In this document: positions 1 through 64,000 of the stretch, piece after piece
Numbering within the stretch: the first letter of the stretch is position 1
Layout: the number at the start of each line of letters is the position of its first letter
NCBI RefSeq assembly: GCF_050920415.1
Contig: NZ_CP169309.1
Direction: 5' to 3' (one strand)
Source of the DNA: Escherichia coli
GTDB lineage: Bacteria > Pseudomonadota > Gammaproteobacteria > Enterobacterales > Enterobacteriaceae
Length of the DNA stretch: 64,000 bases
Notes under the pieces: generated by a model
What the model was told of the DNA's origin: nothing
The model's database searches: none
What the model saw: the letters and a program-made list of their open reading frames with translations, nothing else
Made by a program: the position numbers and the translations under genes

Positions 1-781
1 GTTGCCACTCATCTTCTGAAGCGAGTGAAAGATGATGACATAGACGTTGATGCCAACTCGGTAGCGATTCTGCTTCGTGATTAGGTGGAATGATGGTGGT
101 TACTGCGCCTTTTACTGGTTTATATTTGAGTTGAAGAGCGAGAAGGGCGATTTCAACGGCACTTTCCAGACCACAGCGAATGACTAAGTCATCGACCAGT
201 TCATCTTGAGAGTAAGAGTTCCAAAAGCCCCAGAGCAATGCTGCATCAGATTGCGCACTCCCTGTCGGTTGATTACCCTGAACTCGCATTTGTAACTCAG
301 CAAAAGCCTGCTGCCAGTTTTCTGGATAAGAGCGGTAATTATTGTCGGGGTCATATGCCCTCGTGTTATTCGCGATGCGCTTCCATATTTGGCCATCTTT
401 GTGCAGATAATTGATATCTCTGGGGCGAGAGCGATGTGGAAAAGCAAATCGGTTAATATCGTCGGTTAGCGGAATGGCTGCATCATCAGCCAGCCATGGG
501 CGTTTGTTTTTACTCTCAGGTGAAGTTTCAACGTCAGGAGTGACTTTGGTGACGGGGGGGATATGCACGTTTGCCGAAGCGTCTTCCACATAGCCTTTTT
601 TCGTTTTCTCAGCGATAAGCTTCAGTTCCGCTTTTTCCGCCGCCGCAGCATCCGCAAAGCTTTTTATCTGGCTTTGCCCTTGGGTGCCAACTTTTCCCCA
701 ACTGATATGCAACTCGTTACCTTGCTGCTCCACCGCCCAGAATTTATGTGATTTTTCGTCCTGATAGATATAACTCTTCAT
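1..781 (-). CDS. WGR domain protein, MolR/YehI family; N-terminal ~260 codons only, continues past window edge
   Basis: Hand translation of the minus strand from ATG at 781 is open to position 2 (MKSYIYQDEKSHKFWAVEQQGNELHISWGKVGTQ...), a typical WGR-domain start; AGGGAA RBS-like upstream. Missing from the ORF track because no stop lies inside the window. In K-12 this position is the molR pseudogene. Confidence 0.6.
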   Translation of the reverse strand, partial: MKSYIYQDEKSHKFWAVEQQGNELHISWGKVGTQGQSQIKSFADAAAAEKAELKLIAEKTKKGYVEDASANVHIPPVTKVTPDVETSPESKNKRPWLADDAAIPLTDDINRFAFPHRSRPRDINYLHKDGQIWKRIANNTRAYDPDNNYRSYPENWQQAFAELQMRVQGNQPTGSAQSDAALLWGFWNSYSQDELVDDLVIRCGLESAVEIALLALQLKYKPVKGAVTTIIPPNHEAESLPSWHQRLCHHLSLASEDEWQ

Positions 782-877
782 CCGCGTTCCCTGTATTTAT
801 ATCCAGTTATAAGCGGATGCTAGCAGTTAATGAAAAAAATTAAGAGCGTTGAACAAACAAGAAAACAACTTTAGGAA

Positions 878-911
878 TTCATAAAGAAAAGGCGCTGTCG
901 ATGCAGCGCCT
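878..911 (-). terminator. Rho-independent terminator downstream of metG
   Basis: GGCGCTG-N6-CAGCGCC hairpin followed by a U-rich tract on the minus strand, just 3' of the metG stop. Confidence 0.5.
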
Positions 912-921
912 TGAAGGGGGA

Positions 922-2955
922 TTATTTCACCTGATGGCCCGGTTTAGCACCGGCATCCGGGCTTAGCAGGAAGATATCTTTCCCGCCAGGACCGGCAGCC
1001 ATCACCATGCCTTCGGAGATACCGAAGCGCATTTTACGTGGTGCCAGGTTAGCCACCATAATGGTGTGACGACCAATCAATGCCTGCGGATCCGGGTAAG
1101 CAGAACGAATGCCGGAGAAGACATTGCGTTTTTCACCGCCGAGATCCAGCGTCAGGCGCAGCAGTTTGTCAGAACCTTCAACAAACTCTGCGTTTTCGAT
1201 CAACGCCACGCGCAGGTCAACTTTGGCGAAGTCGTCAAAGGTGATGGTTTCCTGAATCGGATCATCTGCCAGCGGGCCAGTAACTGGTGCGGCAGTGGCT
1301 TTCACTTCTTCTTTAGATGCTTCCACCAGTGCTTCAACCTGCTTCATGTCAATACGGTTATACAGCGCCTTGAACGGATTCACTTTGTGGCCCAGCAGCG
1401 GTTGCTGGATACCATCCCAAGTCAGTTCCGTATTGAGGAATGCTTCTGCACGCTCGGTCAGTTTTGGCAGTACCGGTTTCAGGTAGGTCATCAGCACGCG
1501 GAACAGGTTAATGCCCATAGAGCAAATCGCCTGCAGGTCAGCATCGCGACCTTCCTGTTTTGCGACTACCCACGGAGCCTGTTCATCGACATAGCGGTTA
1601 GCCAGGTCAGCCAGTGCCATGATTTCGCGCACTGCTTTACCAAATTCACGGCTTTCCCACGCTTCGCCAATCACTTCAGCGGCATCCGTGAAGGTTTTGT
1701 ACAACTGCGGGTCAGCCAGTTCGCTTGCCAACACGCCGTCAAAACGCTTGTTGATAAAGCCCGCGTTACGGGATGCCAGGTTTACAACCTTATTAACGAT
1801 ATCGGCATTCACGCGCTGGACGAAATCCTCGAGGTTGAGATCGATATCATCAATGCGCGAAGAGAGTTTCGCAGTGTAGTAGTAACGCAGGCTGTCAGCG
1901 TCAAAATGATTCAGCCAGGTGCTGGCTTTAATAAAGGTGCCGCGAGACTTGGACATCTTCGCGCCGTTCACCGTTACATAGCCGTGAACAAACAGGTTGG
2001 TCGGCTTGCGGAAGTTGCTACCTTCCAACATGGCAGGCCAGAACAGGCTGTGGAAGTAAACAATATCTTTACCGATGAAGTGGTACAGCTCGGCGGTGGA
2101 GTCTTTCTTCCAGTATTCATCGAAGCTTACGCTGTCGCCGCGCTTGTCACACAGATTCTTGAAAGAACCCATGTAGCCAATCGGTGCGTCCAGCCAGACG
2201 TAGAAATATTTGCCCGGCGCGTTCGGAATTTCAAAACCGAAGTAAGGGGCGTCGCGGGAGATATCCCATTGTTGCAGGCCAGATTCAAACCACTCCTGCA
2301 TTTTGTTTGCCACCTGCTCCTGCAACGCACCGCTGCGGGTCCATGCCTGCAGCATTTCGCTGAAAGAGGGCAGATCAAAGAAGAAGTGTTCAGAATCACG
2401 CATTACCGGGGTAGCGCCAGAAACCACCGATTTCGGCTCGATCAGTTCAGTCGGGCTGTAGGTCGCGCCGCAGACTTCGCAGTTATCGCCGTATTGATCC
2501 GGGGATTTACATTTCGGGCAGGTGCCTTTTACAAAACGGTCCGGCAGGAACATGCCTTTTTCCGGATCGTACAGTTGAGAGATGGTGCGGTTTTTAATAA
2601 AACCGTTTTCCTTCAGGCGAGTATAGATAAGTTCTGACAACTGTCGGTTCTCTTCACTGTGCGTCGAGTGATAGTTGTCATAGCTGATGTTAAAGCCTGC
2701 GAAATCAGTCTGATGCTCCTGACTCATTTCGCCAATCATCTGCTCCGGAGTGATACCAAGCTGCTGAGCTTTCAGCATGATTGGTGTACCGTGGGCATCG
2801 TCGGCGCAGATGAAGTTGACCTCGTGGCCGCGCATTCGCTGGTAACGGACCCAGACATCAGCCTGGATGTGCTCCAGCATATGGCCGAGGTGGATTGAGC
2901 CGTTAGCGTACGGCAGTGCGCACGTCACCAGAATTTTCTTCGCGACTTGAGTCAT
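922..2955 (-). CDS. metG: Methionine--tRNA ligase
   Basis: ORF 922..2964; protein [29 protein letters not shown] with HLGH motif. Start set at the internal ATG (2955) to give the 677 aa K-12 length. Confidence 0.93.
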
Positions 2956-3086
2956 AGTAGGCATTACTTCTTAATAGTGAAAAGGGGTTAGATAGTACCA
3001 AATGGGAAAATGTTAAGTAAGTACTTCTCTATATTCTTCAGGTAAACTATCAGCTGATGGTTTATCTATACAAAAAAGGAGTCGGG

Positions 3087-4196
3087 ATGAACGAACAATC
3101 CCAGGCCAAATCACCAGAAGCCTTGCGCGCAATGGTCGCCGGGACACTGGCCAATTTTCAGCACCCAACCCTGAAGCATAACCTCACCACGCTGAAAGCG
3201 TTGCACCATGTCGCCTGGATGGACGACACGTTGCATGTGGAACTGGTTATGCCATTCGTCTGGCATAGCGCGTTCGAAGAGTTAAAAGAGCAATGTAGCG
3301 CTGAACTGCTGCGCATCACCGGGGCGAAAGCTATCGACTGGAAACTGTCGCACAATATCGCCACCTTAAAACGCGTGAAGAATCAGCCGGGAATTAACGG
3401 CGTGAAGAACATCATTGCGGTCAGCTCCGGTAAAGGCGGCGTGGGTAAATCCTCCACGGCGGTAAATCTGGCGCTGGCACTGGCGGCGGAAGGGGCGAAA
3501 GTCGGCATTCTGGACGCCGATATCTACGGCCCATCAATACCCACCATGCTGGGCGCAGAAAATCAGCGTCCAACTTCGCCGGACGGTACCCATATGGCAC
3601 CGATTATGTCTCATGGACTGGCAACCAATTCAATTGGTTATCTGGTCACTGACGACAATGCGATGGTGTGGCGTGGTCCGATGGCGAGCAAGGCGTTAAT
3701 GCAGATGTTGCAGGAAACCTTGTGGCCGGATCTCGACTATCTGGTGCTTGATATGCCGCCAGGCACCGGTGACATTCAATTGACACTGGCACAAAACATT
3801 CCAGTAACTGGCGCGGTAGTGGTCACCACCCCGCAGGACATTGCGTTGATCGATGCGAAAAAAGGCATTGTGATGTTCGAGAAAGTCGAGGTTCCGGTGC
3901 TCGGTATTGTCGAGAACATGAGCGTGCATATTTGCAGTAACTGTGGTCACCATGAACCGATTTTCGGTACCGGTGGTGCAGAGAAACTGGCCGAGAAATA
4001 CCACACGCAGTTGCTGGGGCAGATGCCGTTACACATCTCCTTACGTGAAGATCTCGATAAAGGCACGCCAACGGTTATCAGCCGTCCGGAGAGCGAATTT
4101 ACCGCTATCTACCGCCAGCTGGCTGACCGCGTTGCAGCCCAGCTTTATTGGCAGGGAGAAGTCATTCCTGGCGAGATTTCCTTCCGCGCGGTCTGA
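3087..4196 (+). CDS. apbC: Fe-S cluster carrier ATPase ApbC/Mrp
   Basis: ORF 3057..4196; start moved to MNEQSQAKSPEAL (AAGGA RBS upstream); Walker A GKGGVGKSS; divergent from metG as in K-12. Confidence 0.9.
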   Translation: MNEQSQAKSPEALRAMVAGTLANFQHPTLKHNLTTLKALHHVAWMDDTLHVELVMPFVWHSAFEELKEQCSAELLRITGAKAIDWKLSHNIATLKRVKNQPGINGVKNIIAVSSGKGGVGKSSTAVNLALALAAEGAKVGILDADIYGPSIPTMLGAENQRPTSPDGTHMAPIMSHGLATNSIGYLVTDDNAMVWRGPMASKALMQMLQETLWPDLDYLVLDMPPGTGDIQLTLAQNIPVTGAVVVTTPQDIALIDAKKGIVMFEKVEVPVLGIVENMSVHICSNCGHHEPIFGTGGAEKLAEKYHTQLLGQMPLHISLREDLDKGTPTVISRPESEFTAIYRQLADRVAAQLYWQGEVIPGEISFRAV

Positions 4197-4458
4197 CGCG
4201 TATTAACCTTTTTGGTTGTTTTTCGTACACCGCAGAGATGTTACATTGATGCGGTGTATTTGTTTTTGCCGCATTAATGAACACTTATTTAATGCTGCGA
4301 ATATTCTGCGGACCTTCGTCCGAAACTCTATAAAGTCGATTGATCGTACAGGCAATGCTTCATTATCATCCTTCGTGGCTGTGTAGTGGATGTACAGCTA
4401 TAGTTTGTTATGCACTCATTCTATCCAGGCATAACCTTTACTACAGGGATAACGTTCA

Positions 4459-4740
4459 ATGAATAAGTACTGGCTGTCAGGAATTATTTTTCTTGCCTAT
4501 GGAATGGCTTCTCCCGCGTTCTCTTCACAGACTGCCACATTAACGATTAATGGCAGGATCAGTCCCCCAACATGCAGTATGGCTATGGTTAATGGTCAAC
4601 CTCAACAGCATTGTGGTCAGTTAACGTATGATGTTGATACCCGTCATCAGGTTTCTTCGCCAGTCAAAGGTGTGACGACAGAAGTGGTTGTTGCAGGTAG
4701 CGATAGCAAACGTCGAATCGTGTTAAATCGCTACGATTAA
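4459..4740 (+). CDS. yehE: Small secreted protein YehE (DUF2574)
   Basis: 93 aa ORF with N-terminal signal peptide, upstream of the yeh fimbrial genes. Confidence 0.8.
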   Translation: MNKYWLSGIIFLAYGMASPAFSSQTATLTINGRISPPTCSMAMVNGQPQQHCGQLTYDVDTRHQVSSPVKGVTTEVVVAGSDSKRRIVLNRYD

Positions 4741-4773
4741 TTTGCCACCCTAGTTCTTTAAGCGGATTTAGAA

Positions 4774-4812
4774 AGCTGAAATCATTCGCGTGAATGATTT
4801 CAGCTTTTTTAT
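4774..4812 (+). terminator. Rho-independent terminator after yehE
   Basis: 14 bp perfect stem AGCTGAAATCATTC / GAATGATTTCAGCT followed by a T6 run. Confidence 0.7.
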
Positions 4813-5035
4813 TGATATTAATAATACCATTTAAAAAAATCTGCATTAATTAATAGATGTGATAAATATTTAATATGCTTAAGTATTTGTTGTATTTATA
4901 TTGCAATGGTTAATTTGTTTTAAATCAATAAAACAATATGTTTACATTGCGGCAACTTTTTTGATGTGAGAAATTTGTTTCCAAGAGATACAGACTCTTA
5001 ACAACCAAAAAATAAATTTTATTAAGGAACATATT

Positions 5036-5578
5036 ATGAAACGTTCAATTATTGCTGCCGCTGTCTTTTCTTCTTTTTTTATGAGCGCTGGGGTATTTGC
5101 CGCAGACGTTGATACCGGAACATTAACCATTAAAGGGAATATTGCAGAATCTCCGTGTAAATTCGAAGCGGGTGGCGATTCAGTAAGTATTAATATGCCA
5201 ACTGTACCAACCACTGTCTTTGAAGGTAAAGCTAAATACTCGACCTATGATGATGCAGTCGGTGTAACCAGCAGCATGTTAAAAATTAGCTGTCCGAAAG
5301 AAGTTGCTGGTGTAAAACTCTCGTTGATTACCAACGATAAAATAACCGGAAACGATAAGGCGATAGCCAGTAGCAACGATACCGTGGGGTACTATCTCTA
5401 TTTAGGTGATAACAGCGATGTCCTGGATGTTTCTGCACCTTTTAACATTGAAAGTTATAAAACAGCGGAAGGTCAATATGCCATTCCGTTTAAAGCGAAA
5501 TATCTGAAACTGACAGATAACTCAGTGCAATCAGCTGATGTGTTATCTTCTCTGGTTATGCGTGTGGCGCAGGATTAA
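5036..5578 (+). CDS. yehD: Fimbrial major subunit (chaperone-usher)
   Basis: 180 aa, signal peptide, pilin-like size and composition; first gene of yehDCBA. Confidence 0.88.
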   Translation: MKRSIIAAAVFSSFFMSAGVFAADVDTGTLTIKGNIAESPCKFEAGGDSVSINMPTVPTTVFEGKAKYSTYDDAVGVTSSMLKISCPKEVAGVKLSLITNDKITGNDKAIASSNDTVGYYLYLGDNSDVLDVSAPFNIESYKTAEGQYAIPFKAKYLKLTDNSVQSADVLSSLVMRVAQD

Positions 5579-5612
5579 TAAATAAAATTTCAAATTTCCC
5601 CAGGTAATAAAC

Positions 5613-5641
5613 ATGGCCGCTATCCCCATGGCGGCCTTTTA
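5613..5641 (+). terminator. Stem-loop plus T-run after yehD (attenuator/terminator)
   Basis: GGCCGC...GCGGCC hairpin followed by TTTT between the pilin and chaperone genes. Confidence 0.5.
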
Positions 5642-5658
5642 ATTTAAGAGGCATTAAG

Positions 5659-6333
5659 ATGAAAGGATTATTAGCTTTACTTATTTCTTCTATGGTCCTT
5701 CCTGCGCATGCCGGAATTGTTATCTACGGGACGCGCATTATTTACCCGGCAGAAAATAAAGAAGTGATGGTGCAGTTGATGAACCAGGGAAACCGTTCTT
5801 CGCTGCTGCAGGCGTGGATTGATGATGGCGATACGTCGTTACCACCAGAAAAAATTCAGGTTCCTTTCATGTTAACGCCACCAGTGGCAAAAATAGGGGC
5901 AAATTCCGGGCAGCAAGTAAAAATCAAAATTATGTCGAATAAACTGCCCACTAATAAAGAGAGCATTTTTTATCTGAATGTTCTGGATATTCCACCAAAT
6001 AGTCCAGAGCAAGAGGGCAAGAATGCACTGAAATTTGCAATGCAAAACAGAATCAAATTGTTTTACCGGCCTGCGGGTATTGCACCGGTAAATAAAGCGA
6101 CATTTAAAAAGTTACTGGTAAATCGCAGTGGCAATGGATTGGTGATAAAAAATGACTCAGCAAATTGGGTAACGATTTCGGATGTCAAAGCTAATAATGT
6201 TAAAGTCAATTATGAAACTATCATGATTGCACCATTGGAAAGTCAGAGTGTTAATGTCAAAACTAATAATGCGAATAGCTGGCATCTGACCATTATCGAT
6301 GACCATGGCAACTATATTAGTGACAAAATTTAA
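5659..6333 (+). CDS. yehC: Periplasmic fimbrial chaperone (PapD-like)
   Basis: 224 aa ORF with signal peptide, immediately upstream of the usher. Confidence 0.88.
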   Translation: MKGLLALLISSMVLPAHAGIVIYGTRIIYPAENKEVMVQLMNQGNRSSLLQAWIDDGDTSLPPEKIQVPFMLTPPVAKIGANSGQQVKIKIMSNKLPTNKESIFYLNVLDIPPNSPEQEGKNALKFAMQNRIKLFYRPAGIAPVNKATFKKLLVNRSGNGLVIKNDSANWVTISDVKANNVKVNYETIMIAPLESQSVNVKTNNANSWHLTIIDDHGNYISDKI

Positions 6334-6348
6334 TTGCAGGAGCTACCT

Positions 6349-8829
6349 ATGTTGAGAATGACCCCACTTGCATCAGCAATCGTAGCGTTATTGCTTGGCA
6401 TTGAAGCTTATGCAGCTGAAGAAACTTTTGATACTCATTTTATGATAGGTGGAATGAAAGACCAGCAGGTTGCAAATATTCGTCTTGATGATAATCAACC
6501 CTTGCCAGGGCAGTATGAAATCGATATTTATGTCAATAAGCAATGGCGAGGGAAATACGAGGTTATCGTTAAAGATAATCACGAAGAAACATGCCTGGAA
6601 AGGGAAATTATAAAGCGATTGGGTATTAATACCGATAACTTTGCCAGCGGTAAGCAATGTTTAACATTTGAGCAACTTGTTCACGGTGGGAGCTATACCT
6701 GGGATATCGGAGTTTTTCGTCTCGATTTCAGTGTACCGCAGGCGTGGGTGGAAGAACTGGAAAGTGGCTATGTTCCACCGGAAAACTGGGAGCGGGGTAT
6801 TAATGCGTTTTATACCTCTTATTATGTGAGTCAGTATTACAGCGACTATAAAGCGTCGGGTAATAGCAAGAGTACATATGTACGTTTTAACAGCGGGTTA
6901 AACTTACTGGGGTGGCAACTGCATTCTGATGCCAGTTTAAGTAAAACAAATAGCAATCCAGGGGTGTGGAAAAGCAATACCCTGTATCTGGAACGTGGAT
7001 TTGCCCAACTTCTCGGCACGCTTCGCGTGGGTGATATGTACACATCAAGCGATATTTTTGATTCTGTTCGCTTCAGCGGTGTGCGGTTGTTTCGTGATAT
7101 GCAGATGTTGCCTAACTCGAAACAAAATTTTACTCCACGGGTGCAGGGGATTGCTCAGAGTAACGCGCTGGTAACTATTGAACAGAACGGTTTTGTGGTT
7201 TATCAGAAAGAGGTTCCTCCTGGCCCGTTTGCGATTACAGATTTGCAGTTGGCCGGTGGTGGAGCAGATCTTGATGTCAGCGTGAAAGAGGCGGACGGTT
7301 CGGTAACCACCTATCTGGTGCCTTATGCAGCAGTGCCGAATATGCTGCAACCCGGCGTGTCGAAATATGATTTTGCGGCAGGTCGTAGCCATATTGAAGG
7401 GGCGAGCAAACAAAGTGATTTTGTTCAGGCGGGTTATCAGTATGGTTTTAATAACTTATTGACGCTGTATGGCGGATCGATGGTCGCGAATAATTATTAC
7501 GCGTTCACTTTGGGGACTGGCTGGAATACACGCATTGGTGCCATTTCCGTCGATGCCACGAAGTCGCATAGTAAACAAGACAACGGCGATGTGTTTGACG
7601 GGCAAAGTTATCAAATTGCCTACAACAAATTTGTGAGCCAAACGTCGACGCGTTTTGGTCTGGCGGCCTGGCGTTATTCGTCGCGTGATTACCGGACATT
7701 TAACGATCACGTTTGGGCAAACAATAAAGATAATTATCGCCGTGATGAAAACGATATCTATGACATTGCCGATTATTACCAGAACGATTTTGGCCGTAAA
7801 AATAGCTTTTCTGCCAATATGAGCCAGTCATTGCCAGAAGGCTGGGGTTCTGTGTCCTTAAGTACGTTATGGCGAGATTACTGGGGGCGTAGCGGCAGCA
7901 GTAAGGATTATCAGTTGAGTTATTCCAACAACCTGCGACGGATAAGCTATACCCTCGCGGCAAGCCAGGCTTATGACGAGAATCATCATGAAGAGAAACG
8001 TTTTAATATTTTTATATCGATTCCCTTTGATTGGGGTGATGACGTTACGACGCCTCGTCGGCAAATATATATGTCTAACTCAACGACGTTTGATGATCAG
8101 GGTTTTGCCTCAAATAATACGGGATTATCGGGAACCGTTGGAAGCCGGGATCAATTTAACTATGGGGTCAACTTAAGTCATCAGCATCAGGGAAATGAAA
8201 CGACAGCTGGAGCGAATTTAACCTGGAACGCGCCGGTGGCAACGGTGAATGGCAGTTATAGTCAGTCGAGTACTTATCGACAGGCTGGAGCCAGTCTTTC
8301 AGGGGGCATTGTCGCCTGGTCGGGTGGCGTTAATCTGGCGAACCGTCTTTCCGAAACGTTTGCTGTGATGAATGCGCCAGGAATTAAAGATGCTTATGTC
8401 AATGGGCAAAAATATCGCACAACAAACCGTAATGGAGTGGTGGTATACGATGGAATGACACCTTATCGGGAAAATCACCTGATGCTGGATGTGTCGCAAA
8501 GCGATAGCGAAGCAGAATTACGTGGCAACCGGAACATTGCCGCCCCTTTTCGCGGCGCGGTTGTACTGGTTAATTTTGATACCGATCAGCGCAAGCCCTG
8601 GTTTATAAAAGCGTTAAGAACGGATGGGCAACCATTAACGTTTGGTTATGAAGTCAATGATATCCACGGTCACAATATTGGCGTTGTCGGCCAGGGAAGC
8701 CAGTTATTTATTCGCACCAATGAAGTACCGCCATCGGTTAATGTAGCAATTGATAAGCAACAAGGGCTTTCATGCACAATCACCTTCGGTAAAGAGATTG
8801 ATGAAAGTAGAAATTATATTTGCCAGTAA
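6349..8829 (+). CDS. yehB: Outer membrane fimbrial usher
   Basis: ORF 6334..8829; start set to ATG 6349 after a GGAG RBS (826 aa); large beta-barrel usher-like protein. Confidence 0.9.
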   Translation: MLRMTPLASAIVALLLGIEAYAAEETFDTHFMIGGMKDQQVANIRLDDNQPLPGQYEIDIYVNKQWRGKYEVIVKDNHEETCLEREIIKRLGINTDNFASGKQCLTFEQLVHGGSYTWDIGVFRLDFSVPQAWVEELESGYVPPENWERGINAFYTSYYVSQYYSDYKASGNSKSTYVRFNSGLNLLGWQLHSDASLSKTNSNPGVWKSNTLYLERGFAQLLGTLRVGDMYTSSDIFDSVRFSGVRLFRDMQMLPNSKQNFTPRVQGIAQSNALVTIEQNGFVVYQKEVPPGPFAITDLQLAGGGADLDVSVKEADGSVTTYLVPYAAVPNMLQPGVSKYDFAAGRSHIEGASKQSDFVQAGYQYGFNNLLTLYGGSMVANNYYAFTLGTGWNTRIGAISVDATKSHSKQDNGDVFDGQSYQIAYNKFVSQTSTRFGLAAWRYSSRDYRTFNDHVWANNKDNYRRDENDIYDIADYYQNDFGRKNSFSANMSQSLPEGWGSVSLSTLWRDYWGRSGSSKDYQLSYSNNLRRISYTLAASQAYDENHHEEKRFNIFISIPFDWGDDVTTPRRQIYMSNSTTFDDQGFASNNTGLSGTVGSRDQFNYGVNLSHQHQGNETTAGANLTWNAPVATVNGSYSQSSTYRQAGASLSGGIVAWSGGVNLANRLSETFAVMNAPGIKDAYVNGQKYRTTNRNGVVVYDGMTPYRENHLMLDVSQSDSEAELRGNRNIAAPFRGAVVLVNFDTDQRKPWFIKALRTDGQPLTFGYEVNDIHGHNIGVVGQGSQLFIRTNEVPPSVNVAIDKQQGLSCTITFGKEIDESRNYICQ

Positions 8830-8844
8830 TAGTCAGGTGGTTCT

Positions 8845-9879
8845 ATGAAAATTCGCATAATGCTATTTATATTAACGATGATGGTTATGCCTGTGAGCTA
8901 TGCAGCATGTTATAGTGAGTTATCTGTTCAGCACAATTTGATTGTTCAGGGGGATTTTGCACTTACTCAAACACAAACGGCGACATATGAGCATAATTTC
9001 AACGATTCATCATGTGTGAGTACAAATACCATCACTCCCATGAATTCATCGGATATTATTGTTGGGCTGTATAACGATACAATTAAATTAAATTTACATT
9101 TTGAATGGACCAATAAAAACAACATCACGTTGTCAAATAATCAGACCAGTTTCACTAATGGTTATTCGGTAACGGTGACACCTGCGGCCAGTAATGCAAA
9201 AGTGAATGTTTCTGCGGGGGGCGGCGGTTCAGTGATGATTAATGGTGTTGCGACATTATCCAGTGCTTCATCATCGACACGCGGGAGTGCTGCAGTACAA
9301 TTTTTACTGTGTTTATTCGGTGGCAAGTCATGGGATGCATGTGTAAATAGCTACAGAAATGCATTGGCACAAAATGCAGGTGTCTATTCCTTTAATCTGA
9401 CATTGTCATACAACCCGATAACCACAACCTGCAAACCGGACGATTTATTAATTACTTTAGAGAGTATTCCCGTTTCACAATTACCAGCTACAGGTAACAA
9501 AGCAACAATAAATAGTAACAAAGGGGATATTGTTCTGCGTTGTAAAAACTTATTAGGTCAACAAAATCAAACATCACGGAAAATGCAGGTGTATTTATCA
9601 AGTTCTGACTTGTTAACCAACAGCAACACAATACTGAAAGGTGCGGAAGATAATGGCGTAGGATTTATTCTTGAAAGTAATGGTTCTCCAGTCACACTTT
9701 TAAATATCACTAACAGCAGTAAAGAATACACAAATTTAAAAGAAATTGCGGCAAAGTCAAAACTTACAGATACAACGGTTTCAATTCCGATAACTGCCAG
9801 TTACTACGTCTACGATACAAATAAAATTAAATCTGGCGCACTGGAGGCAACCGCATTAATCAACGTGAAATACGACTAA
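8845..9879 (+). CDS. yehA: Fimbrial adhesin-like tip subunit
   Basis: 344 aa, signal peptide, last gene of the chaperone-usher operon. Confidence 0.85.
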   Translation: MKIRIMLFILTMMVMPVSYAACYSELSVQHNLIVQGDFALTQTQTATYEHNFNDSSCVSTNTITPMNSSDIIVGLYNDTIKLNLHFEWTNKNNITLSNNQTSFTNGYSVTVTPAASNAKVNVSAGGGGSVMINGVATLSSASSSTRGSAAVQFLLCLFGGKSWDACVNSYRNALAQNAGVYSFNLTLSYNPITTTCKPDDLLITLESIPVSQLPATGNKATINSNKGDIVLRCKNLLGQQNQTSRKMQVYLSSSDLLTNSNTILKGAEDNGVGFILESNGSPVTLLNITNSSKEYTNLKEIAAKSKLTDTTVSIPITASYYVYDTNKIKSGALEATALINVKYD

Positions 9880-9935
9880 TAACAAGCAAGACGAGCAAGT
9901 GGCTAATAATAAAAAATAACAAGGTGTCTGCATTT

Positions 9936-9962
9936 CCCCCTCATGATGAGGGGGCTTTTTTT
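9936..9962. terminator. Bidirectional terminator between yehA and rcnB
   Basis: CCCCCTCA-TGA-TGAGGGGG hairpin flanked by T-run (plus) and A-run (minus reads as U-run). Confidence 0.65.
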
Positions 9963-10299
9963 AGCGATGATAAAAAATCTCACCATCGTAGGCTTTAATG
10001 ATTTTACCGTCGGTGTCGCTGATCAACACGTACGCGCCACCCATATAGGTCCAGTGCGTCCCGGCATCAGGCGCGGGCAGGTTACGTAACTGCCACTGCT
10101 TAATGTTGTACTCATCGGTGCGGTACATCTCTGGGACGGTATCGCCTGGTTTGAAATGCTTAAAGTCAGCAATGAAACTGCTTAACTCATACTTAGAAAT
10201 TCCCGAGGTATTGGTCGAACCCGCGGTGGCTGGTGCGGCCCAGGCGGCACTGGTAACCAGCAAAAGCACACCCAGCAACATCTTATTTTTAATGGTCAT
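9961..10299 (-). CDS. rcnB: Periplasmic Ni/Co homeostasis protein RcnB (YohN)
   Basis: Internal start MTIKNKMLLGVLLLVTSAAWA within ORF 9961..10479 gives the 112 aa secreted protein; sits downstream of rcnA. Confidence 0.85.
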   Translation of the reverse strand: MTIKNKMLLGVLLLVTSAAWAAPATAGSTNTSGISKYELSSFIADFKHFKPGDTVPEMYRTDEYNIKQWQLRNLPAPDAGTHWTYMGGAYVLISDTDGKIIKAYDGEIFYHR

Positions 10300-10503
10300 A
10301 AACTCTCCACTTTGGGGATCTGTAATATCAGTCGCATATCTTTCCTGCCATACAATATAACTGACAAGCGATATTTTGTTAGTGATCCCATGATTTCGTA
10401 AAAAGTGTAAATGAAAGGATGCCCTAAAAGCATCCTTAGCGAGCAGAGAGCCAGCGGAAATAGCTGATTTAAGAATCATCCTGGGCTGAAGATAACATGC
10501 AGC

Positions 10504-11325
10504 CTATCGCATAATGCCCATAAAGCCATGCACGCCCATATACACCCCAACTAAGCCAATCAACAGACTGGAAAAATAGGGGGCACGTTTAGCGAGAGTG
10601 TTAAATCCGCTCCAGCGTTTTGCGACCTGCTGAACGCTGATTGCTGCGCCAACGCCTACGGTGACTAGCGTTAACGCCAGGCCAATGCTGAAACTGACGA
10701 CCAGTGTTGCGCCTAGTGTCAGGGCTTTCAACTGAATACAAATCAACAGCACGGTAATTGCTGCCGGGCAGGGGATCAGTCCACCTGTTAACCCAAACAA
10801 TAAAATTTGCCAGTTGGTCACTTCTCTGCCATTGAAGCGTCGTTTGATGTCATTGGCATGGGCTCGTGCATGAGCATCCTGATACTCCCCATGTTCGTGA
10901 TGGTGATGATGTCCATGGTCGTGGTGATCTTCGTGATCGTGATGATACTCATGATCATGCCCGTGCATATTCTCCAGCCAGTTGCGTTCGCCGCGCCAGG
11001 TACGCCAGAACATCCAGAACGCGGTGCCAATAATGATCACCGCGGAAATCAACTGGAGCCACGGTTCTGCAGATTGAGCAGTAAAACGTTTGCTGATCAC
11101 CATCCCGCCAAAGGCAATCAACCAGACCACCGCGGTATGCGAAATGGTTGCTGCCAGTCCGAGCATCACCGCCTGTTTAATGGTGCCTTTGATGGCGATG
11201 ATAAACGCCGCCATCATCGTTTTTGAGTGCCCTGGTTCCAGGCCATGAAGCGCACCAAGTAAGATGGCGCTGGGAATGAAGAACCAGGCGTTTCCTTGCT
11301 GAAGAAGAGTGGTAAATTCGGTCAT
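10504..11325 (-). CDS. rcnA: Nickel/cobalt efflux permease RcnA
   Basis: 273 aa membrane protein with His-rich loop HGHDHEYHHDHEDHHDHGHHHHHEHGE. Confidence 0.92.
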   Translation of the reverse strand: MTEFTTLLQQGNAWFFIPSAILLGALHGLEPGHSKTMMAAFIIAIKGTIKQAVMLGLAATISHTAVVWLIAFGGMVISKRFTAQSAEPWLQLISAVIIIGTAFWMFWRTWRGERNWLENMHGHDHEYHHDHEDHHDHGHHHHHEHGEYQDAHARAHANDIKRRFNGREVTNWQILLFGLTGGLIPCPAAITVLLICIQLKALTLGATLVVSFSIGLALTLVTVGVGAAISVQQVAKRWSGFNTLAKRAPYFSSLLIGLVGVYMGVHGFMGIMR

Positions 11326-11362
11326 GATAATAATTCTTAGTATTAATTCGGCAATCCGATTC

Positions 11363-11397
11363 TACTCCCCCCCAGTACCTGATACTACCCCCCAGTA
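11363..11397. promoter_or_regulatory. Tandem RcnR operator sites (TACT-C7/C6-AGTA) in rcnA-rcnR divergent promoter
   Basis: TACTCCCCCCCAGTA at 11363-11377 and TACTACCCCCCAGTA at 11383-11397; matches the known RcnR G/C-tract operator. Confidence 0.8.
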
Positions 11398-11445
11398 GAA
11401 TAATAGTGCTATGATTTTTCATGTTCTTGTTAACCAGGTGTTGCC

Positions 11446-11718
11446 ATGTCTCATACAATCCGTGATAAACAGAAACTGAAAGCGCGTGCCAGTAAGATTC
11501 AGGGTCAGGTCGTGGCGCTCAAGAAAATGCTCGACGAGCCGCACGAATGCGCAGCTGTTCTACAACAGATTGCTGCTATCCGTGGCGCGGTAAACGGCCT
11601 GATGCGCGAAGTGATTAAGGGGCATCTGACGGAACACATCGTTCACCAGGGGGATGAGCTAAAACGTGAAGAAGATCTGGATGTCGTTCTGAAGGTGTTG
11701 GATTCATATATCAAATAA
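11446..11718 (+). CDS. rcnR: Ni/Co-responsive transcriptional repressor RcnR
   Basis: 90 aa ORF, CsoR/RcnR family, divergent from rcnA. Confidence 0.92.
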
Positions 11719-11799
11719 TTTCACAACGTTATTGTAATACCGCCGTTTTTCCTCGTTTACAACGTGTGCGCGGGACATTACCATCCATCTCTGCGATTC

Positions 11800-11940
11800 A
11801 TCATCGCAACCAAACGACTCGGGGTGCCCTTCTGCGTGAAGGCTGAGAAATACCCGTATCACCTGATCTGGATAATGCCAGCGTAGGGAAGTCACAGACC
11901 ACCAGGTCATTGCTTCTTCACGTTATGGCAGGAGCAAACT
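11800..11940 (+). promoter_or_regulatory. TPP (thi-box) riboswitch, thiM leader
   Basis: Contains GGGGTGCCCTTCTGCGTGAAGGCTGAGAAATACCCGTATCACCTGATCTGGATAATGCCAGCGTAGGGAAGTC, which matches the thiM aptamer as I recall it; lies just upstream of the thiM start. Confidence 0.9.
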
Positions 11941-12729
11941 ATGCAAGTCGACCTGCTGAGTTCCGCGCAATCAGCGCACGCGTTAAACCTCTTTTACCAA
12001 CACTCTCCTCTTGTGCATTGCATGACCAATGATGTGGTGCAAACCTTTACTGCCAATACTTTACTGGTGCTCGGTGCATCGCCAGCGATGGTTATCGAAG
12101 CAGAAGAGGCCAGTCAATTTGCGGCTATCGCCAGTGCCTTGCTAATTAACGTTGGCACGCTGACGCAGCCACGCGCACAGGCAATGCGTGCTGCCGTTGA
12201 ACAGGCAACACACTCCCAAACGCCCTGGACGCTTGATCCGGTCGCGGTTGGCGCACTCGATTATCGTCGCCGTTTTTGTCATGAACTTTTATCTTTTAAA
12301 CCGGCAGCGATACGTGGTAATGCTTCGGAAATCATGGCATTAGCTGGCGTTGCTAATGGTGGACGGGGAGTGGATACCACTGACGCCGCGGCTAACGCGA
12401 TACCTGCTGCACAAACACTGGCACGGGAAACTGGCGCAATCGTCGTGGTCACTGGCGAGGTGGATTATATTACCGATGGTCGTCGCACCGTTGGCATTCA
12501 CGGCGGCGATCCGTTAATGACCAAAGTGGTAGGAACTGGCTGTGCATTATCGGCAGTTGTCGCTGCCTGTTGTGCATTACCAGGCGATATGCTGGAAAAT
12601 ATCGCATCTGCCTGTCACTGGATGAAACAAGCCGGAGAACGCGCCGTCGCCAGAAGTGAAGGGCCTGGCAGTTTTGTTCCCCATTTTCTTGATGCGCTCT
12701 GGCAATTGACGCAGGAGGTGCAGGCGTGA
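11941..12729 (+). CDS. thiM: Hydroxyethylthiazole kinase
   Basis: 262 aa ORF downstream of the TPP riboswitch. Confidence 0.93.
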
Positions 12730-13526
12730 AACGAATTAACGCTCTGACGATTGCCGGTACTGATCCGAGTGGTGGTGCGGGGATTCAGGCCGATCTTAAA
12801 ACCTTCTCGGCACTTGGCGCTTATGGTTGTTCAGTAATAACCGCCCTGGTAGCGCAAAACACCCGAGGCGTGCAATCGGTGTATCGCATAGATCCTGATT
12901 TTGTCGCCGCGCAGTTGGATTCGGTGTTCACTGATGTGCGAATCGACACCACTAAAATCGGTATGTTGGCGGAAACCGATATTGTTGAAGCGGTGGCAGA
13001 ACGGTTGCAACGTTATCAGATCCAAAACGTGGTACTCGACACCGTTATGCTGGCAAAAAGCGGCGACCCGCTGCTTTCACCTTCGGCAGTTGCCACGCTA
13101 CGCAGTCGATTATTGCCATATGTTTCATTAATAACGCCAAACTTGCCCGAAGCAGCCGCCTTGCTCGACGCGCCACACGCGCGCACCGAACAGGAAATGC
13201 TGGAACAAGGGCGATCGCTGTTGGCGATGGGCTGTGGCGCAGTGCTAATGAAAGGTGGTCATCTGGATGATGAGCAAAGCCCGGACTGGCTGTTTACCCG
13301 CGAGGGTGAACAACGGTTTACCGCACCGCGCATTATGACCAAAAACACTCACGGCACTGGTTGTACGCTCTCTGCGGCGTTGGCTGCACTGCGCCCGCGC
13401 CATACAAACTGGGCTGACACCGTACAGGAGGCAAAAAGCTGGCTTTCATCGGCATTAGCCCAAGCCGACACGCTGGAAGTTGGTCACGGTATTGGTCCGG
13501 TTCACCACTTCCACGCCTGGTGGTGA
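12726..13526 (+). CDS. thiD: Hydroxymethylpyrimidine/phosphomethylpyrimidine kinase
   Basis: 266 aa; GTG start overlaps thiM stop (GTGA); [16 protein letters not shown] motif. Confidence 0.93.
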
Positions 13527-13581
13527 GCACCGTACTATAGCTGCTTTGGTTATTGTCAGCCTTTGGCGCTGACATTCAGGG

Positions 13582-14409
13582 ATGAAACCAATGCAGCTTA
13601 GCATCACCAGTCGAAAAAAATTCACCGCTTTATTATGCGCTCTTGGGCTAATTTCCATCGTTGCAATTTATCCGCGTCAGACGGTGAATTTTTTCTATTC
13701 GACAGCTATTCAGATTAAAGACTACATCCACTTCTACGGTTATCGCCCGGTTAAATCTTTCGCTATTCGCATTCCTGCCAGTTACACCATTCACGGAATA
13801 GATGTTTCGCGCTGGCAGGAGCGGATCGACTGGCAGCGGGTGGCTAAAATGCGCGATAACGGTATTCGTTTGCAATTTGCCTTTATCAAGGCGACGGAAG
13901 GCGAAAAGCTGGTGGACCCGTATTTTTCGCGTAACTGGCAACTAAGCCGCGAAAATGGCCTGTTGCGTGGGGCGTATCATTATTTTTCCCCGTCGGTATC
14001 CGCCTCAGTTCAGGCGCGATTATTTCTGCAAACGGTGGATTTCTCACAAGGCGATCTACCTGCCGTGCTGGACGTAGAAGAACGGGGAAAATTATCGGCA
14101 AAAGAATTACGCAAGCGGGTAAGTCAGTGGCTAAAAATGGTCGAAAAACGCACGGGAAAAAAGCCGATTATTTACTCAGGAGCCGTTTTTTATCACACCA
14201 ATCTGGCGGGCTATTTCAATGAATATCCGTGGTGGGTGGCTCACTATTATCAACGTCGTCCGGACAATGACGGCATGGCCTGGCGCTTCTGGCAACATTC
14301 CGACCGTGGCCAGGTGGATGGCATTAATGGCCTGGTGGATTTTAATGTGTTTAATGGCACGGTGGAGGAGCTGCAGGGATTCGTTGATGGGATTAAAGAA
14401 ACGCCTTAA
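13582..14409 (+). CDS. yegX: GH25 lysozyme-like glycoside hydrolase
   Basis: 275 aa ORF; GIDVSRWQ and DFNVFNG motifs are typical of the GH25 muramidase fold. Confidence 0.8.
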   Translation: MKPMQLSITSRKKFTALLCALGLISIVAIYPRQTVNFFYSTAIQIKDYIHFYGYRPVKSFAIRIPASYTIHGIDVSRWQERIDWQRVAKMRDNGIRLQFAFIKATEGEKLVDPYFSRNWQLSRENGLLRGAYHYFSPSVSASVQARLFLQTVDFSQGDLPAVLDVEERGKLSAKELRKRVSQWLKMVEKRTGKKPIIYSGAVFYHTNLAGYFNEYPWWVAHYYQRRPDNDGMAWRFWQHSDRGQVDGINGLVDFNVFNGTVEELQGFVDGIKETP

Positions 14410-14460
14410 ATAAGAAGCAGTGATATACTCCCTCCAGACTCATCGCCTGGAAAAAGACAA

Positions 14461-15207
14461 ATGGAACAAGCGCATACCCAGCTGATTGCCCAACTGAACG
14501 AACGTATTTTAGCAGCGGATAACACGCCGCTTTATATTAAGTTTGCCGAAACGGTGAAAAATGCCGTGCGCAGCGGGGTGCTGGAACATGGCAATATTTT
14601 ACCCGGCGAGCGCGATTTAAGTCAGTTAACCGGCGTTTCGCGTATTACGGTGCGCAAGGCGATGCAGGCGCTGGAAGAAGAGGGCGTGGTGACACGTTCG
14701 CGCGGCTACGGCACGCAGATTAATAACATCTTTGAATACTCGTTAAAAGAAGCGCGAGGATTTTCTCAGCAGGTGGTGTTGCGCGGGAAAAAGCCCGATA
14801 CGCTATGGGTTAACAAGCGAGTGGTTAAATGCCCTGAAGAGGTGGCGCAGCAATTGGCGGTCGAAGCGGGTAGTGATGTCTTTTTGCTTAAGCGTATTCG
14901 CTATGTTGATGAAGAAGCGGTCTCTATTGAGGAGTCGTGGGTTCCGGCGCATTTAATTCATGATGTTGATGCCATCGGAATCTCTCTTTATGACTACTTC
15001 CGCAGTCAGCATATTTTTCCAAAGCGTACCCGTTCCCGCGTTAGCGCCCGGATGCCGGATGCCGAGTTTCAGTCACATATTCAATTAGATAGTAAAATAC
15101 CGGTGCTGGTGATCAAGCAAGTGGCGCTTGACCAACAGCAACGGCCTATTGAGTACAGCATCAGCCACTGTCGCAGTGATCTATACGTTTTTGTGTGTGA
15201 GGAGTAG
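14461..15207 (+). CDS. yegW: GntR-family transcriptional regulator
   Basis: 248 aa; N-terminal HTH (LPGERDLSQLTGVSRITVRKA) plus UTRA-like C-terminus. Confidence 0.85.
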   Translation: MEQAHTQLIAQLNERILAADNTPLYIKFAETVKNAVRSGVLEHGNILPGERDLSQLTGVSRITVRKAMQALEEEGVVTRSRGYGTQINNIFEYSLKEARGFSQQVVLRGKKPDTLWVNKRVVKCPEEVAQQLAVEAGSDVFLLKRIRYVDEEAVSIEESWVPAHLIHDVDAIGISLYDYFRSQHIFPKRTRSRVSARMPDAEFQSHIQLDSKIPVLVIKQVALDQQQRPIEYSISHCRSDLYVFVCEE

Positions 15208-16146
15208 TTCCTCGCGGGTTGGCGCGCAATCACCGCCGCGATGCCCGACAACCCACGACGCCACTGCATTGCCCAGCAATACGGCATCCGCCAGTGGCAA
15301 ACCAGAGGCCAGTCCAGCTAATACGCCACCTGCATGACTGTCGCCCGCCCCAATGGTGTCTACAACTTGCGTTGGAAATGCCGGGATGCAGCCAGAAGCG
15401 TTATTGCTGAAATACCATGCGCCTTCTTTATCCAGACGAACGATCAACGGCGCGGCAAATTTCTCCTGCCATTGCTTGCCAAGTGTTGTTATCTCTGCTG
15501 ATAAAGCAAAACGTTCGGCGGCAATCTCAACCTCCTGACGATTGAGTGACACTAAAGGTCGACAGGCCATGATTCGCGCCAGTAATGCATCCGGGATATC
15601 GCCAATACGTGGGCCAAAATCGATGAACGGCGTCACGTCTTGCAGACTCTCCAGCCATTCCACTAACAATTCACCGCAGGGCGAGGCCAGTTGATAACCG
15701 GAAAAATAGAGCAGGCTGCCAGGCGCAACGGTTAATCGCGCCAACCATTCGCGATTCCACTGATTTTCCACACCACTGAACGACATAAACGTGCGTTCAC
15801 CATCAGGCTCAACCAGCGCCAGACACCAGCCGTTATCGCCTTCGGCGTTATCGATGAGGCTGATTAATCCTTCTTTCGCCATCCGGTTACGAATAATTTC
15901 CGCCCACACACCCTGGCCGAGCGGCAGGGCATTACCCGCTTCGATACCGAGGCGATTTAACGCCACGGCAATATTCAGTGCACAGCCGCCAACGTTAACG
16001 CTCTGCTGTTTCAGTTCGATATCGCACCCACGCCAGGGTAGGGCATAAGCGTCGGCGATCACATCAATGACCGCCGCGCCGACGACCATCACCGGCTGAC
16101 GCGTGGTTAATTCAGGCAGCAGCGTGTGTAATCGAGCGCCGCTCAT
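15181..16146 (-). CDS. yegV: PfkB-family sugar/nucleoside kinase
   Basis: 321 aa; GG motif and C-terminal DTIGAGDSHAGG ribokinase-like signature. Confidence 0.85.
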   Translation of the reverse strand: MSGARLHTLLPELTTRQPVMVVGAAVIDVIADAYALPWRGCDIELKQQSVNVGGCALNIAVALNRLGIEAGNALPLGQGVWAEIIRNRMAKEGLISLIDNAEGDNGWCLALVEPDGERTFMSFSGVENQWNREWLARLTVAPGSLLYFSGYQLASPCGELLVEWLESLQDVTPFIDFGPRIGDIPDALLARIMACRPLVSLNRQEVEIAAERFALSAEITTLGKQWQEKFAAPLIVRLDKEGAWYFSNNASGCIPAFPTQVVDTIGAGDSHAGGVLAGLASGLPLADAVLLGNAVASWVVGHRGGDCAPTREELLLTHKNV

Positions 16147-17147
16147 ACCGCCTCCCGTTGTTGGCGATACTTTGCCAGCGCCGTGGCATAATGATTAAAA
16201 TCAAGCTGATTTACCGCATCCAGCTCCGTCTTAAACGCAGGATCGATAGCGTTAACGCCATGCAATGCGCCGCAAATCGCCGTCGCCATAGCGCCGATGG
16301 TGTCTGTGTCGCCGCCAAGGTTAGCGCACAGGATGGCGCAACGGTTCGGGTCGGTTTGTGCCAGTTCAACCAGCGCAATGGCGCACGGAACGGACTCAAT
16401 AGTACTGGTACCTGCCCCAACCACCTGATACAGCTGTTCGCTGGCGGATTCGGTGCCGTCGGCATTGCGCACAATTTTCAGCGCAATCTCCAGACGTGCT
16501 GCCAGTGAGGCGCTGAAGGTAGTGATGCGTTTTTGCTGTGCATGTCGCGCAATCGAGGGTAGAGAATCAACAATCGCTGACCAGCTTTCTCCGTCAATGG
16601 CACGGGAAATCGCCCATGCGATGACTACTGCACCTGCCACCGCCAGATCGGATTTATGGGTCGGGCTGGACGCCAGCGCCACATCATCAATAAAGGAATC
16701 AACATCGCGCGCCGGAAGCAAACAACCTAATGGCGAGACGCGCATCGCTGCGCCGTTGGTCACGCCATTGTTTTCCAGTTCAGCAACGGGTTTACCGTCG
16801 CGAATGGCGTTAAGCGCAATCTTCGAAGTTGGGCCAAGCACGTTTTTGTTAAAGGCGTTGAAACGCAGCGCCCAGTCGAGAATATTACGCCCAATCAGAT
16901 CCGGATCAATCTCGCCTTCACGTTCCAGTAACGCATCAGCCAGGCAAAGAGCCATTGAGGTATCGTCGGTAAATTCGGCGCGGTTAAAATAACAGGCCGC
17001 GTTATTCTCCTTTGGTCCAGGCAGAAAACGGTCAATCCAGCCAAAGTGTGCTTTAACGCGGCTGCGTGGCCAAAGCTCGGAGGGCATCCCCATCGCATCC
17101 CCTAACGCCTGCCCATAAAGAGCACCGAGAATACGTTCTGTTTTCAT
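16143..17147 (-). CDS. yegU: ADP-ribosylglycohydrolase family protein
   Basis: 334 aa; 4 bp overlaps with both yegT and yegV. Confidence 0.85.
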   Translation of the reverse strand: MKTERILGALYGQALGDAMGMPSELWPRSRVKAHFGWIDRFLPGPKENNAACYFNRAEFTDDTSMALCLADALLEREGEIDPDLIGRNILDWALRFNAFNKNVLGPTSKIALNAIRDGKPVAELENNGVTNGAAMRVSPLGCLLPARDVDSFIDDVALASSPTHKSDLAVAGAVVIAWAISRAIDGESWSAIVDSLPSIARHAQQKRITTFSASLAARLEIALKIVRNADGTESASEQLYQVVGAGTSTIESVPCAIALVELAQTDPNRCAILCANLGGDTDTIGAMATAICGALHGVNAIDPAFKTELDAVNQLDFNHYATALAKYRQQREAV

Positions 17148-18421
17148 TTAACTTCCCCTTGTGTCAACGCAATATCGCGATCATCGACCTTGATAGCCGT
17201 AATTTCGTTGTCGGATTCGCGGAAAAAAATCATGAACAGCACGGCGATAATGGCAATCATCACCGCGCCGAAAGTCCACATCCCGGACCAGTTGAAAGTC
17301 AGTCCGTTTACCGGTTCCGGATAAGCGAACATCTTTTCCATCATCACACCGCCAAGACGATAGCCGAGCAAACTGCCGAATCCCTGGCAGCAGAGCGTGA
17401 TCAGCCCCTGCGCAGCGGTACGCATATGCACGGGGGCTTTTTTATCGACATAGATGTAAGCGGTAACGTAGTAAAAATCGTAACTTACTCCATGCAGCAA
17501 AATGCCGAGGAACAGTAACGCGTAGGTGAAATATTCATCCGCACTACCGTAAATAAAGAAGCCATAGCGGATCGCAGCGGTGACCAGACCAAGTAATAAT
17601 ACCTTTTTGATACCAAAGCGTTTGGTAAAAAACGGCAATGCCAGCATAAAGAAGATTTCAGAGAACTGGCCGAGCGTCATCCAGCCGGTGGCGTTTTTCA
17701 TGCCGACTTCTGTCAGATAACCGTTGGCAAAGATGTAATAGAACGCCAGTGGCATCGCAAACAGGAATGAACAGAAGAAAAAGACGAGGAAGTTTTTATC
17801 GCGTAGCAGGATCAGCGCATCCAGGCCGAGCATGACTTTAATGTCCATTTTGCCGGTGCTTTTTGGCGGCGTGTCGGGCAGGAAAAACGCAAACACACCG
17901 AGCAGAGCAGAACTTCCGGCGGTAATCAGCAGCGGGATGTTAGTCGGAGAGATATCGGCATAACCCAGCATTTGCGGCAAAAATCCACATGCCAGACCGG
18001 AGGCAATCCAGCCGATAGTGCCCATCACACGAATGCGTGGGAAATCACGCTCCACATCCGGCACGTTGGCAAAAGCGATACTGTTAGTCAGCGCAATGGT
18101 CGGCATATAGGTTAGCGAGTAGGCCAGCAGTAACGGGAAGAACCCGGCAAAAGTGGTCTGTTGCGCAGCGAAATACATCAGCGCCGCACCAGCGAACATC
18201 AATACCGCCAGCACTTTCTGCGCCGAGAAAAAGCGGTCAGTGATGGAGCCAACCAGAATTGGCGACAGGATCGCCGCAATGGCGGTACAGGCATACGACC
18301 AGCCAATTTCTCCGGCACTAAAACCGCTTTTACTTAACCACAACCACAATGGCACAAACCACGCGCCCCAGATAAACCATTCAACAAACATCATGAACGA
18401 CAGCTTTGCTGTTGTTTTCAT
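17144..18421 (-). CDS. yegT: Nucleoside:H+ symporter family transporter (NupG-like)
   Basis: 425 aa polytopic membrane protein; first gene of yegTUV. Confidence 0.85.
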   Translation of the reverse strand: MKTTAKLSFMMFVEWFIWGAWFVPLWLWLSKSGFSAGEIGWSYACTAIAAILSPILVGSITDRFFSAQKVLAVLMFAGAALMYFAAQQTTFAGFFPLLLAYSLTYMPTIALTNSIAFANVPDVERDFPRIRVMGTIGWIASGLACGFLPQMLGYADISPTNIPLLITAGSSALLGVFAFFLPDTPPKSTGKMDIKVMLGLDALILLRDKNFLVFFFCSFLFAMPLAFYYIFANGYLTEVGMKNATGWMTLGQFSEIFFMLALPFFTKRFGIKKVLLLGLVTAAIRYGFFIYGSADEYFTYALLFLGILLHGVSYDFYYVTAYIYVDKKAPVHMRTAAQGLITLCCQGFGSLLGYRLGGVMMEKMFAYPEPVNGLTFNWSGMWTFGAVMIAIIAVLFMIFFRESDNEITAIKVDDRDIALTQGEVK

Positions 18422-18677
18422 CTTTTAATTCCTTCATGACAGGTAATGTAAGGTACGCGATGACAATACCATTTAATAATACCTTTTAAATACCTTTGCG
18501 GTGAAAACTTGACCGCGGTAACATTTTTTCTGATGAATCGAGCCAACAGAAAACGCTGAAAAAACATCCAAAAGATGGAAAAACTCGCCTGTAACGACCA
18601 GGATTATGATTGCCCGCAAAAGGCGGGCCAGGACAATCCATAGCCGATATCCAATCGGAATTTACGGGAGCATAGTA

Positions 18678-19730
18678 ATGACAGATATTGCGCAGTTGCT
18701 TGGCAAAGACGCCGACAACCTTTTACAGCACCGTTGTATGACTATTCCTTCTGACCAGCTTTATCTCCCCGGACATGACTACGTAGACCGCGTGATGATT
18801 GACAATAATCGCCCGCCAGCGGTGTTACGTAATATGCAGACGTTGTACAACACTGGGCGTCTGGCTGGCACAGGATATCTTTCTATTCTGCCGGTTGACC
18901 AGGGCGTTGAGCACTCTGCCGGAGCTTCATTTGCCGCTAACCCGCTCTACTTTGACCCGAAAAACATTGTTGAACTGGCGATCGAAGCGGGCTGTAACTG
19001 TGTGGCGTCAACTTACGGCGTGCTGGCATCGGTATCGCGGCGTTACGCGCATCGCATTCCATTCCTTGTCAAACTTAATCACAACGAGACGCTAAGTTAC
19101 CCGAACACTTACGATCAAACGCTGTATGCCAGCGTGGAGCAGGCGTTCAACATGGGCGCGGTGGCGGTTGGCGCGACCATCTATTTTGGCTCGGAAGAGT
19201 CACGTCGCCAGATTGAAGAAATTTCTGCGGCTTTTGAACGTGCGCACGAGCTGGGCATGGTGACCGTGCTGTGGGCCTATTTGCGTAACTCCGCCTTTAA
19301 GAAAGATGGCGTCGATTATCACGTTTCGGCTGACCTGACCGGCCAGGCTAACCATCTGGCGGCAACCATAGGCGCAGATATCGTCAAACAAAAAATGGCG
19401 GAAAATAACGGCGGCTATAAAGCGATTAATTACGGTTATACCGACGATCGCGTGTACAGCAAGTTGACCAGCGAAAACCCGATTGATCTGGTGCGTTATC
19501 AGTTAGCTAACTGCTATATGGGCCGGGCAGGGTTGATAAACTCCGGCGGTGCTGCAGGCGGTGAAACTGACCTCAGCGATGCAGTGCGTACTGCGGTCAT
19601 CAACAAACGCGCTGGCGGAATGGGGCTGATTCTTGGACGTAAGGCGTTCAAGAAATCGATGGCTGACGGCGTGAAACTGATTAACGCCGTGCAGGACGTT
19701 TATCTCGATAGCAAAATTACTATCGCCTGA
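18678..19730 (+). CDS. fbaB: Fructose-bisphosphate aldolase class I
   Basis: Internal start [22 protein letters not shown] within ORF 18606..19730 gives 350 aa. Confidence 0.9.
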
Positions 19731-19744
19731 TACGCCTCATACGA

Positions 19745-19885
19745 ACAGCACTACCCCGTAGGGCGGATAAGGCGTTCACACCGCATCCGGCAACCTATGC
19801 CTGATGCGACGCTGAAGCGTCTTATCATGCCTACACAGCGCTGCCCCGTAGGCCGGATAAGGCGTTCGCGCCGCATCTGACATAA
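19745..19885. repeat. REP/BIME cluster
   Basis: Repeated GCCGGATAAGGCGTTCACGCCGCATCCGGCA-type palindromic units downstream of fbaB. Confidence 0.85.
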
Positions 19886-19969
19886 AACAACGTGCACTTT
19901 GTTACGGCTTCCCCCGGGAGGCCGTTTTTATTGCCTGTCATTCTGGATTGATTTTCATATTGTCTTTTT

Positions 19970-19991
19970 TGTGATCGATATCGCGACATTT
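19970..19991. promoter_or_regulatory. Candidate CRP site in gatY promoter
   Basis: TGTGATCGATATCGCGACA resembles TGTGA-N6-TCACA; about 70 bp upstream of gatY. Weak call. Confidence 0.3.
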
Positions 19992-20035
19992 GGAAACAAA
20001 AAATTTCATTATATTTTGAAATCGAAAATAAATAA

Positions 20036-22193
<2,158 letters not shown>

Positions 22194-22202
22194 GGACGGT
22201 AT

Positions 22203-22655
22203 ATGACTAACCTGTTTGTTCGTAGCGGAATTTCTTTTGTCGATCGTAGCGAAGTTTTAACCCATATCGGTAATGAGATGATCGTGAAAGGTGTGGTTCA
22301 TGAAACCTGGCCACAGGCATTAATTGCCAGAGAAGCAGAATTCCCCACCGGGATAATGCTTGAACAGCACGCCATTGCAATACCGCATTGTGAGGCGATT
22401 CATGCTAAGTCGTCAGCCATTTATCTGTTAAGGCCAACAAATAAAGTTCATTTTCAGCAAGCGGATGATGATAGCGACGTGGCGGTATCGTTGGTTATTG
22501 CGTTGATTGTGGAAAATCCGCAGCAGCAATTGAAACTTTTACGCTGTTTATTTGGCAAGTTACAACAGCCCGAGATCGTCGAGACACTAATCACTCTTCC
22601 TGAAACCCAGTTAAAGGAATATTTCACAAAGTATGTTTTAGATTCAGACGAATAA
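22203..22655 (+). CDS. gatA: PTS galactitol-specific EIIA
   Basis: 150 aa ORF in gat operon order. Confidence 0.9.
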   Translation: MTNLFVRSGISFVDRSEVLTHIGNEMIVKGVVHETWPQALIAREAEFPTGIMLEQHAIAIPHCEAIHAKSSAIYLLRPTNKVHFQQADDDSDVAVSLVIALIVENPQQQLKLLRCLFGKLQQPEIVETLITLPETQLKEYFTKYVLDSDE

Positions 22656-22685
22656 ATCCCTCTGTAACAATAAAAAGGACTATTT

Positions 22686-22970
22686 ATGAAACGCAAGATT
22701 ATTGTCGCTTGCGGAGGCGCGGTTGCGACCTCTACGATGGCGGCGGAAGAAATTAAAGAGTTGTGTCATAGCCATAATATCCCCGTTGAATTAATCCAGT
22801 GTCGGGTTAATGAAATAGAAACCTATATGGATGGTGTACATCTTATTTGTACTACCGCCAGAGTTGACCGCAGTTTTGGCGATATTCCGTTAGTTCACGG
22901 CATGCCTTTTGTTTCTGGTGTCGGTATCGAAGCATTACAAAATAAAATTCTGACTATCTTACAGGGGTGA
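22686..22970 (+). CDS. gatB: PTS galactitol-specific EIIB
   Basis: 94 aa; active-site Cys near N-terminus ([12 protein letters not shown]). Confidence 0.9.
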
Positions 22971-22973
22971 CCT

Positions 22974-24329
22974 ATGTTTTCAGAAGTCATGCGTTATATT
23001 CTCGACCTCGGCCCTACGGTCATGTTGCCGATTGTCATCATTATTTTTTCTAAGATATTAGGCATGAAGGCAGGCGATTGCTTTAAAGCGGGTCTGCATA
23101 TCGGGATTGGCTTTGTTGGCATTGGCCTTGTGATTGGCTTAATGCTGGATTCCATTGGTCCGGCGGCGAAAGCGATGGCGGAAAATTTCGACCTGAATCT
23201 GCATGTGGTCGATGTCGGCTGGCCGGGCTCTTCACCAATGACCTGGGCGTCGCAAATTGCGCTGGTGGCGATTCCGATTGCGATTCTGGTTAACGTGGCG
23301 ATGCTACTGACCCGTATGACGCGGGTGGTAAATGTTGATATATGGAATATCTGGCATATGACCTTCACCGGCGCATTGCTGCATCTGGCAACCGGTTCAT
23401 GGATGATAGGGATGGCGGGTGTGGTAATTCACGCGGTGTTTGTTTATAAGCTCGGCGACTGGTTTGCCCGCGATACCCGAAATTTCTTTGAGCTGGAAGG
23501 CATTGCTATTCCGCACGGTACGTCGGCGTATCTGGGGCCAATTGCGGTGCTGGTGGATGCTATCATCGAGAAAATCCCAGGCGTTAACCGTATTAAATTT
23601 AGCGCCGACGATATTCAGCGCAAATTTGGCCCATTTGGCGAACCTGTCACCGTGGGCTTTGTGATGGGGCTGATTATCGGCATCCTCGCGGGTTACGATG
23701 TCAAAGGTGTATTGCAGCTGGCGGTAAAAACGGCGGCAGTTATGCTGCTGATGCCACGGGTGATTAAACCCATCATGGATGGTTTAACGCCCATCGCTAA
23801 GCAGGCCCGTAGTCGTTTACAGGCGAAGTTCGGCGGTCAGGAGTTCCTGATTGGCCTTGATCCGGCGTTGCTGCTGGGGCATACGGCGGTGGTATCGGCA
23901 AGCCTGATTTTTATCCCGCTCACCATTTTAATTGCTGTTTGTGTTCCGGGTAATCAGGTACTGCCGTTTGGCGACCTTGCCACCATCGGCTTCTTTGTTG
24001 CGATGGCAGTTGCCGTGCATCGTGGAAATCTGTTCCGCACCTTAATCTCGGGTGTCATCATTATGAGCATCACCCTGTGGATCGCGACGCAAACTATTGG
24101 TTTGCACACCCAACTGGCGGCTAATGCTGGGGCGTTAAAAGCCGGGGGCATGGTGGCTTCAATGGATCAGGGCGGTTCTCCCATTACCTGGTTACTGATT
24201 CAGGTTTTCTCCCCGCAAAATATTCCCGGTTTCATTATTATCGGTGCCATTTATCTTACCGGTATTTTCATGACCTGGCGTAGAGCGCGCGGCTTTATTA
24301 AACAAGAGAAAGCCGTTCTCGCAGAATAA
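22974..24329 (+). CDS. gatC: PTS galactitol-specific EIIC permease
   Basis: 451 aa polytopic membrane protein. Confidence 0.92.
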   Translation: MFSEVMRYILDLGPTVMLPIVIIIFSKILGMKAGDCFKAGLHIGIGFVGIGLVIGLMLDSIGPAAKAMAENFDLNLHVVDVGWPGSSPMTWASQIALVAIPIAILVNVAMLLTRMTRVVNVDIWNIWHMTFTGALLHLATGSWMIGMAGVVIHAVFVYKLGDWFARDTRNFFELEGIAIPHGTSAYLGPIAVLVDAIIEKIPGVNRIKFSADDIQRKFGPFGEPVTVGFVMGLIIGILAGYDVKGVLQLAVKTAAVMLLMPRVIKPIMDGLTPIAKQARSRLQAKFGGQEFLIGLDPALLLGHTAVVSASLIFIPLTILIAVCVPGNQVLPFGDLATIGFFVAMAVAVHRGNLFRTLISGVIIMSITLWIATQTIGLHTQLAANAGALKAGGMVASMDQGGSPITWLLIQVFSPQNIPGFIIIGAIYLTGIFMTWRRARGFIKQEKAVLAE

Positions 24330-24376
24330 TTTTTACCTGAGGGGGAGTTTATCCCCCTTAATAATCAGGAGTTTTT

Positions 24377-25417
24377 ATGAAATCAGTGGTGAATGATACT
24401 GATGGTATCGTACGCGTTGCCCAACGAGTCATTCCTGAAATTAAACATCAGGATGAGGTGCGGGTAAAAATTGCCAGCTCGGGATTATGTGGTTCCGATT
24501 TACCCAGAATTTTTAAAAATGGTGCACATTATTATCCAATAACGTTAGGCCATGAATTTAGCGGCTATATTGATGCTGTGGGATCCGGTGTTGATGATTT
24601 ACATCCTGGCGATGCGGTTGCCTGTGTGCCGTTATTACCCTGTTTTACTTGTCCAGAGTGTCTGAAAGGGTTTTATTCCCAGTGCGCAAAATATGATTTT
24701 ATTGGCTCACGGCGGGATGGTGGGTTTGCCGAATATATTGTCGTTAAGCGGAAAAATGTCTTTGCTCTACCTGCGCATATGCCTATTGAGGATGGGGCTT
24801 TTATTGAACCGATTACCGTTGGCCTGCATGCTTTCCATTTAGCGCAAGGTTGTGAGAATAAAAACGTTATTATTATTGGTGCCGGAACCATTGGCCTGCT
24901 GGCCATTCAGTGCGCTGTCGCGCTGGGAGCAAAGAGTGTGACGGCTATCGACATTAGCTCAGAAAAACTGGCACTGGCAAAATCTTTCGGTGCGATGCAA
25001 ACATTTAACAGCCTTGAAATGAGCGCGCCGCAAATGCAGGGCGTTTTACGCGAGCTGCGCTTTAATCAGCTTATCCTCGAGACGGCTGGCGTCCCGCAAA
25101 CCGTCGAACTGGCGGTAGAGATTGCCGGGCCTCATGCCCAGCTGGCGCTGGTGGGCACGTTGCATCAGGATCTGCATATAACATCGACAACGTTTGGCAA
25201 AATATTACGTAAAGAGCTGACGGTTATCGGCAGTTGGATGAACTACTCCAGCCCTTGGCCGGGGCAGGAGTGGGAAACGGCGAGCCGGTTGCTGACAGAA
25301 CGTAAGTTAAGCCTGGAGCCATTAATCGCTCACCGTGGAAGCTTTGAAAGCTTCGCCCAGGCGGTGCGTGACATCGCTCGTAATGCTATGCCGGGCAAAG
25401 TGTTGCTTATTCCCTGA
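24377..25417 (+). CDS. gatD: Galactitol-1-phosphate 5-dehydrogenase (Zn-dependent MDR)
   Basis: 346 aa; Zn-ADH motifs (GHEFSG, CxxC cluster) and Rossmann GAGTIG. Confidence 0.92.
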   Translation: MKSVVNDTDGIVRVAQRVIPEIKHQDEVRVKIASSGLCGSDLPRIFKNGAHYYPITLGHEFSGYIDAVGSGVDDLHPGDAVACVPLLPCFTCPECLKGFYSQCAKYDFIGSRRDGGFAEYIVVKRKNVFALPAHMPIEDGAFIEPITVGLHAFHLAQGCENKNVIIIGAGTIGLLAIQCAVALGAKSVTAIDISSEKLALAKSFGAMQTFNSLEMSAPQMQGVLRELRFNQLILETAGVPQTVELAVEIAGPHAQLALVGTLHQDLHITSTTFGKILRKELTVIGSWMNYSSPWPGQEWETASRLLTERKLSLEPLIAHRGSFESFAQAVRDIARNAMPGKVLLIP

Positions 25418-25516
25418 AACCGCGGGCCAGCGTGATGCTGGCCCGGTATTGTGCAAAACAGATCATTCACCAATGGTCCCCCTTCGTTTACACTAGCCAC
25501 AATTGAATATGGGTAA

Positions 25517-26296
25517 ATGACGATGAATTCATTCGAGCGAAGGAATAAGATCATCCAATTAGTGAATGAACAGGGAACCGTGCTTGTTCAGGATCTGGCG
25601 GGAGTATTTGCTGCCTCGGAAGCGACAATCCGTGCCGATTTGCGCTTTCTCGAACAAAAAGGCGTGGTTACGCGCTTTCATGGCGGTGCGGCGAAAATAA
25701 TGTCCGGTAATAGTGAAACCGAGACCCAGGAAGTCGGGTTTAAAGAGCGATTTCAGCTCGCCAGCGCGCCGAAAAACAGAATAGCGCAGGCGGCAGTCAA
25801 AATGATCCACGAAGGGATGACCGTTATTCTCGACAGCGGAAGTACGACAATGCTTATCGCCGAAGGTTTAATGACCGCCAAAAATATCACGGTGATTACC
25901 AACAGTCTCCCGGCGGCGTTTGCCCTTTCCGAAAATAAAGACATTACTCTGGTCGTCTGTGGTGGCACGGTCCGTCATAAAACGCGCTCGATGCATGGCT
26001 CCATTGCCGAGCGTTCATTGCAGGATATTAATGCCGATTTAATGTTTGTCGGTGCTGATGGTATTGATGCGGTTAATGGTATTACGACCTTTAATGAAGG
26101 TTATTCGATTAGCGGTGCGATGGTCACAGCCGCTAATAAAGTGATTGCCGTTCTCGATTCATCGAAATTTAACCGTCGCGGTTTTAATCAGGTACTGCCA
26201 ATCGAAAAAATTGATATTATTATTACTGATGATGCCGTGTCAGAGGTGGATAAACTGGCATTGCAGAAAACACGGGTGAAATTAATTACGGTGTAG
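25517..26296 (+). CDS. gatR: DeoR-family repressor of gat operon (intact)
   Basis: 259 aa continuous ORF (alternative start at 25523); N-terminal HTH plus DeoR C-terminal sugar-binding domain; no IS interruption. Confidence 0.88.
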   Translation: MTMNSFERRNKIIQLVNEQGTVLVQDLAGVFAASEATIRADLRFLEQKGVVTRFHGGAAKIMSGNSETETQEVGFKERFQLASAPKNRIAQAAVKMIHEGMTVILDSGSTTMLIAEGLMTAKNITVITNSLPAAFALSENKDITLVVCGGTVRHKTRSMHGSIAERSLQDINADLMFVGADGIDAVNGITTFNEGYSISGAMVTAANKVIAVLDSSKFNRRGFNQVLPIEKIDIIITDDAVSEVDKLALQKTRVKLITV

Positions 26297-26377
26297 CATT
26301 GTTCTTTATGCCGGATAAGGTGTGTACACCGAATCCGGCATCACTGATACTCCCTGAATTAAGAAAGGGAAATTTGA

Positions 26378-27277
26378 TTAACGCAATAATGGACAATCCG
26401 GTGGTAATCGACAGCGCAATGCTGCCGGAAGTATTTCAATATGGAAGTTTTGCCCACTCAACGGTTCGCCATCAAGATTAAAGGTAATTTCGTGTGGCGC
26501 TTGTATATCGAACCACGCCGAAGCACCTTCGATAATATTCGGGTTATCTTCGTCAGATTTTAAGGTTGATACGAGAGCCGGAAGAATTTCATCGCCGGTG
26601 AAAATGCGTAGTTGCAGCAAGCCGTCGTTAATTAATGCGTTCGGGCACAATTGCTGACCGCCACCTGCCTGACGGCCGTTACCAATACCAATGACTAGTG
26701 CGTCACCTTGCCAGTGAAAGTTTTCACCGCGGATTTCACAACGGTCCGGTTGCAGTGTATCCATGCGCATTAAGCCGTGAATGATGTAAGAGACGCCACC
26801 CAGCGCTGCTTTTAATTTTTCCGGCGTTTCTGTGGTAATACGTGTCCCAAACCCACCCGTTGCCATATTAATAAAACAGGTTTGTTTGTTGACCTGCGCC
26901 ATATCAATCGCAATAGCGTCACCAGCAATTGCTAGTTTCAGCGCCTTATCCAGTGCCTCAGGTATACCCACGCTGGTCGCGAAATCGTTCGCTGTACCTA
27001 GTGGCAAAATCCCCAGCGCGGGTATGTCATCGCCCTCACACTGAATCAGCGCCGAGGAAACTTCATTAATAGTGCCATCGCCACCACCGGCAATTACCGT
27101 TGCGACGCCCAGCTTCCGGGCCTCTTCTACAAATCGGGCGGCATCGCCTTTCTCCCAGGTGACCCGCACATGGATCGTCATTCCTTCCTCGCGCAACAGC
27201 ATAATTGCTTCGCGCAAGGGTTGATTGTCAGTACTTTTGCCGTTAAGAATCAGTAAGCTGGCGGGAAATTCTGCCAT
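26378..27277 (-). CDS. yegS: Lipid kinase YegS (DAGK catalytic domain)
   Basis: 299 aa; GGDGT motif. Confidence 0.9.
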
Positions 27278-27759
27278 AATCGTATGCCTTTATGATTGGT
27301 CTGTAGATAGTGTAGAGCAGAAAAGAAAAGGCGGAGTCAGAACAGGATGAAAATCGGAGGATAAAAAATCAGTTCAAGGATGGGGAATTCAGTGGTTACC
27401 AGTAAGGGGGGCAACGGTACACTCGGTTTTTATCGGCATAAATGATCACTGAAAGCACTTAAGCATTATTTTACTGTGGATTCAGCGTGGCAGCGAACAT
27501 TAACGGTAATCAGGGACAAACTTCAAAAGAGCATATGCATCATATTCAACAAAGCAATGGCATCCTCAATGTACGATTCCAATTATATTAAATAATTCCT
27601 ATGAGGTTATCTGTGATAGGCCTCCATGTCTGTATTTCCTACTTATGTAGGAAATTCTGCACAAAACATTTATTATAATCCTATTCAATAATGACAATGA
27701 TGTCATTATTATATTTCAACACTAGAGAGTGTCGTTGGTGTTTAATGGGGGAAGGTGAG

Positions 27760-28077
27760 ATGAAAAAGACAGCTGCTATATCATTAATTAGTGTTTTTCT
27801 TATGTCTGGTTGTGCTGTGCATAATGATGAGACAAGTATCGGTAAATTCGGTCTTGCCTATAAAAGTAATATCCAGCGTAAACTCGATAACCAATACTAC
27901 ACTGAAGCCGAAGCATCTTTAGCCAGGGGCAGAATATCTGGTGCGGAAAATATAGTGAAAAATGATGCAGCTAATTTCTGTGTTACTCAGGGCAAAAAAA
28001 TGCAGATAGTTAACCTGAAGACTGAAGGGGCAGGATTACATGGCGTCGCGCGTCTGACATTCAAATGTGGAGAGTGA
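27760..28077 (+). CDS. yegR: Small lipoprotein YegR
   Basis: Internal start MKKTAAISLISVFLMSGCAV (lipobox) within ORF 27691..28077 gives 105 aa. Confidence 0.75.
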   Translation: MKKTAAISLISVFLMSGCAVHNDETSIGKFGLAYKSNIQRKLDNQYYTEAEASLARGRISGAENIVKNDAANFCVTQGKKMQIVNLKTEGAGLHGVARLTFKCGE

Positions 28078-28407
28078 GAATAGATTCAAGACTACCATGG
28101 ACACATCCATTTTTATCTCTGATAAGGTATTCTTCAACACCATTATTGAATGTGAGTAATAATGACAAGCAGATAGATGAAACTACAGCAGAATTTTTAT
28201 TTTATGCGGCTATCAGAAAATGATGGCATAAATATTCCTATGCTTTAGCTTCATTTTTTGTAAGCGTCAAACATGCGCGTTCTGGGTGTGCGTAGCCGGA
28301 CCCTGTGCGAGCACGATGCCGTTAAGTGAAAGGCATCGTGCTATGAAGGGGGATTCTATCGATGTGGTCAATGGAAGACGGTCACCTGGGATCAATCCGT
28401 CTCTATG

Positions 28408-28494
28408 GTTTATGCATAAAAAATAAGCCCGTGTAAGGGAGATTACACAGGCTAAGGAGGTGGTTCCTGGTACAGCTAGCATTTTATGGGTTAT
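28408..28494 (-). ncRNA. cyaR: CRP-dependent Hfq-binding sRNA CyaR (RyeE)
   Basis: Minus strand reads GCTGAAAAACATAACCCATAAAATGCTAGCTGTACCAGGAACCACCTCCTTAGCCTGTGTAATCTCCCTTACACGGGCTTATTTTTT; matches CyaR as I recall it, including the terminator hairpin and U-tail. Confidence 0.88.
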
Positions 28495-28588
28495 GTTTTT
28501 CAGCGAAACGGATGATAACCTTAATAAATGCAGCTGTATGTGATCGGTTTCTAAGAATTTTCCATCCGGGAAAAATAATCGAAATTAA

Positions 28589-29950
28589 TCACTTACCGTG
28601 GGGGTTACGCGTGGTTTCCCCGGAGAAATTTCGCATCAGCAGCGCGTAATTTAGCTCAAGATCCTGCGGGACCGGGATCCACACAGTATAACCATCGCCA
28701 GGTGCGACCGGCATTGCTTCGCCTTTGGCGTTTTCCATATGCTCAAGGGTAAAGTTAATGTTCCCTTGCGGCGTCATCAGCTCAAGGCTGTCGCCAACGG
28801 AGAATTTATTTTTCACCGCTACCGCCGCGAGGTCGCCCTTGCGCTCACCGGTAAACTCACCAACAAACTGCTGGCGGTCAGAAACTGAATAACCGTATTC
28901 GTAGTTCTGATAATCGTCGTGAGTATGACGACGCAGGAAACCTTCGGTATAGCCACGATGCGCCAGACCTTCCAGAGTTTCCAGCAGGCTGGTATCGAAT
29001 GGTTTTCCCGCAGCTGCGTCATCGATAGCTTTACGGTAAACCTGCGCGGTGCGTGCGCAATAGTAGAAAGATTTTGTACGACCTTCGATTTTCAGCGAAT
29101 GCACGCCCATTTTGGTCAGGCGTTCAACGTGGGCGATAGCGCGCAGATCTTTCGAGTTCATGATGTAAGTGCCGTGCTCATCTTCAAACGCGGTCATATA
29201 CTCGCCCGGACGCTGAGCTTCTTCGATCATAAACACTTTGTCGGTTGGCGCGCCGATACCCAGCGTCGGCTCAACATTTTGCACCGGAATCGGCTCGTAC
29301 TTGTGCACGATGTTGCCAACGTCATCTTCTTTCCCTTCCTGGACGTTGTACTCCCAGCGGCAGGCGTTGGTGCAGGTGCCCTGGTTCGGGTCGCGCTTGT
29401 TGATATAGCCAGAGAGCAGGCAGCGACCGGAGTAGGCCATGCACAGCGCGCCGTGAACGAAGATCTCTACCTCCATATCCGGCACCTGATTGCGGATCTC
29501 TTCAATCTCTTCCAGCGACAGCTCGCGAGAGAGGATCACGCGGGTCAGGCCCATTTGCTGCCAGAATTTCACCGTCGCCCAGTTCACGGCGTTAGCCTGT
29601 ACCGAGAGATGGATCGGCATTTCAGGGAAGTGCTCACGCACCAGCATAATCAGCCCTGGATCGGACATTATTAGCGCATCCGGCCCCATTTCCACCACCG
29701 GTTTCAGGTCACGGATAAAGGTTTTCAGCTTGGCGTTGTGCGGTGCAATGTTGACCACAACATAAAACTTTTTCCCCAGCGCGTGGGCTTCATTAATGCC
29801 GAGCTGAAGATTTTCGTGGTTGAATTCGTTGTTGCGCACACGCAGGGAGTAACGCGGCTGGCCCGCATAAACAGCATCTGCGCCATAAGCGAAAGCGTAA
29901 CGCATATTTTTCAGCGTTCCCGCCGGGGAAAGGAGTTCCGGTTTAAACAT
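28589..29950 (-). CDS. yegQ: U32-family peptidase-like protein (tRNA U34 hydroxylation factor TrhP/YegQ)
   Basis: 453 aa ORF; U32 family Cys-containing core. Confidence 0.88.
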   Translation of the reverse strand: MFKPELLSPAGTLKNMRYAFAYGADAVYAGQPRYSLRVRNNEFNHENLQLGINEAHALGKKFYVVVNIAPHNAKLKTFIRDLKPVVEMGPDALIMSDPGLIMLVREHFPEMPIHLSVQANAVNWATVKFWQQMGLTRVILSRELSLEEIEEIRNQVPDMEVEIFVHGALCMAYSGRCLLSGYINKRDPNQGTCTNACRWEYNVQEGKEDDVGNIVHKYEPIPVQNVEPTLGIGAPTDKVFMIEEAQRPGEYMTAFEDEHGTYIMNSKDLRAIAHVERLTKMGVHSLKIEGRTKSFYYCARTAQVYRKAIDDAAAGKPFDTSLLETLEGLAHRGYTEGFLRRHTHDDYQNYEYGYSVSDRQQFVGEFTGERKGDLAAVAVKNKFSVGDSLELMTPQGNINFTLEHMENAKGEAMPVAPGDGYTVWIPVPQDLELNYALLMRNFSGETTRNPHGK

Positions 29951-30096
29951 AATTCTCTCGTTCTGATGACAGGTCAGATCCGCTTCACCTGATGAAGCGG
30001 TTGGGGGAGTGCCCCCACTTTAAGGGCGGGCATTGTAGCGCTGTGGGGGGATCTGGTAAAGCGCCGGACGCCAACAACCCACGCCCGGCATCGTCA

Positions 30097-30429
30097 TTAC
30101 GTATTGTCTTTCACCGTCTGGCTTGTGCCATTGGCTTTAACGGAGGCAATTCCGGTTTCACGAGATTGCGCGGTGGCGTACATCTGGCTGGAGCCGATAA
30201 TTTGATGATTGGCGGCTTTCAGATTAAAATAGAATTTGCCGTTGCTTGCCGTTTTTTTCTCATAGCGTTCTTCTTGTGGGCTGTTGCTACGCACTGACGC
30301 GATGCCCTTTTCCGCAGAGGCTTTTGAGGTATACAGCTCGCTGGTGAGGATAGTCTCACCATTGCCCGCTTTTAGCACAAACCGGAATTGATTATCACTG
30401 CTCCTACTGAGTTCAAACCAACCAGCCAT
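30097..30429 (-). CDS. yegP: UPF0339/DUF1508 tandem-repeat protein YegP
   Basis: Internal start MAGWFELSRSSDNQFRF within ORF 30097..30468 gives 110 aa; two related half-repeats. Confidence 0.8.
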   Translation of the reverse strand: MAGWFELSRSSDNQFRFVLKAGNGETILTSELYTSKASAEKGIASVRSNSPQEERYEKKTASNGKFYFNLKAANHQIIGSSQMYATAQSRETGIASVKANGTSQTVKDNT

Positions 30430-30608
30430 AATGACTCCTTGATTGAAATTGCGTATCGAAAACAGCATCTAAAAGGACTGTTTGCCGATTAAAGTATGAG
30501 CGATTTTCAGGTGCTTGCCAGGGCGGAGAGATAATGTCAGATAGCCGAAAATGCGCGGGATAATGCTGCCGGATGCGGCGTGAATGCCTTCTCCGGCAGG
30601 TAAAAATG

Positions 30609-31331
30609 TTAAACGATGCGGCAGGCGTCGGCTTCCCAGCGATAACCGACACCGTAGACGGCGCGGATAAAAGACTGCTCTTCGTCCAGAGCTTCCAGCT
30701 TGCGACGCAGGTTTTTAATGTGGCTGTCGATGGTGCGGTCAGTTACTACGCGGTAGTCGTCATAAAGATGATTGAGCAATTGCTCGCGGGAGAACACTTT
30801 TCCTGGTTCATGAGAGAGTGTTTTCAGCAGACGAAATTCCGCAGGCGTCAGGTCAAGCATTTTACCGCGCCATGAAGCCTGAAAACGACCTTCGTCGATA
30901 ATCAACGGGCTTTCAGCATCCTGTTGCTGCAACTCACGCTGCGGTTTGCAACGGCGCAAAATGGTTTTGACGCGTGCTACCACTTCCCGTGGGCTGTACG
31001 GCTTGCAGATATAATCATCTGCGCCAATCTCTAGCCCGAGCAGGCGGTCGATCTCTTCGATTTTTGCTGTCACCATCACGATCGGAATGTCAGAAAAACG
31101 ACGAATCTCCCGACACAACGTCAGGCCATCGGTGCCAGGGAGCATCAGATCCAACAGGATCAGATCCGGTGGTGTCTGGCGCACATATGGCAGTACCTGA
31201 TCGCCGTGGCTGATAAGCGTCGGCGCATAGCTCGCAGCACGCAGATAATCAATAAGCAACTGCCCCAGCTTCGGTTCATCTTCCACGATCAAAATACGTG
31301 GCGTGTTTTCGTCGATTGGTAACTCGGTCAT
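30609..31331 (-). CDS. baeR: Envelope-stress response regulator (OmpR family)
   Basis: 240 aa; receiver domain plus winged-helix. Confidence 0.93.
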
Positions 31332-32731
31332 ACTTCTCTCTGTAAATCCCGTTCCAGCGGTAACTCTACTGTAATGCTTACCCCGCCAAAAGGCGAATGA
31401 GCGGCAACAATGCGACCATTATGTGCTTCAACAATGTTAAGACAAATAGCCAGCCCCAGGCCGGAACCGCCGCTGGCACGGTTGCGGGAACCTTCGGTGC
31501 GATAAAAACGCTCAAACAATTTTTGCAGTTGATCGTCACTAACGCCCGGTGCACTGTCGGCAAAGGTCAGGCGCACCGTTTTGTCATGTTGCTCGGCAGA
31601 GATATGCAGGCTGCCGCCGCTGTCGGTATAGCGCAGGCTGTTTTCCAGTAAGTTATTGAACAACTGCATTAAACGATCGCGATCGCCAAATACGGTAATG
31701 CTGTCTGGTAGGGAAAATTGCAGTTTCAGCCCGCGGCTGGCGAAACGCTCACGAAATGCGCCACCCGCGACTTCCAGTAGCGGGATCAGATCCACCGACG
31801 ATTTCTGGTAGGCGAGAGCGCCTTCATCAGACATCGACAATTGATGAAGATCATCCACCAGTTTGGTCAGTGTACCGACCTCTGCCTGTAAAGAAGCCAC
31901 CGTCTCCGGCGTGAATTTACGCACGCCATCCTGAATAGCTTCCAGTTCGCCGCGCAGTACCGCTAAAGGCGTGCGCAGCTCGTGGGAGATATCGGCCATA
32001 AAATCGCGGCGCATCTGTTGGTTTTTCTCCAGCGTGCTGGCGAGCTGGTTGAAGTCTTGCGCCAGTTTGCCCAATTCATCTTCGCTGGTGGGCGTCACGC
32101 GAGTAGTGAAATCGCCCGCTGCCAGTTTGTGTGTACCGTCCACCAGTCGTTTGACCGGAGCCAGCAAACCGCGCGCCAGTGGGAATGTCGCCAGCGCCGC
32201 TAACAAGGTAGATAAAGCGACAATCAGCCAACTGGTTTGCCTCTGTTGTCTGTCAAAATTGATGTCGGTATTGCGGGTCAGTCGTTCAACAGGGGAGGCG
32301 ATCACCGCACCCACTTCCGCCCCATTGACCATAATGGGCCGCCGTGTGCCGTCTGGTGGAATCGGTGCTCGCGGGCCAACCAGCACTTTGTTGTTTTGAT
32401 CAACCACCCAGAATTGCGTGCGCCAACCGTGTGGCGGCATACCGGGGCCGGGCTTATCTTCGTTGTTATCATGCTCCAGCGAACGTAGGATCTGAAATAC
32501 AAAGCGATCGTTATTACGCAGGAAGCGCCAGTTCCCGTGCTGGGCGTACTGCTCACCAAGCGCATCGCCGAGCATTTGCAGCCGTTGTTCATTACCATGC
32601 TTGATGTAATCGATAAAGCCGCGCTCAAAACTGATACGTACCGCCCAGTGCATCGTGATCAATAAGACAATGCAGGTGGCGAAAATCGCCAGAAACAGTT
32701 TGCCGGTAATACCGGGTCGCCAGAACTTCAT
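31328..32731 (-). CDS. baeS: Envelope-stress sensor histidine kinase
   Basis: 467 aa; H-box [12 protein letters not shown], ATPase G-boxes; 4 bp overlaps with mdtD and baeR. Confidence 0.93.
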
Positions 32732-34143
32732 TGCGCGCTCCTTTTTCGTCGCGAAATAGCGACATTTTGATGCGTATCGTTTGGCACTCTGGCAAAGACA
32801 AACGCCGGAAGGGCGATGATAAACGCCATGCTAAGCCAGGTGTACATAAAGACGGTTTGTGTGGTGCTGCTGTCTACGCTGACATGCTGTGAACCAAAAA
32901 GCCCCAGCAACAGCCCGGCGATGGTGACGCCGATACTCATCGATAATTGCATAATCATCGACAGCAGGCTGTTGCCGCTGCTCGCCAGATTGTCTGGTAG
33001 ATCTTTCAGCGTCAGGGTGTTCATGGAGGAGAAACGTGTCGAGTTGACCATTCCTTGTAAAAACAGGACGAACGGCAAAACGTAGTACCAGCCCAGCAGC
33101 GCGGTAGTCATAAACAGCAGGGTGACCAGCGACAGGCCCAGCGTGGTCGCCACCAGTACCCGACGATAACCAAAGCGATTCACCACCTGCACTACAATTC
33201 GCTTCATTCCCATGCTGCCGAGCACCATCGGGATCATCATCAATCCGGCATGAAACGGCGAGAAACCGAGGCCAATCTGTAAGAAAACCGGTGTCATAAA
33301 GGGCAACATGCCACTGCCGATACGTCCGGCAAAGCTCCCCGCCAGGCCCAGCGAAAAGGTACGAGTGCGGAACAGTTTCAGACTGAACAGGGCGCGGTTG
33401 TTGTTTCTGGCGTGCAGCAGATAAAGCACCAGTGCCACCACGCCAATCGCTGCCAGTCCGGCAATCGCCTGCGGTGAAAGTCCCGTGCCTTTACTGCCAT
33501 CCAGCGCCAGCGTTAATACCGCCATGCCGACCGCCAGCAACAAAAAACCGGAGAGATCGAAACGCCGCGTCTGCATGGTGTAGTTTGGCATTAACATCAG
33601 CGTGGCGATCGCACCGATAATCCCTACCGGAATGTTGATCAAAAAGATCCAGTGCCAGGACGCGTATTCCACCAGCAGGCCGCCGAGCGCCGGACCAAGC
33701 AGCGGACCGACTTGCCCGGGCAGCGTAACAAAGGTCATCGCCGCCATATATTGCTCGCGCGGTACAATTTTCATCACCGTCAACCTGCCAACCGGCACCA
33801 TCATCGCGCCGCCAACGCCCTGTAACGCGCGTGCCAGCAACAGTTCGTTTAGCGTGCCGGAAAGCGCGCAAAACAGTGAACCGAGAGTAAACAGTACGAT
33901 GGCGGTAAAGAAAATATTGCGCACGCCGACTTTGTCCGCCAGCCAGCCGCTGGCGGGCAGCATCACCGCCACGGTCAGTACATAAGAGACAATGACCATG
34001 TGCATATGCAACGGACTTTCCCCAAGGCTTTGCGCCATTGAGGGAAGGGCGGTGTTTACGATGGTGGTGTCCAGCGACTGCATAAAGAAGCCGAAAGCCA
34101 CAATCCACAATTGCCAGCGGGTGCTGTCGGGAAGATCTGTCAT
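32728..34143 (-). CDS. mdtD: MFS transporter MdtD
   Basis: 471 aa, 14-TMS-like MFS protein in operon position. Confidence 0.92.
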
Positions 34144-37100
34144 TTACTCGGTTACCGTTTGTTTAGGTTTACGCGAAAAACGCAGCCGCAGACGGTCAAA
34201 AAAGAGATACACCACTGGCGTGGTATACAGCGTCAGAAGCTGGCTCATTACCAGACCTCCGACAATGGTGATCCCCAGGGGTTGGCGCAGCTCCGAGCCG
34301 TCACCGCCCGACAATACCAACGGCAGCGCACCAAACAGCGCCGCCAGGGTAGTCATCATAATCGGGCGAAAACGCAGCAGACAGGCCTGGAAAATAGCTT
34401 CCTGCGGCGTCAGGTTACCGTGCCGTTGGGCTTCGAGCGCAAAATCGACCATCATAATAGCGTTTTTCTTCACGATGCCGATTAATAGCATGATCCCTAT
34501 CAGGGCGATTAGGCTGAACGGGGCATTGAACAGCTCCAGCGCCAACAGCGCTCCAACGCCCGCCGAGGGCAGGGTGGAGAGAATCGTCAATGGATGTACG
34601 TAACTCTCGTAAAGGATACCCAGCACGATATACACCGTGGCGATGGCTGCGATAATCAGGATCACCTGCGAGTTCATCGTCTCCTGGAATACCTGCGCTG
34701 TTCCGGCAAAACTGCCGCGCACCGTCGAAGGCACACCTAGCTGGGTCATTGCGCGGTCAATCGCCGCACTGGCGTCCGAGAGCGATTTTCCGGTCGGCAA
34801 GTTGAACGAGATGGTCGAGGCCGCCGATAATCCCTGATGATTCACCGACAGCGGGGCATTCGCCGGTTGCCATTTAGCGAAATACGACAGCGGGATCGCT
34901 TTTCCTTCGTTATTAATGACGAACATTTTTTCCAGTGCACTGATGTCCTGGGTATAGCGTGGATCCACTTCCATCACCACTTTATACTGGTTCATGGGCT
35001 GGTAAATGGTCGAGATTTGCCGCTGCCCGAAGGCGTTATTCAACAGGCTGTTGGCGGCCTGCACGTCGATTCCCAGTCGTGCCATAGTGTCGCGGTCGTA
35101 AACCAGATTCATCTCCGCGCCGTTATCCTGCTGGTCGGAATTCACGTCCGCCAGTTCCGGTAACGTTGCCAGTTTTTTGCGGATTTTCGGCTCCCATTCG
35201 CGCAGCGCCGCCAGGTCGTCGGACAGCAACGTGTACTGATAACTGGCGTTCGACTGACGTCCGCCAACGCGAATATCTTGCACCGCCATCAGGAACAGAT
35301 TCGCTCCCGGTTCTTTCGCCAGCTTCACCCGTAGACGGTCGATAATTTGCTGCGCCGTTTCGCTGCGCTCGTCGCGTGGTTTGAGAGTGATAAACATCAT
35401 CCCACTGTTCACCCGCGAGCCACCGGTAAAGCCGGTGACATTATCCACTGCCGGATCGTCACGGATAATTTTCATGAAATCCTGCAACTTACCGCGCATC
35501 GCCTGAAACGAAATGCTCTGATCCGCCTGTATCCCGCCCATCAACACGCCGGTGTCCTGCTCCGGGAAGAAGGTTTTCGGGATCGAGATATACAGCCAGA
35601 TATTCAGCGCAATGGTGCCAAGCAGCACTACACCCACCAGACGGGTATGATTGAGCACCCATTTCAGCGACTTGCCGTAGCCTTGTTGCAGAGCAACCAA
35701 CATGCGACCAAAACCACGCAGACGCTTTTGCTCGCGCGGCTTGCTGGCTTTTAGCATCCAGCCGCACATCATCGGCGTTAACGTCAGGGAAACCAGCAAC
35801 GAAATACCAATGGCGACAGAAAGCGTCACGGCAAATTCGCGTAACAGTCGGCCCGGCAATCCGCCCATCAACAGCAGCGGCAGGAACACCGCCACCAGCG
35901 ACAGACTCATCGACAGCACCGTAAAGCCGACTTCGCGAGTACCTTGCAGCGCGGCTTGCAACGGTTTCATCCCCGCTTCCAGATGACGGGCAATGTTTTC
36001 CAGCACCACGATGGCATCATCCACCACAAAGCCAGTGGCGATGGTCAGCGCCATTAACGAAAGATTATTGAGACTGAAACCACACAGATACATCGCGGCA
36101 AACGTACCAATCAGCGAAACCGGCACCGCAACGGCGGGAATAGTAGTGGCGCGACCCGAGCGCAGGAATAAAAACACCACCAGAATCACCAGCGCCACCG
36201 AGATAATCAGCGTTTGCTCGACTTCCTCCAGTGAGGCGCGAATGGTGGGGGAGCGATCCTGGGCAATTTGCAGATCAATCGCCGCCGGAATGGTCTCCTG
36301 CAACTCCGGTAATTTTGCCCGGATGCTGTCAACCGTCTGGATAATATTGGCTTCCGGCAGCTTGCGGATCATCAGCAAAATAGCCGGTTTAGCGTTGGTC
36401 ATCCCGGCGTTGCGCACATCCTGCACCGAATCGGTCACCGTCGCCACATCGCCCAGACGAACCGCGCCGCCGTTGTTGTAATGAATAATCAGCGGTTGGT
36501 ATTCGGTAGCGGTTTTTAGCTCATCATTGGTCTGTATCTGCCAGCGGTGAGTGCCATCTTCCAGCGCCCCCTGCGGTTTACGCACGTTGGCATTGCTGAT
36601 GGCAGTGCGCACATCGTCCAGCGAGACGCCCTGATTAAACAGCGCCTGCGGGTTCAGCCCAACGCGCACGGCGGGCAACGAGCTGCCGCCGACATCGACA
36701 TCACCGACGCCGTCGATTTGCGAAATTGTCGGAGCCAGTTGCGTCGAGGCGAAATCGTACAGTTCACCTTGCGAATAAGTATCGGATGTCAGCGTGAGGA
36801 TCATAATTGGCGCATCCGAAGGATTCGCTTTGCGATAGGTCGGACGGCTTGGCATCCCACTGGGCAGCAAACTTTGCGCGGCGTTGATCGCCGCCTGCAC
36901 ATCGCGCGCCGCGCCGTTGATATCCCGGTCAAAATCAAACTGCAAAATAATACGCGTGCTGCCAAGCGAACTGCTGGAGGTCATTTCACTGACCCCGGCG
37001 ATGCGCCCAAGTGAGCGCTCCAGCGGCGTGGCGACGGAAGACGCCATTGTCTCCGGTGATGCACCGGGCAGCGAGGCGCTGACCATAATCACCGGAAAAT

Positions 37101-37221
37101 CGACCTGTGGCAGCGGGGCGACCGGCAGCATACGGAAACCCAGTATTCCGCACAGGGTAATGGCGACCGACAGTAAAATCGTCGCCACCGGGCGGTAAAT
37201 GAAGAGGGCAAAAAACTTCAC
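34144..37221 (-). CDS. mdtC: RND multidrug efflux permease MdtC
   Basis: 1025 aa RND transporter. Confidence 0.95.
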
Positions 37222-40200
37222 TTACGCCTCCTCTTCATGACGGACAAAGCGACTTTTGGTCCACAATGCCAGGCGGTCGAACAGCAGATAAATCACCGGC
37301 GTGGTGAACAGCGTCAGCACCTGGCTAACAATCAGGCCGCCGACCATGCCGATGCCTAACGGACGACGTAGTTCCGCGCCGACTCCGGTGCTCAACATCA
37401 GCGGCAGCGCGCCAAGCAGTGCCGCCAGAGTGGTCATCAGGATCGGACGAAAACGCAGCAAACAGGCCTGGTAAATTGCATCGCGCGGCGACATGCCTTG
37501 CTCGCGCTCGGCAGCCAGCGCGAAGTCGATCATCATGATGGCGTTTTTCTTCACAATACCGATCAGCAAAATAATGCCGATGATGGCGATCACATCCAGC
37601 TCACTTCCGGCAATCATTAGCGCCAGCAGTGCGCCAACACCTGCCGTTGGCAACGTCGAGAGAATGGTGATCGGGTGGATAAAGCTCTCGTACAGAATGC
37701 CGAGCACGATATACATCGCCACCACCGCTGCGACAATCAGCCAGACAGTGCTGCCCAATGCCGACTGGAAGGCGAGGGTGCTGCCCTGGAATTGTGTGGT
37801 GATATCCACCGGCAGATTCAGTGTCTTTTCGGTATCCATAATTGCCTGCACCGCATCACCGAGAGAATAGTTATCCGGCACGTTAAAGGAGATGGTCGTT
37901 ACCGGGAACTGATCCAGATGGTTGATGGAGAGCGGCGCAAAACGCTGCTCAATTTTGGCAATTGAGCTTAACGGCACCACGCCACCGTCGCTGCTGGTCA
38001 GGCGAATGGTATCCAGCGCCGCAAGCCCTGGGGTATTTTCGGTATTGTGCTCCAGCACCACGCGATACTGGTTAGCCTGAGTATAAATAGTGGAAATCAG
38101 CCGCTGACCAAACGCGTTGTACAGGGCGTTATCGACGTCCGCCATGCTGATCCCCAGACGGCTGGCGCTGTCGCGATCAACATTGACATACGCCACCAGC
38201 CCTTTGTCCTGCCAATCGCTGGAGACATCAGAAAGCTGCGGCAGCTGCTGGAGTTTTTCCACGAGTTGCGGCACCCAGGTACTGAGCGCATCCAGCGATG
38301 TGGCCTGCAAGGTAAACTGGTACTGGGTGCGGCTGACCTGAGTATCGATAGTCAGATCCTGCGTTGGTTGCAGGAAGAGATCGACACCCGGCACTTTATC
38401 GACCGCCGATTGCAGACGGGAGATAACTTTTTGCACCCGGTCATCACGTTCATCCAACGGTTTGAGGTTGATCTGTAAACGCGCACTGTTCAGCGACGGG
38501 TTAGTGCCATCAACGCCAACAAACGAGGTCAGACTTTGCACTGCCGGATCCTGCAAAATCACATCCGCGACCTGGCGTTGCCGCTGGGCCATATTGGCAA
38601 AGGAGCTGGACTGCGGTGCCTGCAAAGTGCCCTGAATAATGCCGTTGTCCTGTACCGGGAAGAAACCTTTCGGAATGAACACCCACAATAGAACGCTCAG
38701 CAGCAGCGTGCTGAGCGCCACGCTTAAGGTCAGCCACGGATGATTCAGCACTTTCGCCAGTCCACGACCATAGGCGGCAATTATCCTGTCGAACATTTTT
38801 TCCGAGGCCCGGGAGAAGCGGTTCTGTTTACGCAGCGACTCCTGGCTGAGCATCCGCGCGCACATCATCGGTGTCAGGGTCAGCGACACCACGGCTGAGA
38901 TCAAAATCGCTACCGCCAGGGTAATGGCAAATTCGCGGAACAGTCGCCCGACGATATCGCCCATAAACAGCAGCGGGATCAGCACTGCAATCAGTGAGAA
39001 GGTCAGCGAGATTATGGTAAAGCCGATTTCACCCGCGCCCTTGAGCGCCGCCGCCAACGGTTTTTCGCCTTTTTCGATATAGCGGGAAATGTTTTCGATC
39101 ACCACGATGGCGTCATCGACCACGAATCCGGTGGCGATGGTTAACGCCATCAGCGTCAGGTTATTGATTGAAAAATCGAGAAACACCATAACCGCAAAGG
39201 TGCCAATTAACGACAGCGGCACCGCGACGCCAGGAATGATGGTCGCCGGAATATTGCGCAGAAACAGGTAGATAATCATGACTACCAGCGCGATAGCCAT
39301 CATCAGCTCAAACTGGGTATCGTCGACCGATGCGCGGATATTGGTAGTGCGATCGGAAAGTACCGTCACCTTCACCGATTTCGGCAGACTCTCGGTGAGC
39401 TGTGGCAGCATCTGCCGGATGCTGTCGGCGGTAGAGATAATGTTAGCACCGGGCTGGCGCTGAACATTCATCACAATGGCCTGTTCTTTGTTCGCCCATG
39501 CGCCAAGCCAACTGTTTTCTGCGCCTTGTTCAACGGTTGCGACATCACCAAGACGAATCGGCGCGCCGTTCTGGTAGGCGATAATCAACTGGCGATATTC
39601 ATCTGCAGATTGCATCTGGTCGTTCGCGGAAAGCGTGACCGCGCGGGAAGGGCCGTCGAGGCTACCTTTAGCCGAGTTAACGTTAGCGCCGGTAATGGCG
39701 GTGCGCACGGTTTCGCTGGTCAGGCCGAGGGCGGCAATCGCCTGGGCGTTAAGTTTGACGCGAACAGCCGGACGCTGACCGCCGGAAAGCGTCACCAGCC
39801 CGACGCCGGAAATCTGCGAGATCTTCTGCGCGACGCGGGTTTCCACCATGTCTTCCACTTGCGTCATCGGCATGGCGGTTGATGTGACGGCAAGCGTCAT
39901 GATCGGCGGATCTGCCGGGTTCACTTTGCTGTAAACCGGCGGGTTAGGCAGATCGCTCGGCAACAAGTTGGTCGCAGCGTTAATCGCGGCCTGCACTTCC
40001 TGCTCGGCGACATCCAGCGGTAATGTTAGCTGGAACTGCAAAGTGATAACTGACGCGCCGCCGGAACTTTGCGACGACATCTGTTTCAGGCCGGACATCT
40101 GCCCGAACTGGCGTTCGAGCGGTGCGGTAACGGCAGAGGTCATGACATCCGGGCTGGCACCTGGGTAGAGGGTGACCACCTGAATGGTTGGATAGTCCAC

Positions 40201-40344
40201 TTCCGGCAGCGCCGAAACGGGCAGGGCACGATAACCGATAATCCCGGCGAGTAAGATCGCCACCATCAGCAGCGTGGTGGCGACAGGACGCATAATAAAC
40301 AGGCGCGACGGGCCGCCTGTGCTGCTCGGGGGTAACACCTGCAT
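37222..40344 (-). CDS. mdtB: RND multidrug efflux permease MdtB
   Basis: 1040 aa RND transporter; paralogous to mdtC. Confidence 0.95.
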
Positions 40345-41591
40345 CAGGAGCGTGCTCCTTTTTTCACGTATTCGCGGCTGGTGGCTTTCTCTTCCGAAGT
40401 GGTGGCGCTTTGAGCTTCAACCACTTCCACTTTCGCCCCTTCGGTCAGACGATCAATGCCATCCGTCACTACGCGGTCGCCTGCAGAAATACCTGCGCGG
40501 ATCACCACTTTCTGACTGTCCTGAATGCCCGGCGTCACCAGATGTTTGCTGACTTTGTTTTCGCTATTCAGCACCCAGACAAAATGGCCTTCGTTGCCCA
40601 TTTGCAGGGCGGCGGTGGGGATCACCACGGCGTTTTGTTCGGTGTCGACTAACATGCGAGCGTTAACAAACTGATTGGGAAACAGCGCATCATCCTGATT
40701 ATTAAAGCGTGCTTTCACTTTAATCGTACCGGTAGTGGCATCGATTTGGTTATCGAGACTTAACAGCGTGCCTTCACTTAATTTCTTCGAGTTGGTGCGA
40801 TCCCAGGCTTCAACAACCAGCGGTTTTCCGGCTTTTTGCGCCTGTACTACGGTAGTGATATCGCTTTCCGGCAGGGTAAAGAGCAAATCGATAGGATGCG
40901 TCTGGGTGATCACCACAATCCCGGTGGTATCACCACTGGAGATTTGGTTACCAACATCAACCTGCTTGAGACCAACGCGACCATCGACTGGTGCGGTGAT
41001 GCGGCTCCAGTCGAGTTGCAGCTGCGCACTGGCGACGCTCGCTTCATCAGCCTTAATGGTACCTTCGGTTTCACTGACCAGCGCCTGTTGGGCATCCAAT
41101 TCCTGACGGGAGACGAGATTGGTTTTTGCCAGTTGCTGATAACGCGCTAAATCACGGCGGGCGTTGGCTAGCGTGGCTTTATCTTTTGCCAGTTGCCCCT
41201 GAGCTTGTGCTAATGCAACTTTGAACTGGCTGGGGTCAATTTCTGCCAGTAAATCGCCTGCTTTGACCTGCTGACCCTCCTGGAAATGTAATGCCATCAG
41301 TTGACCATCTACGCGACTGCGCACCGTAACGGTGTTAGCAGCGGTAATCGTACCAAGCCCGGTGAGGTAACGCGGAACCGCCTGTTCCACGGCAGTTGCT
41401 GCCTGAACCGGGGCCAATGGGCCGGAACGCATACCACGGCGGCCACCGGCTGGCGACTGCTGTGCTTGCTTCGTCGCACCTGGCGCTGCGCTCTGGGATT
41501 CATTGCGGCCTTGCCAGAACCAGAAAGCGGCGATGGCGGCGATAACCACCACGATTACGATTACCCAACGGGATTTATAACTGCCTTTCAT
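40344..41591 (-). CDS. mdtA: RND efflux membrane fusion protein MdtA
   Basis: Internal start [16 protein letters not shown] within ORF 40344..41738 gives 415 aa. Confidence 0.92.
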
Positions 41592-41821
41592 CGTTAAGAG
41601 TTTCTCTTCCTGAAACGTTTCGCGGAATGATACTAGTGTAGCCAGCCAATAAGGGAGAAAAATGGAGGAATTATGAAACACTGTCGGGAATCGTCTGAAT
41701 GACGGGCACTTTTGCGAGCACGCATCCAGTAATAACACAGGAAACTATTTTATCTACGCGTTAGCGATAGACTGCATTAAGGGCAAAAGGAGGTAGGCCG
41801 ACGATTTCAGCGGGACGCTGA

Positions 41822-41962
41822 AACGGGAAAGCCCCTCCCGAGGAAGGGGCCTTAAATAAGGAAAGGGTCATGATGAAGTGGATCATCATCGTGGTGCTCT
41901 TAGTCGTTAGCTACCCAGCTTACTAAGACTACCAGGGCGGGGGAAACCCCGCTCTACCCTCA
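41822..41962 (-). ncRNA. Sib-family antisense sRNA (antitoxin), copy 1; ends approximate
   Basis: Minus strand has TTGACA (41992-41997), 17 bp spacer and a weak -10 (TACTTT); transcript would fully overlap the ibs ORF and end at a GC-rich hairpin + U tract near 41822. Confidence 0.6.
41869..41925 (+). CDS. Ibs-family type I toxin, 18 aa hydrophobic peptide (MMKWIIIVVLLVVSYPAY)
   Basis: ATGATGAAG start 8 nt after AAAGGG RBS; hydrophobic 18-residue peptide; below the ORF-track size cutoff. Confidence 0.8.
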
Positions 41963-42150
41963 CTCCTGAAAGTATGCCTTCACAATCAGATTGTCAATCC
42001 GCAGGCTTTGTAGTCTGCGATCCTGCCAGCAAATATTCTTTGCGAGACGTTACGCAATAATCACAGATGAAACTATTTTATCTACGCGTTAGCGATAGAC
42101 TGCATTCAGGGCAAAAGGAGGTAGGCCGCCGATTTCAGCGGGACGCTGAA

Positions 42151-42291
42151 ACGGGAAAGCCCCTCCCGAGGAAGGGGCCTTAAATAAGGAAAGGGTCATG
42201 ATGAAGATACTCATCATCGTGGTGCTCTTAGTCATTAGCTTACCGGCTTACTAAGACTACCAGGGCGGGGGAAACCCCGCTCTACCCTCAC
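42151..42291 (-). ncRNA. Sib-family antisense sRNA, copy 2; ends approximate
   Basis: Same promoter and terminator elements as copy 1, shifted by the repeat period. Confidence 0.6.
42198..42254 (+). CDS. Ibs-family type I toxin, 18 aa (MMKILIIVVLLVISLPAY)
   Basis: Same architecture as copy 1, 329 bp downstream. Confidence 0.8.
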   Translation: MMKILIIVVLLVISLPAY

Positions 42292-42478
42292 TCCTGAAAG
42301 TATGCCTTCACAATCAGATTGTCAATCCGCAGGCTTTGTAGTCTGCGATCCTGCCAGCAAATATTCTTTGCGAGACGTTACGCAATAATCACATGTGAAA
42401 CTATTTTATCTGCAAGTTAGCGATAGACTGCTTGCATGGCGAAAGGAGGTAGGCCGCCGATTTCAGCGGGACGCTGAA

Positions 42479-42625
42479 ACGGGAAAGCCCCTCCCGAGGA
42501 AGGGGCCTTAAATAAGGAAAGGGTCATGATGAAGCTACTCATCATCGTGGTGCTCTTAGTTATTAGCTGGCCAGCTTACTAAGACTACCAGGGCGGGGGA
42601 AACCCCGCTCTACCCTCACTCCTGA
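42479..42625 (-). ncRNA. Sib-family antisense sRNA, copy 3; ends approximate, promoter region diverged
   Basis: TTGACA -35 retained, but the spacer and -10 differ from copies 1 and 2. Confidence 0.5.
42526..42582 (+). CDS. Ibs-family type I toxin, 18 aa (MMKLLIIVVLLVISWPAY)
   Basis: Same architecture; third copy. Confidence 0.8.
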   Translation: MMKLLIIVVLLVISWPAY

Positions 42626-42799
42626 AGTTATGTTACTCCACCCTTATTGTCAATCTGTAAGTCCACGTTCTTGCGGGGCGAATAGCAAAACCCTCTGCGC
42701 TTATGGGCCGAATTCTGAAAGTTGCTTTGCCTGCTCTTATTTCATTATTGCAGTCGGTATGATACCGGACCTCAATAATTCTCTAAGAAAGGATTTCTT

Positions 42800-43459
42800 A
42801 TGAGCGAACAAATCACGTTTGCCACCAGCGATTTTGCCAGTAACCCGGAACCACGTTGCCCCTGCATTTTGCTGTTGGATGTTTCTGGTTCGATGAGTGG
42901 TAGACCTATTAATGAACTTAACGCCGGATTGGTTACCTTTCGCGATGAGCTGCTTGCCGATTCGCTGGCCTTAAAAAGAGTGGAACTCGGTATTGTGACG
43001 TTCGGCCCGGTGCATGTGGAACAACCATTTACCAGCGCCGCTAATTTTTTCCCGCCCATCCTGTTTGCCCAGGGCGATACACCAATGGGGGCCGCCATTA
43101 CCAAAGCCCTGAATATGGTTGAGGAGCGCAAACGTGAGTATCGCGCCAATGGTATTTCCTATTATCGTCCGTGGATTTTCCTGATTACCGATGGCGCACC
43201 AACCGATGAGTGGCAGGCTGCTGCCAACAAGGTGTTTCAGGGGGAAGAAGATAAGAAGTTTGCCTTCTTTTCCATCGGTGTTCAGGGGGCGGATATGAAG
43301 ACGCTGGCCCAAATCAGCGTTCGTCAGCCTTTGCCTCTTCAAGGATTACAATTCCGCGAACTGTTTAGCTGGTTATCCAGTTCGCTGCGTTCGGTTTCCC
43401 GCTCCACGCCGGGAATGGAAGTTGTACTGGAAGCGCCAAAAGGCTGGACGTCAGTGTGA
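42800..43459 (+). CDS. yegL: von Willebrand factor A (vWA) domain protein
   Basis: 219 aa; MIDAS-like DxSxS motif ([11 protein letters not shown]) plus downstream T and D residues (ITDGAPTD). Confidence 0.88.
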
Positions 43460-44217
43460 GCTGGCGTCTGGTTTATGCATCAGCCGTTGGAACGTCGCAC
43501 ATCAGCGCTGACTTGTCTTGCCAGGATGCCTGCCAGATGCAGGTTGTCTGGCTAAATGACCAGCAGCCATTATTGACGGTATTTGTCGCTGATGGCGCAG
43601 GCAGCGTTTCGCAGGGTGGCGAAGGTGCGACGCTTGCCGTCAATGAAGCGATGGCTTATATGATGCAAAAAGTGCAGGGCGGGGAATTGGGGCTTAATGA
43701 TGTCCTCGCAACGGATATTGTGCTGACCGTTCGTCAGCGACTTTTTGCCGAGGCGGAAGCTAAAGAATTAGCAGTTCGTGATTTTGCCTGCACGTTTCTG
43801 GGACTGATTTCATCGCCTAACGGCACATTGATTATGCAGATTGGCGATGGCGGCGTGGTGGTAGATTTGGGTCACGATCTGCAATTGCCGCTCACGCCGA
43901 TGGTGGGTGAATATGCCAACATGACGCATTTCATTACCGATGAAGATGCCGTTTCCAGACTTGAAACTTTCACCAGCACTGAGCGTGCGCATAGAGTTGC
44001 AGCATTTACGGATGGTATTCAGAGACTGGCGTTAAATATGCTGGATAATTCTCCGCATGTGCCTTTCTTTACCCCGTTTTTCAATGGACTGGCGTCAGCA
44101 ACGCAGGAACAACTCGATTTATTACCTGAATTGTTAAAGCAGTTTTTGTCCAGCCCAGCGGTAAACGAGCGTACCGATGATGATAAAACGTTAGCACTGG
44201 CTATGTGGACAGAATGA
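43456..44217 (+). CDS. yegK: PP2C-family Ser/Thr protein phosphatase
   Basis: 253 aa; GTG start overlaps the yegL stop (GTGA), suggesting translational coupling; PP2C-like acidic motifs (VADGAGS, QIGDGG). Confidence 0.85.
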
Positions 44218-44281
44218 ACATCGCATGGCGGTTGAAGACAACGGTTCAACCGCCAGTTTAAGCAATCAATATAATGGCTGG

Positions 44282-44743
44282 CTAGCGAACTAATTTTGCT
44301 CTTAGCTCGTCGGCTTCTTCTTTTGGATAGGTGACCAATAAAGGATCAATGGTATAACCACCGTAAATTTTATCCCCGCGCGTATACATCCAGTCTGAAA
44401 TATCTTCTTTCTTGATTTTCCACTCCTGGCCATATTCTACGTTTGTAACAATACCAGGGTCATTGCTTATTATACCAATAAACATGCCGTTAGAATAAGT
44501 GACATCCGTGAGCCAGAAATGCTCGGTTTCTCCGCGATCGGTTATCGGGGCTTTGACTGCGAAAGTATCAGCATCTTTTTTATTCATAACTTCGATGAAT
44601 TGATCGGTTTCTTTCCGCGCATGTTTAATCGCGTCAGACATCGCCTTTTTATCATAACCTCCTGTCACTAACGTATCCGAAATCTCACTAAAGCCCGCGG
44701 TAGTAAAAAATAGCAGACTCAACATAAGTAATATCTTTTTCAT
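44282..44743 (-). CDS. yegJ: Secreted DUF2314 protein
   Basis: 153 aa; signal peptide MKKILLMLSLLFFTTAGFS; AT-rich gene on the opposite strand between yegK and yegI. Confidence 0.8.
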   Translation of the reverse strand: MKKILLMLSLLFFTTAGFSEISDTLVTGGYDKKAMSDAIKHARKETDQFIEVMNKKDADTFAVKAPITDRGETEHFWLTDVTYSNGMFIGIISNDPGIVTNVEYGQEWKIKKEDISDWMYTRGDKIYGGYTIDPLLVTYPKEEADELRAKLVR

Positions 44744-44943
44744 TTTTTCTCCAGAATCCCTGTGTAGTAAAAGTTAGCAAAAAACCTGTGGAAGTGAATC
44801 ATTATCAGGTTGGAATTGAATTGTATCCTGATGAAATTGCATTATCATTTTTATTCTTGAGTGGGACTCTTCCAATATAGAAATAATTATAATGGGCAGT
44901 GTTATTATTCATTGAAATATAATATGACTGCCCTTGAAACATT

Positions 44944-46890
44944 ATGAAGACAAATATAAAAGTATTTACATCGACAGGTGAATTGACCACTCTCGGGCGT
45001 GAACTGGGCAAAGGCGGCGAAGGCGCGGTTTATGATATCGAGGAGTTTGTCGATAGCGTTGCCAAGATTTATCACACACCTCCACCCGCCTTAAAACAGG
45101 ACAAACTTAGCTTTATGGCTGCGACAGCTGACGCGCAGTTGTTGAATTATGTCGCCTGGCCGCAGGCAACGCTTCATAGTGGACGAGGTGGGAAGGTTAT
45201 CGGTTTTATGATGCCAAAAGTTTCTGGTAAAGAACCGATTCATATGATCTATAGCCCGGCACATCGTCGTCAGAGTTACCCTCATTGCGCGTGGGATTTT
45301 CTCCTCTATGTTGCGCGCAATATTGCTTCATCTTTTGCTACGGTTCACGAGCACGGGCACGTCGTGGGTGACGTAAACCAGAACAGCTTTATGGTAGGCC
45401 GTGACAGCAAAGTGGTGTTGATTGATAGCGACTCCTTTCAGATTAACGCCACTGGAACGCTGCATTTATGCGAAGTCGGCGTGTCGCATTTTACGCCGCC
45501 AGAGCTGCAAACCTTGCCATCATTTGTCGGCTTTGAACGCACCGCGAATCACGATAATTTTGGCCTTGCGTTGCTGATTTTTCACGTATTGTTTGGTGGG
45601 CGGCATCCTTATTCTGGTGTGCCGCTTATCTCTGAGGCGGGTAATGCGCTGGAGACGGATATTGCCCATTTTCGTTATGCCTACGCGTCAGACAATCAGA
45701 GACGTGGCTTAAAACCGCCGCCACGATCGATTCCGCTATCGATGTTACCGGGTGATGTTGCAGCCATGTTTCAGCAGGCATTCACGGAAAGTGGCGTGGC
45801 AACCGGGCGTCCGACGGCAAAAGCGTGGGTTGCGGCACTTGATTTACTACGCCAACAATTAAAGAAATGTACCGTTTCAGCAATGCATGTTTACCCTTGT
45901 CATTTAACCGACTGCCCGTGGTGTGCGCTGGATAATCAAGGCGTTATCTATTTTATTGATCTCGGCGAAGAGGTCATTACCACCAGCGGTGATTTTGTGC
46001 TGGCGAAAGTCTGGGCGATGGTGATGGCGTCAGTAGCACCACCAGCATTGCAACTGCCATTACCCGATCATTTCCAACCAGCTGGCAGGCCGCTTCCTTT
46101 AGGCCTGTTACGGCGTGAATACATTATTCTGATTGAGATCACACTGTCAGCGTTATCGCTGTTGCTTTGCGGTCTTCAGGCAGAACCGCGTTATATTATT
46201 CTGGTGCCTGTGCTGGCGGCTATCTGGATTATTGGCAGTCTGACAAGCAAAGCTTACAAAGCAGAAGTCCAGCACCGTCGTGAGGTATTTAATCGTGCGA
46301 AAATGGACTATGACCATTTAGTCAGCCAGATCCAACAGTTGGGCGGGTTGGAAGGTTTTATCGCCAAACGGACGATGCTCGAAAAAATGAAGGACGAAAT
46401 TCTCGGTTTACCGGAAGAAGAAAAGCGCGCGGTGGCAGCACTTCACGACACCGCAAGGGAACGGCAGAAGCAGAAGTTTCTGGAGGGATTTTTTATTGAT
46501 GTTGCCTCTATTCCCGGCGTTGGCCCTGCGCGTAAAGCGGCGTTACGGTCTTTTGGTATTGAAACAGCAGCAGATGTTACCCGTCGTGGTGTTAAGCAAG
46601 TGAAAGGGTTTGGTGATCATCTGACACAGGCGGTTATCGACTGGAAAGCGAGTTGCGAACGCCGTTTTGTGTTCAGGCCGAATGAAGCGGTAACGCCAGC
46701 AGACAGACAAGCGGTAATGGCGAAAATGACCGCCAAACGACATCGGCTGGAATCGGCGCTGACTGTCGGCGCGACAGAGTTGCAGCGATTCCGCCTTCAT
46801 GCTCCTGCACGGACCATGCCGTTGATGGAACCATTACGTCAGGCAGCGGAGAAACTGGCTCAGGCGCAGGCTGATTTAAGCCGCTGCTGA
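44944..46890 (+). CDS. yegI: Atypical Hanks-like Ser/Thr protein kinase with membrane segment and C-terminal HhH-like domain
   Basis: 648 aa; Gly-rich loop LGKGGEGAVYD, VAKIYH lysine, degenerate catalytic loop VGDVNQNSF, DSDSF, TPPE; hydrophobic stretch around residues 390-440; C-terminal IPGVGPARKAALRSFGIETAADV. Confidence 0.85.
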   Translation: MKTNIKVFTSTGELTTLGRELGKGGEGAVYDIEEFVDSVAKIYHTPPPALKQDKLSFMAATADAQLLNYVAWPQATLHSGRGGKVIGFMMPKVSGKEPIHMIYSPAHRRQSYPHCAWDFLLYVARNIASSFATVHEHGHVVGDVNQNSFMVGRDSKVVLIDSDSFQINATGTLHLCEVGVSHFTPPELQTLPSFVGFERTANHDNFGLALLIFHVLFGGRHPYSGVPLISEAGNALETDIAHFRYAYASDNQRRGLKPPPRSIPLSMLPGDVAAMFQQAFTESGVATGRPTAKAWVAALDLLRQQLKKCTVSAMHVYPCHLTDCPWCALDNQGVIYFIDLGEEVITTSGDFVLAKVWAMVMASVAPPALQLPLPDHFQPAGRPLPLGLLRREYIILIEITLSALSLLLCGLQAEPRYIILVPVLAAIWIIGSLTSKAYKAEVQHRREVFNRAKMDYDHLVSQIQQLGGLEGFIAKRTMLEKMKDEILGLPEEEKRAVAALHDTARERQKQKFLEGFFIDVASIPGVGPARKAALRSFGIETAADVTRRGVKQVKGFGDHLTQAVIDWKASCERRFVFRPNEAVTPADRQAVMAKMTAKRHRLESALTVGATELQRFRLHAPARTMPLMEPLRQAAEKLAQAQADLSRC

Positions 46891-46902
46891 GCCATTTTTC
46901 AA

Positions 46903-48255
46903 TTAACGAAACACCACTTCTGCCCAACGTGCCAGCCCGGCGGTAACCGACCCAAAGTCATCGCCGCCTGCAATCGGAATGCCCGGCAACTGTTCTGCCA
47001 GCGCTTTTTTAATCAGCGGCGATCGGGCGCTACCACCAGTCAGATAGATGACATCCGGTTTTTCCTGGGCGTTATCCAGCGCCAGTTGCACCTGTTCCAG
47101 AATTCGCGCCAGCGGCTGACTGAGGGCGTTTTCCAGCCCTTGTTGGCTAATCAGTGTTGCCAGCTCATCGCTGATAAACGGCAGCGATGCGCGGGTTTCC
47201 GCTGCGCTGGAAAGGGCGATTTTGCTCTCTTCCGCGCTGCGTACCAGCCGATAACTTAAACGCTGACGCCAGACTTTCTGTAACAGGGCCACTTTCTCCG
47301 GTTCGCGGGCGTCGCGTACCAGATCGTTAAGCAGACGACCGTTAGCACTACTGTAGAAATCACTCTGCGCAGGTACATCGTTGATGGCAACTGCATTCCA
47401 CCACGGCAGGATCGGCAGGGCGATGCCTTTTTCAGTTTCGCCACCCATGCCCAGTAATGGCATCAGATTTTTAAACGCCAGTGCGATATCCAGATCGTTA
47501 CCGCCAATACGGCAACCACTGTGACCCAGCAGGCTGGCTTCACGATCGAGGCGCGAACGCCACTGTGGCCCCATTAGCAGTAAAGAACAGTCAGTCGTAC
47601 CACCGCCGATATCCACCACCAGTACGCGTTTTTCTTCCTGCAAGGTGGCTTCGTAATCCAGCCCAGCCGCCACCGGCTCGTACTGGAATACCACGTCCTT
47701 AAACCCGGCACGCTTCGCTGCACGCTCCAGAATCCCTTGTGCCTGGGCGTTTGCCTCATCGCCGCCCAGCCCCTGGAAGTTGATCGGGCGACCAATCACC
47801 GCCTGGGTAATCGCTTCTGGCAGCTGTGTCTGGGCCTGCTTGCGAATGTGCAACATCATTGCGCAGACCAGATCCTCAAACAGCGCCACCTGCTGCGGTT
47901 TTAAGCCGCTGGCACCGAGGAACGATTTTGGTGATTTAACAAACCACACTTCTTCCGGATCATCAATGTACTGCGCCAGTGAGGAAAGGCCGAACTGCAC
48001 GCTTTTCGCCGTGACATCGATATCTTCTTCGCGGTTATAACGAATCGCCCGACGTAATAGCGCCTGCGTTTCATTGTCGTCTGCCGGAACATCATGATGG
48101 CGGTACAGCCATTCGCTTACCGCTTCACGCGTTGGCGCGCAAAGCATTGAAGGCAGCAGCGTGCTGTCGTTTTCCATTTTCAGTAATTGCGGTTTACCGT
48201 CACGCATGACCGCCACTGAACAGTTTGCTGTACCGTAATCAAAACCAATAAACAC
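46903..48255 (-). CDS. yegD: Hsp70-family actin-like ATPase YegD
   Basis: ORF 46903..48318; likely GTG start at 48255 (MFIGFDYGTANCSVAV) gives 450 aa; DnaK-like phosphate loops (VVDIGGGTTD). Confidence 0.85.
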   Translation of the reverse strand: MFIGFDYGTANCSVAVMRDGKPQLLKMENDSTLLPSMLCAPTREAVSEWLYRHHDVPADDNETQALLRRAIRYNREEDIDVTAKSVQFGLSSLAQYIDDPEEVWFVKSPKSFLGASGLKPQQVALFEDLVCAMMLHIRKQAQTQLPEAITQAVIGRPINFQGLGGDEANAQAQGILERAAKRAGFKDVVFQYEPVAAGLDYEATLQEEKRVLVVDIGGGTTDCSLLLMGPQWRSRLDREASLLGHSGCRIGGNDLDIALAFKNLMPLLGMGGETEKGIALPILPWWNAVAINDVPAQSDFYSSANGRLLNDLVRDAREPEKVALLQKVWRQRLSYRLVRSAEESKIALSSAAETRASLPFISDELATLISQQGLENALSQPLARILEQVQLALDNAQEKPDVIYLTGGSARSPLIKKALAEQLPGIPIAGGDDFGSVTAGLARWAEVVFR

Positions 48256-48333
48256 GAAATAATCCCCATGCCGGTGAAGAAGGGGCGTGACTTTAGCGAA
48301 ATGTTGCCGTCGCGACAACCGGAATATGAAAGC

Positions 48334-48341
48334 AAAGCGCA
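48334..48341 (+). promoter_or_regulatory. Ada box (AAAGCGCA) in alkA promoter
   Basis: AAAGCAAAGCGCA about 50 bp upstream of the alkA start; alkA is a known Ada regulon member. Confidence 0.55.
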
Positions 48342-48388
48342 GCGTCTGAATAACGTTTATGCTGAAAGCGGATTAACAAGGAGATGCG

Positions 48389-49237
48389 ATGTATACCCTG
48401 AACTGGCAGCCGCCGTATGACTGGTCGTGGATGTTGGGTTTTCTCGCCGCCCGCGCGGTGAGCGGTGTGGAAACGGTCGCTGACGATTTTTATGCCCGTA
48501 GTCTGGCGGTGGGCGAATATCGCGGCGTGGTGACTGCTATTCCGGATATAGCCAGCCATACTCTGCACATAAATTTAAGTGCAGGTTTAGAACCTGTTGC
48601 CGCTGAGTGTCTGGCGAAAATGAGCCGCCTGTTTGATCTGCAATGTCACCCGCAGATTGTTAACGGTGCGTTGGGCAAGTTAGGCGCGGCGCGGCCCGGA
48701 TTGCGTTTACCTGGTTGTGTTGATGCTTTTGAGCAGGGCGTGCGGGCGATTTTAGGCCAACTGGTGAGCGTGGCGATGGCGGCAAAATTGACCGCCAGAG
48801 TGGCACAGCTTTATGGCGAACGGCTGGATGATTTTCCGGAGTATGTCTGCTTCCCCACGCCTCAGCGGCTGGCTGCAGCCGACCCGCAGGCATTAAAAGC
48901 GTTAGGTATGCCGTTGAAACGGGCAGAGGCGCTGATTCATCTGGCAAATGCGGCGCTGGAGGGCACCTTACCAATGATAATACCGGGCGACGTAGAACAA
49001 GCGATGAAAAAACTGCAAACTTTTCCGGGTATCGGGCGCTGGACGGCGAATTATTTCGCCTTGCGCGGCTGGCAGGCGAAAGATGTTTTCCTGCCGGATG
49101 ATTATCTGATTAAACAGCGATTTCCGGGAATGACACCGGCACAAATCCGCCGATATGCCGAGCGCTGGAAGCCTTGGCGTTCTTATGCGCTGTTGCATAT
49201 CTGGTATACGGAAGGCTGGCAACCAGACGAAGCATGA
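48389..49237 (+). CDS. alkA: DNA-3-methyladenine glycosylase II
   Basis: 282 aa; HhH-GPD fold with FPGIGRWTANYFALRG. Confidence 0.93.
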   Translation: MYTLNWQPPYDWSWMLGFLAARAVSGVETVADDFYARSLAVGEYRGVVTAIPDIASHTLHINLSAGLEPVAAECLAKMSRLFDLQCHPQIVNGALGKLGAARPGLRLPGCVDAFEQGVRAILGQLVSVAMAAKLTARVAQLYGERLDDFPEYVCFPTPQRLAAADPQALKALGMPLKRAEALIHLANAALEGTLPMIIPGDVEQAMKKLQTFPGIGRWTANYFALRGWQAKDVFLPDDYLIKQRFPGMTPAQIRRYAERWKPWRSYALLHIWYTEGWQPDEA

Positions 49238-49244
49238 CGTTGGT

Positions 49245-49340
49245 CGCCGGATGCGGTGCGAGCGCCTTATCCGGCCTGGGGAATGAGCGATTTGTAGGCA
49301 TGATAAGACGCGTTAGCGTCGCATCAGGCAATGGGCAAAC
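49245..49340. repeat. REP/BIME elements
   Basis: GCCGGATGCGGTGCGAGCGCCTTATCCGGCC and TGATAAGACGCGTTAGCGTCGCATCAGGCA palindromic units between alkA and dgcE. Confidence 0.85.
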
Positions 49341-49346
49341 GCTCCC

Positions 49347-52300
49347 TCAGTTAATCGCGAAATAACTGTTATTCACCAGCAAATCCAACGGTTGGGCATC
49401 GGCAATCACATCACCATAAATCAGATCAACGCCGATGCCAGAAAGCGTATCCATCACTAAGGGTAAAACAACTGGCCCGGCGATAGTCTTCACCCCGAGT
49501 CGCTGAGCGTGCCCCTGAATAATCGTAATCAGCATCTCATCCATCAAATTACCCTGCACGCTGGCGCATAGCTCACCGTCAAGTAGCAGGTAATCTGCCA
49601 TATTCGCTTTCAGCGTGTTGAAAATTTGCAGATCGCGACCCACCTGGCTGAGCACTATCCGACATCCCGCCAGCCGTAGTTTTTGCACGCTTTCTGCGTG
49701 ATCGAAAACCGCTTCTGCCGGAATAATCAGATGTAATAACCGTGGTGGTAGAGGGCTATTTTCCAGCTGCTCAATTAGTTCATTCACCAGCGAGGCGCTA
49801 CTCAAACCGGCAACAGAAAGGGGGAGGGCGATGCTTAAGCCTTTACTGGCAATCGCTTTTGCGGTCTGCTGGAAAAATTCATTGAGTACCCGGCGGTCAA
49901 GAGCATGGTTAAGCGCCGGATCACTGAAGCTACGACGAAATGTTTGTTCATCAAAAATCTCGCCTTCGCAACCCCAGAGTTTTAGTGATATCAACCACAA
50001 ATTACGCGCTTCCGGGATCCGTGGCGAAGCGACGCCGTGGGCGATCATCATCAACTGATTCTCTTTAATCATCCGCCACTGTTCATCAATCGACATCGCC
50101 GCCCGTTCGCTATGTGCGTCAGCATGCTGCGGTTCGTAAACTGTCACCCGGCCGCGGCCACCATTTTTGGAGGCATAACAGGCGATGTCAGCCTGCGACA
50201 TCACTTCAACCGCCTGATGATTGTTGTCATCAATCAAGGTAATCCCGGCACTGGCACCTACCCGATGTACACGTCCTTCCCATATAAAGTGATAGTCATT
50301 CACGGCACTGATAATGCGTGTAGCGATAAAACGCGCACTTTCGACATTACAATCTGGCAGCAGCAGACCAAATTCATCGCCACCGAGTCGCGCCAGCACG
50401 TCGCTGGAGCGCAGCATACTCAGCATCAATGACGCCAGTTCGCGCAACAAAGCGTCGCCAGCGGCGTGTCCGGCGCTGTCATTCACCGCTTTAAAGCGAT
50501 CAAGATCGATAAACACCAGTGCATGTCGCTGATGTGTACTGTTTACCGTTTGCAGCAGGATGCGTAGTTGCTTCTCAAAACTGGCGCGATTGGCGAGATG
50601 CGTCAGTGCATCATGGGAGGCGCTGTAGCTCAGCTGCCGTAACATTTTGCGTGATTCGGTGACGTCCTGAATCACCAGAACCGAACCAATATTGCTGCCA
50701 TCCAGAGTACTTAGCGGTGTAATACTGTAATGCACGTCGTAGCTGCCGCCGCTTCGACAGTGCAACACTACATCTTGTTCAATCGCGGAACGCGAGGTGT
50801 CGGCACTGTAAATGTTCTCCATTAATGGCCCGTTGTCGCCAAAAGTAATATGCAACACCGTCAGGAGCGGAACACCTAACGCTTCTTCCTGCGTCCAGCC
50901 GCTCATCTTCTCCGCCACTGGATTCATAAAGGTAATTTTCATCGCCATGTCAATACAGACCACGGCTTCGCCGATGGAGTCCAGCGTAATATGCAGGCGC
51001 TCTTTTTCCTGAAACAGTGCCTCGTTAAGCTGTTTCACTTCAGTCATATCCATATTGATGCCAAGCAGGCGTTCAACTTCGCCTTCTTTATTCAGTACCC
51101 GGTTGGCGAGGGCGCGGATATGGCGGATACCGTCTTTCACGGCAATGCGAAATTCCAGTTTAAAGGGAGAGCGCGATTGCAATGAATCGCGAATCACTTT
51201 TTCGGCGTGCTGGCGATCTTCCGGCAGCACGCATTCGTACCACACCTGCCAGTTCGGTTTGATATGCGGAGGAATTTCATACAGCTCGAACATCCGCTTA
51301 TCCCAGCTAAAAATATTCGGCTTTAGCTCCCACTCCCAGATGCCAATCCCGCCCGCTTCGTTAGCCAGCGTGATGCGCTCCATCAGTTGCTGGTTCACCT
51401 GTTCGGTGCGTTTTAGCTCGTTAATGTCTTCAATCTGAGCGATAAAATAGAGCGGCGTACCATCGGTGTGGCGCACCAGTGAGACGGCAAGCAACGCCCA
51501 GACAACATCGCCATTGCGGTTGTAGTAGCGTTTTTCCATTGAATAGGTGTTTATTTCACCGCTTATCAGCTTTTCAACCTGTTGCAGATCTTTATTGAGA
51601 TCCTCCGGCCAGGTCAGTTGCTGAAAGGTAAGTCCGCGCAGTTCTTCCTGACTGTAACCGAGAAACTGGCAGAGCGCTTTGTTGGATTGCAGCCATTGCC
51701 CCTCGGTGCCCACTAATGCCATGCCGATGGCGGAATATTCCATCGCGTTCCGAAAGCGGGTTTCGCTTTCGGAAATGTGTTTGCGTTCCGCACGAAAGGC
51801 ATACATCACCATCGTCATGATGTTGGCGGGCAGCAGGATCAGCAAAAACGGTAGCCACGGCATATGGCTCATCAGGTATGTACGCGGCGTAGCAAGCAGG
51901 GAGGGATCAGCGGCCATCATCAGTGACACCATCATCACCGTGGTAAGGAAGATCAAAAAGGCTTCCATTCGTGGCAGGCGCACGGCGCTCCACATCAACA
52001 GCACAATAATGAAAGTAAAAGGCCACGGCAGATACAGCATCGAAAGCCAGCTTAACGTCAGTGTGATGGCTAACGTGAGCAGCGACTCAAAAAGCAACCT
52101 TGGGTTGCGATGGCGCAGCAGATAGTGTGGTTTAAATAACAATCCCAGCGGCACCAGTGCCAGGGCGCCGATGGATTCTGACAGTACCCATATCAAAAAT
52201 GCCCTGAGAGGATCGTCTCCGGGCGTCAGCAGGATAACCAGAATACCCCCTAACAGAGGTGGAACAATGGCGCTGCCGAGTGCCAGACGCAGCCAGTCAG

Positions 52301-52664
52301 CCAGATTTTGCAAGGGGTTATACCACGGCAGCAATTTACGCAGTAGCACTGCCCCGACCACGGCTTCAACAATATTGATGGTCGTCCAGGTCATGTTCAG
52401 CGAGCTGGTGGAAAAAAGCAGGATGGATGCGGCGATATTTCCCAGCGAGCAGCTCAGCGCTATTCCCGGCCACATGCGCCCGGCATGGCGATAAAACGCC
52501 ACCATCATGATGGACGTCGGGAACCACAGTGGGGCGAGTTGGGTGCCAAACTGCGAAAGCTCAAGCGAGAAAAGGGTGAAGATAAACGAGACTAAACCTA
52601 AACTGACCAGGTGAAGCAGCGGGTGGGGCAGGGCAATTAATACATGCTGTGATTGTTTGCTCAT
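49347..52664 (-). CDS. dgcE: Diguanylate cyclase DgcE (MASE1-PAS-GGDEF-EAL)
   Basis: 1105 aa; N-terminal polytopic region, PAS repeats, GGDEF (RLGGDEFGLL) and a degenerate EAL-like C-terminus. Confidence 0.92.
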   Translation of the reverse strand: MSKQSQHVLIALPHPLLHLVSLGLVSFIFTLFSLELSQFGTQLAPLWFPTSIMMVAFYRHAGRMWPGIALSCSLGNIAASILLFSTSSLNMTWTTINIVEAVVGAVLLRKLLPWYNPLQNLADWLRLALGSAIVPPLLGGILVILLTPGDDPLRAFLIWVLSESIGALALVPLGLLFKPHYLLRHRNPRLLFESLLTLAITLTLSWLSMLYLPWPFTFIIVLLMWSAVRLPRMEAFLIFLTTVMMVSLMMAADPSLLATPRTYLMSHMPWLPFLLILLPANIMTMVMYAFRAERKHISESETRFRNAMEYSAIGMALVGTEGQWLQSNKALCQFLGYSQEELRGLTFQQLTWPEDLNKDLQQVEKLISGEINTYSMEKRYYNRNGDVVWALLAVSLVRHTDGTPLYFIAQIEDINELKRTEQVNQQLMERITLANEAGGIGIWEWELKPNIFSWDKRMFELYEIPPHIKPNWQVWYECVLPEDRQHAEKVIRDSLQSRSPFKLEFRIAVKDGIRHIRALANRVLNKEGEVERLLGINMDMTEVKQLNEALFQEKERLHITLDSIGEAVVCIDMAMKITFMNPVAEKMSGWTQEEALGVPLLTVLHITFGDNGPLMENIYSADTSRSAIEQDVVLHCRSGGSYDVHYSITPLSTLDGSNIGSVLVIQDVTESRKMLRQLSYSASHDALTHLANRASFEKQLRILLQTVNSTHQRHALVFIDLDRFKAVNDSAGHAAGDALLRELASLMLSMLRSSDVLARLGGDEFGLLLPDCNVESARFIATRIISAVNDYHFIWEGRVHRVGASAGITLIDDNNHQAVEVMSQADIACYASKNGGRGRVTVYEPQHADAHSERAAMSIDEQWRMIKENQLMMIAHGVASPRIPEARNLWLISLKLWGCEGEIFDEQTFRRSFSDPALNHALDRRVLNEFFQQTAKAIASKGLSIALPLSVAGLSSASLVNELIEQLENSPLPPRLLHLIIPAEAVFDHAESVQKLRLAGCRIVLSQVGRDLQIFNTLKANMADYLLLDGELCASVQGNLMDEMLITIIQGHAQRLGVKTIAGPVVLPLVMDTLSGIGVDLIYGDVIADAQPLDLLVNNSYFAIN

Positions 52665-52982
52665 TACCGCTTTATCCGCAAGACCAGGTCGCCAGTATTC
52701 GTTTCTGTGTTTATGCTAGTACAAAAGTTTTACATTTTATATGCGAATTGCTCATAAAGTGACGTAAAGGCGGATAATTTGCGCAACGACGTATAACATT
52801 TTTTACCTTGCATTAAAACTGAACAACGTAATTTGCCACCGGGAATTCTTCGTCAACAATTAACTCTGAGCGCGCGGCAGCGCTATTCGACTGGTATCAG
52901 GCGGATGAAATCCCTATAATTGCCGCGTTTGGCGCTTCGTCGCCCCCTTCCTAACATCCAGGTTAATCAGGTCGCTAAATAT

Positions 52983-53624
52983 ATGACTGATCAGTCTCAT
53001 CAGTGCGTCATTATCGGTATCGCTGGCGCATCGGCTTCCGGCAAGAGTCTTATTGCCAGTACCCTTTATCGTGAATTACGTGAGCAAGTCGGTGATGAAC
53101 ACATCGGCGTAATTCCCGAAGACTGCTATTACAAAGATCAAAGCCATCTGTCGATGGAAGAACGCGTTAAGACCAACTACGACCATCCCAGCGCGATGGA
53201 TCACAGCCTGCTGCTTGAGCATTTACAAGCATTGAAACGCGGCTCGGCAATTGACCTGCCGGTTTACAGCTATGTTGAACATACGCGTATGAAAGAAACG
53301 GTAAAGGTTGAGCCGAAGAAGGTCATCATTCTCGAAGGCATTTTGCTGCTGACGGATGCGCGTTTGCGTGATGAACTTAACTTCTCAATTTTCGTTGATA
53401 CCCCGCTGGATATCTGCCTGATGCGCCGCATCAAGCGTGATGTTAACGAGCGTGGGCGTTCAATGGATTCCGTGATGGCGCAATATCAAAAAACTGTGCG
53501 CCCGATGTTCCTGCAATTCATTGAGCCATCTAAACAATATGCGGACATTATCGTGCCGCGCGGCGGGAAAAACCGCATCGCCATCGATATATTGAAAGCG
53601 AAAATAAGTCAGTTCTTTGAATAA
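52983..53624 (+). CDS. udk: Uridine/cytidine kinase
   Basis: Internal start [22 protein letters not shown] (P-loop) within ORF 52920..53624 gives 213 aa. Confidence 0.92.
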
Positions 53625-53715
53625 GCTTGATAAATTGTGTACCGTTCAGTGATAACCTGGTATGCCCTTGACGTAATTGGCGTTAAGGGAGTGATGCGCG
53701 AAAGGAGAAAATGCC

Positions 53716-54297
53716 ATGCGTCTGTGTGACCGAGATATTGAAGCCTGGCTTGATGAAGGCCGTTTGTCGATCAACCCACGTCCGCCAGTGGAGCGTATTA
53801 ATGGCGCGACGGTGGATGTGCGCCTGGGCAATAAATTTCGTACCTTCCGTGGTCACACGGCAGCGTTTATCGATCTGAGCGGTCCCAAAGATGAAGTGAG
53901 CGCCGCGCTTGACCGCGTGATGAGCGATGAGATCGTACTCGATGAAAGCGAGGCGTTTTATCTTCACCCAGGAGAGCTGGCGCTGGCGGTGACGCTGGAG
54001 TCGGTGACGCTGCCAGCCGATCTGGTGGGATGGCTGGACGGTCGTTCCTCACTGGCGCGTCTGGGGCTTATGGTGCACGTCACCGCGCACCGTATCGATC
54101 CGGGCTGGTCTGGCTGCATTGTGCTGGAGTTCTACAACTCCGGTAAGCTGCCGCTGGCGTTGCGTCCGGGCATGTTAATTGGTGCGCTGAGCTTTGAGCC
54201 GCTTTCCGGCCCGGCGGCGCGACCTTACAACCGCCGTGAAGATGCGAAATATCGCAACCAGCAGGGCGCGGTAGCCAGCCGAATCGATAAAGACTAA
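53716..54297 (+). CDS. dcd: dCTP deaminase
   Basis: 193 aa; [17 protein letters not shown] start. Confidence 0.93.
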
Positions 54298-54318
54298 TTC
54301 AGGCCCATTGAGGATACC

Positions 54319-56172
54319 ATGAGACGATTTCTGACGACGCTGATGATACTCCTGGTCGTGCTGGTGGCCGGGTTATCTGCGTTAGTGTTGCTGGTGAATC
54401 CGAATGATTTCCGCGACTATATGGTCAAGCAAGTTGCTGCACGTAGCGGTTATCAATTGCAGCTCGACGGGCCACTGCGTTGGCACGTCTGGCCGCAACT
54501 TAGTATCCTCTCCGGGCGAATGTCTCTCACTGCCCAGGGCGCGAGCCAGCCACTGGTTCGCGCAGACAACATGCGTCTGGACGTGGCGCTTTTACCACTG
54601 CTGAGTCATCAACTGAGCGTTAAGCAGGTGATGCTAAAAGGGGCAGTGATCCAACTGACGCCGCAGACGGAAGCGGTACGCAGCGAAGATGCCCCGGTTG
54701 CACCGCGCGACAATACCTTGCCGGATCTGTCAGACGATCGCGGATGGTCGTTTGATATATCCAGTCTTAAGGTGGCGGACAGCGTGCTGGTGTTCCAGCA
54801 TGAAGATGACGAGCAGGTGACAATCCGTAATATCCGCCTGCAAATGGAACAAGATCCCCAACATCGTGGTTCATTTGAGTTCTCCGGGCGGGTTAATCGC
54901 GATCAGCGCGATCTCACGATATCCCTTAACGGTACGGTAGATGCTTCTGATTATCCGCATGATTTAACGGCGGCTATTGAACAAATTAACTGGCAGTTGC
55001 AGGGTGCCGATTTACCAAAACAAGGTATTCAGGGGCAGGGGAGTTTCCAGGCCCAGTGGCAGGAGTCACATAAACGCCTTTCATTTAACCAAATTAGTTT
55101 GACCGCCAATGACAGTACGCTGAGCGGGCAAGCACAGGTCACGCTGACAGAGAAACCGGAATGGCAGCTGAGACTGCAATTCCCGCAACTGAATCTTGAC
55201 AACCTCATCCCGCTTAAAGAAACAGCGAACGGTGAAAACGGTGCCGCGCAGCAGGGGCAGAGCCAATCCACGTTGCCGCGCCCGGTCATTTCTTCGCGTA
55301 TTGATGAACCGGCCTATCAGGGATTGCAAGGCTTTACGGCTGATATTTTGTTGCAGGCCAGTAACGTGCGCTGGCGCGGAATGAATTTTACAGACGTTGC
55401 CACGCAAATGACCAACAAGTCGGGTTTGCTGGAAATTACTCAACTGCAGGGCAAGCTTAACGGTGGACAGGTTTCGCTGCCGGGCACGCTGGACGCGACA
55501 TCAATAAGTCCGCGGATAATCTTCCAGCCACGGCTGGAAAACGTTGAGATTGGCACCATTCTGAAGGCGTTTAACTATCCGATTTCGTTGACCGGAAAGA
55601 TGTCACTTGCGGGTGATTTCTCCGGTGCTGACATAGATGCCGACGCATTCCGCAACAACTGGCAAGGGCAGGCGCATGTTGAGATGACCGACACACGCAT
55701 GGAAGGGATGAACTTCCAGCAGATGATTCAGCAAGCGGTAGAGCGTAATGGTGGTGATGTGAAGGCCGCTGAAAACTTCGATAACGTGACGCGTCTTGAC
55801 CGCTTTACCACCGATTTGACGTTGAAGGATGGCGTCGTGACGTTAAACGACATGCAAGGTCAATCGCCTGTGCTGGCGCTGACAGGGGAAGGCATGTTGA
55901 ATTTGGCAGATCAAACCTGCGACACCCAGTTTGATATTCGGGTCGTGGGTGGCTGGAACGGGGAAAGCAAACTGATTGATTTCCTCAAAGAAACGCCAGT
56001 ACCGCTGCGGGTTTATGGCAACTGGCAGCAACTTAATTACAGCCTGCAAGTGGACCAGCTGCTACGCAAACATCTACAGGACGAAGCGAAACGTCGCCTG
56101 AATGACTGGGCCGAGCGGAATAAAGATTCCCGCAATGGCAAAGATGTGAAGAAGTTGCTGGAGAAGATGTAA
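54319..56172 (+). CDS. asmA: Outer-membrane assembly protein AsmA
   Basis: 617 aa; N-terminal membrane anchor then a long soluble domain. Confidence 0.92.
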   Translation: MRRFLTTLMILLVVLVAGLSALVLLVNPNDFRDYMVKQVAARSGYQLQLDGPLRWHVWPQLSILSGRMSLTAQGASQPLVRADNMRLDVALLPLLSHQLSVKQVMLKGAVIQLTPQTEAVRSEDAPVAPRDNTLPDLSDDRGWSFDISSLKVADSVLVFQHEDDEQVTIRNIRLQMEQDPQHRGSFEFSGRVNRDQRDLTISLNGTVDASDYPHDLTAAIEQINWQLQGADLPKQGIQGQGSFQAQWQESHKRLSFNQISLTANDSTLSGQAQVTLTEKPEWQLRLQFPQLNLDNLIPLKETANGENGAAQQGQSQSTLPRPVISSRIDEPAYQGLQGFTADILLQASNVRWRGMNFTDVATQMTNKSGLLEITQLQGKLNGGQVSLPGTLDATSISPRIIFQPRLENVEIGTILKAFNYPISLTGKMSLAGDFSGADIDADAFRNNWQGQAHVEMTDTRMEGMNFQQMIQQAVERNGGDVKAAENFDNVTRLDRFTTDLTLKDGVVTLNDMQGQSPVLALTGEGMLNLADQTCDTQFDIRVVGGWNGESKLIDFLKETPVPLRVYGNWQQLNYSLQVDQLLRKHLQDEAKRRLNDWAERNKDSRNGKDVKKLLEKM

Positions 56173-56193
56173 GTCATCCAGATGACATATGCT

Positions 56194-56229
56194 GTAGGCC
56201 TGATAAGACGCGTAAGCGTCGCATCAGGC
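56194..56229. repeat. REP palindromic unit (left arm of inverted pair)
   Basis: GTAGGCCTGATAAGACGCGTAAGCGTCGCATCAGGC; exact reverse complement of 56589-56624. Confidence 0.85.
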
Positions 56230-56588
56230 AATCACGTAGATTACTTTCAGCAAAGATGAATCATCTGTATAAGTAAGATACTTCAGCGAGGGTGTTGGTC
56301 CGGCTGTAAATCGCCGAATCGTTTCCTGTAGGCCGGGGCAGCCCACATGGATGTGGGCTGAGGGCGCGTTTTACAGGGATGTTACCTCGCGCCCGTACCC
56401 GATAGCCGAAAGGAATAAGATGAGGGGACCGCGCTAGCGGCGATTTACCGCCGGGAGCCCGGGTTGCCAGGGTGGTGGCGATTGAGCCACCCTGGCACGT
56501 TCACCGGCTTGAGCGTTCCAAAGTAGCGAGGAACATAAAGTGAACGGAACAGCCTCTAATGTCACATACTCTCCCGGTTGAATGAAAC
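56230..56588. other. GC-rich structured ~360 bp insert between inverted REP units, function unknown
   Basis: Long perfect hairpins CAGCCCACAT-GG-ATGTGGGCTG (about 56337-56358) and GCCAGGGTGG-N11-CCACCCTGGC (about 56467-56497); no convincing ORF. Confidence 0.4.
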
Positions 56589-56624
56589 GCCTGATGCGAC
56601 GCTTACGCGTCTTATCAGGCCTAC
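56589..56624. repeat. REP palindromic unit (right arm of inverted pair)
   Basis: GCCTGATGCGACGCTTACGCGTCTTATCAGGCCTAC. Confidence 0.85.
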
Positions 56625-56630
56625 ATGCCA

Positions 56631-58214
56631 TCACACCTCATACTCCATTTCGCCATCCTTATGCAGCGGAATAATCTGCACCTTCTGCACGCGATGGCTT
56701 TCCACCTGCAATGTTTTAAGCAAATAATCCCCCACCTGAACTTCTTCGCCAGGTTTTGGAATGCGCTGTAAATATTCCATCAGCAGCCCGGCAATGGTGT
56801 GATATTCACGTTTCTCATCCAGCGGCAGTGGTACATATTGCACCAGATCTTCCAGCGGCATATGACCATTCGCTGTCCAGGAACCGTCGGCATTTTTCTG
56901 AATATCATGACGGGCATCGATCTCTTCCACTTCGTTTGGCAAGTTACCAGCAATGGTTTCAGTGACGTCACTTAATGTCACAATCCCTTCCACCGAGCCA
57001 AACTCATCCACCACAAAAGCAAAGTGCGTGCGGGCATTACGGAACTGCTCCAGGGCAGGTAACAACGGTAAAGTTTCCGGGAACACCAGCGGCTGGCGAA
57101 TCAACACCCGCAGGTTGAGCGGTTCGCCACGCAGTGACTGTTGTAGCAGGTCGATAACGTGAACAACACCGAGCAAATCTTCTGCGTCATCGCCGTCGGT
57201 AACGACCAGACGCGTATGCTGATTTCGCTCCAGCAACTGGCGGATTTCTTCTTCCGGCGCGTTGAGATCGATATGCTCAATATCGTGGCGCGACGTCATA
57301 ATGCTGCTGACGGTACGCTGGTTAAGATTAAGTACCCGCTCAATCATCCGCCGTTCCTGCGGATTAAAGATCTGCTGGTTACCATAATCCACCAGCATGG
57401 ACGCGGTTTCGGCATCCAGTTCCGCATCTTCTTTTTGCCCGCTTAACAAGCGCATTACCGCTTCGGTAGTTCGCTGGCGCAGCGTCTGGTTAGCGGAGAG
57501 AAAACGTCGCCGGTTAAAGATGGCAAGTTGATTGAGCGCCTCGATCATTACCGAGAAACCAATGGCAGCATACAGATAGCCTTTCGGAATGACGAAGCCG
57601 AAACCTTCCGCCACCAGGCTAAAGCCAATCATCAACAGGAAACTTAGGCAGAGTATGACGATGGTCGGGTGACTGTTAACAAATTGCGTTAACGGCTTGC
57701 TGGCCATCAGCATCAGGCTGATCGCGATAACCACGGCGGCCATCATGACCAGTAAATGGTCGACCATCCCGACGGCAGTAATCACCGAGTCAAGTGAGAA
57801 GATGGCGTCCAGCACCACAATTTGCGTCACCACGCCCCAGAACTTCGCACCTTTGCGTTGCGTGGGGTTATTGCTGTCTTTCCCCTCCAGCCGTTCGTTC
57901 AACTCCATCGTGGCTTTGAACAGCAGGAAGAAACCACCAAACAGCATGATTAAGTCGCGGGCGCTAAAGGTAAACGAGCGGAAGCTGAACAGTGGTTGGG
58001 TCAGGGTGACCAGCCAGGAGATTGACGCCAGCAGTAACAGGCGCATTAACATTGCCAGCAGCAGCCCGGTAATCCGTGCGCGGTCGCGCTGCTTCGGCGG
58101 TAGTTTTTCGGCGAGGATGGCAATAAAGACCAGGTTATCAATGCCGAGGACCAGTTCGATCACAATCAGCGTGATTAACCCGGCCCAGATAGACGGATCG
58201 GCAATCCATTCCAT
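56631..58214 (-). CDS. yegH: TerC-CBS-CorC family membrane protein YegH
   Basis: ORF 56631..58280; start set at [13 protein letters not shown] giving 527 aa; TerC-like membrane N-terminus plus CBS pair and CorC/HlyC C-terminus. Confidence 0.88.
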
Positions 58215-58682
58215 AGTAAGTACAAAACCTATTCGTTGTATGACAAATGTCACAATTCGATCATGGATAAATCGGGGCAAAAATGCAATGTTGCAGCACT
58301 ATTTATCTCATATAATTTGAGGGTTATAACCTCACATTATCCCTGAATTAAAAGTGGCAATAATAAAACATTATTTAAGAAATATCGCATATGGAGACAC
58401 TATATTAATTATTGTCAACCTAAAGAAATTCCTAAAAAACATATTGATTGACACTTAATATAATTCTTAAAAATAGCCAATTGCCGAATTGTTACCTTGC
58501 CTGCTATTCCGTTAGCTGTAACACTTCCTCCTGCATTATTGGAAGCCAATATTCAATTACCATAATGCCACCTTATATCTGGAAAATTAATTCACGGAAT
58601 AACGCTTTTTCATAATCAACTGCATGATGAAAGAGTTAGAAAATCTAAACTAAATCAGTGTATTGGTAGCTAAAAAGCCAGG

Positions 58683-58694
58683 GGCGGTAGCGTG
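58683..58694 (+). promoter_or_regulatory. ops element (GGCGGTAGCGTG) in JUMPstart leader of the wza/colanic acid operon
   Basis: Exact ops 12-mer about 180 nt upstream of wza in a long untranslated leader; RfaH-dependent antitermination signal. Confidence 0.8.
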
Positions 58695-58872
58695 TCTGGA
58701 CGCCTGAAAGACCAGTCTGAATTATTCTGTCAATAGCCTGCGGATGAAATCAATTTTTTTAGGACTGATGCCAGTTAAATTTTTATTCAATTAACTGCAA
58801 GGTAAATGTGCATGGCGACATTGCTATTAATAGTGCACAGGATAATTACTCTGCCAAAGTGATAAATAAACA

Positions 58873-60012
58873 ATGATGAAATCCAAAATGAAATTGATGC
58901 CATTATTGGTGTCAGTAACCTTGATAAGCGGTTGCACAGTACTTCCGGGCAGCAATATGTCGACGATGGGTAAAGACGTCATCAAACAGCAGGATGCTGA
59001 TTTCGATCTCGACAAAATGGTGAATGTTTATCCGCTGACCCCGCGCCTGATTGATCAATTACGCCCACGCCCGAACGTCGCGCGCCCCAATATGACGCTG
59101 GAAAGCGAGATTGCCAATTATCAATATCGTGTCGGGCCGGGCGACGTTCTTAATGTCACCGTCTGGGATCACCCGGAACTCACCACGCCAGCTGGTCAGT
59201 ACCGCAGCTCCAGCGACACCGGCAACTGGGTACAGCCTGACGGCACTATGTTCTACCCGTATATCGGCAAGGTTCACGTGGTGGGGAAAACGCTCGCTGA
59301 AATCCGCAGTGATATTACCGGGCGCTTAGCGACGTACATCGCTGACCCACAGGTGGACGTTAATATCGCCGCCTTCCGCTCGCAAAAGGCCTATATCTCC
59401 GGTCAGGTGAATAAATCCGGTCAACAGGCGATCACCAACGTACCATTGACCATTCTCGACGCCATTAACGCCGCAGGTGGCCTGACCGATACCGCTGACT
59501 GGCGCAACGTGGTGCTAACACACAATGGTCGTGAAGAACGCATTTCTTTGCAGGCGCTGATGCAAAACGGTGACCTCAATCAGAATCGACTGCTTTACCC
59601 CGGCGATATCCTCTACGTGCCGCGTAATGATGATCTGAAAGTGTTTGTGATGGGTGAAGTGAAGAAACAGAGCACCCTGAAAATGGACTTTAGCGGCATG
59701 ACCTTGACTGAAGCCCTGGGCAATGCCGAAGGTATCGACATGACCACCTCCAACGCCAGCGGCATCTTTGTCATTCGTCCGCTGAAAGGCGAGGGTGGGC
59801 GAAACGGCAAGATCGCCAATATCTACCAACTGGATATGTCCGATGCCACGTCGCTGGTGATGGCGACAGAATTCCGCCTGCAGCCTTATGACGTGGTGTA
59901 TGTCACCACCGCCCCGGTTTCCCGCTGGAACCGTCTGATCAATCAGTTGCTGCCAACTATTAGCGGTGTCCGTTACATGACGGATACAGCCAGCGACATT
60001 CATAACTGGTAA
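58873..60012 (+). CDS. wza: Outer membrane polysaccharide export lipoprotein Wza
   Basis: 379 aa; lipobox LISGCTV. Confidence 0.93.
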
Positions 60013-60017
60013 TCGTC

Positions 60018-60461
60018 ATGTTTAACAACATCTTAGTTGTCTGTGTCGGCAATATTTGCCGTTCCCCGACGGCGGAACGCTTACTGCAACGTTATCACCC
60101 TGAGCTGAAAGTAGAATCCGCTGGTCTCGGCGCACTGGTCGGTAAAGGGGCTGATCCTACTGCCATCAGTGTTGCTGCAGAACATCAACTGTCTCTGGAA
60201 GGTCACTGTGCCCGTCAAATCAGCCGCAGCCTGTGTCGCAACTACGACCTGATTTTGACCATGGAAAAGCGCCATATCGAACGCTTATGCGAGATGGCAC
60301 CTGAGATGCGCGGCAAAGTGATGCTGTTTGGTCACTGGGATAACGAATGTGAAATCCCCGATCCGTATCGCAAAAGCCGGGAAACGTTTGCAGCGGTGTA
60401 CACATTACTTGAACGGTCTGCCCGCCAGTGGGCGCAGGCATTGAACGCAGAGCAGGTATAA
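60018..60461 (+). CDS. wzb: Low-molecular-weight protein-tyrosine phosphatase Wzb
   Basis: 147 aa; CVGNICRSP P-loop. Confidence 0.93.
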   Translation: MFNNILVVCVGNICRSPTAERLLQRYHPELKVESAGLGALVGKGADPTAISVAAEHQLSLEGHCARQISRSLCRNYDLILTMEKRHIERLCEMAPEMRGKVMLFGHWDNECEIPDPYRKSRETFAAVYTLLERSARQWAQALNAEQV

Positions 60462-60463
60462 CA

Positions 60464-62626
60464 ATGACAGAAAAAGTAAAACAACATGCCGCTCCGGTAA
60501 CGGGCAGTGATGAAATCGATATTGGTCGCTTGGTCGGCACCGTCATTGAAGCGCGCTGGTGGGTAATTGGCATCACCGCCGTATTCGCCCTCTGTGCTGT
60601 GGTTTACACCTTCTTCGCTACGCCGATATACAGCGCCGACGCACTGGTACAAATCGAGCAAAGCAGCGGCAATTCGTTAGTGCAGGATATCGGCTCGGCA
60701 TTAGCCAACAAACCGCCAGCATCGGACGCCGAGATCCAGTTGATTCGCTCGCGTCTGGTGCTTGGTAAAACGGTGGACGATCTTGACCTCGATATTGCGG
60801 TGAGCAAAAACACGTTCCCCATTTTCGGTGCGGGCTGGGATCGCCTGATGGGACGTCAGAACGAGACAGTAAAAGTGACCACCTTTAACCGTCCAAAAGA
60901 GATGGTGGATCAGGTGTTTACGCTTAATGTGCTGGACAACAAAAATTACACTTTGAGCAGCGACGGTGGCTTTAGCGCTCGTGGGCAAGCGGGCCAGATG
61001 CTGAAAAAAGAAGGCGTCACACTGATGGTTGAAGCCATTCACGCCAGCCCGGGCAGTGAGTTTACCGTCACCAAATACTCCACGCTGGGGATGATCAACC
61101 AACTGCAAAACAGCCTGACGGTAACGGAGAACGGCAAAGACGCTGGCGTACTGAGCCTGACTTATACCGGTGAAGATCGCGAACAGATCCGCGACATTCT
61201 TAACAGTATCGCCCGTAACTATCAGGAACAAAATATTGAGCGCAAATCGGCGGAAGCGTCGAAAAGCCTCGCCTTCCTCGCGCAACAGTTACCAGAAGTA
61301 CGCAGCCGCCTTGATGTTGCTGAAAACAAACTGAATGCCTTCCGTCAGGATAAAGATTCTGTTGATCTGCCGCTGGAAGCGAAAGCGGTGCTCGATTCGA
61401 TGGTGAACATCGACGCGCAGTTGAACGAACTGACCTTTAAAGAGGCGGAAATCTCCAAGCTGTACACCAAAGTTCACCCGGCGTACCGCACGCTGCTGGA
61501 GAAACGTCAGGCGCTGGAAGAAGAGAAAGCCAAACTTAACGGTCGCGTAACGGCGATGCCGAAAACCCAGCAGGAAATTGTCCGTCTGACCCGCGATGTC
61601 GAGTCTGGTCAACAGGTCTATATGCAACTGCTGAATAAAGAGCAGGAGCTGAAAATCACCGAAGCCAGCACCGTCGGCGATGTGCGCATTGTTGACCCGG
61701 CAATCACCCAGCCTGGCGTGCTGAAACCGAAGAAAGGGCTGATTATCCTCGGCGCGATTATCCTTGGCCTGATGCTCTCTATCGTGGGTGTGCTGCTGCG
61801 CTCGTTGTTTAATCGCGGCATCGAAAGCCCGCAGGTGCTGGAAGAACACGGCATCAGCGTCTATGCCAGCATCCCGCTGTCGGAATGGCAAAAAGCGCGC
61901 GATAGCGTCAAAACCATCAAAGGGGTTAAACGCTATAAACAGAGCCAGCTACTGGCGGTGGGGAATCCAACCGATCTGGCGATTGAAGCCATCCGTAGTC
62001 TGCGTACCAGTTTGCACTTCGCGATGATGCAGGCACAGAACAATGTGTTGATGATGACCGGGGTTAGCCCGTCAATCGGTAAAACCTTTGTCTGCGCCAA
62101 CCTGGCGGCGGTCATTAGCCAGACCAATAAACGGGTGTTGTTGATCGACTGTGATATGCGCAAAGGCTACACCCACGAGCTGTTGGGCACCAATAACGTC
62201 AATGGCCTGTCGGAAATTCTGATTGGTCAGGGCGATATTACTACCGCTGCTAAACCGACCTCTATTGCCAAATTTGACCTGATCCCGCGCGGTGAGGTGC
62301 CGCCAAATCCTTCCGAACTGTTGATGAGCGAACGCTTTGCGGAACTGGTGAGCTGGGCGAGTAAAAACTATGACCTGGTGTTGATTGATACGCCGCCGAT
62401 TCTGGCAGTGACCGATGCCGCGATTGTCGGGCGGCATGTCGGAACCACGTTGATGGTGGCGCGTTATGCGGTCAACACCTTGAAAGAAGTGGAAACCAGT
62501 CTGAGCCGCTTTGAGCAAAACGGTATTCCGGTGAAAGGGGTGATTCTGAACTCTATCTTCCGCCGCGCCAGCGCGTATCAGGATTATGGCTATTACGAAT
62601 ACGAATATAAGTCGGACGCGAAATAA
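60464..62626 (+). CDS. wzc: Tyrosine autokinase / polysaccharide co-polymerase Wzc
   Basis: Internal start MTEKVKQHAAPVTG within ORF 60428..62626 gives 720 aa; Walker A SPSIGKT; C-terminal Tyr-rich tail YQDYGYYEYEYKSD. Confidence 0.93.
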   Translation: MTEKVKQHAAPVTGSDEIDIGRLVGTVIEARWWVIGITAVFALCAVVYTFFATPIYSADALVQIEQSSGNSLVQDIGSALANKPPASDAEIQLIRSRLVLGKTVDDLDLDIAVSKNTFPIFGAGWDRLMGRQNETVKVTTFNRPKEMVDQVFTLNVLDNKNYTLSSDGGFSARGQAGQMLKKEGVTLMVEAIHASPGSEFTVTKYSTLGMINQLQNSLTVTENGKDAGVLSLTYTGEDREQIRDILNSIARNYQEQNIERKSAEASKSLAFLAQQLPEVRSRLDVAENKLNAFRQDKDSVDLPLEAKAVLDSMVNIDAQLNELTFKEAEISKLYTKVHPAYRTLLEKRQALEEEKAKLNGRVTAMPKTQQEIVRLTRDVESGQQVYMQLLNKEQELKITEASTVGDVRIVDPAITQPGVLKPKKGLIILGAIILGLMLSIVGVLLRSLFNRGIESPQVLEEHGISVYASIPLSEWQKARDSVKTIKGVKRYKQSQLLAVGNPTDLAIEAIRSLRTSLHFAMMQAQNNVLMMTGVSPSIGKTFVCANLAAVISQTNKRVLLIDCDMRKGYTHELLGTNNVNGLSEILIGQGDITTAAKPTSIAKFDLIPRGEVPPNPSELLMSERFAELVSWASKNYDLVLIDTPPILAVTDAAIVGRHVGTTLMVARYAVNTLKEVETSLSRFEQNGIPVKGVILNSIFRRASAYQDYGYYEYEYKSDAK

Positions 62627-62639
62627 CGAGATCCGCTGT

Positions 62640-62745
62640 CGGATGCGATGCTGACGCATCTTATCCGACCTACGTTCACGCCGCATCAGGCAAGCAAACC
62701 CGCTCCGTAGGCCGGATAAGGCGTTCACGCCGCATCCGGCAACAG
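62640..62745. repeat. REP/BIME elements
   Basis: Palindromic units CGGATGCGATGCTGACGCATCTTATCCG and GCCGGATAAGGCGTTCACGCCGCATCCGGCA after wzc. Confidence 0.85.
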
Positions 62746-62803
62746 AACCTGTAAACCAGCTTATAAACCGGCAGAACATCTCGATACTCCGGGAGAACAA
62801 CCT

Positions 62804-63643
62804 ATGAAAGACAATCCGCTGATCTCAATCTATATGCCGACCTGGAACCGCCAACAACTGGCGATTCGGGCGATAAAATCGGTCCTGCGCCAGGACTACA
62901 GCAACTGGGAGATGATTATCGTGGATGATTGCTCCACCTCCTGGGAACAGTTGCAACAGTACGTCACCGCCCTCAACGACTCGCGCATTACGTACATTCA
63001 CAACGACATTAACAGCGGGGCGTGCGCGGTACGTAACCAGGCGATTATGCTGGCGCAAGGGGAATACATCACCGGGATCGATGACGATGATGAATGGACA
63101 CCCAACCGCCTGAGCGTCTTCCTCGCCCATAAACAGCAACTGGTCACACATGCGTTCTTGTACGCCAACGACTACGTTTGCCAGGGCGAAGTTTATTCCC
63201 AACCGGCAAGCTTGCCGCTGTATCCCAAATCGCCGTATTCACGCCGCCTGTTCTACAAACGCAATATCATTGGCAATCAGGTTTTTACCTGGGCGTGGCG
63301 TTTCAAAGAGTGTTTGTTCGATACCGAACTGAAAGCGGCACAGGATTACGACATCTTCCTGCGAATGGTGGTGGAGTACGGCGAACCGTGGAAAGTGGAA
63401 GAGGCGACGCAGATCCTGCATATCAATCACGGCGAAATGCAGATCACCTCGTCACCGAAAAAATTCTCCGGGTACTTCCACTTTTATCGTAAGCACAAAG
63501 ACAAATTCGACCGCGCCAGCAAGAAATATCAGTTGTTTACCCTCTACCAGATCCGCAATAAACGCATGACCTGGCGCACCTTGTTGACGCTGCTGTCGGT
63601 GCGTAACGGCAAACGTCTGGCTGATGGAATTCGGGGGCGCTAA
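62804..63643 (+). CDS. wcaA: Colanic acid biosynthesis glycosyltransferase (GT2)
   Basis: 279 aa; ISIYMPTWNR GT2 N-terminal signature and DDD motif. Confidence 0.9.
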   Translation: MKDNPLISIYMPTWNRQQLAIRAIKSVLRQDYSNWEMIIVDDCSTSWEQLQQYVTALNDSRITYIHNDINSGACAVRNQAIMLAQGEYITGIDDDDEWTPNRLSVFLAHKQQLVTHAFLYANDYVCQGEVYSQPASLPLYPKSPYSRRLFYKRNIIGNQVFTWAWRFKECLFDTELKAAQDYDIFLRMVVEYGEPWKVEEATQILHINHGEMQITSSPKKFSGYFHFYRKHKDKFDRASKKYQLFTLYQIRNKRMTWRTLLTLLSVRNGKRLADGIRGR

Positions 63644-63645
63644 AG

Positions 63646-64000
63646 ATGCTGGAAGATCTGCGCGCCAACAGCTGGAGTTTACGCCCGTGCTGCATGGTTC
63701 TTGCCTATCGCGTTGCTCATTTTTGTTCAGTGTGGCGCAAAAAAAACGTCCTCAACAATCTGTGGGCGGCCCCGCTGCTGGTGCTGTATCGCATTATCAC
63801 CGAATGCTTTTTCGGTTATGAAATCCAGGCCGCCGCGACCATTGGCCGACGCTTTACTATCCATCACGGCTATGCCGTAGTGATCAATAAAAACGTGGTC
63901 GCGGGGGATGATTTCACCATTCGCCACGGCGTCACTATCGGCAATCGTGGTGCCGATAACATGGCATGTCCACACATTGGCAACGGCGTCGAACTTGGTG
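63646..64000 (+). CDS. wcaB: Colanic acid acetyltransferase (hexapeptide repeat), 5' part only
   Basis: ATG at 63646 (MLEDLRANSWSLRP...), open to the window end; hexapeptide-like IGRRFTIHHGYAVVI. Confidence 0.85.
   Translation, partial: MLEDLRANSWSLRPCCMVLAYRVAHFCSVWRKKNVLNNLWAAPLLVLYRIITECFFGYEIQAAATIGRRFTIHHGYAVVINKNVVAGDDFTIRHGVTIGNRGADNMACPHIGNGVELG

Follow-up and report, generated by a model that had tools for sequence, protein, structure and literature searches.

An intact yehDCBA chaperone-usher pilus operon in Escherichia coli with a conserved upstream module and pilin-chaperone hairpin

Positions 4741-9879 of the 64 kb stretch of E. coli DNA analysed here (the window) are an intact yehDCBA operon, which encodes a pilin, a chaperone, an usher and a two-domain tip adhesin (Table 1). 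All four open reading frames are uninterrupted, lie on the plus strand and occupy a fixed site between apbC/yehE and rcnB, the RefSeq order being apbC-yehE-yehD-yehC-yehB-yehA-rcnB. The RefSeq ATG at 6349 was used as the start of yehB; the ORF listing reaches a TTG at 6334. The GC content of the operon is 41.6%, compared with 50.6% for the window. The operon was found in 5423 of 5426 complete E. coli genomes. Over the whole locus, the present sequence shares 99.9% identity with NZ_CP169399 and 95-97% with most E. coli, and just 3 of the 5423 matching genome records reach at least 99%, marking it as a rare allele. The 95-97% figure does not point to an unusual yeh allele as such, since apbC and rcnB differ from their K-12 counterparts to the same extent.

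Table 1. Features of the yeh locus (positions within the window).
Feature	Position	Strand	Description
yehE	4459-4740	+	93-aa secreted protein, DUF2574; just upstream of 4741-9879
yehE intrinsic terminator	4772-4813	+	16-bp stem (4772-4807), then T-run
AT-rich spacer upstream of yehD	4813-5035		21.5% GC; counterpart of the K-12 H-NS-bound 'promoter island'
Promoter-proximal module	4881-5035	+	conserved; from alignment across related loci
AAATCAAyAAAACA	4922-4935	+	invariant block within the module
GTTTACATTG	4940-4949	+	invariant block within the module
TGTGAGA	4965-4971	+	within the module
AAGGAA	5024-5029	+	Shine-Dalgarno/CsrA-type; within the module
yehD	5036-5578	+	major pilin, 180 aa; YehA in Hultgren naming
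Pilin-chaperone hairpin	5615-5645	+	stem 5615-5636, TTTTAATTT 5637-5645; ends 22 nt before the yehC ATG
yehC	5659-6333	+	periplasmic PapD-like chaperone, 224 aa
yehB	6349-8829	+	outer-membrane usher, 826 aa, intact
yehA	8845-9879	+	two-domain tip adhesin, 344 aa; YehD in Hultgren naming
YehA receptor-binding domain	8905-9423	+	codons 21-193; 9N4G match
YehA pilin domain	9424-9876	+	PF00419 at residues 184-344
Terminator at operon end	9936-9963	+	8-bp G+C stem, then CTTTTTTT; precedes convergent rcnB

Gene families were assigned with NCBIfam and Pfam. YehD has a signal peptide and a PF00419 domain (E = 3.6e-6); its nearest NCBIfam model is YehD, at 109 bits and under the 136-bit cut-off. YehC matches StcB and fimbrial chaperone families of NCBIfam over its full length (E = 1e-97 to 1e-103) and, despite this coverage, scores below the equivalog cut-offs; in the 99.9%-identical locus RefSeq names it a fimbria/pilus periplasmic chaperone. 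YehB aligns to NF011763 over residues 1-826 with 1741 bits (cut-off 933) and has no internal stop. An Rfam search of 4000-10400 at a permissive threshold returned two chance-level matches only. The gene identities and order given in a preliminary description of this DNA agree with the databases and with published orthologous loci. The locus is very probably the chromosomally encoded Yeh pilus operon, a chaperone-usher system of the gamma4 class with Salmonella Stc as its orthologue; placement in the gamma4 usher clade is by analogy, carried over from PMC12778044 and PMC7098969 (ushers 87-96% nucleotide-identical). YehD would then serve as the major pilin, YehC would fold subunits and carry them in the periplasm, and YehB would polymerise and export them into a fibre capped by YehA.

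YehA is best understood from its two-domain layout. Residues 21-193 are identical at 167 of 173 positions to the solved adhesin domain PDB 9N4G (E = 1e-105) and are followed by a C-terminal pilin domain; the whole protein scores 671 bits against the NCBIfam fimbrial-like adhesin model (cut-off 395). Residues S49, W143 and Y150 and the cysteines of C2-C37 and C136-C146 are kept, as in a 9N4G-type flap adhesin. The six substitutions relative to 9N4G are V13I, M25T, S47N, P48S, S85N and L138F, of which S47N and P48S adjoin the pocket-lip residue S49 and L138F lies in the flap; adhesin-domain identity of at least 99% occurs in just 10 of 4648 records. The preliminary description had taken a central region of YehA rich in Ser, Thr and Asn as suggestive of an adhesin domain. 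The enrichment is there (32% overall, up to 50% at residues 41-70 and 81-120), although it falls in the first half of the protein, within the receptor-binding domain of known structure, and it is the 9N4G match combined with the pilin domain, not this composition, that identifies the adhesin. At the fibre tip YehA would present an N-terminal receptor-binding domain with an alpha-helical flap, for which pectin is the ligand shown with the UTI89 protein (PMC12778044).

The gene immediately upstream, yehE, was missing from the preliminary description. Its product matches Pfam DUF2574 (E = 1.6e-51), and the gene precedes the pilin gene in most Yeh/Stc loci, also in those away from apbC. Residues 1-42 of YehE are homologous to the pilin N-terminus by profile-profile comparison (hhalign, 96.7%), the only comparison that was significant; BLASTP of YehE against YehD was not. 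A PDB sequence search with YehE gave no match, an AlphaFold2 model from a 19-sequence alignment (pLDDT 58.5) was too poor for a fold search, and our literature search on yehE and DUF2574 found no functional study. YehE is a small secreted protein of pilin origin whose gene travels with the operon, and it is a probable companion of the pilus system. The intrinsic terminator that follows yehE is strong in its context (-25.7 kcal/mol, z = -4.9, with none of 200 shuffles folding as well), and 8 of its 16 pairs carry compensatory changes over 16 lineages, a number reached by none of 500 shuffles. The yehD promoter should therefore lie downstream of ∼4810. The base of the stem covaries, whereas its upper part, ATCATT/AATGAT, is invariant; the window contains ATCATT-N6-AATGAT a single time, where 0.2 occurrences would be expected. 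Judged by eye, this sequence does not fit the Fur, ArgR, CRP, IHF or OmpR consensus.

No stretch of the 64 kb is richer in AT than the yehE-yehD spacer, which the preliminary description had noted as very AT-rich: only 0.036% of all 223-bp segments are as low in GC, with the minimum (21.1%) at 4802. Equivalent spacers in 26 related loci have 24-32% GC. The high-affinity H-NS motif TCGATAAATT, with two mismatches allowed, gave 85 matches against 68.6 expected and was uninformative. In K-12 the yehD/yehE spacer is among 78 H-NS-bound 'promoter islands' (PMC3661553, Table 1). A passage of PMC5797941, citing Korea 2010, places yehDCBA in the H-NS regulon with a 3.6-fold increase on SlyA overproduction, and for the K-12 orthologue both occupancy by H-NS and derepression when hns is mutated are on record (PMC3661553, Table 1; the same passage of PMC5797941, citing Korea 2010, Kahramanoglou 2011 and Oshima 2006). 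Forced expression yields visible Yeh fibres (PMC7098969), and CsrA binds the EHEC yehD 5'UTR (PMC11287998). The suggestion that the operon is cryptic and silenced by H-NS thus agrees with published experimental work on the K-12 and O157 orthologues. By orthology, transcription would begin within the spacer, past the yehE terminator; H-NS would coat the spacer and the AT-rich operon, bringing expression close to silence in laboratory conditions; and SlyA, ethanolamine and CsrA, the last at the 5'UTR, would modulate it.

The promoter-proximal part of the spacer is a 155-bp module conserved in Escherichia, Salmonella, Citrobacter and Superficieibacter, beyond the conservation of the neighbouring genes. 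Its median identity to other genera is 77%, compared with 58% for the pilin coding sequence and 53% for shuffles (range 70-91% against 54-82% for the pilin). Each of its motifs is present a single time per related locus and a single time in the window, and 5297 of 5325 matching records carry its 108-bp core at 95% identity or more. A sigma-70 scan found fewer promoter-like sites than in shuffles and none inside the module. We name no promoter, because visual inspection of the module revealed no acceptable -35/-10 pair; Salmonella stc is likewise without a known transcription start (PMC5137417). A structured leader RNA at the module is unlikely, since the RNAalifold consensus is just -3.1 kcal/mol and Rfam gave no match.

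Such conservation, with invariant blocks present once per locus, is what would be expected if a putative sequence-specific regulator acting on the module mainly governed expression, with H-NS silencing as a backdrop. The report of one group that loss of nucleoid-protein occupancy alone does not induce yehDCBA (bioRxiv 10.1101/2024.06.20.599902) points the same way. However, the locus contains no regulator gene, none is reported in the literature we searched, the module has neither a convincing consensus RNA fold nor an Rfam match, and a core promoter, a CsrA site and a ribosome-binding site could explain part of the conservation; we therefore treat this explanation as a tentative one, some way short of probable. 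Taken together, the conserved module, the YehE mini-protein and the invariant upper stem of the yehE terminator imply a somewhat bolder proposal, and a rather doubtful one, that the 'silent' AT-rich spacer may conceal a control circuit of its own, so far undescribed, with a putative sequence-specific regulator and perhaps a role for YehE in assembly or feedback. If true, that circuit would decide the timing of Yeh, Stc and Yhl pili. YehD of the present genome has a rare Gly167Ala substitution (codon 5534-5536), in a column 14 residues from the C-terminus that holds Gly in 18 of 19 family members; the exact Ala167 protein is found on 2 contigs and the Gly form on 1000 or more, and the nearest genome differs at this base. 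The change might impair assembly in the source strain. That it leaves the operon making few or no pili is nevertheless improbable, as Gly to Ala is a conservative swap and all four reading frames are intact.

The hairpin between yehD and yehC has a G+C-rich stem of 9 bp (6 G-C, -14.5 kcal/mol), followed directly on the 3' side by TTTTAATTT both here and in K-12; in the present allele, 6 of the first 8 bases past the stem are T. Judged by itself, the hairpin does not rise above chance (z = -1.36; 4 terminator-like sites compared with 5.3 expected in shuffles), and a hairpin so unremarkable within the window could be a neutral remnant or an element at the level of the DNA, with no role in stoichiometry. 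We consider this already disfavoured possibility very improbable: every one of the 39 related loci with a definable spacer has a hairpin at this junction, its stem sequences are unrelated and carry compensatory pairs, and the spacers of all 18 further lineages fold better than their own shuffles (z from -1.75 to -5.15). It is this conservation of position across lineages that leads us to accept the hairpin as real. The T-run described with it has fared less well. Only about one-quarter of the 39 loci have 5 or more T among the first 8 bases beyond the stem, and the run is absent in O157/Yhl-type alleles, E. albertii, S. arizonae and others. Since most other lineages lack the U-tract, it does not count among the conserved traits of the hairpin, so termination and stabilisation of the mRNA 3'-end are both possible. 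Attenuation, as first suggested, is plausible, and stabilisation fits equally well. In the latter case the hairpin, by analogy, might act mainly as a barrier to 3'-exonucleases, stabilising a processed or read-through-derived yehD transcript, and not as a terminator. A stem kept in every locus while the T-run is mostly lost would suit such a role, as would RT-PCR in EHEC, where the allele without the T-run gives a single transcript across the locus and hence read-through (PMC11287998); the pap and CFA/I operons are cited in a passage of PMC4423207 as cases of differential mRNA stability. On the other hand, UUUUAAUUU directly after the stem, here and in K-12, is the classic terminator layout. 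We accordingly give the exonuclease barrier appreciable weight without preferring it. Our choice, held with modest confidence, is that the hairpin gives an excess of pilin message over the chaperone, usher and adhesin messages, in the present allele probably by partial intrinsic termination, which we propose because its U-tract is present.

The Yeh operon, its silencing by H-NS, the fibres, the adhesin structure and the role in gut colonisation are already known, given the published work on K-12, UTI89 and O157, which covers H-NS binding and repression, control by SlyA, CsrA and ethanolamine, fibres, pectin and gut colonisation. Finding the operon here is by itself correct but ordinary, and matters little. 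The present analysis adds the conserved pilin-chaperone hairpin, the 155-bp module and the yehE mini-protein; the conserved control region and the RNA hairpin seem not to have been dissected before. The coordinates of the module and hairpin are targets for mutation that may help researchers working on Yeh, Stc and Yhl, and the comparative results point toward yehE as a likely fifth Yeh component.

Among known systems, Yeh of K-12 and UTI89 (yehDCBA, or yehABCD in Hultgren naming; adhesin domain PDB 9N4G) lies at the same apbC-yehE ... rcnB site, has the same four genes with the same lengths at 95-97% nucleotide identity, and shares the hairpin with its T-run, the upstream module, adhesin residues S49, W143 and Y150 and both disulfides. 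The present locus differs from it as a rare allele with six adhesin-domain substitutions and YehD Gly167Ala. The Yhl ('Yeh-like') pilus of phylogroup E/O157 (adhesin domain PDB 8V9V) has, in strain 9000, the same apbC-rcnB site and layout and shares yehE, the hairpin and the upstream module (91% identical). Its pilin, chaperone and usher genes are 80-87% identical in nucleotide sequence to those of the present operon, whereas its receptor-binding domain is unalignable by sequence to that of the present YehA, with BLASTP aligning only from residue 148. The T-run after the hairpin is absent from Yhl, and yehB is a pseudogene in strain 9000.

Salmonella Stc (stcABCD) and the Citrobacter and Superficieibacter homologues show the same gene order, have a yehE homologue upstream and a spacer with 24-32% GC, and carry both the 155-bp module and a hairpin between the pilin and chaperone genes. 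The Salmonella and most Citrobacter loci occupy the same chromosomal site beside apbC (PMC3559732), whereas those of Superficieibacter lie away from it. Protein identity to the present operon is ∼30-38% for the pilin and 56-71% for the chaperone; their hairpin stems have other sequences, and the T-run is frequently lacking. The pap and CFA/I operons resemble yeh in having a stable stem-loop right after the major pilin gene and ahead of the assembly genes, where the need for pilin greatly exceeds that for usher or adhesin. According to the work cited in a passage of PMC4423207, differential mRNA stability has been shown experimentally in both, and for yeh it would hold by analogy. The two operons fall into usher clades different from that of yeh, and pap additionally relies on cleavage by RNase E upstream of papA.

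The window carries a complete pilin-chaperone-usher-adhesin set, yehDCBA, as the preliminary description had proposed. All four ORFs are intact, with lengths as in K-12, and NCBIfam and Pfam assign them to pilin, PapD-like chaperone, usher and adhesin. Together with the gene order, referenced to RefSeq record NZ_CP169399 (99.9% identical to the window locus), these data confirm the identity of the operon. Beyond rcnB, the ORF list and the same record place rcnA, rcnR and thiM, in that order. The locus is near-universal, being found in 5423 of 5426 complete E. coli genomes, and is chromosomal and single-copy in nearly all. YehD and YehC score 109 and 325 bits against NCBIfam equivalog models with cut-offs of 136 and 372, and thus fall below them; these models bear the names of these very E. 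coli proteins. In the flank, the His-rich rcnA differs in length among strains (822, 825 or 852 nt), and a TPP riboswitch is annotated 5' of thiM in the near-identical record L001.

Features of the yeh locus and its flanks in the window
Feature	Position	Remark	Source
apbC	3087-4196		ORF list, NZ_CP169399
yehE	4459-4740		ORF list, NZ_CP169399
yehE terminator stem	4772-4807	16 bp	
GC minimum	4813-5035		
Conserved module	4881-5035	155 bp	
Proximal part aligned with K-12 and O157 type	4893-5035	143 bp	
Block AAATCAAyAAAACA	4922-4935		
Block GTTTACATTG	4940-4949		
yehD	5036-5578		ORF list, NZ_CP169399
yehD codon 167	5534-5536	GCT (Ala)	
yehC	5659-6333		ORF list, NZ_CP169399
yehB	6349-8829		ORF list, NZ_CP169399
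yehA	8845-9879		ORF list, NZ_CP169399
Receptor-binding domain of YehA	8905-9423		
rcnB	9961-10299	strand opposite to yeh genes	ORF list, NZ_CP169399
rcnA	10504-11325		
TPP riboswitch	~11810-11906		L001

The 295 bp spacer between yehE and yehD has 25% GC and contains the minimum of the 64 kb window (21.5% GC; 0.036% of 223 bp windows are equally low), while the operon as a whole has 41.6% GC compared with 50-54% in its neighbours. The orthologous K-12 spacer is among 78 H-NS-bound ‘promoter islands’ (PMC3661553). According to a further study, two data sets list yehDCBA in the H-NS regulon; the operon is termed cryptic and H-NS-repressed there and is upregulated 3.6-fold by SlyA overproduction (PMC5797941). 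The locus is also a static protein-occupancy domain that is not induced by loss of occupancy alone (bioRxiv 10.1101/2024.06.20.599902). In EHEC it has its own promoter and forms one RT-PCR-detectable transcription unit, whose expression is increased by ethanolamine and whose yehD 5'UTR is bound by CsrA (PMC11287998). Forced expression gives fibres visible by electron microscopy (PMC7098969). Expression in the wild type and fibre formation on overexpression have thus in effect been examined by others on the K-12 and O157 orthologues, with outcomes that favour the earlier reading. These published H-NS, SlyA, EHEC and fibre data on orthologous loci support the interpretation of a cryptic, H-NS-silenced operon with an AT-rich upstream region.

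The start of yehD transcription can be bounded from upstream. yehE is followed by a strong terminator, a stem and T-run with a fold z of -4.9, in which 8 of 16 pairs show compensatory changes across 16 lineages (matched by none of 500 shuffles). Given this compensated pairing, the sequence implies that the yehD promoter must be located 3' of about 4810. Between genera the lower part of the stem covaries freely and the six upper pairs (ATCATT/AATGAT) hardly change, which is unusual for a plain terminator. The spacer itself falls into a distal part and a conserved promoter-proximal module. In a comparison of the window with 13 further loci, most of which belong to other genera, median identity was 77% for the module, 66% for the chaperone CDS, 61% for the yehE CDS, 58% for the pilin CDS, 56% for the distal spacer and 53% for shuffled controls. 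Conservation of the module thus exceeds that of the flanking coding sequences across Escherichia, Salmonella, Citrobacter and Superficieibacter. Its proximal 143 bp are 99% identical to K-12 and 91.5% to the O157 type, as against 83% and 71% for the distal spacer, and identity reaches at least 95% over a 108 bp core in 5297 of 5325 matching records. Two blocks are essentially invariant and occur once each in the window. Among 37 Yeh, Stc (the orthologous Salmonella fimbriae) and Yhl (‘Yeh-like’) loci, L001-L037, at least one block lies 5' of the pilin gene in 33 and both in 27; four (L013, L029, L032 and L033) have neither. Searches of the module yielded no assignable promoter or known regulator, no stable RNA fold and no Rfam match; no transcription start is known for Salmonella stc either (PMC5137417).

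The window contains a second non-coding element, the hairpin followed by a T-run that had been noticed between yehD and yehC. On the evidence of the window alone, this hairpin is not exceptional (z -1.36) and terminator-like sites are not enriched. Nevertheless, every one of the 39 related loci with a definable spacer has a strong G+C-rich hairpin between the pilin stop and the start of the chaperone gene. Its stem sequences are unrelated from lineage to lineage, with compensatory pairs both among Escherichia loci and in the Citrobacter/Salmonella group. Each of 18 further pilin-chaperone spacers folds better than its own shuffles (z -1.75 to -5.15). On these comparisons the hairpin, whichever mechanism operates, most probably shifts mRNA levels in favour of the pilin over the genes that follow it. 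The T-run is found in the window, in K-12 and in a minority of other lineages, and is missing in the O157/Yhl type, E. albertii, S. arizonae and others. For the window allele we favour partial termination at the hairpin, which would leave surplus pilin mRNA. Alternatively, the hairpin could protect the mRNA 3' end, a parallel to pap and CFA/I, for which such protection is known (PMC4423207).

YehE (93 aa, DUF2574) carries a signal peptide, contains two conserved cysteines and is predicted to be secreted. Its N-terminal TATLTINGRxxxPTC shares homology with the N-terminus of the pilin (residues 1-42; hhalign 96.7%, E 3e-10), with an additional weak Pfam cross-hit, and its C-terminus is conserved as RQIVLNRYD. 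The gene lies 5' of the pilin gene in most Yeh/Stc loci, including loci away from apbC (L011, L014, L016, L017 and L032), and is absent from a few. An AlphaFold2 model was of poor quality and a literature search found no functional study of YehE; the fibre-producing clone of Elpers and Hensel contained yehE (PMC7098969).

YehA is an adhesin: residues 21-193 match crystal structure 9N4G (167 of 173 identical, E 1e-105) and residues 184-344 form a PF00419 pilin domain. In the scheme of the Hultgren laboratory the genes are lettered A to D by transcription order, hence the label ‘YehD’ for 9N4G. The 9N4G adhesin binds pectin, and the pilus helps gut colonization (PMC12778044). The Ser/Thr/Asn-rich region previously taken to suggest an adhesin does lie in the receptor-binding domain (50% at residues 41-70 and 81-120) but is not what identifies it. 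S49, W143, Y150 and the four domain cysteines are retained. Relative to UTI89, whose adhesin-domain sequence is identical to the K-12-like one, the window carries V13I, M25T, S47N, P48S, S85N and L138F; S47N and P48S adjoin the pocket-lip residue S49, and L138F falls in the flap. The allele is rare: among 4648 matching E. coli genome records, 10 are at least 99% identical to the window in adhesin-domain DNA, with 2179 at 95-99% and 2436 at 90-95%. In strains F11 and SF-173, IS1A insertions break yehA. The pilin also varies, YehD codon 167, 14 residues from the C-terminus, being GCT rather than the usual GGT. Gly occupies this position in 18 of 19 family members, and the exact Ala167 protein was found in 2 contigs of a large collection, whereas its Gly counterpart is on at least 1000. 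Judged from sequence, Gly167Ala may influence pilus assembly in this strain.

The Yeh system is already known, and our analysis confirms the finding and supports its reading; for specialists, modest leads come from the conserved module 5' of yehD, the comparison of hairpins and yehE. Published work places the operon in the γ4 usher clade, neighbouring Yhl and Salmonella Stc (PMC12778044). In O157 strain 9000 (L003), the adhesin encoded at the apbC-rcnB site (7642-8676) is that of PDB 8V9V, ‘YhlD’, including its receptor-binding domain. Since an 8V9V-type adhesin occupies the same site, Yhl is, by sequence comparison, an allelic replacement of Yeh in strain 9000. Its flanks are 97% identical to those of the window, whereas the adhesin domain is unalignable and yehB, intact in the window, is a pseudogene.

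Follow-up and report, generated by a model that had tools for sequence, protein, structure and literature searches.

The rcnR/rcnA-rcnB locus of an Escherichia coli genome: tandem RcnR operators and a histidine-rich RcnA loop of variable length

The window analysed here, a stretch of 64,000 nucleotides of E. coli contig NZ_CP169309.1 (assembly GCF_050920415.1), carries rcnA (10504..11325, minus strand), encoding a 273-aa protein of the NicO family, with rcnR divergent and upstream of it and rcnB downstream. The rcnR gene (11446..11718, plus strand) encodes a 90-aa Ni(II)/Co(II)-responsive CsoR/RcnR (DUF156) repressor, and rcnB (9961..10299, minus strand) a periplasmic accessory protein of the efflux system, of 112 aa. 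A divergent control region of 120 bp (11326..11445) separates rcnA from rcnR.

RcnA matched the NCBIfam nickel/cobalt efflux transporter model NF007454 with 554.6 bits (cut-off 195), the alignment covering residues 1-273 of 273, and the Pfam NicO model PF03824 with 234.7 bits (cut-off 27.7). RcnR scored 197.3 bits against the NCBIfam equivalog NF011613 (cut-off 138). The rcnA and rcnR identities proposed in the earlier note are thus borne out by family models above curated cut-offs. RcnB matched Pfam RcnB (PF11776) with 67.8 bits, in agreement with the RefSeq annotation of matching genomes, and differs from K-12 RcnB by one amino acid. RcnR is identical to its K-12 counterpart; the Ni/Co ligands His3, Glu34, Cys35, Glu63 and His64 (ligand set as given in PMC7055735) and the RASK motif were all found in it. 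Since a role of K-12 RcnA in Ni(II)/Co(II) efflux and resistance is reported in the literature, the window RcnA is assigned by orthology as a Ni(II)/Co(II) efflux permease. No evidence contradicting the identification of the rcn locus was found, and we consider it very probable that this is the canonical Escherichia rcnR / rcnA-rcnB nickel-cobalt efflux module.

In a PDB sequence search, the nearest solved structural relatives of RcnR were FrmR and InrS. The same search with RcnA found no NicO-family structure; its matches to a cobaltochelatase and a bile-acid transporter were weak and implausible, and were judged spurious products of the His-rich tract.

The outer neighbours of the locus are K-12-like, with yehA on one side and a TPP riboswitch followed by thiM-thiD on the other. 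The riboswitch (Rfam RF00059, 71.5 bits; 11810-11906, plus strand) lies directly after rcnR, upstream of thiM-thiD, and is also annotated in K-12. Identity to K-12, taken gene by gene, is about 93-97% over the window; the exception is baeS (31328-32731), at 88.8% against 95-97% for its neighbours, which may be a recombinant or fast-evolving allele of this sensor kinase. We also considered rcnA as a local hotspot of divergence and rejected it, its 95.0% identity to K-12 falling within the window-wide range. The rcn region was found at 99% identity or more in 16-17 of 5,426 complete E. coli genomes, the best match being MFDS1022581 at 100%. Together with the 93-97% identity to K-12, the small number of such matches places the window in a rare and divergent lineage of Escherichia. 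Elsewhere in the window, three genes for SIB antitoxin RNA lie in tandem at 41855-42653 on the minus strand (Rfam RF00113, 138-140 bits each); because K-12 is annotated with two Ibs genes at this position, an extra copy of the Ibs/Sib type I toxin-antitoxin system is apparent in this lineage. Matches above the Rfam gathering threshold were also obtained for the sRNA CyaR (28421-28506, minus strand), naRNA4 (19761-19831, plus strand) and a JUMPstart element (58656-58694, plus strand).

The control region between rcnA and rcnR contains two matches to the published RcnR operator motif, both assigned to the minus strand, which is the rcnA-sense strand. The rcnA-proximal operator (11363..11377) reads TACT-G7-AGTA and the rcnR-proximal one (11383..11397) TACT-G6-T-AGTA; on the strand as given, these are TACTCCCCCCCAGTA (TACT-C7-AGTA) and TACTACCCCCCAGTA (TACT-A-C6-AGTA), respectively. 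Each operator is 15 bp long with 7 bp between TACT and AGTA, and the reverse complement of the pair is TACTGGGGGGTAGTA-TCAGG-TACTGGGGGGGAGTA, exactly as in K-12. The earlier note had described two TACT-C(6-7)-AGTA sites 20 bp apart. Both sites are present, but the second reads TACT-A-C6-AGTA rather than TACT-C6-AGTA, and the distance of 20 bp is correct from start to start and not as the gap, which is 5 bp. With two mismatches allowed, no further operator matches were found in the 64-kb window (0.15 expected by chance). The 35-bp double operator is the same as in K-12; three SNPs are located elsewhere in the 120-bp spacer and none inside the operators.

The RcnR operator has been published as TACT-G6-N-AGTA in two copies (Iwig & Chivers 2009, cited in PMC7055735, PMC3902906 and PMC7105576), and on the basis of this motif the sites in the window are identified as the published operators. 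According to the same three papers, two type-1 sites stand in tandem, RcnR is reported to bind each of them 1:1 via the TACT/AGTA inverted repeats, and the unbroken G tract gives the operator A-form character. Repression of both rcnA and rcnR through the shared operator is likewise reported (Iwig & Chivers 2009; Blaha 2011; cited in PMC7055735, PMC3902906 and PMC7105576).

The tandem arrangement is widely conserved. A scan of one genome per species with the pattern TACTG6NAGTA-N{1,15}-TACTG6NAGTA found it in 77 species of genera that include Escherichia, Citrobacter, Salmonella, Enterobacter, Klebsiella, Raoultella and Kosakonia, and further Cedecea, Rahnella, Hafnia, Serratia, Erwinia, Tatumella, Buttiauxella, Vibrio, Shewanella and Chromobacterium. 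The gap between the operators was 5 bp in 61 species and 6 bp in 16, with no other value although 1-15 bp were allowed. Polarity was equally strict: the G6-T site faced rcnR in 77 of 77 species, and the G7 site was on the rcnA side in 76 of 77. The rcnR gene adjoined 74 of the 77 tandem operators and rcnA adjoined 70; where flanks were available, the tandem operator always lay between the two genes. RcnR identity among these species fell to about 58%, and the sequence of the spacer between the two operators varied freely. A spacing of 20 or 21 bp corresponds to approximately two helical turns, as would be expected if two tetramers must occupy the same DNA face. The fixed phasing supports a functional tandem; for the cooperative binding proposed in the earlier note it is indirect support, not proof.

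Within E. coli, a 64-bp segment containing the K-12 operators was found exactly in 4,815 of 5,346 genomes and with a single change in approximately 530; at most nine genomes lacked most of it. A rare variant is that of strain 97_3250 (NZ_CP074773.1), in which a precise 20-bp deletion between direct repeats leaves one TACT-G7-AGTA site. Searching with the collapsed single-site sequence gave no usable count, since its matches joined the two halves across normal tandem operators. The clean deletion in 97_3250 is compatible with the reading that only one site matters for repression, the other having arisen redundantly by duplication of 20 bp, and a natural genome with one site indicates that a single-site architecture is at least viable. 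Nevertheless, we regard this reading as very improbable. The two sites, their order, the distinct N base (T versus G) and the 5/6-bp gap have been kept in 77 species across the whole range of RcnR divergence, and the segment is almost never lost in E. coli. The related objection that only one of the sites may be bound is already answered by the literature, which reports RcnR recognition of both motifs (PMC7055735, PMC3902906); the EMSA comparison suggested in the earlier note has thereby largely been carried out.

In the eight variant promoter regions that were fetched, every length change of 1-2 bp fell in the G7 run of the rcnA-proximal site, while the G6 tract of site 1 next to it kept its length. 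Exact queries, whose counts are lower bounds among about 5,350 E. coli genomes, found this run as G6 in at least 118 genomes and as G8 in at least 93. Carriers of G6 include several O111 strains, among them the reference strain 11128, the O157:H7 strains EC4115, SS17 and TT12B, and SaT040; among the carriers of G8 are five or more O121 strains that come from different laboratories. A single assembly, SY3626, combines a G9 tract with an IS1 at the 3' end of rcnR, and a G-to-T change in the tract of site 1 is unique to FDAARGOS_1303. The G6, G8 and G9 alleles shift the half-site spacing from 7 bp to 6, 8 and 9 bp, respectively.

Homopolymer-length errors are typical of long-read assemblies, and the G6, G8 and G9 forms might therefore be sequencing or assembly artefacts. 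Some carriers would fit this explanation: BE2-5 also has a rcnA annotated as frameshifted, and ER2683 and DTU-1 are laboratory K-12 derivatives whose parent has G7. As an account of the variants as a whole, we find it rather unlikely. G6 is repeated in several independently sequenced O111 genomes, including that of strain 11128, a reference from 2009, and G8 in O121 genomes of different laboratories, a pattern that inheritance predicts and random error does not; moreover, the adjacent G6 tract showed no length variation among the fetched regions. Since they recur within serotype lineages, many of the G-run variants are more likely to be inherited than to be homopolymer errors, while some sporadic cases could be errors.

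The outer half-sites of the operator pair overlap two candidate -10 hexamers, both TAGAAT. The rcnA candidate (11359..11364, minus strand) overlaps the outer AGTA half-site on its side, and the rcnR candidate (11396..11401, plus strand) overlaps the other. The GAAT that follows the rcnA-side AGTA is conserved at 75 loci (G 70%, A 60-70%, A 80%, T 90%), and a mirror-image ATTC before the rcnR-side TACT is conserved across 76 loci. From these sequences, we infer that the hexamers serve the divergent promoters of rcnA and rcnR as -10 elements, in which case bound RcnR would occlude both. Autoregulation of rcnR through the shared operator is published (Blaha 2011, cited in PMC7055735), consistent with the hexamer on the rcnR side. 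An equally plausible alternative is that the conserved ATTC...GAAT bases extend the element recognised by RcnR. The -35 hexamers matching the TAGAAT candidates are poor. A simple consensus promoter scan did not report the hexamers and gave promoter-like sites no more numerous than in shuffled sequence; its sole match on the rcnA side was dropped, since it ends 2 nt from the ATG.

The His/Asp/Glu-rich tract of the RcnA central loop lies at 10885..10965 on the minus strand. Residues 121-147 are exactly HGHDHEYHHDHEDHHDHGHHHHHEHGE, so the 27-residue loop quoted in the earlier note is present as described; its count of 16 histidines was one too high. The loop is composed of 15 His, 4 Asp, 4 Glu, 3 Gly and 1 Tyr, encoded by eight CAT, seven CAC, three GAT, one GAC, two GAA, two GAG and other codons. 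It is located inside a hydrophilic segment of approximately residues 109-173, the hydrophobic blocks stopping at about residue 108 and restarting at about residue 174. This position between hydrophobic blocks, together with flanking Arg/Lys residues, makes a cytoplasmic location of the loop probable. A metal-binding role has been ascribed to the His-rich region of RcnA (Rodrigue 2005, via a citing paper).

The tract had been described as a repetitive CAT/CAC/GAT sequence prone to length polymorphism. Such variation does occur among E. coli alleles, but the window allele itself is weakly repetitive: Tandem Repeats Finder detected an imperfect 9/18-bp periodicity alone (66-73% matches), and the sole perfect repeat is (CATCAC)2, with no long perfect array. 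With so weak a repeat structure, the window allele is predicted to be less prone to slippage than, for example, the O157:H7 allele.

Loop length was compared in 12 full-length E. coli rcnA alleles, namely the window and eleven fetched alleles. RcnA ranged from 267 to 283 aa, and all indels fell within the loop, between NWLENM and EYQDAHA, giving loops of 20-36 aa with 12-22 His and 6-13 Asp/Glu. The remaining ~246 residues differed from the window at 1-4 positions per allele, against a nucleotide divergence of 3.4-5.9%. In a systematic 60-row sample from 5,365 E. coli genomes, 59 rows were full-length; RcnA had 274 aa in 48 of these (~81%), and the others were 267-283 aa long. Strain 142 and the O157:H7 strain Z1766 are the same over 1,848 bp of rcnB-rcnA-rcnR save for 12 bp, (GACCAC)4 versus (GACCAC)6. 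This difference of two units bears the signature of recent replication slippage. Given the range of lengths and this pair of alleles, the loop is not invariant across E. coli, and the comparison among strains suggested in the earlier note comes out in favour of its claim of length variation. No frameshifting slips in the loop were seen among the E. coli alleles examined. Annotations of rcnA as frameshifted (pseudogene) exist in a few E. coli, e.g., strains 268.2 and BE2-5, and may reflect real loss or assembly error; in 268.2, the frame breaks at approximately codon 36.

When genera are compared, RcnA proteins encoded behind the same operator have His-rich segments of 4 to 73 aa. Orthologues of 358-377 aa in Raoultella, Rahnella, Buttiauxella, Tatumella and Vibrio also sit behind the tandem operator; in these, an insert of about 100 aa in the central loop (IDTGHGxVELSIFE...RLSLGH) replaces most of the His tract. 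A Pfam search gave no match for this insert. The range of lengths and the insert-bearing orthologues make the His tract a flexible rather than invariant feature of the family. Some orthologues behind the tandem operator are nearly without it, which implies that neither the length of the loop nor even its presence is essential to the family.

These data bear on whether the length of the loop has any adaptive meaning. It might be a neutral low-complexity linker that drifts in length by slippage, with selection acting on its H/D/E composition alone, or on nothing. The spread of lengths within E. coli and across genera next to an unchanged transmembrane core is in line with such drift, and the predominance of 274 aa in the systematic E. 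coli sample would fit lengths drifting about an optimum that is tolerated, an argument already made for Salmonella STTR5. Against this stand the H/D/E composition kept by every E. coli allele, the lack of frameshifting loop slips among the alleles examined and the metal-binding role given to the region in the published work cited above. On balance, we give a neutral linker somewhat less than an even chance.

Taken as a nickel-cobalt efflux module, the locus would operate as follows. At low metal, apo-RcnR tetramers would sit on both type-1 operators (TACT-G6-N-AGTA), which, at 20 bp centre to centre or about two helical turns, would place them on the same DNA face. The operator pair would span the core of both divergent promoters, resulting in joint repression of rcnA-rcnB and rcnR. 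Binding of Ni(II) or Co(II) by RcnR, through the N-terminal amine and the five side-chain ligands His3, Glu34, Cys35, Glu63 and His64, would take the repressor off the DNA and allow RcnA to be made. RcnA would then export the metal, with its His/Asp/Glu-rich loop as a putative metal-binding tract, and the CAY/GAY codon repeats of the loop would slip in replication to give in-frame length variants. The basis for RcnR binding to both sites and for its metal-induced release is the literature; the topology and role of the loop are predictions from the protein sequence.

The natural variants allow a further, speculative reading, in which two mutable tracts of the locus, the His-loop repeat and the G7 run of the operator, tune Ni/Co efflux in natural populations. 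The codon repeat would alter transporter capacity. The G6 form (O111, some O157:H7), the G8 form (O121), G9 and the 20-bp deletion, by changing half-site spacing, would cause a heritable change in RcnR repression of rcnA and rcnR. We consider such tuning unlikely. Whatever their effect, the G6, G8, G9 and single-site variants could serve as ready-made tests of the importance of spacing and of the tandem arrangement in RcnR repression.

Tandem RcnR operators and a length-variable His loop are both established knowledge; the locus is a metal-efflux switch of the textbook kind, so that nothing new comes from the core finding. In practice, it is useful for anchoring a correct annotation of the window. 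As side results, the survey provides rough frequencies for a repeat in E. coli rcnA that resembles a typing marker, and it demonstrates strict phasing and polarity of the operators across Enterobacterales, Vibrio, Shewanella and Chromobacterium. The operator variants listed from natural strains are possibly the sole mildly new element, and a minor one; no description of this operator polymorphism was found in the searchable literature.

The closest known system is the K-12 rcnR-rcnAB locus (Rodrigue 2005; Iwig 2006; Iwig & Chivers 2009; Blaha 2011; Bleriot 2011). The order yehA / rcnB-rcnA / rcnR / thiMD and the 120-bp intergenic region are common to K-12 and the window. The two rcnA genes are 95.0% identical at the DNA level, like the window as a whole. 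RcnA is 273 aa long in the window and 274 aa in K-12, the loops being HGHDHEYHHDHEDHHDHGHHHHHEHG and HGHDYEHHHHDHEHHHDHGHHHHHEHG, respectively, with two amino acid changes outside the loop. The window sites show no difference from the type-1 operators of the CsoR/RcnR (DUF156) family, whereas in some E. coli relatives the half-site spacing is changed from 7 to 6, 8 or 9.

For the loop, the nearest parallels are bacterial typing markers. The rcnA/yohM repeat is the STTR5 marker in Salmonella Typhimurium and a 12-bp VNTR in Paratyphi A. In Klebsiella pneumoniae, rcnA contains the 6-bp MLVA locus 27, with 0-19 copies, and loop insertions have been noted in clinical Klebsiella. The E. coli MLVA locus CVN014 was also considered as an rcnA repeat and dropped, because the paper gives no such link and the copy numbers do not fit. 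STTR5 and Klebsiella locus 27 are in-frame His-Asp hexanucleotide repeats in the same RcnA loop, with copy numbers that differ between close relatives. The O157-type allele of E. coli, with its (GACCAC)4 and (GACCAC)6 forms, resembles STTR5 in this respect. The window allele, in contrast, has no long perfect array, and in most E. coli alleles CAY and GAY codons form a mosaic, not a clean microsatellite.

Follow-up and report, generated by a model that had tools for sequence, protein, structure and literature searches.

Escherichia coli breaks down pseudouridine through the products of psuK-psuG-psuT (yeiC-yeiN-yeiM): a transporter dedicated to this nucleoside brings it in, a 5'-kinase of the PfkB family phosphorylates it, and a metal-dependent glycosidase splits the resulting 5'-monophosphate into ribose 5-phosphate and base. 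The similarly composed Salmonella operon stm4065-4067 encodes the PfkB kinase STM4066 (structure 1tyy), which has aminoimidazole riboside kinase activity, and the putative ADP-ribosylglycohydrolase STM4067, whose mutant is attenuated in the pig intestine; Dougherty and Downs (2003) reportedly describe STM4065 as a permease and STM4068 as a GntR regulator. The yegTUV operon of E. coli, its YegW repressor and the convergent overlap of yegV with yegW are likewise already in the literature. On the evidence of ChIP-chip, EMSA and Northern analysis, a single 3.3-kb yegTUV transcript is repressed by YegW (renamed GgaR), whose one genomic target comprises two binding regions, the first upstream of yegT, the second within the gene; deletion of yegW raises yegTUV mRNA about 30-fold, and ADP-glucose has been proposed as the GgaR effector (Saito et al. 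2024, PMC10819704). The yegV-yegW pair has also been listed as an excludon from RNA-seq coverage (ExcludonFinder 2025, PMC12288877).

To this we add a candidate operator, the conservation and fusions of a module made of an ADP-ribosylglycohydrolase (ARH) and a PfkB kinase, the swapping of the transporters beside it, and residue comparisons for YegU and YegV. Our main reading, to which we assign a probability of roughly 0.55, is that yegTUV serves the repressor-controlled uptake, 5'-phosphorylation and cleavage of a non-canonical riboside; the kinase-then-hydrolase order, the reaction products, the operator sequence and a regulatory feedback are what we infer in the present analysis.

In the window, that is, the whole 64-kb stretch of E. 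coli DNA analysed, yegW (ggaR; 14461-15207, plus strand, 248 aa; ORF list and RefSeq annotation) faces tail to tail the minus-strand genes yegV-yegU-yegT (15181-18421), which the ORF list places at 15181-16146 (yegV, 321 aa), 16143-17147 (yegU, 334 aa) and 17144-18421 (yegT, 425 aa). All four sets of coordinates agree with RefSeq, as annotated on an E. coli chromosome of 100% identity, and the locus, present in 5420 of 5426 complete E. coli genomes, is core. Successive minus-strand genes share an ATGA, in which the yegU stop meets the yegV start at 16143-16146 (...GGTATGAGC) and the yegT stop meets the yegU start at 17144-17147 (...AAATGAAAA); both overlaps are kept in orthologous loci, and a purine-rich Shine-Dalgarno-like stretch lies 5' of each junction (GGGAGG, GGGGAAG). 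These junctions would allow coupled translation of yegT, yegU and yegV. The first-pass annotation had thus given the coordinates, the two 4-nt overlaps and the identities of the four genes correctly, and the co-transcription that it expected is borne out by the 3.3-kb transcript that probes for yegT and for yegV each detected (Saito et al. 2024, PMC10819704).

The 27-nt overlap that had been claimed for the 3' ends of yegV and yegW is present at 15181-15207, on both strands in antiparallel, excludon-type arrangement, as placed by the two stop codons (TAG at 15205-15207 for yegW and the complement of CTA at 15181-15183 for yegV), with an exact antisense codon register. The 4-nt overlaps and a convergent overlap of exactly 27 nt recur in 23 enterobacterial loci (Escherichia, Citrobacter, Enterobacter, Kluyvera, Cedecea, Mangrovibacter, Pectobacterium and others), and since they are the same in several genera, these features are not due to chance. 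Across the overlap in these 23 loci, the YegW tail DLYVFVCEE is invariant and the YegV tail variable. The convergent overlap is absent from the Budvicia, Gilliamella, Hafnia and Vibrio loci, and is therefore lineage-specific rather than intrinsic to the system. A sequence scan found no intrinsic-terminator-like site at the end of either gene. Because of the convergent overlap and the lack of such a site between the genes, derepressed yegTUV transcription might read through, in antisense, into yegW, and such read-through could cut repressor synthesis and so act as positive feedback. In the published experiments the amount of GgaR protein did not change with the conditions examined, which gives no sign of feedback via the overlap.

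YegW contains both domains required of a HutC-type repressor of the GntR family, namely an N-terminal winged helix (Pfam GntR, 7.3e-16) and a C-terminal effector domain (UTRA, 9e-36), and is assigned to that type on this basis; it reaches no NCBIfam equivalog cutoff, its best matches, PhnF and HutC, lying below theirs. Its suggested role as the dedicated regulator of yegTUV agrees with the published ChIP-chip, EMSA and Northern data, which make it a repressor (PMC10819704). As a candidate GgaR operator we propose a GGTAT repeat array at 18442-18497 (minus strand), which lies within the 190-bp probe bound by GgaR (PMC10819704). It consists of three direct repeats AA(A/T)GGTATT (18497-18489, 18486-18478 and 18473-18465) followed on the 3' side by two inverted TACC elements (18455-18452 and 18445-18442). 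The arrangement GGTAT-N6-GGTAT-N8-GGTA-N11-TACC is kept in enterobacterial loci from Escherichia to Budvicia while the flanks diverge, and Rahnella and Vibrio fortis have related GGTAT repeats with other spacing. A consensus scan predicts a sigma-70-like yegT promoter at 18476-18505 (minus strand; -35 TTCACC, 18505-18500; -10 TATTAT, 18481-18476), the -10 element of which sits within operator repeat 2. YegW bound to the array over this element would block yegTUV transcription until released by its effector; on our main reading this effector is probably the phosphorylated pathway intermediate, or a compound that closely mimics it.

A weaker operator-like copy, GGTATCAAAAAGGTATTATTA, lies inside yegT at 17594-17614 (minus strand) and is identical to 18474-18494 at 19 of 21 positions; the operator-like sequence has only these two matches in the window, where 0 are expected. 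The internal copy (nt 808-828 of yegT) falls within published probe 5 (nt 571-869), which GgaR binds at higher concentration (PMC10819704). It overlies a strongly conserved YegT peptide, its synonymous positions are only partly conserved, and at such positions it is broken in Citrobacter and Enterobacter, so that it may be fortuitous.

[quoted passage not shown] A crystal structure of YegT has been published; isothermal titration calorimetry detected no binding of U, A, C or G, and no transport was found for xanthosine, uridine, cytidine or gemcitabine. Relative to NupG, the ribose-contacting residues are kept and the base-contacting residues differ. YegT therefore neither binds nor carries the canonical nucleosides examined, and the first-pass annotation was right in treating the substrate of yegTUV as not firmly established.

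YegU is placed in the ARH family by a fold-length match (Pfam PF03747, 2.3e-66; residues 8-302), its metal ligands and its catalytic Glu, and its closest solved structure is MJ1187 (1t5j). Residues E24, T60-D61-D62, N131-G132, H164 and D280-x-D282-T283 are conserved across 30 homologues, and the catalytic Glu and the TDD/DxDT ligands of the binuclear metal centre align with those of ARH3 and MJ1187. The Gly and His kept in the family are those which, in ARH3 and ARH1, contact the phosphate on the distal ribose, the one that is cleaved. The Phe/Tyr adenosine clamp of ARH3 is absent from YegU, which has E123 and V129 at these ARH3 positions (ARH1 uses a different adenosine loop), and neither position is aromatic in any of the 30 homologues. 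We predict from sequence that YegU is a metal-dependent hydrolase acting as a riboside-5'-phosphate N-glycosidase.

For YegV, the Gly-Gly switch, the diol Asp and Asn and the GAGD motif identify a protein of the PfkB/ribokinase superfamily. D28, G53-G54, N58 and G266-A-G-D269 are essentially invariant among 60 family members, which thus keep both the residues that grip the ribose cis-diol (Asp, Gly-Gly and Asn) and the catalytic GAGD. In RbsK, N14, K43 and E143 are the residues around the anomeric carbon (C1/O1) of free ribose; the corresponding residues in YegV are V26, C55 and A154. Family members have a hydrophobic residue in place of N14 and, in 53 of 60, Cys in place of K43, so that neither residue has an equivalent, while the E143 position varies (Ala in 17 of 60, Glu in 17 of 60). 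Ribokinase is nevertheless the best match of YegV both in NCBIfam, at 81.2 bits against an equivalog cutoff of 299.65, and in the PDB. YegV is predicted to be a riboside 5'-kinase.

The hydrolase and the kinase travel together well beyond E. coli. A YegV-like kinase adjoins 58 of 71 YegU-like loci from Proteobacteria, Firmicutes, Actinobacteria and Chloroflexi, and nine of ten long homologues are ARH-PfkB fusions, found in both domain orders. The transporters beside the module are interchangeable, with NHS (26 loci), NCS1 (16) and PnuC-family (11) types as well as ABC types. In loci linked to a phosphotransferase system (PTS; LicT + EIIABC) the kinase is absent (3 of 3); the homologues there share only 34-36% identity with YegU, and another sugar may be their substrate. 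In a Leuconostoc locus, genes for an NrtR-like protein and a NiaP-like MFS protein lie, with nadC, immediately upstream of the module; in Blautia, a homologue adjoins nadABC. With the PnuC-family and NCS1 loci, these neighbourhoods are leads towards a pyridine riboside (such as that of nicotinamide or nicotinic acid, or an oxidised or reduced form of either), which YegV would convert to the mononucleotide; YegU would then be the E. coli NMN (or NMN-like) glycohydrolase, for which no gene had been found as of 2005, the module a widespread undescribed route, and the ADP-ribosylhydrolase fold a tool for small-molecule nucleotide cleavage in four phyla. We regard this as a long shot.

The order of events that fits these data would begin with import of the riboside by YegT, continue with phosphorylation of its 5'-OH by YegV and end with YegU, through its ARH fold and two-metal centre, cutting the C1' glycosidic bond of the riboside 5'-phosphate to give ribose 5-phosphate and the free aglycone. 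The phosphate-holding residues of YegU, the loss of the anomeric-side residues from YegV and the kinase-less PTS-linked homologues all indicate that phosphorylation probably precedes cleavage, and the sequence put forward in the first-pass annotation, de-ribosylation followed by phosphorylation, is on these grounds probably reversed; the ARH-PfkB fusions lend indirect support to a glycosidase that would act on the kinase product. That sequence, in which YegU strips the aglycone from an unphosphorylated riboside and YegV serves as a second ribokinase on the freed ribose, stands as a rival because ribokinase is the best family match of YegV, and Bacteroidetes ribose-utilisation loci that respond to ribose do pair ribokinases with nucleoside hydrolases or ARH-family enzymes. 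We nonetheless consider it unlikely, given the score of YegV far under the ribokinase cutoff, the missing N14 and K43 equivalents, the ARH1/ARH3 phosphate-contacting Gly and His in YegU, and the PTS-linked homologues, which necessarily face a phosphorylated substrate with no kinase beside them; E. coli, moreover, already has RbsK. Still less credible is that YegU, like DraG, Tri1 or ARH3, genuinely removes ADP-ribose from protein or nucleic acid and has functionally unrelated neighbours. Its Pfam family membership, its intact catalytic centre and the fact that DraG and Tri1 are its best, albeit weak, NCBIfam matches all speak for such an activity, yet it scores far under both equivalog cutoffs (81.2 against 337.05 bits for DraG, 71.9 against 490 for Tri1), it is without the ARH3 adenosine clamp, across phyla it is very strongly linked to a kinase and a transporter of small molecules, gene fusions included, and no ADP-ribosyltransferase gene was found nearby in the ORF list or the RefSeq annotation; we judge this highly improbable.

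A different function was proposed by Saito et al., namely that yegTUV acts on ADP-glucose or its production, that YegW senses this compound and that glycogen is tuned as a result. Two observations count against a simple riboside pathway and favour theirs: ADP-glucose, at 10-100 uM, is the only reported compound to release YegW from DNA, glucose and ADP leaving GgaR on its probe (PMC10819704), and a riboside pathway leaves unexplained the glycogen phenotypes of the yegW mutant, which has about twice the glycogen (PMC10819704), and of the yegV mutant, which is glycogen-deficient on ADPG medium (Keio screen). The effector panel, however, comprised three compounds only and was used in vitro (PMC10819704). 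Exogenous ADPG enters via NupC and NupG rather than YegT, and in many taxa the ARH-kinase module is accompanied by NCS1 or PnuC transporters, whose cargoes are small bases, vitamins and ribosides. ADP-glucose also lacks a ribose C1'' glycosidic bond of the kind cut by ARH enzymes. The changes in glycogen could be indirect, through nucleotide or pentose-phosphate pools, and overall we hold a direct role in ADP-glucose metabolism to be doubtful at best. Should the riboside pathway be correct, the published glycogen link would be reread as such an indirect effect, and the ADP-ribosylhydrolase fold would gain a second, metabolic use in the cleavage of small riboside phosphates. The question matters since yegT, yegU and yegV are core to the species yet are among the remaining E. 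coli genes without an assigned biochemical function, the hydrolase-kinase pair spans four or more bacterial phyla and is present in many Firmicutes of the gut, and a mutant in the ARH gene of the comparable Salmonella operon is attenuated in the pig gut; a substrate search could start from the proposed operator and from the set of transporters that replace one another.

Set beside the described systems, the locus is identical to that of Saito et al. 2024 (PMC10819704), with its single transcript, single-target repressor and two binding regions; that work proposed ADP-glucose sensing and gave neither an operator sequence nor an enzyme function, whereas a riboside pathway and a candidate operator are put forward here. 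YegU shares with ARH3, ARH1 and DraG the fold, the TDD/DxDT metal site, the catalytic Glu and the phosphate-contacting Gly and His, and differs in lacking the adenosine-binding aromatic pair of ARH3, in falling below the DraG and Tri1 cutoffs and in a context of small-molecule catabolism, not protein modification. Like yegTUV, the Bacteroidetes rus loci combine a kinase, a transporter, a regulator and variable ribose-releasing enzymes, including ARH-family members in some species; unlike it, they are PUL-based with SusC/D and ribose-induced, and their kinases are bona fide ribokinases according to the authors. The parts of Salmonella stm4065-4068 would match those of yegTUV-yegW, given the reported permease and GntR regulator, and the pairing of a riboside kinase with a putative ARH there is a precedent that supports a riboside reading of yegTUV; stm4065-4067 is, however, not orthologous to yegTUV, YegV matching STM4066 (1tyy) at an E value of only 0.0012, and Salmonella has in addition a true YegU orthologue (83% identity). 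The same logic that we propose for yegTUV, where the step order comes from our own comparisons, is found in psuK-psuG-psuT, although PsuG has another fold and cuts a C-glycoside and PsuT belongs to the CNT family, as against the ARH fold of YegU and the NHS family of YegT.

The four genes of the locus, yegW (14461-15207, plus strand) and, on the minus strand, yegV (15181-16146), yegU (16143-17147) and yegT (17144-18421), were recovered in the ORF list, and a 6-kb query around them matched, at 100% identity, an E. coli chromosome whose annotation has just these genes, which bears out the identities assigned in the first-pass annotation. At a coverage of at least 80%, the region was found in 5420 of 5426 complete E. 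coli genomes. The sequence ATGA could be read at both minus-strand gene boundaries (yegT/yegU and yegU/yegV), with a purine-rich ribosome-binding stretch ahead of each, in agreement with the 4-bp overlaps and the coupling proposed earlier. Likewise, in the plus-strand sequence 15150-15240, the stop codons of yegW and yegV, one on each strand, are spaced by 27 nt and stand in antisense codon register, so that the claimed 27-nt 3' overlap also stands.

The operon, its repressor and the convergent arrangement have already been described in the literature. Genome-wide ChIP-chip gave just one peak for YegW, in the fbaB/yegT spacer; the protein bound a probe that spans the 190 bp ahead of yegT as well as, at higher protein concentration, a second probe within the yegT ORF (nt 571-869) (Saito et al. 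2024, PMC10819704). The yegT and yegV probes detected the same 3.3-kb transcript, seen only in the yegW deletion, which confirms the predicted single transcription unit; yegTUV mRNA was up approximately 30-fold in the mutant, fbaB was unaffected, and the higher glycogen accumulation of this mutant gave the regulator its name, GgaR (PMC10819704). Under repressing conditions, the GgaR level is constant and low, at about 20 monomers per cell (PMC10819704). [quoted passage not shown] Our literature search for YegU or YegV found no paper assigning either an enzymatic activity, and looking for ADP-ribosylglycohydrolase (ARH) in combination with PfkB, PnuC or riboside had no pertinent result either.

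As for the surroundings, a TPP riboswitch (11810-11906), also present in the RefSeq annotation, lies upstream of thiM-thiD, and yegX (13582-14409), encoding a lysozyme-like glycoside hydrolase of family 25, sits between thiD and yegW. This gene occurs in the E. coli loci of our genome scan (L001, L002) and is missing from most other enterobacterial loci, where yegW abuts thiD. A match to naRNA4, a REP-derived nucleoid-associated RNA, is found just after fbaB (19761-19831).

At the protein level, YegT scored above the NHS family cutoff, and YegU is a full-length ARH-family protein whose nearest solved relative is the uncharacterised MJ1187 and which falls far under the DraG and Tri1 equivalog cutoffs; the sequence matches of YegU and YegV to ARH and PfkB structures were full-length and significant. 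While single-protein homology searches returned close enterobacterial orthologues only, a 50%-representative search (1.84 billion proteins) reached distant relatives and fusions, with 1776 YegU relatives at E <=1e-10. Among the best 150, several are 600-760 aa long, and nine of ten long relatives examined (P0187, P0196, P0209, P0228, P0200, P0223, P0252, P0266 and P0220; 600-760 aa) proved to be ARH-PfkB fusions, with the kinase first in four and the hydrolase first in five. Another long protein, P0160 (692 aa), apparently contains two ARH-like stretches but lacks a kinase.

Scanning genomes with a 30-sequence profile yielded 79 loci, in which ORFs were called and matched to the four E. coli proteins, and neighbours were clustered. 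Among the 71 loci with a hydrolase ORF called, a YegV-like kinase lies within approximately 3 kb in 58 and a GntR-type regulator nearby in 47; the taxa represented are, among others, Enterobacterales, Vibrio, Aeromonas, Sutterellaceae, Bacilli, Lactobacillales, Lachnospiraceae, Dialister, Streptomyces and Chloroflexi. Transporter type is not conserved: 26 loci have an NHS (YegT-like) transporter, 16 an NCS1-family permease, 11 a PnuC-family transporter and several an ABC system, while three Firmicute loci have a beta-glucoside-type PTS EIIABC with a LicT antiterminator. The kinase is present in every NHS, NCS1 or PnuC locus and in none of the three PTS loci. In the latter (L070, L072 and L077, from Lachnospiraceae and Solobacterium), a YegU homologue of 34-36% identity directly follows LicT and EIIABC, and no PfkB kinase is found anywhere within the 15-kb loci. 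Since unrelated transporters are swapped around a fixed enzyme pair, and since the pair can be fused, the two enzymes probably carry out consecutive steps on an imported small molecule, of which such swapping and fusion are the classic signature. The same observations strongly oppose a role for YegU as a protein de-ADP-ribosylase, a reading that was rejected.

The Edwardsiella and Serratia loci (L026, L029, L030, L037) retain just the hydrolase and the GntR regulator; on their flanks are a cupin-like gene, a two-component system (presumably PhoP/PhoQ-like, by our reading of the sequences), and purB-like (adenylosuccinate-lyase) and hflD-like genes. In Hafnia and Rahnella (L027, L028), the full transporter-hydrolase-kinase-regulator set lies beside the same purB-like flank, and this comparison suggests either partial loss or a different partner set.

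The first-pass annotation had sketched uptake, de-ribosylation and then phosphorylation of a ribosylated nucleoside-like compound; the sketch is reasonable, but its hydrolase-then-kinase order is probably reversed, because of the YegU active site, the YegV substrate site and the kinase-less PTS loci. In ARH1 and ARH3, an absolutely conserved buried Gly and His hold the phosphate of the cleaved ribose, whose hydroxyls are bound by two Mg ions, and in ARH3 the adenosine is clamped between a Phe and a Tyr (Rack et al. 2018). Profile alignment to ARH3 showed that the YegU family keeps the catalytic Glu (E24), TDD 60-62, Asn-Gly 131-132 and DxDT 280-283, and that H164 is invariant in 30 of 30 members, while the ARH3 clamp positions correspond to Glu123 and Val129 and are never aromatic across the family. 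As predicted from this alignment, the YegU pocket fits a 5-phosphoribosyl glycoside but not ADP-ribose. In an alignment with ribokinase (RbsK) of E. coli, YegV keeps the Asp, Gly-Gly and Asn of the ribose 2',3'-diol site and the catalytic Asp of GAGD. The ribokinase residues N14, K43 and E143, substrate-binding residues that in RbsK close around the anomeric side, are replaced by a hydrophobic residue in 60 of 60 YegV family members, by Cys in 53 of 60, and by Ala in E. coli YegV (variable across the family), respectively. Ribokinase was the best match of this PfkB kinase, yet at 81 bits against the 299.65 required and with the N14 and K43 equivalents replaced, YegV was rejected as a true ribokinase; a survey of machine-learning annotations still lists it as a kinase whose specificity is unknown. 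Substrates imported by a PTS arrive in phosphorylated form, and in the kinase-less PTS loci the hydrolase must therefore, we infer, act on a phosphorylated glycoside. The transporter would thus import a riboside, the kinase would phosphorylate it at the 5' position, and the glycosidase would release ribose 5-phosphate.

On the minus strand, the yegT leader reads AAAGGTATTtaAAAGGTATTattaAATGGTATTgtcatcgcgTACCttacatTACCtgtcatg...ATG and carries three direct repeats (18497-18489, 18486-18478 and 18473-18465), whose GGTAT cores are at 18494-18490, 18483-18479 and 18470-18466. The only sigma-70-like promoter match in the spacer (minus strand; -35 at 18505-18500, -10 TATTAT at 18481-18476) has its -10 element within repeat 2. 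The array GGTAT-N6-GGTAT-N8-GGTA-N11-TACC is kept in Escherichia, Citrobacter, Enterobacter, Kluyvera, Cedecea, Pectobacterium and Budvicia, where the surrounding spacer diverges, and related GGTAT repeats with a different spacing occur in Rahnella and Vibrio fortis. We take this array as the candidate GgaR operator, on which the bound repressor would occlude RNA polymerase. A 21-nt stretch over repeats 1-2 (18474-18494) is matched once more within the 64-kb window, at 17594-17614, where none was expected by chance even with three mismatches allowed. This copy (yegT nt 808-828) lies within the second published probe (nt 571-869) and overlies the invariant peptide RFGIKKVLLLG. We make no case for selection on this copy, as its synonymous-site conservation is partial and broken in Citrobacter and Enterobacter; given the invariant peptide and the partly kept synonymous positions, it may be an auxiliary site, weak and lineage-specific, or coincidental.

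Directly upstream of the yegT -35 element lies a CRP-like half-palindrome (18508-18523, minus strand, TGTTACCGCGGTCAAG). Most enterobacterial orthologues share its TGTTA-N6-(G/C)TCA pattern, and a CRP site between fbaB and yegT has been reported from genomic SELEX. As a genome-wide CRP consensus scan with 3 mismatches was uninformative (193 matches versus 220 expected), the site is worth noting only through its orthologue conservation and the SELEX report. The mechanical ORF of fbaB (18606-19730, 374 aa) starts at 18606 and the RefSeq one at 18678 (350 aa), which makes the yegT-fbaB spacer 256 bp, not 184 bp.

The yegV-yegW pair is among the E. coli excludons listed by ExcludonFinder from RNA-seq coverage (PMC12288877). 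The overlap is exactly 27 nt in 23 loci of Enterobacteriaceae and Pectobacteriaceae, in all of which YegW has an invariant C-terminus, DLYVFVCEE, while the YegV tail varies; in Budvicia, Gilliamella, Hafnia and Vibrio, the two genes are separated or co-oriented, without overlap. It looks like an extension of the YegV tail into the fixed end of yegW. A terminator scan and RNA folding at the junction revealed hairpins, but no U-tract terminator at either gene end, so that each transcript must run into the other gene. Transcriptional interference between yegV and yegW is plausible, and would give positive feedback on induction; the data that bear on it are the RNA-seq listing and the constant, low GgaR level under repressing conditions.

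ADP-glucose (ADPG) has been proposed as the GgaR effector because, among glucose, ADP and ADPG, only the last, at 10-100 uM, dissociated the complex in gel shifts (PMC10819704); in a Keio screen, the yegV deletion was glycogen-deficient on ADPG medium. With its GntR and UTRA domains, YegW is of the HutC type. Such repressors commonly sense phosphorylated pathway intermediates (NagR, TreR, FrlR), and by this analogy the true YegW inducer may be the riboside phosphate, with ADP-glucose as a partial mimic.

As regards the substrate, a 3.1 A structure of YegT was published in 2025; the residues through which NupG contacts the base are not conserved, and no binding was detected for uridine, adenosine, cytidine or guanosine. 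In transport assays, xanthosine, uridine, cytidine and gemcitabine were not taken up. The evidence restricts the substrate to ribosides whose aglycone is non-canonical. Weak leads to pyridine ribosides come from the PnuC-family and NCS1 transporters at module loci, and for an NMN glycohydrolase activity of E. coli no gene had been assigned as of 2005. In Leuconostoc holzapfelii (L053:4160-10258), an NrtR-like Nudix regulator, an AAHS-family (NiaP-like) MFS transporter and nadC stand immediately upstream of YegU-like, NCS1 and YegV-like genes, which may connect the module with pyridine nucleotide metabolism. In a Blautia MAG (L071:1722-7990), a YegU homologue of 35% identity, without an adjacent kinase, lies downstream of nadA, nadB and nadC; the small genes in between are of uncertain identity, one of them matching dCMP kinase weakly and another N-acetyltransferases, also weakly. 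These neighbourhoods are a lead, not evidence; because NAD genes lie near the hydrolase in only 2 of the 79 loci, we consider a pyridine riboside unlikely. An imidazole riboside, suggested by analogy with Salmonella, is an equally open alternative.

Overall, the widespread ARH-PfkB module possibly represents an unrecognised small-molecule pathway. The preferred reading, riboside import, 5'-phosphorylation and then N-glycoside cleavage, would follow the same scheme as pseudouridine catabolism, in which PsuT, PsuK and PsuG serve as transporter, 5'-kinase and glycosidase yielding ribose 5-phosphate, although the hydrolase fold differs. The closest experimental precedent is the Salmonella stm4065-4067 operon, which encodes the PfkB kinase STM4066, active as an aminoimidazole-riboside kinase, and the putative ADP-ribosylglycohydrolase STM4067, whose mutant is attenuated in the pig intestine; STM4065 is reportedly a permease, and the operon is said to be controlled by the GntR-family regulator STM4068. 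Since YegV matched the STM4066 structure (1tyy) at only E = 0.0012, and since Salmonella carries a separate YegU orthologue (83% identity), the two systems are analogous, not orthologous.

Follow-up and report, generated by a model that had tools for sequence, protein, structure and literature searches.

An intact gatR gene and a predicted GatR-repressed galactitol operon in an Escherichia coli strain divergent from K-12

The role of GatR as repressor of the galactitol operon, and the constitutive expression that follows when gatR is broken, are known from the literature. In Escherichia coli K-12, constitutive gat expression has been ascribed to insertion of an insertion sequence (IS) in gatR in several papers (including PMC5850726), and swapping the pseudogene of MG1655 for gatR of E. 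coli HS resulted in a regulated gat operon (Sousa et al., PMC5850726). In the gatR-restored MG1655, regulated expression removed the selection for loss of gat, and constitutive mutants carrying new IS insertions in gatR arose instead (PMC5850726). In a 2026 CRISPRi preprint, in which gatR of MG1655 is described as broken by IS3E, silencing of gatR was beneficial in strains LF82 and CFT073, showing that GatR is at work in isolates from nature. In both strains, de-repression of gat reportedly fails in the mouse gut, so the strength of gat induction does vary in nature.

Two further systems are relevant here. GatR of Salmonella Typhimurium represses the gat promoters, and removal of its helix-turn-helix abolishes this repression (PMC7972205). 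For the tagatose repressor TagR, a related DeoR protein of E. coli Nissle 1917, operators of the type CTTTCA..TGAAAG have been predicted, consisting of CTTTCAAAATGAAAGTAAA and a second copy (PMC12226905). An experimentally defined GatR operator or footprint of E. coli was not found in the literature searched.

Here, we describe the gat locus in a stretch of 64,000 nucleotides from an E. coli genome, referred to as the window. The features of the locus are collected in Table 1.

Table 1. Features of the gat locus, with positions in the window.
Feature	Position	Strand	Basis
fbaB terminator	19904-19925 + T-run	.	sequence scan, fold
gatY promoter/operator region (putative GatR operator)	19926..20047	+	~120 nt left after fbaB terminator
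Five TTTCR/YGAAA half-sites	starts 19953, 20004, 20017, 20023, 20043	.	sequence, repeats
CRP-like site TGTGATCGATATCGCGACA	19970-19988	+	sequence
Inverted repeat ATTTCA-N8-TGAAAT across gatY -10	20003-20022	.	repeat search
-10-like CATTAT/TATATT of gatY	20007-20015	+	sequence
gatY	20048-20902	+	ORF, open
gatZ	20931-22193	+	ORF, open
gatA	22203-22655	+	ORF, open
gatB	22686-22970	+	ORF, open
gatC	22974-24329	+	ORF, open
gatD	24377-25417	+	ORF, open
GC-rich hairpin just past gatD stop, 9-bp stem, 5-nt loop, no U-tract	25423..25445	+	inverted repeat; -20.5 kcal/mol, z -2.8
gatR promoter, putative	25466..25494	+	layout conserved across Enterobacterales gatD-gatR spacers
-35-like TTCACC of gatR	25466-25471	+	spacer conservation
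CCTTCG element in 17-nt gatR promoter spacer	25481-25486	+	spacer conservation
-10-like TACACT of gatR	25489-25494	+	spacer conservation
gatR CDS, DeoR-family repressor, 257 aa + stop	25523..26296	+	RefSeq, ORF, K-12 identity; longest ORF from 25517, two codons earlier
HTH_DeoR DNA-binding domain	25538..25696	+	Pfam PF08220, residues 8-60 of 259-aa frame, E 2.9e-16
DeoRC sensor/oligomerisation domain	25769..26230	+	Pfam PF00455, residues 85-238 of 259-aa frame, E 4.1e-51
Empty IS3E target site GAC	25819..25821	+	MG1655 annotation, junction reconstruction, blast breakpoint
REP-like palindrome between convergent gatR and yegS	26310..26339	.	fold of 26297-26377: -28 kcal/mol, z -4.3

The gatR gene and its disruption in K-12

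A first-pass annotation of this DNA had described gatR as a continuous DeoR-family gene of 259 codons without an IS, a description that holds, apart from the probable start codon. The region 25517..26296 on the plus strand is a single open reading frame (ORF) with an ATG start, 259 codons, and no internal stops, as read from both the ORF list and the bases. A frameshift or premature stop was looked for and not found, the frame being open throughout 25517..26296. Blast and a reconstruction of the junction showed the region to be colinear with MG1655 across the IS3E point, with no IS in between. The product has the features of the DeoR family: a DeoR-type helix-turn-helix, a DeoRC domain whose match spans positions 5–159 of the 160 in the model (PF00455), and a length of 257–259 aa (family ~250 aa). 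Its sole sequence match in the PDB is 7l6l, the C-terminal domain of a deoxyribose operon repressor, which corresponds to the DeoRC region.

The true start of gatR is likely the second ATG, which yields a protein of 257 rather than 259 aa. For the identical sequence in N96 and HS, RefSeq gives a gene of 774 nt and 257 aa that starts at the equivalent of position 25523; a GGGT motif lies 8 nt upstream of this ATG, which a cross-genus alignment of gatD-gatR spacers found to be kept in every genus compared. Outside Escherichia, the first ATG is not conserved, ATGACG being changed there to ATCACA or ATCAAT. Both lengths occur among public gene calls.

The alignment to K-12 gatR that had been proposed as a check showed 15 differences over 774 positions, all of them synonymous, and GatR as joined from the 2 MG1655 fragments is identical to the window product over its 257 aa. 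The gene shows 100% DNA identity to gatR of strain N96, and the encoded protein, WP_001295426.1, shares its accession with GatR of E. coli HS. Directly 3′ of gatD and convergent with yegS, the gene has the same place as in MG1655, HS, and N96. The exact protein is found on at least 1,000 public contigs and is labelled “galactitol utilization operon repressor” in some sources; its PGAP name is “DeoR/GlpR family DNA-binding transcription regulator” only.

Compared with diverse E. coli alleles, gatR carries 0–1 nonsynonymous and 15–24 synonymous differences. Its dN/dS is 0–0.03 at a dS of 0.08–0.39 (0.02–0.03 at a dS of 0.25–0.39 when compared with other Escherichia species), which indicates that purifying selection on the gene is strong. 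The ORF is far beyond chance, given the presence of the exact protein on so many contigs and the synonymous bias of the variation within E. coli. Taken together, it is very probably a functional, wild-type gatR, whose DeoR-family product represses gatYZABCD, the galactitol PTS/catabolic operon.

Two sets of candidate features within the gene were rejected. Short ORFs overlapping 25517–26296 on both strands (40–83 aa) were considered chance frames, as the strong purifying selection on gatR explains the region. An antisense promoter-like match (26243–26216, 10 of 12) was also attributed to chance, given that the promoter scan described below gave fewer sites than shuffled sequences.

The annotation of MG1655 shows gatR (b4498) in two pieces, of 299 and 475 nt, with a 1,258-bp IS3E between them. 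The element lies after nt 299 of the gene, equivalent to 25821/25822 in the window, and GAC is duplicated. The earlier statement that gatR of MG1655 is split by an IS and that its gat operon is constitutive therefore agrees with the annotation as to the split, while the papers cited above tie the constitutivity to it.

When 5,426 complete E. coli genomes were searched, gatR was found in one piece in 4,756 (~88%), split or partial in about 350, and absent from 317. “One piece” was defined as coverage of at least 80% of the gene, a criterion to which point frameshifts are invisible, so that truly intact copies number somewhat fewer than 4,756. The 4 split copies listed are all interrupted at query nt 297, where K-12 has its IS3E insertion with a 3-bp duplication. 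Laboratory strains or their derivatives account for at least 3 of the 4 (ER1709, AML003_par, and T159A, with CV601 as listed parent); the source of the fourth, T142A, is given as “pig.” An intact gatR is the ordinary state of the gene and the broken copy of the K-12 laboratory strain the exception, which was already known and is unremarkable. Beyond correct annotation, the intact gene is of little consequence.

The hairpin just past the gatD stop is kept in 17 sequences from many genera, with compensatory changes in 3 of 8 pairs, and is probably a weak terminator or 3′-end stabilizer of the gatYZABCD transcript. Further downstream, the promoter-like layout before gatR is common to all genera examined, which suggests that gatR has its own, possibly autoregulated, promoter. 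Outside Escherichia, 3 spaced C(T)TTCG repeats precede gatR; Escherichia, Pluralibacter, and C. amalonaticus keep the promoter-proximal CCTTCG only. On the other side of the gene, the REP-like palindrome between gatR and yegS is likely a bidirectional transcript-end structure.

The gatY promoter and regulation of the gat operon

The GatR protein of the window has in effect been validated experimentally, though with the K-12 promoter, as it is the same protein as HS GatR. Since HS GatR restored regulation in MG1655, it can soundly be inferred that GatR-mediated regulation is retained, as the first-pass annotation had proposed. A GatR-repressed, galactitol-inducible operon appears to be the best reading for this strain, and results from K-12, where gat is constitutive and soon disappears in the mouse gut, ought not to be transferred to it.

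The following model can be proposed. In the absence of galactitol, GatR oligomers would most likely sit on TTTCR-type half-sites around the -10 of gatY (~19950–20047) and prevent transcription. Once galactitol has been imported and phosphorylated, an intermediate of the pathway, probably a sugar phosphate by analogy with other DeoR-type repressors, would bind the DeoRC domain and cause GatR to leave the DNA, after which cAMP-CRP at the adjacent site would activate gat transcription. GatR itself would apparently be made from a weak promoter of its own in the gatD-gatR spacer. Four elements of this model are predictions: the sequence of the operator, which intermediate acts as inducer, the promoter of gatR, and the regulated state of gat expression in this strain.

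The TTTCR half-sites at the gatY promoter are the candidate GatR operator. A -35-like GCGACA lies just upstream of 19993, and the half-site blocks ATTTTCAYATTGTC and ATTTCATTATRTTTTGAAATCGAAA were kept in all but one of the 14 E. coli strains sampled, the exception having its core promoter deleted, while the 136-bp gatY promoter segment as a whole is only 83%–93% identical to the window in the sampled strains. Strain 11899A lacks both the core gatY promoter and the initial gatY codons.

A scan of genome collections yielded 54 GatR loci from Enterobacterales, most of which keep the order gatYZABCD-gatR; this order, together with a convergent yegS, was matched in more than 40 Enterobacterales loci as well as in MG1655, HS, and N96. 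Half-site enrichment was scored against dinucleotide shuffles. Upstream of gatY in other genera, 5–9 CTTTCR half-sites were found per 130 nt, with z-scores of 3–5 in most genera. For Escherichia, the enrichment taken alone is weak: the 5 half-sites compare with 2.8 expected (z ~1.5), and 25 of 200 shuffles contain as many. Five is the top density in the 64-kb window, equaled in 2 other places, one of them inside gatR. The layout of the half-sites at gatY also differs between most Enterobacterales outside Escherichia on the one hand, and Escherichia, Pluralibacter, and C. amalonaticus on the other. The cross-genus footprint provides a testable model of the GatR operator, in which TTTCR half-sites surround the -10. 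Two gat promoters have reportedly been described, as has binding of Salmonella GatR; neither was used as evidence.

A scan with consensus promoters returned nothing upstream of gatY or gatR, and its total of 5 sites compares with 9.7 in shuffles. The promoter hexamers given here are sub-threshold matches, with conservation across genera as their sole support.

Upstream of the promoter, the fbaB-gatY spacer (19740–19880) contains REP-type elements, including a match to Rfam naRNA4 at 19761–19831 (60 bits, gathering score 59.5). A stretch of 12 bp within the second REP-like copy is absent from MG1655.

The gatY promoter of this strain is a rare allele, and GatR may be intact while regulation departs from the textbook pattern, being leaky, constitutive, or hard to induce, should the private substitutions of this allele affect the binding of GatR or CRP or the strength of the core promoter. 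Over the 136-bp segment, only 1 of the 5,426 genomes (MFDS1022581) matches at 99% or more, 3 match at 95%–99%, and the rest at 80%–95%, most of them at 80%–90%. Six substitutions (19930, 19965, 19978, 19993, 20001, and 20034) occur only in the window and MFDS1022581 among 14 strains. Of these, 19978 lies in the spacer of the CRP-like site, 19993 just 3′ of the -35-like element, and 20001 is found 2 nt before the inverted repeat; changes in the CRP-site spacer or beside the -35 could have a quantitative effect on expression. Induction strength does vary in nature, as the reported lack of gat de-repression in LF82 and CFT073 shows. However, the 6 substitutions leave both the TTTCR half-sites and the TGTGA arm of the CRP-like site untouched, and the right arm of that site matches at 3 of 5 positions, equal to K-12 in the alignment. 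In addition, the same promoter precedes an unchanged operon in MFDS1022581, implying that at least one further isolate has retained the allele. We therefore consider such non-textbook regulation distinctly unlikely.

A milder version of this idea concerns strength rather than mode of control. Compared with other Enterobacterales, the half-sites of Escherichia are rearranged, and 2 of the 3 CTTTCG repeats before gatR have been lost. An invariant GatR acting on a rare gatY promoter with these rearranged half-sites might give quantitatively different repression or induction in this strain, which seems rather unlikely. If true, such cis-regulatory divergence could bear on the use of galactitol in the gut by different strains.

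The repressor could also be intact while the pathway itself is dead through missense changes in the structural genes, leaving the strain Gat-negative and regulation irrelevant. Natural isolates that keep gatR often have inactivated gat structural genes, and GatY and GatZ each have 11 amino-acid differences to their K-12 counterparts. Nevertheless, a gene-by-gene comparison of gatYZABCD with MG1655 found all 6 genes to be full length, with no internal stops or frameshifts, and their dN/dS of 0.03–0.3 is typical of genes under constraint, making this a very improbable scenario. All 6 structural genes are identical to those of MFDS1022581, and gatC is intact in the window, while that of MG1655 has a 2-bp frameshift. 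Among the isolates with an intact gatR beside broken gat genes, both gatY and gatC contain stops in E4, gatZ has a frameshift in FWSEC0009 (O104:H4), and gatD carries an IS1 in Z1323PEC0011.

Lastly, that the ORF encodes a different DeoR paralogue (AgaR- or SrlR-like) can be dismissed with near certainty: NCBIfam, which holds no GatR-specific model, gives AgaR and SrlR as best matches, and PGAP assigns only a generic DeoR/GlpR name, but the scores of 232.9 and 226.3 bits are below the curated cut-offs of 260 (NF040755) and 350 (NF007753), respectively, and the product is 100% identical to K-12 GatR, is encoded in the gat locus, and bears the name of the galactitol repressor in some sources.

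Lineage of the strain and neighbouring loci

An intact gatR had also been taken to place the strain outside the MG1655 lineage. The placement itself stands, as the window diverges by ~5%, but gatR is a weak marker for it, since the gene is intact in ~88% of complete E. coli genomes. Across ~45 kb of syntenic genes, the window shares ~95% identity with MG1655 and likewise with HS (88.8%–98.0% per gene). Over 26300–51000, only MFDS1022581 (100%) and N96 (99.8%) were at least 99% identical among the 5,426 complete genomes, with 121 records at 95%–99% and 5,304 at 90%–95%. This points to a deep-branching, rarely sequenced lineage of E. coli. MFDS1022581 is closer to the window than N96, yet has one nonsynonymous difference in gatR.

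The similarity to N96 varies along the locus. Over the 1,380 bp from the 3′ end of gatD through gatR to the 3′ end of yegS, the 2 sequences are 100% identical, and downstream they are 99.8% identical. N96 diverges in the promoter, gatY, and gatB (dS 0.09–0.11), with a 361-bp segment of the promoter and 5′ part of gatY at 95.0% identity, and converges with the window again by gatC and gatD (dS <0.01). Such a pattern points to recombination with a breakpoint within the gat operon.

Several other loci in the window were of note. The gene baeS (31328–32731) is only 88.8% identical to K-12, with its neighbours baeR, mdtD, and mdtC at 95%–96%, and appears to be a sensor-kinase allele that is locally divergent or recombinant. 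Three tandem SIB_RNA copies (Sib/Ibs type I toxin-antitoxin; ~139 bits each) lie at 41855–42653, where MG1655 has 2 (sibA and sibB). The sRNA CyaR is present at 28421–28506. The remnant of the cryptic prophage PR-X that adjoins the region 28253–28506 in K-12 (ogrK and yegZ; ~590 bp) is absent from the window.

Some public contigs with enterobacterial gat genes carry unexpected labels. These include contigs of Chryseobacterium sp. 18061 and Bacillus sanguinis (a GatR fragment of 583 bp, 91%), and a contig of a Citrobacter metagenome-assembled genome (MAG) with a 100% identical GatR. Contamination or mis-binning likely lies behind all 3.

Comparison with known DeoR-type systems

The closest relative is GatR of K-12, which has the same amino acids over 257 residues, the same domains, and the same place after gatD with a convergent yegS. 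The loci differ in the IS3E carried by K-12, in 15 synonymous sites, and in the gatY promoter, where the window has many differences from both K-12 and HS outside the conserved blocks.

In the fetched loci of other Enterobacterales, none of which was from Salmonella, GatR is 62%–88% identical to that of the window, and the order gatYZABCD-gatR is common to Citrobacter, Klebsiella, Enterobacter, Leclercia, Kosakonia, and Serratia. CTTTCG occurs 6–9 times at gatY and 3 times before gatR in these relatives, whereas Escherichia has 5 half-sites at gatY and one CCTTCG before gatR.

AgaR, a DeoR-family protein, represses the N-acetylgalactosamine (aga) regulon of E. coli; among the NCBIfam models, it matches GatR best, over the full length. 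It shares the two-domain build, and the pathway under its control is again of the PTS/tagatose-bisphosphate-aldolase type, with a CRP site alongside. Its operators are said to hold CTTTC-type repeats. Unlike GatR, AgaR acts at another locus and on another sugar, and GatR stays below the AgaR cut-off, as noted above.

TagR is of the DeoR type and, like GatR, represses a tagatose-bisphosphate-aldolase cluster (PMC12226905). Its predicted operators overlap the transcription start beside a CRP site, and their half-sites are of the same type as in the ATTTCA-N8-TGAAAT repeat of the window. In contrast to gatR, its gene is at another locus, is absent from K-12, and is associated with an ABC transporter rather than a PTS; the TagR operators are predicted rather than footprinted.

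Follow-up and report, generated by a model that had tools for sequence, protein, structure and literature searches.

EvgA is the response regulator of the acid-sensing two-component system EvgS/EvgA and belongs to the NarL/FixJ type, being composed of a receiver domain (Response_reg) and a GerE/LuxR helix-turn-helix (HTH) domain, for which solved structures are available (5f64, 8zwn and 3f6c). Its DNA site, the EvgA box, we take to be an 18-bp inverted repeat with the consensus TTCYTACA-N2-TGTARGAA, and yegR is a member of the EvgA regulon; both the box and the membership of yegR reportedly go back to work by Masuda and Church in 2002 and 2003 and by Itou et al. in 2009. The closest characterised homologue of EvgA is BvgA of Bordetella, which at fha and ptx has an inverted-repeat primary site far upstream and weaker sites that extend toward the -35 element.

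In the published literature, yegR is counted among the promoters that are bound strongly by EvgA (review PMC8147483), and in K-12 it was induced 11.9-fold alongside ydeO, yfdX, frc and oxc, the control being attributed to evgA (PMC5811628). An EvgA site is described as present in every directly regulated gene (PMC4283999). We looked for a printed EvgA-box consensus in accessible literature other than the primary EvgA papers, and found none. In addition, RNAP SELEX gave a peak flagged HNS in the yegR/yegS spacer (PMC3946193), and no phenotype was seen for a yegR knockout in glucose-limited chemostats (PMC3708739).

The yegR promoter described here lies in a 64-kb stretch of Escherichia coli DNA, which was analysed as a whole and which we call the window. 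It resembles the yegR locus of K-12 (b2085) in that the centre of the EvgA box is 115.5 bp from the ATG in both, the core TTCCTACTTATGTAGGAA is identical, and the neighbours are yegS, cyaR and trhP/yegQ. In contrast to K-12, the window has a T instead of an A at 27635, which makes the arms of the repeat perfect over 9 bp, as well as an extra stretch of about 70 bp upstream (27405-27475), within which there is a P2-type att/int scar, and another perfect palindrome at 27687-27710; the P2 remnant ogrK/yegZ, which K-12 has between yegR and cyaR, is missing. The boxes of ydeP, safA-ydeO, emrKY/evgAS, frc (yfdW) and yfdX share with that of yegR the 18-bp inverted repeat, a phased element at +26 and a hexamer at +53/54, but the yegR box differs from these five in having TTCC and not TTCT, and a centre ACT-TA-TGT and not ACA-NN-TGT. 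The BvgA sites at fha and ptx may be compared only in the way they seem to work, with an upstream inverted-repeat site, a weaker site toward the -35 and an HTH of the NarL/FixJ type, whereas organism, regulator and sequence are all different, and the EvgA geometry rests on predicted -10 elements.

The yegS-yegR region and its palindrome

The genes and elements of the region are arranged as follows:

gatR: 25517-26296, plus strand
yegS, lipid kinase, the divergent neighbour: 26378-27277, minus strand
yegS/yegR spacer: 483 bp, AT-rich
yegR coding sequence, 105 aa, the gene very probably controlled by the EvgA box: 27760-28077, plus strand; signal peptide and lipobox-like Cys (LMSGC)
Small RNA CyaR (RyeE): 28421-28506, minus strand; Rfam RF00112, 100.7 bits
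trhP/yegQ: 28589-29950, minus strand

The AT content is high throughout the spacer and yegR, which make up an island of 32-39% GC, as against 50-58% in the flanking genes. The palindrome occupies positions 27634-27655 of this spacer and is a perfect inverted repeat with a 9-4-9 architecture, ATTTCCTAC-TTAT-GTAGGAAAT:

Left arm, ATTTCCTAC: 27634-27642
Loop, TTAT: 27643-27646
Right arm, GTAGGAAAT: 27647-27655
Core assigned, very probably, as an EvgA box, TTCCTACTTATGTAGGAA: 27636-27653, no strand given; 15 of the 16 specified consensus positions (1 mismatch)

A repeat search recovered the same arms (9 nt, 100% complementary, 4 nt apart), and the palindrome ends 105 bp upstream of the yegR ATG at 27760. 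The preliminary description of this DNA, which had reported a perfect 9-bp inverted repeat about 105 bp before a lipoprotein gene yegR, in an AT-rich spacer shared with a divergent yegS, is therefore accurate on each of these points: sequence and repeat search agree on the palindrome, the GC content and the minus-strand position of yegS agree with the spacer, and the signal peptide of YegR ends in LMSGC, the name 'lipoprotein YegR' being also used in some RefSeq annotations. No Pfam family match was found for YegR. The palindrome is 357 bp from the yegS start, and no evidence in our analysis ties the site to the control of yegS. Elsewhere in the region, the terminator of the CyaR gene is seen at 28453-28426, and the gatR-yegS gap (26301-26370) has weak naRNA4/REP-like matches on both strands (33 and 22 bits, gathering score 59.5), so that it is probably a REP-type element.

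By itself the palindrome is only mildly improbable, and it is not compelling statistically. The whole window contains 20 raw perfect inverted repeats (about 11 loci) with arms of at least 9 bp and a spacer of 0-10 nt, and first-order Markov simulations give 3.6 such repeats as the expectation per 64-kb window; within the 483-bp spacer only 0.03 are expected, with a probability of 0.023 of finding at least one. The window-wide expectation favours the reading that the repeat is a functionless product of chance in AT-rich DNA, and so does a shared-18-mer comparison of the yegR spacer with the five EvgA-target spacers, where the palindrome shared the highest score (64 of 90) and the mean maximum of shuffled AT-rich spacers, at 63, was similar. 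The low probability within the spacer speaks against chance, and the significance of the palindrome derives from its match to a motif and from its conservation, which are described below.

A very probable EvgA box

The consensus was scanned as TTCYTACANNTGTARGAA with a threshold of at most 2 mismatches, and it was checked on five known target promoters. In K-12 it matches the promoters of frc (0 mismatches), safA-ydeO, yfdX and yegR (1 mismatch each), and ydeP and emrK/evgA (2 mismatches each). In the 64-kb window the segment 27636-27653 is the only match at this threshold, against 0.03 expected from shuffles. Strain MFDS1022581, which carries the allele of the window (over 6.5 kb, 6482 of 6483 positions are identical), has intact evgA and evgS, and in the 50 kb around evgAS of this strain the consensus matches only in the evgA-emrK spacer and in front of frc.

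A stray match with 2 mismatches, TTCTTACGCATGAAAGAA, is found inside the mdtE coding region of K-12 (L006, 5887-5904) and is probably due to chance. The expression of mdtEF responds indirectly to EvgA overexpression. In view of this stray match, the consensus motif alone is insufficient for assigning a site.

We also built a position weight matrix (PWM) trained on the five K-12 sites other than yegR only. This matrix ranks 27636-27653 first in the window, with 15.3 bits and z = 4.8. The yegR site scores below the training sites (15.3 versus 21.5-26.9 bits), which is accounted for by its TTCC, with C at position 4, and by its ACT-TA-TGT centre. Neither the consensus scan nor the PWM detected a second candidate EvgA box in the yegS/yegR spacer.

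The low score leaves room for a reading in which the palindrome is the operator of another dimeric regulator, either a repressor or another member of the NarL/FixJ-LuxR family (RcsB and NarL are candidates), with EvgA acting elsewhere or indirectly. The half-sites of this family are similar to each other. The NarL heptamer is TACYYMT, arranged as 7-2-7, and the RcsB arrangement is TAAGA-N4-TCCTA. The TACTTAT of the site fits the NarL heptamer and its TTCCTA/TAGGAA resemble RcsB half-sites, but the orientation and spacing are those of the five EvgA boxes and are unlike the NarL or RcsB arrangements. A role of EvgA elsewhere in the spacer is also disfavoured by the lack of a second candidate box there, and EvgA is reported to bind the yegR promoter (PMC8147483). 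We thus consider the involvement of another regulator highly unlikely.

The preliminary description had proposed a site for a dimeric regulator without naming it, and the proposal stands on the box match, the motif common to other EvgA promoters, the conserved arms and the reported binding of EvgA. We conclude with high confidence that the palindrome is the EvgA box through which EvgS/EvgA activates yegR. The EvgA operator of yegR is already known, and the regulator can be named.

Conservation of the site in E. coli and relatives

Of 5,426 complete E. coli genomes, 5,417 contain a 40-mer centred on the K-12 site (3,353 records match it at 99% identity or above and 1,862 at 95-99%), and 5,398 contain evgA itself. 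The preliminary description had made conservation in related genomes a check on its palindrome, and this near-universal presence does not refute it. The perfect 9-bp arms are nevertheless peculiar to the rare allele of the window, K-12 and most E. coli having AATTCCTAC...GTAGGAAAT, with AATTCC on the left side. Given that K-12 and most E. coli differ in the left arm, the conserved unit is the 18-bp core TTCCTAC-TTAT-GTAGGAA, with flanking A/T, and not the 9-bp arms. K-12 and 8 of the 10 divergent E. coli alleles that were sampled have exactly this core despite their differing flanks, and two alleles carry single substitutions, 21F61 (GTATGAA) and TB06052 (GGAG at the core end).

The combination of this conservation with the specificity of the motif excludes chance as the origin of the palindrome: the site is found in nearly all genomes and has been conserved better than the sequence around it, it is the one consensus match where 0.03 are expected, and binding of EvgA to the promoter has been reported (PMC8147483). 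A functionless palindrome is left with next to no probability.

A divergent Escherichia (L014), whose YegR is 91% identical and whose yegR is flanked by yegS and trhP, has ATTTCCTAC-AAAC-GTAGGAAAG at this place, so that the arms are kept, the central TTAT is changed to AAAC and the flanks have diverged. As read from the alignment, this pattern of kept arms and a free centre is the signature expected of a dimer operator. In the yegR homologues of other Enterobacteriaceae (L016-L018, 81-83% identical) we found no box, and no yegS or trhP nearby.

The same pattern can be read in terms of the nucleic acid itself, as L014 keeps the stem of a hairpin and changes its loop. The palindrome would then act either as a stem-loop of an RNA, within a long leader or an antisense transcript, or as a DNA cruciform, and a computational promoter (TAAACA-18-TATATT) has been placed upstream of the site by Shimada 2014 (PMC3946193). 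The 40-nt region folds with -12.4 kcal/mol on the plus strand and -11.3 on the minus strand (z = -5.2 and -4.3, respectively), but such folding is expected of any perfect palindrome. The substitutions observed argue against a conserved stem, with no compensatory pair changes and with pairs broken in 21F61, in TB06052 and by the common A·A outer mismatch. Furthermore, no U-tract follows the palindrome, the terminator scan was negative at the site, no Rfam match was obtained at E-values up to 1, and the site is upstream of every plausible EvgA-dependent -10. We give the hairpin very little probability. An intrinsic terminator or a known RNA family had been considered separately and was rejected, the stem having 3 G-C pairs of 9, no T-run and no Rfam match.

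In one genome, that of E. coli WP3-S18-ESBL-07, an IS1 (L007, 794-1588) has taken the place of all sequence more than about 88 bp in front of the yegR ATG. The gene baeR now adjoins, and the EvgA box is about 3.4 kb away, which looks like a natural rearrangement that has uncoupled yegR from its EvgA box.

Promoter layout and activation geometry

The six EvgA-dependent promoters were aligned on the box; safA and ydeP look paralogous, as do frc and yfdX, so that they represent fewer than six independent observations. In five of the six, a TC[CT][TG]A element is found at +26 after the box (0 of 5000 rotations, for a pattern that was defined post hoc), and five of the six have a -10-like hexamer at +53/54 after the box (12 of 5000 rotations). 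In the yegR promoter of the window the elements concerned are:

TATAAT, alternative -10, perfect: 27674-27679, plus strand; would put the box centre at -41.5
TCCTA, half-site-like element: 27679-27683, plus strand; exactly 42 bp downstream of the left half-site TCCTA
TATTAT, candidate -10: 27707-27712, plus strand; offset +54, would put the transcription start near 27719 and the box centre near -74.5

The TCCTA at 27679-27683 may serve EvgA as a secondary contact close to the -35 position. On the basis of the predicted -10 elements, two arrangements of the box are suggested. A box centred near -74 of the start is given an about even chance, and a class II arrangement, in which the box is at -41.5, is somewhat less probable, though well worth considering; other promoter arrangements share a small probability. 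The perfect TATAAT, at +21 after the box, is present in yegR only among the EvgA promoters. In L014 this hexamer has become TGTAAT, with loss of the -11 A, whereas TATTAT has become TATTGT and retains A2 and T6, which mildly favours the -74 model. The transcription start supplements of Mendoza-Vargas 2009 have no entry for yegR, safA, ydeP or emrK. A further candidate, consisting of a -35-like TGCACA and TATTCA, with the box near -49.5, was downgraded, since the aligned hexamers mostly lack the -11 A or the -7 T.

We can thus outline how the promoter may function. At mildly acidic pH, EvgS would phosphorylate EvgA, a dimer of which would bind the inverted half-sites TTCCTAC/GTAGGAA through its GerE/LuxR-type HTH domains, and the bound EvgA would activate sigma-70 transcription of yegR in an otherwise silent, AT-rich and H-NS-flagged spacer. 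The box would be about 74 bp upstream of a start near 27719, with the weaker, half-site-like TCCTA near -38. More generally, the EvgA promoters, including that of yegR, could have a joint layout with the box near -74, a TCYTA 42 bp (four helical turns) downstream near -38, and the -10 at +53/54. Taken jointly with the reading of the rare-allele scar and palindrome given below, this layout is a tentative proposal that we hold to be possible but rather doubtful. No description of such a three-part EvgA promoter layout was found in the literature searched. In the emrK/evgA spacer of K-12, read from the box toward evgA (L005, 5514-5590), we also observed a CCCTGATTT that is like the +26 block of frc and yfdX, but is located at +52.

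A P2-type scar and an extra palindrome in the rare allele

The yegR promoter allele of the window is rare, with 21 genomes at 99% identity or above and the others at 80-95%. At 27405-27480 it has about 70 bp that are absent from K-12, with a core match at 27434-27480. The match, over these 47 nt and with 87% identity, is to the integrase-3'-end/att arm of a cdt-V prophage of the P2-like (Peduovirus) type, and the matching prophage is found downstream of yegR in O157:H7 MB41-1 (L019, 20024-20070). The P2-type segment is present in only 61 of 5,426 genomes. In the window the scar is upstream of the EvgA box; the place near cyaR where P2 usually integrates is on the opposite side of yegR. We rejected the possibility that yegR is phage cargo, the sole full-length match in a phage database being an extracted P2-like prophage whose sequence also takes in the host genes gatR-yegS-yegR.

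The second perfect inverted repeat of this allele, AATAATGACA-ATGA-TGTCATTATT at 27687-27710, is located between the box and the yegR start and extends across the spacer of the predicted TATTAT promoter. The repeat is specific to this allele, the K-12 sequence being AATTATAATA-ATCA-TGCCATTATT, with only 6 of 10 positions complementary, and it could be either an additional operator or something that arose by chance in AT-rich DNA. Together, the P2-type scar and the extra palindrome may have rewired or retuned the control of yegR in the rare allele.

Implications for the EvgS/EvgA regulon

These findings add nothing new to the biology of EvgS/EvgA itself. They allow the palindrome to be annotated as the EvgA operator of yegR, instead of as an unnamed motif, and the rare promoter allele would keep its acid-responsive control. 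If the three-part layout is true, the EvgA promoters would show a BvgA-like cooperative occupancy that starts at a strong dimer site upstream and reaches a weak one in the -35 region.

Follow-up and report, generated by a model that had tools for sequence, protein, structure and literature searches.

During integration of phage P2, Int dimers bind the arm sites and the core, IHF bends the DNA, attP synapses with the 27-bp attB, and strands are exchanged within the core; excision is directed by Cox. Elements that integrate at the 3' ends of RNA genes include phage 186 in tRNA-Ile, Fels-2 and SopE-phi in ssrA, and P2-type elements at rybB (PMC3448106; PMC3032704, Table 2). At such tRNA, tmRNA and sRNA targets, the attP core copies the 3' end of the RNA gene, so that the gene survives insertion, and the same holds at the small RNA gene cyaR. 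The cyaR site differs from these in that its target is the terminator of an Hfq-dependent sRNA, not a tRNA-like structure, and in that the shared core is short (27 bp). Table 2 of the E. coli W genome paper gives 'cyaR RNA' as a P2 insertion site, which is occupied in W and B (by Wphi2 and P2*B, respectively), carries 'ogr-D'' in K-12, and is empty in Crooks (PMC3032704). An unoccupied P2 site at cyaR is hence already known; it is both textbook and common. The site, locI, was originally defined in E. coli C (here ATCC 8739, or Crooks; NC_010468).

Here we analyzed a 64,000-nt stretch of DNA from E. coli (the window), concentrating on positions 28078-28494, which run from the stop codon of yegR into cyaR. 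The window is ordinary chromosome (yehI ... gat operon, yegS, yegR, cyaR, yegQ, baeSR, mdtABCD ... wza-wcaB) and differs from the corresponding sequence of E. coli MFDS1022581 (NZ_CP169399.1) at 10 of 64,000 positions. Two observations concern other parts of it. The gatR gene (25523-26296), encoding the galactitol repressor of the DeoR family, is intact in the window and is split by IS3E in K-12. Between mdtA and yegL, there are three tandem ORFs for type I toxins of the Ibs family (41870-41926, 42198-42254 and 42526-42582), each of 18 aa, with a spacing of 328 bp.

A first-pass annotation, made from the letters alone, had described the yegR-cyaR interval as an apparently vacant P2-type attachment site at the 3' end of cyaR, and this interpretation is supported. 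The 27-mer on which it was based, AAAAAATAAGCCCGTGTAAGGGAGATT, is present exactly as given and occurs once in the window, on the plus strand, at 28418-28444. The position assigned to it (28408-28434) was 10 bases too low, and apart from this coordinate error the overall observation is borne out. The sequence had been taken for the P2 att core, and indeed all 27 positions are identical to nucleotides 24356-24382 of the P2 genome (AF063097), which are labeled 'attP' and 'Int attP core'. Identity between the window and P2 continues for one base (T) beyond the core on the left, making 28 bp in all. A chance origin of the 27-mer is ruled out: it is unique in the window, it equals the annotated attP core, and none of 100 shuffles contained a match, even with three mismatches allowed. 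We conclude with high confidence that 28418-28444 represents the unoccupied primary attB (locI) of P2, lying within the terminator of the Crp-dependent sRNA gene cyaR; it is probably at the same time the attR end of an old, decayed P2-type insertion. The features on which this conclusion draws are collected in Table 1.

Table 1. Features of the vacant P2 attachment site and its surroundings (positions are those of the window).
Feature	Position	Strand	Basis
yegS, conserved host gene left of the island	26378..27277	-	
Degenerate core copy (18/27), putative fossil attL core	27363..27389	+	In register with the intact E69 core
Putative fossil P' arm, with Cox-site region and arm-type repeats	27390..27494	+	blastn; Smith-Waterman
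yegR, 105-aa predicted lipoprotein, only ORF in the putative att-bounded island	27760..28077	+	Annotated CDS
AT-rich segment, 171 bp, directly after yegR	28083..28253	.	In 931/5,426 genomes; absent from K-12 and E. coli C
Perfect 11-bp inverted repeat, 11-nt loop, no U-tract	28310..28342	.	Fold -28.4 kcal/mol, z = -6.6
Putative fossil P arm of P2-type attP, directly against the core	28359..28417	+	blastn; Smith-Waterman versus shuffles
P2-type attachment core (attB, 'locI'), unoccupied, 27 bp	28418..28444	+	Unique exact match; 27/27 versus AF063097; natural junctions at the edges
cyaR (CyaR/RyeE small RNA), last 27 nt = core	28418..28506	-	RF00112; K-12 3' end mapping
CyaR intrinsic terminator hairpin, 11-bp stem, 6-nt loop	28426..28453	-	Terminator scan and fold
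yegQ/trhP, conserved host gene flanking the site beyond cyaR	28589..29950	-	Annotation

The sRNA gene at this position is readily recognized. Rfam family RF00112 (CyaR/RyeE) matches the minus strand at 28421-28506 over the full model (positions 1-85 of 85), with 100.7 bits compared to a gathering score of 47, which places the RNA in the family. Transfer of the K-12 annotation puts the 3' end of cyaR at 28418, and hence the 27-mer corresponds to the last 27 nt of the gene. That the 27-mer overlaps the CyaR terminator, another element of the first-pass reading, agrees with both the terminator scan and the predicted fold. The stem is followed by a U-tract at 28416-28425; the core includes this tract and extends through the 3' stem half and the loop to take in 2 nt of the 5' stem half. 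All 89 nt of CyaR are base-identical in the window, K-12, E. coli C and the lysogen NR1441. Since the RNA is the same in the empty, lysogenic and K-12 states, integration must rebuild the sRNA 3' end or leave it intact, as had been anticipated for a lysogen at this site.

The distance from the end of yegR (28077) to the 3' end of cyaR is 340 bp, compared to a first estimate of ∼330 bp. Translated searches with P2 revealed no hidden fragments of ogr, D or int in this gap or elsewhere in the 64-kb window. When 27300-28460 was compared to the whole P2 genome by tblastx, the att region was the sole match and no P2 protein fragments were seen; when 22 P2 proteins were compared to the window by tblastn, matches were of chance level and confined to host genes. 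Homologs of ogr, D, int or other P2 proteins are thus absent both from the gap, in agreement with the claim that it holds no ogr-like or phage ORF, and from the rest of the window. K-12 had been described as carrying a cryptic P2 remnant at this locus, and in its annotation the interval between cyaR and yegR indeed holds a 629-bp cryptic prophage, PR-X, with ogrK and the pseudogene yegZ. Upon alignment to K-12, the 548-bp insert comprising the ogr gene and the D' fragment is missing from the window, and no similarity to Ogr or D is found elsewhere in it. The PR-X locus of K-12 is otherwise the same locus, where cyaR likewise ends in an intact core and the older yegR island is shared with the window. 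What K-12 alone has, and the window lacks, is a younger layer consisting of the first 18 nt of the core, D', ogrK, a fresh P arm, and the core. The term 'vacant' is therefore apt with respect to a recent prophage but not in the sense of pristine, because an older P2-type element appears to have left fossil P and P' arms in the flanks.

Natural lysogens delimit the site to the base. Homology between the window and natural attL junctions stops exactly at 28444, and homology to attR junctions starts at 28418. One phage record, ON470606, includes host flank (gatR - yegS - yegR - flank - core - int - C - cox) and is homologous to the window up to 28444. In strain NR1441, a complete P2-like prophage of 33,984 bp, measured from core to core, is integrated such that int adjoins yegR and ogr adjoins cyaR; its attL and attR cores match at 26/27 and 27/27 positions, respectively. 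These occupied sites have the same core, host flanks and CyaR as the window, but contain ∼34 kb of phage DNA (int...ogr) between two cores, whereas in the window there is one core, with no phage genes. Lysogens are known on both types of flank, the short one (NR1441-like) and the one containing the 171-bp segment (the host of ON470606).

Two further junctions came to light outside E. coli records. A 9.7-kb contig of a metagenome-assembled genome labeled Collinsella (JAIJJM010000051.1) ends in an E. coli-type P2 attR, with the ogr end, P arm, core and cyaR; this contig is almost certainly Enterobacteriaceae DNA mis-binned into the Collinsella assembly. In Kluyvera intermedia (NZ_JAKCNS010000008.1, 878-999), Kluyvera cyaR is fused to P2-like sequence comprising the ogr terminator, P arm and core, with 81% identity to P2 over 122 nt. 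As this is a genuine P2-like attR at the cyaR gene of K. intermedia, it follows that P2-type phages use the cyaR site outside Escherichia.

To see how common the vacant state is, we turned to the 5,426 complete E. coli genomes in RefSeq. A match to a 261-bp probe (flank, core and cyaR) was obtained in 5,423 of these and was contiguous in 4,573, a number that includes K-12-type stubs and, like all counts in this sample, is biased by the enrichment of RefSeq complete genomes for laboratory K-12 derivatives and clinical clones. The K-12 ogr-D' junction was found in 357 genomes (about 7%), leaving ∼4,216 (78%) that are empty. A true attL probe, extending from the flank across the core and P' arm to the 3' end of int, was fully covered in 813 genomes (15%). 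Hence, an empty cyaR/locI is the majority and commonest state in E. coli.

These frequencies bear on how the site came to be empty. A P2-like prophage may once have resided here and left by precise Int/Cox excision or core-core recombination, restoring attB. With ∼15% of genomes occupied, gain and loss would be frequent; precise excision leaves no scar; and the older fossil arms indicate repeated use of the cyaR site. However, the sequence would be the same for a cured site and a naive one, and the present state and function are equal either way. We regard such a history as a possibility, albeit an unlikely one.

Whatever its past, a vacant locI is the reading we favor, and its consequences can be sketched from established P2 biology and the annotation in AF063097. 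A P2-type tyrosine integrase, together with IHF, would carry out strand exchange inside the 27-bp core against the identical core of attP. P' and int would land on the yegR side, beside the existing fossil P arm, while ogr, the P arm and the core would land beside the body of cyaR, yielding a prophage whose int end adjoins yegR and whose ogr end adjoins cyaR. The terminator would be rebuilt from phage DNA, and CyaR would stay unchanged because the phage supplies the identical 27 bp. By this token, the strain should be amenable to lysogenization by P2 at this site. Receptor, immunity or defense systems could block P2 regardless of attB.

Comparison with E. coli C reveals the same chromosomal position, at the 3' end of cyaR, with the same neighbors (yegR - core/cyaR - yegQ); the site is likewise empty, without insert, and the core and cyaR are identical. 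Relative to E. coli C, the window has an additional 171 bp after yegR, 12 nt more of the P-arm remnant, ∼75 nt more of the P'-arm remnant, and one A fewer before the core. The island between the att-like ends measures 1,082 bp in the window versus 822 bp in E. coli C. On the B side, the flank of the window departs from that of E. coli C within 20 nt of the core, owing to the 12 extra nt and the missing A. It is conceivable that the 27-mer acts as a terminator only, its identity to P2 being without consequence in this strain, and that the site cannot be used because of the divergent flank on the B side or of other host factors. The differences from E. coli C do lie close to the core, the allele is rare (22/5,426 genomes), and no lysogen with exactly the window allele was identified in this analysis. 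Yet the core and B' side are identical to those of functional sites, lysogens exist on both the short and the 171-bp flank types, and P2 can also insert at secondary sites where only 17-20 of the 27 core positions are matched. We therefore consider an inert site extremely improbable.

The 59 nt directly to the left of the core resemble the P arm of P2 attP. In a blastn comparison, 28359-28444 aligned with P2 24293-24382 at 76.9% identity over 91 columns. With the core excluded, the Smith-Waterman score was 33, versus 15.0 ± 2.3 for dinucleotide shuffles, and 0 of 1000 shuffles reached 33. Outside the core, this segment is the counterpart of the part of P2 attP that is annotated with 'Int P arm' and IHF sites. 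It contains TCGATGTGGTCAATG, which is identical at 15/15 positions to the annotated P2 'Int P arm' site and holds the arm-type repeat; the repeat of this type within the P-arm remnant is TGTGGTCA, at 28363-28370. The arm-type consensus for P2 Int is tgTGGaCa (PMC3448106). The remnant is fuller in Escherichia sp. MOD1-EC7003 and 12 nt shorter in both E. coli C and K-12. Farther from the core, the inverted repeat at 28310-28342 sits where P2 has the ogr terminator and is kept in E. coli C and K-12. It was considered as an intrinsic terminator, but the terminator scan did not call it.

A second region of similarity lies on the other side of yegR. There, AAAAAATCAGTTCAAGGATGGGGAATT (27363-27389) matches the core at 18/27 positions and is in direct orientation with the intact core, ∼1,055 bp away; the chance of 17/27 or better at a fixed position is ∼9e-5. 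This copy is in register with the intact core of E. coli E69, which has on its left the same yegS-upstream sequence that is found at this point in the window. E. coli C, which shares both this left core (18/27) and the P-arm repeat with the window, carries the same derived substitutions in the left core, as does MOD1-EC7003 (21/27).

Adjoining the left core is a block similar to the P' arm. By blastn, 27362-27480 aligned with P2 24355-24476 (75.4% over 122 columns, E = 9e-16), and the Smith-Waterman score for the block was 87, versus 16.7 ± 2.2 for shuffles. Arm-type repeats lie within it at 27475 (TGTGGA) and at about 27485 (GCGTGGCA), and it shares 84% identity with the int-proximal arm of attP from P2-like prophages resident in 39 genomes. 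This similarity is detectable only with word-7 BLAST or a Smith-Waterman search. Word-11 BLAST of 27300-28100 against 50,697 phage records returned host-flank records only and did not report it.

The overall layout is thus yegS / degenerate core - P' remnant / ∼850 bp with yegR / P remnant - intact core / cyaR, with an island of 1,082 bp including yegR. Its two attP-homologous blocks are collinear and oriented as in a prophage, with P' following the left core and P preceding the right one. Judging from sequence, this is the geometry and orientation of attL ... attR. We consider it likely that yegR lies in an att-bounded fossil island. In such a scenario, an old P2-type insertion would have decayed to leave a left core (27363-27389), P' sequence up to ∼27494, yegR, P-arm sequence (28359-28417), and an intact core as attR. 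One old insertion is the simplest reading, because the degenerate left core has the same substitutions in every E. coli examined, and both arms appear to stem from a single ancient element. An att-bracketed fossil island around yegR finds no mention in the searchable literature, of which the original P2 att papers are not part.

Similarity of ∼75-77% has by itself no direction, which raises the possibility that DNA moved the other way. It is general knowledge that attP cores copying RNA-gene 3' ends are host-derived, and P2-type phages might likewise have taken up host DNA beside cyaR, for example by aberrant excision, with the host flank as donor and attP as recipient. Several facts argue against this. 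Conservation falls on sequences that belong to the phage itself, namely the arm-type repeats for Int and the Cox/IHF region of the P2 annotation (consensus in PMC3448106). The block resembling P' is 1 kb away from the intact core, beside a degenerate second core, an arrangement that matches attL...attR geometry and not a single host flank. Moreover, the bare-core sites of E. coli E69, K. ascorbata and K. cryocrescens lack both arms. We deem capture of host DNA very unlikely, and take a decayed insertion as the probable source of the arms in what follows.

The bare sites are worth describing in their own right. When one genome per species was scanned for the exact pattern, a core joined to cyaR turned up in only eight records: E69, MOD1-EC7003, five Kluyvera and the Collinsella-labeled contig. 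In E69, the region upstream of yegS joins the core directly, with no yegR and no arm-like flank. In K. ascorbata and K. cryocrescens, the core is present and, as in E69, no arm fossils adjoin it. The bare site of E69 may be ancestral or an excision product, and no site of this type was found among the 5,426 RefSeq complete E. coli genomes. A different arrangement was noted in E. coli FDAARGOS_1077 (NZ_CP068155.1, 1519-2272), where 754 bp without an annotated yegR separate yegS and yegQ, and a HAD hydrolase gene occupies the usual place of gatR. Here the island has been eroded further or rearranged.

Phage genes or gene fragments are not recognizable inside the island; yegR alone is present. 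Homologs in the YegR family (PF27694) are almost all from Escherichia/Shigella, and yegR is an Escherichia-restricted orphan gene. When YegR was compared to sequenced phages by tblastn, only host flanks were hit, and an NCBIfam search gave matches of signal-peptide level only. A PHROG match of yegR is probably due to carry-over at a prophage boundary, that is, host flank. Two distant homologs were found, one in an IS-rich island of an Enterobacter and the other at an unrelated chromosomal site. With its phage matches being host flank and its distant homologs lying in non-P2 contexts, the idea that yegR is a recognizable phage cargo gene is not supported. The homolog in Enterobacter sp. BIDMC 29 (KI973170.1, 8001-8318) is 52% identical and is located in an island rich in IS and Tn3 elements, beside an omptin gene and an MFS transporter gene, which indicates that the yegR family moves between genomes.

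Other parts of the island vary among strains. The AT-rich segment at 28083-28253, carried by ST131 and NC101-type strains among others, has no terminal repeats and shows no phage similarity except to host flank within a phage record. The long form of the P' remnant occurs in 22 of the 5,426 genomes, and typical alleles have lost ∼75 nt of the P' remnant, 12 nt of the P remnant, and the 171-bp segment. Ordered by decay, MOD1-EC7003 is the fullest, followed by the window and then E. coli C. Among the complete E. coli genomes compared, the window allele is thus a rare, divergent and least-eroded version. The yegS-yegR patch (26000-28500) is 87-94% identical to E. coli C, versus 97-99% in the flanks. 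A second divergent patch (∼90%) was noted in baeR/baeS (30500-32000). Both patches look like recombination imports from a divergent lineage.

Could the older remnants influence how the site is used today? In the strongest form of this idea, locI is the surviving attR of an ancient P2-type element, the ∼1-kb husk of this element donated yegR, and the retained arm repeat and P-arm spacing shape the preference for locI, or its behavior, relative to bare cores such as those of E69 and Kluyvera. We rate this whole proposal as rather improbable, and a contribution of the retained arm-type site to P2 site preference is speculative; like the fossil island, it finds no mention in the searchable literature.

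The vacancy matters little by itself. It is of use for annotation, in that an empty cyaR/locI is the norm and K-12 the exception, and it is relevant to attempts at lysogenizing the lineage with phages of the P2 type or with integration vectors derived from P2. Successive P2-type elements would have used the same 27-bp sRNA terminator, and two layers of them can be made out in K-12 and one in the window. Within the older husk, yegR, an orphan gene found throughout the species, is a possible case of a host gene inherited from a decayed prophage, which is of modest evolutionary interest.
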